From a virus (Duplodnaviria > Heunggongvirae > Uroviricota > Caudoviricetes), in the IMG/VR virus record IMGVR_UViG_3300042905_002309, positions 233,278-248,016 of that record: DNA of 14,739 nt. The stretch is one strand, 5' to 3'. Made by a program: the position numbers and the translations under genes. Of the stretch, positions 1-14,739 are shown piece after piece. Within the stretch, counting starts at the first letter, position 1; every line of letters starts with the position of its first letter. A model generated the notes under the pieces. That model was not told the DNA's origin and ran no database searches. It saw only the letters and a program-made list of their open reading frames with translations.

Positions 1-313
1 GTTTTAAACGGTTTGGATAATCTTTCCACCATAGGTAAATTTCTTCCATAGATTGTCTAATAACTTTATGTTCATCATCAACATTATAATTAACAACCCC
101 ATCAACGACTTCTTCATCGTAGAATTTTTTGAAACAATCCATCATACCGTACAAAAGAATATCATCGGTATCATGACCACACCAAGGATTCAAAGATGTT
201 TTGATGATGTGGTGTTTACGTATGAAACGCATTTTTAATGCATAGGGTAAATTATATATCTTGTGGTATATAACGTAATAAAAATCAACTAATTTTTCCC
301 ATTTTTCTTTCAT
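1..313 (-). CDS. Hypothetical phage protein, 3'-truncated by window edge (at least 104 aa); absent from ORF track
   Basis: Manual translation: ATG at 313-311 overlaps the TGA of the upstream gene (ATGA); frame open to base 2: MKEKWEKLVDFYYVIYHKIYNLPYALKMRFIRKHHIIKTSLNPWCGHDTDDILLYGMMDCFKKFYDEEVVDGVVNYNVDDEHKVIRQSMEEIYLWWKDYPNRLK... Confidence 0.8.
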   Translation of the reverse strand, partial: MKEKWEKLVDFYYVIYHKIYNLPYALKMRFIRKHHIIKTSLNPWCGHDTDDILLYGMMDCFKKFYDEEVVDGVVNYNVDDEHKVIRQSMEEIYLWWKDYPNRLK

Positions 314-723
314 GTGTAGTCCATTTTCATTTTCTTTGCAACAGGTGTCACGATATCATCAAGGGTTAAACCAGTTGCTACGTCTTCTACTAATTTCTTA
401 ATATATTCAGTTTTCTCCAATTTGAGTATAGGGGTACGAATAATACTTGATGTAACTTCGACCATATAACTGTTAGGGAAAATTAAATCAATATTTTCAA
501 CTGCCTTTTCTGTCATATAGGAGATTACGAAACGACCACCTAATGGGCCAGTACAATTAAATACACGTACAGCAAGATCATCAGGATGCTTAGTATTATT
601 TACACGGCAATCATAATGCCATACTTTAATATCATCTCGCCCTACTACATCATGTGCGATACCTTTATAGATGAAAATATTTTCACCACAAACTTCACAT
701 GTTTTAAAAATTTCCGTATTCAT
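310..723 (-). CDS. Hypothetical protein with possible N-terminal Zn-binding motif (CEVC ... HYDC)
   Basis: 137-aa ORF, TAATG overlap with upstream gene, GAAGGA SD, TATAAATA box 22 nt upstream. Confidence 0.75.
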   Translation of the reverse strand: MNTEIFKTCEVCGENIFIYKGIAHDVVGRDDIKVWHYDCRVNNTKHPDDLAVRVFNCTGPLGGRFVISYMTEKAVENIDLIFPNSYMVEVTSSIIRTPILKLEKTEYIKKLVEDVATGLTLDDIVTPVAKKMKMDYT

Positions 724-1211
724 TAAATTCCTTCATCTTCCATATATTTATAACGTGGGTCTTTATCTGCACAAGTCTTGCAAAGGGTTTTAAGCCAACC
801 ACTTCCACAAATTTTACCATATTCTCCACAATCTTCACAAGTACATGCACTTCGTTCCTCGGCTCTGCTTACAATATCTTCAATAATATTATACCAAATT
901 TTACCAGTTTCTTCGTTGTAAGTAATACCCACATCGTCTAATTGTTTAGTGTGCCAGTAGAAACGGAGTGTTGCAAACTTTTCTTTAACTTGATCTGCAA
1001 CTAGTTGAATACCAGTGGTATCTGCAATAACTTGAACCTCTTCACAAAGCTTGTTTAAGAGGTCAAACCAACCTACGCCACAATTAATGCCCCAAAACAT
1101 ACAACTCTCACTCATATCCTTACTTCTGTCTTGAAATATAATTGGATATTTATCATATAGATATTTTTCCATATCCTCGTGTTTATCAAATTTTAATTGT
1201 TCTTTATTCAT
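723..1211 (-). CDS. Conserved phage hypothetical protein with C-terminal CxxC...CxxC Zn ribbon
   Basis: Motifs CGVGWFDLLNKLC, QVKEKFATLRFY, TCEDCG...GWLKTLCKTC match a pattern I recall from many phage hypotheticals; function unknown. Confidence 0.8.
   Translation of the reverse strand: MNKEQLKFDKHEDMEKYLYDKYPIIFQDRSKDMSESCMFWGINCGVGWFDLLNKLCEEVQVIADTTGIQLVADQVKEKFATLRFYWHTKQLDDVGITYNEETGKIWYNIIEDIVSRAEERSACTCEDCGEYGKICGSGWLKTLCKTCADKDPRYKYMEDEGI
745..752 (-). promoter_or_regulatory. T4-late-like promoter box TATAAATA
   Basis: Exact TATAAATA inside the 3' end of the 723-1211 gene, 22 nt upstream of the ATG at 723. Confidence 0.5.
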
Positions 1212-1217
1212 ACTAAT

Positions 1218-1245
1218 ATGTTAGCATAAAAGTATGATTTGTCAA
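1218..1245 (-). promoter_or_regulatory. Sigma70-like promoter, probably giving a leaderless transcript
   Basis: TTGACA (1245-1240), 16-nt spacer ending TGc, TAACAT (1223-1218), then 6 nt to the ATG at 1211; no SD present. Confidence 0.6.
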
Positions 1246-1248
1246 CAA

Positions 1249-2127
1249 TTAAGTTTTTATGCAATATTTGATAACAGCATAAGGTTGTAGGTTGTTATGT
1301 GCCACACTTCCACCTTGGGATGCAATTCCTACTGAAACAGAGCCACTATAGGAATGGGTGTGGGAATCACCAGTAGTTGCAATTTCACTTGAATTAAAAG
1401 AACTACCAGCCGAAGTTCCTCTTTTAGTATTAGAAGAAACGTTATCACCACCTGCACCACCACTATCAGTCGTTCCACTAAAAGAACCACTTGCGGCACC
1501 ACCATGATTATGTGATGGTATTTCTGTTACACCTAATGTATGTGTATTTTCACCACCTGTTTTAGCAATGGCATTAAACTCAGTTTGGGATGCGTCATAT
1601 TGCACTAATGTTTTACCATTAAGATTTGGAACATTGAATGTGTTTATATCAACATTACCCCAAGTTGTTCCTATGGCTAAAAAGAGTGTGTTATAAGTAG
1701 TCCTACTCAGAGAGCTACCATCACAAGATATCCAGCCTACGGGTGCTGTAGCCATTGCAAACGGCATTATAGCACCAGCAGGTACATAATTGGCACCAGA
1801 TAACGTTATAATATTACCCGACATTGTATTAACTTCTGTGGATAAAGTAATAACATTAGAGGATAACGTACTAACATTGGATGTAAGTATATTAAAATCC
1901 GTTAAATTAGTTTTACCATCCAACTTATCTTTCAAATCTAATTGATAGTCAATATTACCACCAACGATATTACCCCATTTTGTAAAACTTGTTGCACTAG
2001 TAGGCCATGTTGTAACCGTGGAACCATTAAGCGTCAATTTACCAATATTATCACTAAACCCATTTATAATTAATTCTTGATGATAAGTTTTTTGTCTAAA
2101 TTGTGTTTGTTTATTGTTAATATCCAT
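1249..2127 (-). CDS. Phage tail-collar domain fibre protein (short tail fibre / microcystin-dependent-protein-like)
   Basis: GAIMPFAMATAPVGWISCDGSSLSRTTYNTLFLAIGTTWG...FNVPNL collar signature; GGENTHTL..EIPSHNH and AHNNLQPYAVIKYCIK C-terminal signature; heptad coiled coil (TSNVSTL SSNVITL STEVNTM SGNIITL) before the collar. Start uncertain (no clear SD). Confidence 0.92.
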   Translation of the reverse strand: MDINNKQTQFRQKTYHQELIINGFSDNIGKLTLNGSTVTTWPTSATSFTKWGNIVGGNIDYQLDLKDKLDGKTNLTDFNILTSNVSTLSSNVITLSTEVNTMSGNIITLSGANYVPAGAIMPFAMATAPVGWISCDGSSLSRTTYNTLFLAIGTTWGNVDINTFNVPNLNGKTLVQYDASQTEFNAIAKTGGENTHTLGVTEIPSHNHGGAASGSFSGTTDSGGAGGDNVSSNTKRGTSAGSSFNSSEIATTGDSHTHSYSGSVSVGIASQGGSVAHNNLQPYAVIKYCIKT

Positions 2128-2151
2128 TGTACACCAGCTTTAGTAAATTTA

Positions 2152-2940
2152 TTAAGCCGTTAAGATATCGTCTTTAAATTTACCGTGTTCATCACCAGTT
2201 TTACAATCAAGTTCAGGTTTCTGATCGTATCCACCTAAACCTAACAATTCTGTGGTACGAAGCATTAAATCTTCATAAGTTCCCATAGGACGTTCATCCA
2301 TAGCTTTCATAAAATAATGACTAAATGCACCACAATGTTGACCATCGATAAAAGCATCAGCACTTGTCTGATTACTTCGACACGCTGCCAATAGAATACC
2401 TTTATAGCTATCACCAGATACTACTAATGGATTAACTACCGGATTAGTGTTAAATCCAAATAATTTAGTTTCTTTCAGTTCAGTATTTACGATATAACGA
2501 GGACGTTCACCTGCATACCATAAATCACGTAAAGAACCACCAGCATGACAACAATCACTCCACTGTATCCATTTTACACCATCTTCTAGTTCGTTCATTA
2601 TTGCTGCCATATAATCATCTCTAATTACGTGTGCATCACTACCATCAAAATCGTCAGGACAATAACATTCATCATATCCCATTTTATCACTAGAACGCAT
2701 AGTTGTACCGTGTCCTGAATACATACTGAAAATCACATCACCACTTTTGGCTTTTTTCGCAATACCACGTAAAGCGTCTTTCCAATTTCCAGTTGTTAAA
2801 TCACTATCTCTAAGATCGGTAAAAATTTCGACACCGATTTTTTCTAGACGTTCACGCATAAGTGTTACATCTGTAATACATCCTGCTAGTTGATTTGCTG
2901 TATTTACATAATTTGAAGCTGTCAAAAGTGCATATTTCAT
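2152..2940 (-). CDS. Metacaspase / caspase-family cysteine protease (peptidase C14), p20+p10, no prodomain
   Basis: ALL...NY...NQLAGCITD, YSGHG (His77), DECYCPDD, IRDD, SDCCHAG (Cys131), LLAACRSNQTSAD, GAFS, QKPEL follow type I metacaspase motifs in order; AAGGA SD. Confidence 0.93.
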   Translation of the reverse strand: MKYALLTASNYVNTANQLAGCITDVTLMRERLEKIGVEIFTDLRDSDLTTGNWKDALRGIAKKAKSGDVIFSMYSGHGTTMRSSDKMGYDECYCPDDFDGSDAHVIRDDYMAAIMNELEDGVKWIQWSDCCHAGGSLRDLWYAGERPRYIVNTELKETKLFGFNTNPVVNPLVVSGDSYKGILLAACRSNQTSADAFIDGQHCGAFSHYFMKAMDERPMGTYEDLMLRTTELLGLGGYDQKPELDCKTGDEHGKFKDDILTA

Positions 2941-2951
2941 ATTTATTTCCT

Positions 2952-3518
2952 TTAAGGTGTTGCAGGTGGAGGGGGATTATCTACATCAGTATTGTTATTA
3001 TCCGAATTTACATTTAACACAGTTGTTCCACCACCACTACCACCTGCATTAACTGTTGTATTATTTCCATCTGAATTAACATTTACAGCAGTAGTCCCAT
3101 CACCATTATTAACTGTAACATTAGTTTCTTCTTTACTATTACTGCTATCGAATACTTTTACGGCTCCGTATACAATTGTTGTCCATAAACCTGCATCACC
3201 TAAAAAGGCAAAAGTAGATGAAACAGGTGCTTCTTTAAATGTTCTGAATCCACTCCAAGTATCGGGATTTAATAAATCTACAGCAACAAAAGCACCCTTT
3301 AAGTCTTGTGTAGGAATAATTCTAACTACACTTCTAGGTGACACACCAGCATTCAATGCTCTTATTTGGTCTGGATTATTTCTTGCGATAATCTGTTCTT
3401 GAATTGCGTTATCTTTCACTCTACTGGCATTATATGACGAAATTGGCATAAGAACTGCACAACCAGACATATAAATCATACCTAAACCCAACATTAAACT
3501 TACTAATACATTTTTCAT
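2952..3518 (-). CDS. Putative lipoprotein with internal hydrophobic segment and Asn/Gly/Thr-rich repeat tail
   Basis: MKNVLVSLMLGLGMIYMSG-C20 lipobox-like signal; hydrophobic aa ~99-123; ~10-aa repeats aa 132-181; PPPPATP end; AAGGA SD. Confidence 0.8.
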   Translation of the reverse strand: MKNVLVSLMLGLGMIYMSGCAVLMPISSYNASRVKDNAIQEQIIARNNPDQIRALNAGVSPRSVVRIIPTQDLKGAFVAVDLLNPDTWSGFRTFKEAPVSSTFAFLGDAGLWTTIVYGAVKVFDSSNSKEETNVTVNNGDGTTAVNVNSDGNNTTVNAGGSGGGTTVLNVNSDNNNTDVDNPPPPATP

Positions 3519-3537
3519 AGTTTTCTTCCTTTATAAT

Positions 3538-3565
3538 GATTTATCAAATTCATTCGAAATGTCAA
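3538..3565 (-). promoter_or_regulatory. Sigma70-like promoter upstream of the lipoprotein-metacaspase pair
   Basis: TTGACA (3565-3560), 13 nt, TGa, TAAATC in the 48-nt intergenic gap; same spacing as the 1218-1245 promoter; -10 is imperfect. Confidence 0.5.
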
Positions 3566-3566
3566 G

Positions 3567-4106
3567 TTATTTTTCAGTTTTAGTTAATGCAGGTATTTGT
3601 GATTGTGGGGATTGATGCATACCAATAGGAACTGGTTGATAAATATATTGTGGTGTGGGTGTAAAACTATGAGCATTAATCCAAATAATCAATCCACATA
3701 ATCCACCTAACAATGAAATTAATCCTACGGTATATACAGCATATTTTTTTGGTTCTTTTTTAACATCATCTATTTTATCTGCCATAGTCTTGTTGTTTAA
3801 TGTCACTTGTGCGTCCATAGCTCTAAGATTTATTTCAATCTGTGCCATTCTCGCACCACCATCACGTAATTGAGTTTGTATACTTAACGTACCATTATCA
3901 ATAAATAATCGCTTATCGATACTGGATAATTGTTTAGTAATACCTGACAAAAGTTCGTTTGTATGGATTTTATCATTTTTAATGGTATTAATGTCACTTT
4001 TTACATTATTCATATCATCATAAATGCTATCGATAGCTTCTTCCTTTACACAGATATGTTCTCCATTATTTTTACGTCTTTCGGTGCCTTTATAATCTTG
4101 TTCCAT
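3567..4106 (-). CDS. Coiled-coil protein with single C-terminal TM helix, XhlA/holin-like
   Basis: YKGTERRK N-terminal motif, coiled coil aa ~20-118, TM aa ~122-144 (YAVYTVGLISLLGGLCGLIIWI), Pro/Gln-rich tail. Holin function is inferred only. Confidence 0.55.
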   Translation of the reverse strand: MEQDYKGTERRKNNGEHICVKEEAIDSIYDDMNNVKSDINTIKNDKIHTNELLSGITKQLSSIDKRLFIDNGTLSIQTQLRDGGARMAQIEINLRAMDAQVTLNNKTMADKIDDVKKEPKKYAVYTVGLISLLGGLCGLIIWINAHSFTPTPQYIYQPVPIGMHQSPQSQIPALTKTEK

Positions 4107-4124
4107 AAATATATCCCTTTTAAA

Positions 4125-4132
4125 TATTTATA
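4125..4132 (-). promoter_or_regulatory. T4-late-like promoter box TATAAATA
   Basis: Exact match in intergenic DNA 19 nt upstream of the ATG at 4106. Confidence 0.6.
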
Positions 4133-4188
4133 TAATTTTGCACCAATTTAATAGGACTAAAAAATAGTTTTTTTAATTCTACCTGACG

Positions 4189-7100
4189 TTAATAAACAAT
4201 CTGACCAGACCACCAATTACCATTATTGCCATTTAACTGAGCACCACCACCAGCTATATTTGCAAAAATTTCATAATAGTCAGCGGCGTTAGTCGTTATG
4301 TCAACAAATGAATACCCATGTCCTAGTTCTTCACCCAAGTTGGTTGTTCTTTTAGAAAACACGGTACATTTTAAACCGCCATTTTTGTAAACATAAATAT
4401 ATGCTATAGAATTGTTAGCCATATCTACATTAAGATTACCAGATATTCTTATCATAACATTTGAAACACCGGGTATCCATCTTGCCACCGAATTAGAATA
4501 CGTTCCACCAACATTCAAGGTGTTATTCGTATATAAAACCTTATCTGTTGTACCACCACCAAATGTCTGTATTGCCCCACCAACATTCGCAAAGAATTTT
4601 CTTGATATTGCAACATTATTCCAAGATTGAGTATTAGACTCAATAATTGCAATTCTATTTGTTGCAGATGTCACTTGACCTTGTAAATTGGTTTCAGCTA
4701 CTATAGCTCTATTTGTTTCTATGTTAATTCTGTTTGAAAGATTAGTCTCAGCTACATACGCACGATTAGTCTCTATATTAATTCTGTTACTTAAATTAGT
4801 CTCAGCAATATAAGCACGATTTGTCTCAGCATTAATTGAATTATTGAGATTGGTATAATTGTCAATAATTGCATTTGTCAACCCTGCTTCGGCAATTATA
4901 GCTCTGTTTGTTTCTATGTTAATTCTGTTTGAAAGATTAGTCTCAGCTACATACGCACGATTAGTCTCTATATTAATTCTGTTACTTAAATTAGTCTCAG
5001 CAACATACGCTCTATTTGTCTCTGCAACTAAGTTAGAAGCAGTTGCATAGTACGATGGAATTTGATCACCTAATACATCAGCAGGAAAACGATTAACAAT
5101 AATCGTGCCATTTGTAGAACTGAAACCACACCATCCAATTTGCTTTGTAACAAATGGAGGTAGTGGAGGTACGTTAGTAAACCCACCCGCTGTAGTTGCA
5201 CTAAGATATAATGGTGTACCTGCAATGTACATAGATGTATCAATAGGGGTTGCCTCTGTTGTTCCAATTGCCATAACATGAGCCTTGGCACCAGCAGGAA
5301 CACCATTTTGAGTATTAATAATACCAAGCACTAGTGACTGATCACCCAAAATACAGGTAGCACGTTTGATGTTCTGTAAATGGTTGGTAGAACCGGGAGT
5401 AATGCTTACAACTTCTCCGGGCATCAAAGTATTAGTTTCGGTGTTGTACCCAAGGAAAACTGAATCACGACAAATTCTGAATTTTGTGCCAGTTGAGTCT
5501 ATGTAATAAGGTTGCTCCAATCCAGTAGTATTATCAAGATAAATCTTTATATGACCAACACTAGGTAAATTATAAGTGATATCGTTCAAACTATTAGGTG
5601 TAAACATATCAAGTGCTCCACCTAAAATTATATCACCATTTTGATGCGCTGTATTGATATAATAACTACCATCAGAACCTTCAGCCGTATAACGTTTTGG
5701 ATAATAGTTGAAGAAATTCTTCTGAATTATCTCAGTGTCGTATATGCGAATATTGTCGTTAGTTGTAGTAGCCGCACCAAACCATATGTTAGATGATGAA
5801 CCACTTATAACTCGTACATGATTATTTCTAATTATAGCAACATTCTCACCTGTTCCATCTTTTGCAAACGCCATAAATAAATTACAATTGTTTGTTTCGT
5901 CCATGTATAATCTTGTAGCATTACCCATTGACAACGTACTGCCAACTGCGTTGTCATGTGAAACTAGTTTAATTTTGTTGTTATGCATGTCATTACCGTG
6001 GTTTATAATGATATTGAAATTACCCGCAATACATTCATTAATACAGGCAGTGTCCGTATTATCATAGGTATGCATCAAACTGATCTCATCATTAGTATCA
6101 GTACAATTTAGAATAGACGAAGGAGCAAATGCAGTAAATGTGCTCAATCCTTGGTTATTTGTATCTGTTGTGTGTGCAAAGATAGAAACGTGGTCAACCG
6201 AACCATTAGTAGTTAAAATATTCAACTCATGATATGTCGTTCCATAATCTTCTACCAGTCCTCTTTTAATTAATACAACAGATTTTTCTGAAACTGTATT
6301 ATCATAATTTGCTCTCAACCAGCATGATCGTATTCCTGCATAAGCATCGTCAGCACCAGCATTAATAACAATAGATGGTTCATTATGAGAGAATACAGAC
6401 AACTTCGCTATTTCTGAACCACTAATATCCATATAATTAGTAGGATAGTATATAGCACCAATAATAATACAGCCTTGTATGTCTGCACCTTCTAGTGATA
6501 CATTCTCTTTCATTATGATGTTTGTACCGTTTAAATCATAAACACCGGGGCTAAGTAGAACAATGTATCTGTTGGTATCATTCGCAGCGGCATTAATGGC
6601 GGCTTGAATTGTCTTGAAAGGTAAGGTAGAACTATGCAATTCTGCGGTGGCATCATTACCATTAGGGTCAACGTATGCCTTACCTGAATTCATATTATTG
6701 ATTTTTGAATCAACGTAAAGTTTATTAACAACTTGATCGTCATTAGAAGGTAAGCCAGTAAGACCATCTATAAAATAACCACCAGAATTTGGACTCTGTG
6801 CTAATATTTGTGTTAATGAGGGAATTGCACCAGACCCACCACCAGAAGAAGTTGAAACATTACCTCTTTGGATTATCAATCTTCTATCAATCCATGAATC
6901 CGCAGATGTTCTTAAATTAGTATCACCACCCATGAAAATATAAGCAGTACAACGAGGAATATATGGAGCAAACCCCGGAGGCATATCTGGATCAGCACCA
7001 GCAAGAGCATCAGCGTAATTTGTATATGATGCTTGTGGATACATGTATGCCATTTGTTTTGAATTAGCAGCAGAAAATAGCAAACCACGATACCAGTTAC

Positions 7101-7968
7101 TCTCAACACAAGAAACAAGATTACTACCATTATCCCATTGATCTACAGGTAAATTACTAGCTAACCCAGTTACCCACATATCAGTATTTGTTCTATATAT
7201 AGGGATTAAGAATTTTCCAAGAGCCACATTATATTCAGTTAAATTTTTAGAAGGATGGGTATTAATCTCTATCATATTATGGATTTCAGTACCAGCGGTT
7301 TGTATGATAGCATTTAAATTGTAATTTGTATAATTAAGTGGACTGAAATTTAATCCATCTACAATTAACGAAGGGAAGATTTTACGGTGTGCATTATCCA
7401 TTCTCAAAGGCATTTCACCCATGGGAACAGTATCACCAACATGAAGAATTCTGCCTTGAGCACATGAAACAGTTACAACTGGAATAGTATTTTCGATATC
7501 AGATAAAGTGTTTACTGTCCATTGCATTTCATATGGATTGTTTACTCTCCAATATCCATAATTTACCCTGTTGTCGGTAAGTGTGTTACTTCCTGCAACC
7601 ATATGATAATATCCATGTATAGGAGAATAAACATCACCAGCAGTCCATGCAAACTCCAAACTAGGTAGAACTGCTTGTGTATAGGTAAATACTGGATAAT
7701 CTCTTGTAACTCCACGTGCAGCGGAATCTGCTAAAAATCTATCCAAATTGTAACCACCTAATGCTCCAACTTGTCTAATACCTTCTGATCCTAGTGTGGT
7801 AGATTGTAGATCATTAGTGTCTACTTTTTTAGATACTTCTACTGTAAGGTTGCTAACTTGTTCTACTACAATAGGTAAATCTACCACAGATGGTGTCATT
7901 GTAGAACCACCAAAACTGTTTAAAGAAAGAGCTAATACGGCTAATAGTTTGAATAATTGTTTTTTCAT
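4189..7968 (-). CDS. 1259-aa multi-domain fibre/adhesin: Sec-like signal peptide, beta-helix (pectate-lyase-like) region, coiled-coil repeats, C-terminal C1q-like head
   Basis: MKKQLFKLLAVLALSLNSFG N-terminus; DDQVVNKLYVD fibre motif; YVDPNGND...PFKTIQAAINAA...VLLSPGVY beta-helix cap at aa ~430; ETNRAxxAETNL repeats; C-terminal FFA..Q..KVLY..N.GGTY..RWIPG..IYVYKNG..DYYEIFA..WSG pattern of C1q-like domains; AAGGAG SD. Confidence 0.8.
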   Translation of the reverse strand: MKKQLFKLLAVLALSLNSFGGSTMTPSVVDLPIVVEQVSNLTVEVSKKVDTNDLQSTTLGSEGIRQVGALGGYNLDRFLADSAARGVTRDYPVFTYTQAVLPSLEFAWTAGDVYSPIHGYYHMVAGSNTLTDNRVNYGYWRVNNPYEMQWTVNTLSDIENTIPVVTVSCAQGRILHVGDTVPMGEMPLRMDNAHRKIFPSLIVDGLNFSPLNYTNYNLNAIIQTAGTEIHNMIEINTHPSKNLTEYNVALGKFLIPIYRTNTDMWVTGLASNLPVDQWDNGSNLVSCVESNWYRGLLFSAANSKQMAYMYPQASYTNYADALAGADPDMPPGFAPYIPRCTAYIFMGGDTNLRTSADSWIDRRLIIQRGNVSTSSGGGSGAIPSLTQILAQSPNSGGYFIDGLTGLPSNDDQVVNKLYVDSKINNMNSGKAYVDPNGNDATAELHSSTLPFKTIQAAINAAANDTNRYIVLLSPGVYDLNGTNIIMKENVSLEGADIQGCIIIGAIYYPTNYMDISGSEIAKLSVFSHNEPSIVINAGADDAYAGIRSCWLRANYDNTVSEKSVVLIKRGLVEDYGTTYHELNILTTNGSVDHVSIFAHTTDTNNQGLSTFTAFAPSSILNCTDTNDEISLMHTYDNTDTACINECIAGNFNIIINHGNDMHNNKIKLVSHDNAVGSTLSMGNATRLYMDETNNCNLFMAFAKDGTGENVAIIRNNHVRVISGSSSNIWFGAATTTNDNIRIYDTEIIQKNFFNYYPKRYTAEGSDGSYYINTAHQNGDIILGGALDMFTPNSLNDITYNLPSVGHIKIYLDNTTGLEQPYYIDSTGTKFRICRDSVFLGYNTETNTLMPGEVVSITPGSTNHLQNIKRATCILGDQSLVLGIINTQNGVPAGAKAHVMAIGTTEATPIDTSMYIAGTPLYLSATTAGGFTNVPPLPPFVTKQIGWCGFSSTNGTIIVNRFPADVLGDQIPSYYATASNLVAETNRAYVAETNLSNRINIETNRAYVAETNLSNRINIETNRAIIAEAGLTNAIIDNYTNLNNSINAETNRAYIAETNLSNRINIETNRAYVAETNLSNRINIETNRAIVAETNLQGQVTSATNRIAIIESNTQSWNNVAISRKFFANVGGAIQTFGGGTTDKVLYTNNTLNVGGTYSNSVARWIPGVSNVMIRISGNLNVDMANNSIAYIYVYKNGGLKCTVFSKRTTNLGEELGHGYSFVDITTNAADYYEIFANIAGGGAQLNGNNGNWWSGQIVY
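4712..5003. repeat. 97-bp perfect direct repeat (4712-4808 and 4907-5003, offset 195 nt = 65 codons)
   Basis: Compared base by base; encodes the AETNLSNRINIETNRAYVAETNLSNRINIETN block twice. Confidence 0.9.
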
Positions 7969-7976
7969 GGTACTCC

Positions 7977-8468
7977 TTATGCTTTATAATGACCGAACAC
8001 TACAACATTACCACCAGCAACTGAACCAATGGTGACATTTGTAACAGTTCTTTCAATACTATAAAACGAACCTTTGGCAATTTCTAAACCAGCGGCTGTA
8101 AGGCTACTAAAACTTGTTACTGGATTTGCATAAGAGATATAAATAGAACCAGTTGAACGATTAGATACTTCCATAAGGGTAACAGCAGGATCAAATGTTA
8201 TCATAGATGAAGCATTTGTATTAAATGTTACCAATTGTTCCAAAGTAGTATTAGGTAAACCACCTGATAAAATTGTTCCAGAAGAATCTCCACCTACACT
8301 GTAAACTAATTGAGCATAACGACCTCTTGTTGGTATTGCTGATCCAGTATAACTATTTGTGTAGGTTTCTGGATAGTTTGGTAATGTAGATGGATTAAGA
8401 TAAACGAATTTTCCATCTTCTGCTTGGGATGGTGGATATGGTACACTAAAATCTGCTTGAATTGTCAT
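7977..8468 (-). CDS. Hypothetical, probably virion structural protein (Thr/Ser/Gly-rich, beta-rich C-terminal half)
   Basis: 163-aa ORF, AGGAG SD, ACTAAATA late-like box upstream, lies among fibre genes. Confidence 0.75.
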   Translation of the reverse strand: MTIQADFSVPYPPSQAEDGKFVYLNPSTLPNYPETYTNSYTGSAIPTRGRYAQLVYSVGGDSSGTILSGGLPNTTLEQLVTFNTNASSMITFDPAVTLMEVSNRSTGSIYISYANPVTSFSSLTAAGLEIAKGSFYSIERTVTNVTIGSVAGGNVVVFGHYKA

Positions 8469-8494
8469 ATATTATTTCTCCTGTTTCTTTTAAT

Positions 8495-8502
8495 TATTTA
8501 GT
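8495..8502 (-). promoter_or_regulatory. Late-promoter variant ACTAAATA
   Basis: Intergenic, 27 nt upstream of ATG at 8468; shares the TAAATA core with TATAAATA. Confidence 0.45.
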
Positions 8503-8535
8503 AAAAATTATGATAATTCTATCACTGTATTTAAA

Positions 8536-8678
8536 TTATGCAACAGGTTCTTCAATAGGATCTACAACTGGTTCTTCAGGTATAGGATCAGGTTCCACAA
8601 CAGGTTCTTCAACTACTGGAACTGGATCAGGGGCAAACACTCCAATACTGGGTTGGTTGCTACAAAATCTATGCTCAT
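8536..8678 (-). pseudogene. Frameshifted or chimeric small gene: MSIDFVATNP... joined out of frame to ...SIGVFAPDPVPVVEEPVVEPDPIPEEPVVDPIEEPVA*
   Basis: AGGAG SD and ATG at 8678; ATG frame stops at TAG 8615-8613 after 21 aa; the -1 frame is open 8679-8539 and encodes a Pro/Glu/Val repeat ending TAA 8538-8536. Confidence 0.55.
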
Positions 8679-9765
8679 ATTAATCTCCTGCTAACAAATG
8701 GCTACTATCATACTGACCGATGCCGATGGATTGCAGTATTGAGCGGAGCCAATTCATAGTAGTTTTAATTACAGTAAAGCGGGTATCAAGTCCACATTCT
8801 TCTTGATAGGCGTAAGTTTGAACAACTCCGCACTTTCCTGTGGCGTCAACCCACTCACTCCTGTTTCAATAGCGTATACCTTGTCTGGTTCTATCTGTAT
8901 GCTCCCGCTCGACGGGGCGATGAGTGCGCCGCCATCGTCGCGGTAGATTCTCGCTCCCACTAGGCGTACGGGGTTTGCGGTCACATTATCCAGATTCAAA
9001 GTCATAACGGTCGTTACTATCCTGTAATTAACCAAGTCTTCGGCCACACATGTCCCGAAATAGTGGCGTATCCCGAGTTCTGTCGTAAGATTGAAATGAT
9101 ACCATGCATACATGCGCTGCACCGTCGTGATACCGTCAGGGTCGTCAAGTTCTATCTGAACATCATTGTATGATGCCGTAAACTCCGTTATCGCGCTTCC
9201 GTCTATACCATTGGACACGTAAACCGTGTCTACCACCTGAGTATCAACAAAAGATGAACCCTGCACACCTGCGGCACTGTTAAGTTCCAAGCCAAGGTAC
9301 CCAACCTTCGTTGCCCGCAGGCGTATGGTGTCTCCCTCACTGATACCGACCCCTCCAGTGTAGCTGTATTCGTACCCGACCCCAGCCAACACCACGTTCT
9401 CGATCTCCGTGTCCGTTGTCACATTGAACAGCTGCACCCGCGATCCAGCCAGCAAGGTTGCGTGGGAGATCGTGGCGATCTGCGGCGTGGTGTAGTACGT
9501 GCCGTCATCGGACTGGAATCGTGCGAATCCCGCGATAGCGTTGTCGGAGCCGTCTACCACACGGACACCCTTCAAGGATGCTCCTGCTGATCCGAACAGG
9601 GTGCCTCTCGACGTTTCCACCTCAGCTCCGACCGCTACGACCATCGCAGGTAGTGCCATGTTGTGATAACCAGTGACTAGCGAGTATGCGTCCTGCGCTG
9701 TATGCCACGAGATATACTGAGCGATCTGCGCAGCCGTGGAACTGTCGGATACCGTTATCGTGATT
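8650..9765. other. GC-rich (about 50-60%) segment: 3' third of the beta-helix gene plus downstream small ORFs
   Basis: Spot counts of 60-nt lines: 62% (8881), 62% (9301), 60% (9421), 58% (9541), 47-48% (9001, 9241), versus 35-43% from 9841 onward. Confidence 0.8.
8680..8757 (-). CDS. Possible 25-aa peptide MNWLRSILQSIGIGQYDSSHLLAGD
   Basis: Fills the gap between the 1226-aa gene and the next ATG (TAA-T-ATG); no SD; below ORF-track cutoff. Confidence 0.35.
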   Translation of the reverse strand: MNWLRSILQSIGIGQYDSSHLLAGD

Positions 9766-12449
9766 GAATATTCTTTGCCTTCCCAAGTTACAGGAGAAGC
9801 ACCATGGTTGGTTACTGTGATTCCTAATGCCCCTGGGTCTGTATCTGGTATTGCACTATTAGTTTGATTAAGCGGAAAACTTGCTCCATCTTCTGTAAGT
9901 GTAAACGGAGTTTCTACTTCGTTCCAACCTGCTTTACGAACTCTTACTGTGCAAGAAGCATCAGAATACCAAGCTGGATATAAGTTTGGAGTTGTCGCTG
10001 ATTTTACATCAAGGAGTTTTCCATTACTATTTTGAAATACAGCACCGAGTGAACCAGCCTGAGTGTTTGACAGAGCTACTTTAGGTTCATTGTATGGATA
10101 AGGATTATCAGTTAGTGTCTGTTGTGTTGTATCACAGAACATAGATACAGCACGAAGTAAATTACTTGTGTTAGCCGTATTACATACTGCCCGTAATTTC
10201 CATCTGAAACCAATGCTCGGAGAAATTCCTGTTTCCGCAGACCAGTTTGATGCAGTTAATGCTTTGAATGAACCACTAAATCCATTACCTTTATCAATAT
10301 CATAAGTTAATGTGAAGTTACCTGTATTAACTCCATCAAGTAATGGTGCTGTATTCTGAAGGCTATTAACTCCAAGAATATACCAACCCCAAGTCCAAGT
10401 TACTTGGTCACCGATGTTTCTTAATGCTAGTCCGTTATTTCCATCTCGTAAAATAGTTCCTGCATCTTCAGTATAAGCAGGAGAAGAAAAATCACTCGTG
10501 GTTTTAGGAGAACCAGTCATAACAGTTAGCATAATTTCTGTTGCAGAAACCTCTTGCTCTACGAAGTGCATTCCACGAGCATTGAAAACTGAACAAGTTC
10601 TTCCTGCTATCGGTGCTGTGGCATAAGTTTTAAGTCCACCACCAATTATTCTCTTTGACCTATTAACATCTGTGATGGCTTGTGCAAATGCCCCTGCGGT
10701 ATAACTCCATCCACAATCTGATTGAATCACATCATCAGTCGCATTTTGCACTAATAGGTTAATATCATAACCTGCCCTTGGTCTGTAAAACACTCTTTCA
10801 AGACGAGCATTTCTTACATTTACTAATGAAACGAGTTCTCTTGCTAAATCTATTACTACAGGAGCAACGTCACGAGTTCCAATATTTCTAACTCTAATAT
10901 TACGACCACCTGAAGAATATATAAATTGGTTTGATGGCCCTAAATTGATACCAGAAAACATAGTTAATCCGTCAATAATCAACCCGTTTATATCATTTGC
11001 GTAAATCTCATAGTTTGGTGCTCCAGTTGCCCCAACCATACGCCCACAAAACTGCGAGTTTCGCATTATGACATTTATACTGCTTGTTAGCGTAACTGCA
11101 TAAACAGCAGGAGTGACAATAACACAATTATCAAAGACCACATTTGATGATGAAGTTACAAGAAGACAAGAACCTCCTTGTTGTCTACCAAACAACTCAA
11201 GTCTTGTGAATGTAACATTGTTACACGCGGAAAACGACATAGGGCTAGATGCACTATCATACGAAGGCATCCTAAAAACATTTACATCTGTAAATGATAA
11301 GTTCTCTGAAAAAGCAAATCCAAGTTGAATACGCCCTGGTGTTAGAACGAATGATGTTGAAACATTTTCAAATACGACATTAGAATGATAAGTAGAAGGA
11401 GTTCCTGCATTACCATAAAAACAACCATCCAACCCTGCACTTGTTTTTACCGAATAAGATTGAGTGGTCTGTCCAATAATGTTTCCACAAGATATAACAT
11501 AGTTAATATCCAACGCTCCTGGAGAACCAAACAAACGATACCTGTAAATAGGAGTTACTGCATTAACAACATTTGCAGACCAGTCTGCACTTGTTGATGT
11601 GCTTATATGAATATTAGGAACACGAATACGAGCACCGCTTGGTGGAAGAACTCCGTATGTATCACCACCAAAAGTAATCACACCCGCAGATGTGCAAGAA
11701 TACCATCTACCACGAGCATCTGTTGGTACATTTACATCAGAGAAATCTGCTACAGCACAAGCACCCCACCATTGATATATGCCAGTTCCATTACCAGTTT
11801 CTACTTGTAATGCAGGGCAATAATCCCCAACGAAATGCTGAAAGACTTGTCCTGCTACACCATTAGATACACCAAGTTCAAACCATCCACCATTGGTAGT
11901 TATTTTAGATAAAAGTGATGATGCGTGAACACGACCCGTTAAAGAAGTTGTTCCTTCTTCTCCTACAATATGAAGCCAGCCTCTTTGACCACCAGTAGTA
12001 GAGTTGATTGTAATTGTCGCTCCACCTGTGAAAGTTAATACATCATCATCAGCAAGAGTTACACTCTTTGTTCTTAATTTGATAAATCCACTTGCAGGCA
12101 TTGAACTACCAGCAGTTGAAGGAGCAACTCCAAGTGCAGTAAATACACCAAGAAACTCTCCGACATTTGAACCACCACGAGTTACATCAGGAGTCCCAAC
12201 TGTTCCAAGAGCAGGAACATTACCGCTAGAAGTATCAAAAGGAATCCACCAAGTTTCAGTAGCATCAATTTTTAACTCACCTTCAGTAATATCAATATCT
12301 CCAACGACAGCAGATTGCTGACCCCAACGCATATCAGAGTTGACTGTAAGTTTCGCACCTGAATTGATAGTGATATTATCACCATTAGCTAATCCGCTTA
12401 TTGCAGATGAGTCATAGTTTAAGTCTGTCGATACTGTTTGGTTTGCCAT
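8769..12449 (-). CDS. 1226-aa tail fibre/adhesin-like protein with central right-handed beta-helix
   Basis: Beta-helix-type repeats aa ~340-590 (FSACNNVTFTRLELF, TSSSNVVFDNCVI, TSSINVIMRNSQF, GGRNIRVRNIG); beta-rich N- and C-terminal modules; GGAG SD; no signal peptide. Confidence 0.75.
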   Translation of the reverse strand: MANQTVSTDLNYDSSAISGLANGDNITINSGAKLTVNSDMRWGQQSAVVGDIDITEGELKIDATETWWIPFDTSSGNVPALGTVGTPDVTRGGSNVGEFLGVFTALGVAPSTAGSSMPASGFIKLRTKSVTLADDDVLTFTGGATITINSTTGGQRGWLHIVGEEGTTSLTGRVHASSLLSKITTNGGWFELGVSNGVAGQVFQHFVGDYCPALQVETGNGTGIYQWWGACAVADFSDVNVPTDARGRWYSCTSAGVITFGGDTYGVLPPSGARIRVPNIHISTSTSADWSANVVNAVTPIYRYRLFGSPGALDINYVISCGNIIGQTTQSYSVKTSAGLDGCFYGNAGTPSTYHSNVVFENVSTSFVLTPGRIQLGFAFSENLSFTDVNVFRMPSYDSASSPMSFSACNNVTFTRLELFGRQQGGSCLLVTSSSNVVFDNCVIVTPAVYAVTLTSSINVIMRNSQFCGRMVGATGAPNYEIYANDINGLIIDGLTMFSGINLGPSNQFIYSSGGRNIRVRNIGTRDVAPVVIDLARELVSLVNVRNARLERVFYRPRAGYDINLLVQNATDDVIQSDCGWSYTAGAFAQAITDVNRSKRIIGGGLKTYATAPIAGRTCSVFNARGMHFVEQEVSATEIMLTVMTGSPKTTSDFSSPAYTEDAGTILRDGNNGLALRNIGDQVTWTWGWYILGVNSLQNTAPLLDGVNTGNFTLTYDIDKGNGFSGSFKALTASNWSAETGISPSIGFRWKLRAVCNTANTSNLLRAVSMFCDTTQQTLTDNPYPYNEPKVALSNTQAGSLGAVFQNSNGKLLDVKSATTPNLYPAWYSDASCTVRVRKAGWNEVETPFTLTEDGASFPLNQTNSAIPDTDPGALGITVTNHGASPVTWEGKEYSITITVSDSSTAAQIAQYISWHTAQDAYSLVTGYHNMALPAMVVAVGAEVETSRGTLFGSAGASLKGVRVVDGSDNAIAGFARFQSDDGTYYTTPQIATISHATLLAGSRVQLFNVTTDTEIENVVLAGVGYEYSYTGGVGISEGDTIRLRATKVGYLGLELNSAAGVQGSSFVDTQVVDTVYVSNGIDGSAITEFTASYNDVQIELDDPDGITTVQRMYAWYHFNLTTELGIRHYFGTCVAEDLVNYRIVTTVMTLNLDNVTANPVRLVGARIYRDDGGALIAPSSGSIQIEPDKVYAIETGVSGLTPQESAELFKLTPIKKNVDLIPALL

Positions 12450-12454
12450 AATTT

Positions 12455-12850
12455 ATTTACTCCACGCTGATTCCTGTTAAAACTCCGCCGACATACGTAA
12501 ATGTCTTTGTCTTGTAGACGCCCGTCCCTGTGATGCTCGCTAGCGTACCATCTGGATTATACGCCATGGTACGCACTCCATACGCTGTTGTGGTCGTATG
12601 CAGTGTTCCATCAGGGTTATAGGCGTACGTACCCGCTTCCTGGTCTCCAGTGTTCGTCCCCGTCAGGTTGGACGCCTCCACGATATCGAATTTTACTACA
12701 TTAGCCATAGATGCCTCCTACCGATTAAATGATTCTATTAGTTTGTTGGTTATACCGCTGGACGTTACATGATATACATAACTCGTCGGCCCGCTGTCTG
12801 ATATGATCAGAAATCCGGTTCCTTCTATCAAGGTATTCGAGCCTCCACCA
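12455..12850. other. Second GC-elevated segment (83-aa gene and probably the last ~40 codons of the upstream fibre gene)
   Basis: Spot counts 53% (12481), 57% (12601), 48% (12781) but 33% (12721); right boundary approximate. Confidence 0.6.
12457..12708 (-). CDS. 83-aa protein with two YD/RHS-like repeats (YAYNPDGTL, MAYNPDGTL)
   Basis: AGGAGG SD; GC-rich codons; KTKTFTYVGGVLTGI tail. Confidence 0.75.
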   Translation of the reverse strand: MANVVKFDIVEASNLTGTNTGDQEAGTYAYNPDGTLHTTTTAYGVRTMAYNPDGTLASITGTGVYKTKTFTYVGGVLTGISVE

Positions 12851-13839
12851 GCTATAGTGAAAATAGGATTATCAACTATATTAGACGTTACGTTATTAAT
12901 GGTAATTGTAACACCTTCTAATGCGAAGATTCTATTTGTAGCAGATGATACTTGACCTTGTAAATTAGTCTCAGCAGAAATTGCACGATTGGTTTCTATG
13001 TCAATTCTGGCTGATAGATTCGTTTCAGCACTATTTGCACGATTTGTCTCCACATACAACAATTGTAATACGTTTGTGTAATATAGGAATGTTTGATTAG
13101 AATTGATTAAAATCTGATCCGAAAGATTAGTAAAGTATTGATATGTCAAATTCGAATTAACATCTATCAAATACCCTAAATTGGTACTATAGTTATAGAA
13201 GTAATTGGACGTAATACCTATCTTCAAATCTAAATCATATTCAGCATTAGTAGCTCTTTGATATTCGGCTGTTATTTGACCTTGTAAATTTGTATTGACA
13301 CTCTCTATACGATTAGATAAACTGTTGATACTATTTGTAATACTTTTTGACGCATAGCTATTTGTTTGACTTTCTAAGGTTACTACTCTGTTAGAAACGT
13401 CATTAAAACTATTTGAACTAACTTCTCCACCAGTTACAGTAAAATTAAGGTTGCTAGAAAGTTGTTGCGTTACACCATTAATTGTTACGGTTGTATTCGT
13501 GCTGACTTTACTATTAACGTCATTTGTAATACTTTTTGACGCATAGCTATTTGTTTGACTTTCTAAGGTTACTACTCTGTTAGAAAGCATATTAAGACTA
13601 TACAAACTTGCATAAGAATTAGTCTGAGCTTCTAGTGTATTCACTCTAACCGTTAAATTAGCAACATCATTACTAATTGTCGTGAGGTTTAAATTAGTAT
13701 CCACCAGAGGCACACCAAAATAGGTAGGCATCACACGATAATCAACCCAATGATTAACGGTTTCCGCTGGACCAGCACCAAATGTACTAAAAATTGGCAA
13801 TGTTAATAGTAAATAGATCGATAAAAGAAATTTTTTCAT
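12718..13839 (-). CDS. 373-aa coiled-coil fibre-like protein with Sec-like signal peptide; partial paralog of the 1259-aa protein
   Basis: MKKFLLSIYLLLTLPIFSTFG N-terminus; long Asn/Thr-rich heptads; two TxTINxVT...N..FT..GG motifs; ETNRANSAETNLSARIDIETNRAISAETNLQGQVSSATNRI matches the 1259-aa protein; AAGGAG SD. Confidence 0.85.
   Translation of the reverse strand: MKKFLLSIYLLLTLPIFSTFGAGPAETVNHWVDYRVMPTYFGVPLVDTNLNLTTISNDVANLTVRVNTLEAQTNSYASLYSLNMLSNRVVTLESQTNSYASKSITNDVNSKVSTNTTVTINGVTQQLSSNLNFTVTGGEVSSNSFNDVSNRVVTLESQTNSYASKSITNSINSLSNRIESVNTNLQGQITAEYQRATNAEYDLDLKIGITSNYFYNYSTNLGYLIDVNSNLTYQYFTNLSDQILINSNQTFLYYTNVLQLLYVETNRANSAETNLSARIDIETNRAISAETNLQGQVSSATNRIFALEGVTITINNVTSNIVDNPIFTIAGGGSNTLIEGTGFLIISDSGPTSYVYHVTSSGITNKLIESFNR
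13333..13586. repeat. 65-bp perfect direct repeat (13333-13397 and 13522-13586, offset 189 nt = 63 codons)
   Basis: Compared base by base; encodes SNRVVTLESQTNSYASKSITN twice. Confidence 0.9.
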
Positions 13840-13861
13840 ATAAATATTTACTCCTTACTAT

Positions 13862-13869
13862 TATTTATA
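13862..13869 (-). promoter_or_regulatory. T4-late-like promoter box TATAAATA
   Basis: Exact match, intergenic, 23 nt upstream of the ATG at 13839 and just before AAGGAG. Confidence 0.65.
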
Positions 13870-13970
13870 CCACTAACACACAAAATATATACTTTTTTAT
13901 TTGTTCTTATTTAATTTAAGAATATCCTCTGTTTACTAACTGACCCAAACACTCGTTCAGGTATTATTTC

Positions 13971-14739
13971 TTAAACCATCCCGATAATTGAACCATTAAT
14001 TCCACCACCCGATTTTAATGTTCCTGTCAATCTTGCATTAATCCCATAAGCAACACCTTCTTTAACTTCACTGGCAGGATTTTCAACTAATGGAACTATT
14101 GCAATCGGGTAAGCAAATCCTTCATATCCAGTTGTTCCAGATAATGTGAAAAATGCCGATATAGTCATATAAGCAAAAACATCACCAAGCGTGGGGGCAT
14201 TACCTTTAAACCAACATGATGTAAAACCAGTACAATTGGAAAATGCACCTTCATCAATACTTGTAACAGAATTTCCAATTGTTAAATTTCCTGTAAAACC
14301 AGAACAACTACTAAATGCATAATCACCAATACTTGTTACTGAATCAGGAATTGTTAAACTTCCTGTAAAACCAGAACAACCATAAAATGCATAATCACCA
14401 ATACTTGTAACAGAACTACCAATTGTTAAACTTCCTGTAAAACCAGTACACTGATAAAATGCAGCTTCACCAATACTTGTAACCGAATTAGGAATTGTTA
14501 AATTACCCGTAAAACTAGAACAACCATTAAATGCAGATTCACCAATACTTATTACAGAACTTCCAATTGTTAAACTTCCTGTAAAACCAGTACAACTACC
14601 AAATGCATAAATACCAATACTTGTTACTGAATCAGGAATTGTTAAACTTCCTGTAAAACCATAACATATATTAAATGCATCATTACCAATAGTTGTAACA
14701 GAATTACCGATTGTTAAATCACCTGTAAAACCATAACAG
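13971..14739 (-). CDS. BspA-type (TpLRR / LRR_5) leucine-rich repeat protein, 5'-truncated (at least 255 aa); the 65-aa ORF in the track is only its C-terminus
   Basis: Manual translation open from 14738 to TAA 13973-13971: seven 24-aa repeats FTG(S/N/D)LTI(P/G)xSVTSIGxxAFxxCxG, cap FTSCWFKGNAPTLG..VF, then PASEVKEGVAYG...LTGTL tail. Confidence 0.92.
   Translation of the reverse strand, partial: CYGFTGDLTIGNSVTTIGNDAFNICYGFTGSLTIPDSVTSIGIYAFGSCTGFTGSLTIGSSVISIGESAFNGCSSFTGNLTIPNSVTSIGEAAFYQCTGFTGSLTIGSSVTSIGDYAFYGCSGFTGSLTIPDSVTSIGDYAFSSCSGFTGNLTIGNSVTSIDEGAFSNCTGFTSCWFKGNAPTLGDVFAYMTISAFFTLSGTTGYEGFAYPIAIVPLVENPASEVKEGVAYGINARLTGTLKSGGGINGSIIGMV
14222..14739. repeat. 72-bp tandem coding repeats of the LRR gene
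   Basis: 25-bp block AATTGTTAAACTTCCTGTAAAACCA identical at 14349, 14421, 14565, 14637; 49-bp identity between 14325 and 14613 (offset 288). Confidence 0.92.

Follow-up and report, generated by a model that had tools for sequence, protein, structure and literature searches.

Caspase-family proteases of bacteria are currently seen as host-side enzymes of cell death and defence. Virus-encoded metacaspases are listed in surveys, and we know of no role shown for them; nor, to our knowledge, has a joint action of a lipoprotein and a protease on the envelope been described for any phage. Among the closest described systems are the gasdermin-protease operons of bacteria and fungi, in which the gene of a dedicated protease—either a C14 peptidase or a subtilase—directly follows that of a small, lipid-modified protein acting on membranes (bioRxiv 10.1101/2021.06.07.447441). 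Stand-alone virus-encoded C14 genes, with no role assigned, are described from giant viruses and as 'auxiliary' metacaspase-1 (PMC10583209; bioRxiv 10.64898/2026.01.21.700432).

Here we analyse a window of 14,739 nt (the whole stretch of DNA under study) from a 248-kb tailed phage, in which a metacaspase gene directly follows a lipoprotein gene (Table 1). Lake-water metagenomes commonly contain the phage, and the module is therefore ecologically present rather than a one-off. Both the genes and their motifs hold up, and related phages again bring a protease together with a lipoprotein. We tentatively read the locus, at a probability of about 0.35, as a late envelope/lysis-accessory module in which a lipoprotein and a protease join a tail-anchored membrane protein, placed where the tail-fibre block ends.

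Table 1. Features of the locus and of the genome-encoded candidate muralytic gene. Positions are those of the window, except for the last row, which is numbered on the genome.
Feature	Position	Strand	Basis or remark
Tail-collar fibre gene, variable neighbour outside the module	1249..2127	(-)	Pfam Collar E 3.3e-19, Gp10_C
Stand-alone metacaspase, 262 aa	2152..2940	(-)	Pfam PF00656 (Peptidase_C14)
11-nt spacer, lipoprotein stop to caspase start	2941..2951	(-)	AGGA ribosome-binding site, read directly
Lipoprotein, 188 aa, phage family without a name	2952..3518	(-)	Signal peptide and lipobox Cys20
Promoter-like element TTGACA-N13-TG-A-TAAATC	3538..3565	(-)	In the 48-nt gap (3519-3566) before the lipoprotein gene, read directly; TTGACA 3565-3560, 13 nt, TG 3546-3545, A, TAAATC 3543-3538
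Tail-anchored membrane protein, 179 aa	3567..4106	(-)	Hydropathy: coiled-coil-like N-terminal 120 aa, one TM helix at ~122-144
T4-type late promoter box TATAAATA	4125..4132	(-)	18 nt before the start of the membrane-protein gene, read directly
Fibre-like protein, 1259 aa, upstream of the module (context)	4189..7968	(-)	Homologous fibre in L083
Hydrolase_2/SleB-like gene	142407-142814		PF07486 E 4.6e-11, above the Pfam cut-off; PHROG 938 'endolysin'

The resemblance to gasdermin-protease operons lies in the dedicated adjacent protease, which is a C14 peptidase in the window and in the related locus L084 and a Peptidase_S8 enzyme in the related loci L186-188; this swap of C14 for S8 parallels the choice between C14 and subtilase in those operons. 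The lipoprotein differs from gasdermins: it has no Pfam match, its model (pLDDT only 66) has no significant structural counterpart among AFDB clusters or in BFVD, and it is a 188-aa protein with a Sec/lipobox signal rather than a cytoplasmic palmitoylated one. The locus is also phage-borne instead of host-borne, and cleavage is hypothetical here. Anti-phage caspase systems (the CHAT proteases of type III CRISPR and the gasdermin activators) are set apart by domain layout and context—the phage caspase is a single domain with no sensor or repeat domain, and it sits in a phage structural/accessory region, not in a defence island. Llp of phage T5 and Cor of phages phi80 and N15 are alike in being small phage lipoproteins encoded beside receptor-binding fibre genes, possibly with a sigma-70-type promoter of their own; however, they share no sequence similarity with the window lipoprotein and have no known partner protease, and the window family also occurs away from fibre genes (L084 and L195).

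The metacaspase is as intact and as bare as the earlier note had claimed. Its PF00656 match (E 8.6e-24; 84.9 bits, cut-off 21.4) spans residues 2-247 of 262 and, together with the His-Cys dyad, places the protein in the C14 family. A p20 part with H77 and C131 is followed by a short linker with a conserved RPRY and by a p10-like part with QTSAD (residues 191-195); both the dyad and the QTSAD motif are invariant among 22 aligned homologues. D129 is likewise invariant and aligns, as QTSAD does, with yeast Yca1, which makes these residues candidates for an acidic S1 pocket, and QTSAD implies, as far as a motif can, cleavage after Arg or Lys. The 262 aa include neither a prodomain nor a sensor domain, and a signal peptide is likewise missing. 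A profile of the caspase alignment (A1) matched solved metacaspases at E 1e-38 to 4e-51, with Yca1 (4f6o) at 3.9e-51, and bacterial GSU0716 (3bij) at 6.7e-31.

By sequence, the phage enzyme belongs to the same fold family as the metacaspases of MEROPS family C14B (Yca1, Trypanosoma brucei MCA2 (4af8), Arabidopsis MC4 and MC9) and the single-domain bacterial C14 GSU0716, with the same His/Cys dyad in SxHG and DxCHxG contexts and the same QTSAD. In contrast to those C14B enzymes it is minimal: there is no N-terminal prodomain of type I, its linker of ~40 aa is not the long one of type II, and p20 precedes p10 rather than following the swapped order of type III. Its subclade also has a shortened acidic loop behind the catalytic His, a further difference from these enzymes. 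It also differs from known C14B metacaspases in being phage-encoded and in falling within a clade with good support whose 24 sequences include none from the 79 cellular genomes sampled.

The lipoprotein starts with Lys2 and a hydrophobic run that ends in MSGC, a lipobox with predicted lipidation at Cys20; Gly19 and Cys20 are nearly invariant across the 41 family members of alignment A6. A conserved helical domain (25-96) leads into a moderately hydrophobic helix (98-124) with an invariant Asp108, and a 65-aa tail, rich in Asn, Gly, and Thr and with a single Lys (129), closes the protein. The hydropathy of the helix is 1.18 here and ranges from 0.85 to 1.89 across the family. Five close homologues were found, and a profile search extended these to about 39 clusters of a phage family with no PHROG match. 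The AF2 model had a pLDDT of 36 with five sequences and of 66 with the 41 sequences of A6, the latter with a helix at 98-124. A predicted complex of the caspase with the mature lipoprotein scored 0.00, a value that weighs neither for nor against binding given the uncertain lipoprotein fold. IMG/VR scans with a single caspase or lipoprotein sequence gave no matches, and searches with the lipoprotein-family alignment A7 and with a DNA pattern yielded no more than a single IMG/VR contig and a single true metagenome locus. The idea that this is the sole lipobox gene of the genome was rejected, since the genome has two more small ORFs with a lipobox; an obvious i-spanin partner is lacking for both.

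The membrane protein encoded just upstream is holin-like in position and promoter, a likeness of general build only (one TM helix, late promoter). The XhlA label that it had been given found no support, with no match in Pfam or PHROG; it matched no holin family, and PF11031 is absent from the genome. DUF7201, a lead from the ESM Atlas, was rejected when an HMM gave no confirmation. L083 carries a homologue with 55% identity, and at the corresponding place in L186 lies a membrane protein of the same build with no detectable similarity; the window's order of fibre, membrane protein, lipoprotein is kept in both loci. In T4, holin gene t sits after the distal fibre genes, and the module holds the corresponding place. 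The collar fibre gene on the other side starts 24 nt after the caspase stop and is missing downstream of the caspase in the closest relative (78% identity).

Two promoter-like signals precede these genes, both of which had been reported from the sequence and were found again on direct reading: the late box upstream of the membrane-protein gene and the TTGACA-N13-TGaTAAATC site in the gap before the lipoprotein gene. Boxes of the late type lie within 80 nt upstream of the start in 18 called genes, and L083 carries CATAAATA at this position. Generic sigma-70-like matches are not enriched in the window (54 found against 59.6 expected). By contrast, the genome has 32 copies of the stricter pattern TTGAC[AT]-N13-TGnTAnnnT where shuffles give 2.5, and 22 of the 32 copies lie no more than 120 nt upstream of a co-oriented gene. 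The lipoprotein site fits this promoter family of the phage except at its final base, a C where all 32 members have T; its TTGAC and TAAATC are kept in L083, and the spacer between them has diverged. No terminator-like site was found between 2100 and 4200. Of the claim that the pair has its own early promoter, the phage-type promoter-like site stands and the early timing is unsupported: the -10 element lacks its final T, and no terminator lies between the late TATAAATA and the pair.

Recurrence of the pairing was measured by counting lipobox ORFs in all frames within 1.5 kb of a caspase, with the rest of the same loci as background. Such an ORF was found at six of the eight assessable loci of the clade, a density of 0.43/kb against 0.036/kb elsewhere in the loci (12-fold). 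The six paired loci show four arrangements, so the number of independent ones is small (4 of 6). The window, L083, and the P0002/P0003 contigs have the two genes co-directional; as had been noted for the window, the caspase starts 11 nt downstream of the lipoprotein gene, and this spacer is identical in L083. Identity to the L083 proteins falls from 87% for the lipoprotein to 70% for the caspase. In L084 the two genes are convergent and lie in an unrelated neighbourhood, the lipoprotein there belonging to the same family (HMM E 1e-23). L003 has a second lipoprotein family directly upstream of the caspase, and L099 and L100, counted as a separate arrangement, have this second family at the same place. 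Finally, L186-188 present a fibre, a tail-anchored membrane protein, a lipoprotein (40% identity), and then a Peptidase_S8 subtilase (E 3.3e-51) without a signal peptide. The pairing thus extends beyond local synteny, with a subtilase filling the caspase slot in one relative, and the persistence of a protease beside a lipoprotein despite gene rearrangement probably points to joint action on the host envelope. Other neighbours in the clade are of envelope or degradative type: a patatin phospholipase in L003, Endonuclease_NS in L099 and L100, and a 72-aa two-TM protein in L084. No endolysin was seen beside any of the clade caspases examined. The caspases themselves show a membrane theme: the outlying P0020 caspase (33% identity) has a C-terminal hydrophobic segment, and those of the two clade loci lacking a lipoprotein neighbour carry Trp-rich N-terminal extensions. 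Among isolate phages, neither a megablast of the whole window nor tblastn with the lipoprotein, the membrane protein, and two other members of the lipoprotein family gave a match.

It is possible that the two genes are simply independent neighbours—the metacaspase an auxiliary protease for host takeover, counter-defence, or cytoplasmic processing, and the lipoprotein a separate spanin-like or receptor-masking exclusion protein, brought together as accessory genes piled up beside fibre genes. Viral caspases at large are consistent with this: stand-alone C14 genes occur on 297 IMG/VR contigs in many contexts, most of them ~30% identical to the window caspase and many from giant viruses. The neighbours of 50 of these more distant caspases are mostly HSP20, XPG, SWIB, and giant-virus genes, with no lysis enzyme among the commonest flanking Pfam families; a lysis association as a general feature of viral caspases was rejected, as it was not seen around the 50 loci. 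Giant-virus and 'auxiliary' metacaspases are stand-alone like the window caspase, but they share only ~30% identity with it, have eukaryote-virus or cyanophage-type neighbours, and show no lipoprotein pairing (a nearby lipobox ORF at 8 of 77 loci). The earlier note had held that caspase homologues in random contexts without the lipoprotein would speak against a system; such contexts are indeed the rule for most viral C14 genes, but not for the phage-only clade, with its six pairs in eight assessable loci. Within the clade itself, the caspases of L002 and L098 have no lipoprotein neighbour and stand alone, on the strand opposite to their flanks, among replication, NAD, and Apyc1-like genes. Conversely, no protease was found near the family lipoproteins of L195 and L191, and these four loci count against an obligate pair. 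A homing-endonuclease-like gene can separate the lipoprotein and caspase genes, and the predicted compartments of the two products differ. Mere accumulation accounts poorly, however, for the enrichment of lipobox ORFs at clade caspases over their own flanks, for an adjacency that survives inversion into the unrelated L084 neighbourhood, for the different protease that follows the same lipoprotein family in L186, and for the invariant 11-nt spacer between the window and L083. That the caspase (or subtilase) trims the neighbouring fibre proteins in a maturation step is highly improbable: the module has fibre genes on its flanks both here and in L186, but none lies near the caspases of L084, L002, L098, L099, and L100, and the collar gene is absent in the closest relative.

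The earlier note itself had offered two models. In one, an early sensor-protease module would serve superinfection exclusion, the killing of rival-infected cells, or the cleavage of host defence proteins, with the lipoprotein reporting envelope events to the protease. We regard this as doubtful. The sigma-70-type architecture of the lipoprotein site and its conserved hexamers would suit it, as would clade relatives among early-type genes (an exonuclease, a DNA polymerase, and the Apyc1-like anti-defence candidate), the stronger conservation of the lipoprotein than of the caspase or membrane protein, and a lipoprotein gene adjoining receptor-binding fibre genes, as the T5 llp gene does. Yet the deviant -10 and the late promoter directly upstream, with no terminator between, argue against early timing; the module lacks a sensor domain, resembles no known exclusion protein (Pfam, PHROG), and has no PADLOC-type context, and signal transmission across the membrane is hypothetical. 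In the other model, the caspase would be the lytic enzyme of a holin-spanin-protease cassette and would replace a muralytic endolysin. Here, too, part of the observation held, as Pfam and PHROG searches recognised no muralytic enzyme in the window; in the genome, moreover, no T4-type lysozyme, T holin, Amidase_2, M15_4, GH108, or M23 was found. The order of late membrane protein, lipoprotein, and enzyme is cassette-like, and in L186 a subtilase takes the slot of the caspase. The replacement itself is nonetheless very unlikely. The genome encodes the SleB-like hydrolase of Table 1 next to an SLT-like gene (at G000:C1:141814-142814), and their presence ~91 kb from the module weakens the notion of a caspase in place of an endolysin; clade relatives lie outside lysis cassettes; and a Lys/Arg endopeptidase is, on established enzymology, unable to cut peptidoglycan cross-links containing D-amino acids.

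The succession of a membrane protein with a late promoter and a lipobox protein recalls the holin, endolysin, and spanin of phage lysis cassettes; however, the module has no muralytic gene and no i-spanin partner, a protease stands in the enzyme slot, and the membrane protein, unlike holins, is tail-anchored and has no holin-family match. The lipoprotein has the lipobox and a predicted second hydrophobic helix, as has the unimolecular spanin gp11 of phage T1, with its N-terminal lipid anchor and later hydrophobic helix. In the window protein that helix is weak (hydropathy 1.18, with Asp108) and is followed by the 65-aa tail, and no endolysin gene is adjacent.

Under the late envelope module that we favour, the membrane-protein, lipoprotein, and metacaspase genes would be co-transcribed late from TATAAATA, with a weak extra promoter of their own before the lipoprotein gene. 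The lipoprotein would be lipid-anchored in the membrane, and the Arg/Lys-type metacaspase would be cytoplasmic, acting at the inner membrane jointly with the membrane proteins of the module. It may clip the coiled-coil domain of the tail-anchored protein or, provided that helix 98-124 is membrane-spanning, cut the lipoprotein at the one conserved Lys of its tail; alternatively, it may enter the envelope once the membrane is breached. Because the protease has no export signal and the conserved lipoprotein domain is expected to be periplasmic, direct contact between the two would need helix 98-124 to be transmembrane, a reading against which its only moderate hydropathy and invariant Asp count. 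Late expression is likewise burdened by the promoter-like site before the lipoprotein gene, which is equally compatible with early expression. The outcome would be a host envelope broken down faster or more fully at the end of infection, with the module an accessory to the muralytic enzyme(s) encoded elsewhere and not their replacement.

A bolder and improbable version of this scheme is a phage-borne, protease-gated membrane disruption: a bitopic lipoprotein would be held inactive by its cytoplasmic Asn/Gly-rich tail until the protease (the metacaspase, or the subtilase in the relative) cut at the single conserved Lys after the helix, a cut that would set off the breakdown of the envelope. The virus, rather than the host, would then possess a functional counterpart to caspase-gasdermin killing, assembled from parts that are unrelated.

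The analysis puts forward three concrete elements: a phage-only metacaspase lineage, its recurrent lipoprotein partner from a nameless family, and a natural swap of C14 for S8 at one position. Should the envelope prove to be the target of the pair, phage lysis or exclusion would gain a proteolytic step, and viruses themselves would be using caspase-type logic.

By sequence, the protease encoded in the window adds a new, minimal-form member to the C14B metacaspases. The earlier note had called it a metacaspase with a His77/Cys131 catalytic pair, and both parts stand: Pfam Peptidase_C14 matches across residues 2–247 of 262 (E 8.6e-24), a profile built from 22 homologues hits the solved metacaspases, among them yeast Yca1 (E 3.9e-51), and H77 and C131 are invariant among aligned homologues, as are D129 and a p10-type QTSAD motif. 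A single-domain protein, it lacks a prodomain, a signal peptide, and a long linker. A FastTree phylogeny of 184 sequences places it in a 24-sequence clade (support 99) made up of metagenome proteins and of sequences from phage-like contigs and two IMG/VR contigs; all 79 bacterial and archaeal homologues sampled fall outside it. Other viral C14 genes occur on 297 IMG/VR contigs at about 30% identity, flanked by HSP20, XPG/FEN1, SWIB, ubiquitin, and giant-virus capsid genes—judging by these neighbours, many come from giant viruses or cyanophage-like genomes, and they therefore have little bearing on this clade. Among the neighbours of 50 of these more distant viral caspases, we saw no association with lysis genes.

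The window forms the final 14.7 kb (233278–248016) of a 248,016-bp virus record with a G+C content of 34%; near-verbatim copies of the window turn up in lake-water metagenomes, in at least 22 runs. The record is rated complete by CheckV and classed as linear by IMG/VR. All long ORFs of the window lie on the minus strand, and their order is summarized in the table. The leucine-rich-repeat protein is truncated by the record end; at the other end (genome 1–378, minus strand) an ORF start resembles a signal peptide and could belong to a different gene. At the truncated end, the record probably either is circularly permuted or lacks terminal sequence. The two fibre-like proteins have hydrophobic N-termini resembling signal peptides and share repeated ETNRA-type coiled-coil units.

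Features of the window (in minus-strand order where given) and of the whole genome record (G000:C1)
Feature	Position	Strand	Remarks
Fibre-like and structural proteins		-	first in order
BspA-type leucine-rich-repeat protein	window 13971–14738	-	LRR_5, E 1.4e-39
Fibre-like protein, 373 aa	window 12718–13839	-	no Pfam family match
Fibre-like protein, 1259 aa	window 4189–7968	-	no Pfam family match
Membrane protein, 179 aa	window 3567–4106	-	after fibre-like protein
Lipoprotein	window 2952–3518	-	after membrane protein
Caspase	window 2152–2940	-	after lipoprotein
Tail-collar fibre protein	window 1249–2127	-	Pfam Collar, E 3.3e-19; after caspase
Full promoter-family copy	window 1218–1245	-	before gene 723–1211
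Two small genes		-	last, after tail-collar gene
SLT-like protein, 186 aa	immediately before Hydrolase_2/SleB-like gene		19 bits, just under cut-off
Hydrolase_2/SleB-like protein, 135 aa	G000:C1 142407–142814		PF07486, E 4.6e-11, above cut-off; PHROG 938 'endolysin'
Small lipobox ORF	G000:C1 55461–55739	-	
Small lipobox ORF	G000:C1 196441–196713	+	

The lipoprotein begins with a basic N-terminus followed by a hydrophobic run; its lipobox cysteine is Cys20. A word-index search returned just five homologues, each encoded on the same contig as one of the closest caspase relatives (68–78% identity) and in the same gene order; BLAST found a homologue in none of 80 IMG/VR caspase loci, and caspases of about 55% identity, as first viewed, stood alone in other contexts. 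The pairing thus looked like synteny only until a full HMMER profile search changed the picture. The search defined a family of 130–190-aa proteins, about 39 clusters at 50% identity, with five common features: the lipobox, a conserved Gly58, an EAP[VI]SS motif, an invariant Asp within a hydrophobic stretch, and a tail rich in Asn, Gly, Ser, Thr, and Asp, which in the window's protein holds a single Lys (Lys129). A moderately confident AF2 model (41 sequences, pLDDT 66) predicts a long helix (98–124), of only moderate hydrophobicity, between a small helical domain and a disordered tail; no similar fold was found in AFDB clusters or BFVD. The helix might span the membrane, and the tail with Lys129 might be cytoplasmic.

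The pairing of lipoprotein and protease recurs in other settings. In one clade locus (L084), a 137-aa lipobox gene matches the family (E 1e-23) and lies 86 nt from a convergent caspase of 55% identity, P0005, amid exonuclease, SIS, and phosphoesterase genes. Three relative loci (L186–188) keep the window's order of large fibre, tail-anchored membrane protein, and lipoprotein (40% identical), and directly after it, in the caspase's place, encode a 343-aa Peptidase_S8 subtilase (L186:7581–8612, E 3.3e-51) with intact Asp/His/Ser motifs and no signal peptide. Each of the clade caspases in L003, L099, and L100 has, immediately upstream, lipobox proteins of a second family that is rich in Ala, Ser, and Thr; L003, on a 262-kb IMG/VR contig, reads lipoprotein, lipoprotein, metacaspase, 81-aa lipoprotein, and patatin-like phospholipase (6800–9975; PF01734, E 5.8e-15), and in L099 and L100 a non-specific endonuclease gene follows the caspase. 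On the contig of the closest relative (P0002, with a 78% identical caspase), the tail-collar gene is absent and a 180-aa gene, probably a homing endonuclease by its faint NUMOD3 match, separates the lipoprotein gene from the caspase gene as an insertion.

A census of lipobox ORFs in all reading frames found one within 1.5 kb of the caspase in 6/9 clade loci (0.43 per kb near the caspase vs 0.036 in the rest of the locus), in 19/79 loci of cellular genomes (0.099 vs 0.035), and in 8/77 more distant viral loci (0.037 vs 0.016). One clade locus, L004, has too little sequence ahead of its caspase (277 nt) to be assessed, which leaves eight. Neighbourhood conservation, which the earlier note suggested scoring, holds in part: a lipobox neighbour is present in 6/8 assessable clade loci, with four out of six lipoprotein arrangements independent, and missing from L002, L098, and most distant viral loci. 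The caspases of L002 and L098 carry a Trp-rich N-terminal extension of about 50 aa in place of the neighbour. Conversely, family lipoproteins occur with no protease nearby in L191 and, just upstream of the terminase genes of a small HK97-type phage, in L195.

The layout described earlier was confirmed: an 11-nt spacer, a 48-nt gap holding TTGACA-N13-TGaTAAATC, and a TATAAATA box before the membrane-protein gene. Generic sigma-70 sites are not enriched in the window (54 vs 59.6 in shuffled sequence); the phage has its own promoter family, TTGAC[AT]-N13-TGnTAnnnT, with 32 genome copies vs 2.5 in shuffles, 22 of them no more than 120 nt ahead of a gene in the same orientation. In about ten, including the copy before gene 723–1211, exactly 7 nt lie between the end of the -10 hexamer and the start codon, implying leaderless or near-leaderless mRNAs. 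The lipoprotein's site equals the family in -35 hexamer, spacing, and TG, with a -10 hexamer ending in C, not T, and a close relative locus in the same gene order (L083) retains TTGAC and ATAAATCATTATAAAGGAAG while spacer and flanking coding sequence have diverged; on these grounds the element probably works, though weakly. Between the late TATAAATA promoter and the downstream lipoprotein–caspase pair there is no terminator-like site. The 179-aa membrane protein, which has no family match, has one predicted C-terminal TM helix preceded by a coiled-coil-like domain; basic residues on the helix's N-terminal side predict a cytoplasmic bulk. In L186 this position is taken by a similarly built protein whose sequence shows no detectable similarity to the window's.

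The earlier proposal that the caspase replaces a missing endolysin was weakened by a search of the whole genome. T4-type lysozyme, T holin, Amidase_2, Peptidase_M15_4, GH108, and M23 all gave no match there; the SLT-like and SleB/Hydrolase_2-like genes, however, form a candidate muralytic pair at G000:C1:141814–142814. Muralytic function thus appears available elsewhere, and a caspase acting as the lytic enzyme loses its premise and is very improbable. An N-proximal stretch of the SLT-like protein is weakly hydrophobic, rich in Gly and Ala, and may be of signal-anchor-release type; the pair adjoins a terminase gene and genes with MKTFKQF-type leaders. Of the two further small lipobox ORFs, the one at 55461–55739 encodes 92 aa, Pro-rich in the mature part, and the one at 196441–196713 encodes 90 aa; neither has the adjacent type-II membrane partner (i-spanin) of a two-component spanin.

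The main rival, that caspase and lipoprotein are merely co-located accessory genes, is a possible though doubtful account, only slightly less probable than the reading favoured below; the census and the L186–188 arrangement speak against it, the unpaired lipoproteins and caspases for it. An early exclusion or counter-defence module, as proposed earlier, is unlikely; the lipoprotein's own promoter-like element would allow early expression, and the late promoter upstream of it speaks against such a module. A role in maturing the neighbouring fibres seems scarcely probable.

Metacaspases of unknown function have been reported in giant viruses (PMC10583209), and a virome survey lists 'metacaspase-1' among auxiliary viral genes (bioRxiv 10.64898/2026.01.21.700432); our literature search found no description of a phage metacaspase–lipoprotein pair. 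The nearest logic is that of the gasdermin–protease operon (bioRxiv 10.1101/2021.06.07.447441); however, the phage lipoprotein is not a gasdermin. The most economical reading, to which we tentatively give a probability of about 0.35, is a recurrent phage module that would combine a cytoplasmic protease with membrane-anchored envelope proteins in a late, envelope-directed, lysis-accessory role. This role is favoured by the late promoter, by a location behind the fibre genes, by the relatives' company of phospholipase, nuclease, and small TM proteins, and by the exchange of C14 for S8 proteases—the protease may cleave one membrane protein or the other, or may enter the envelope after the membrane is breached.
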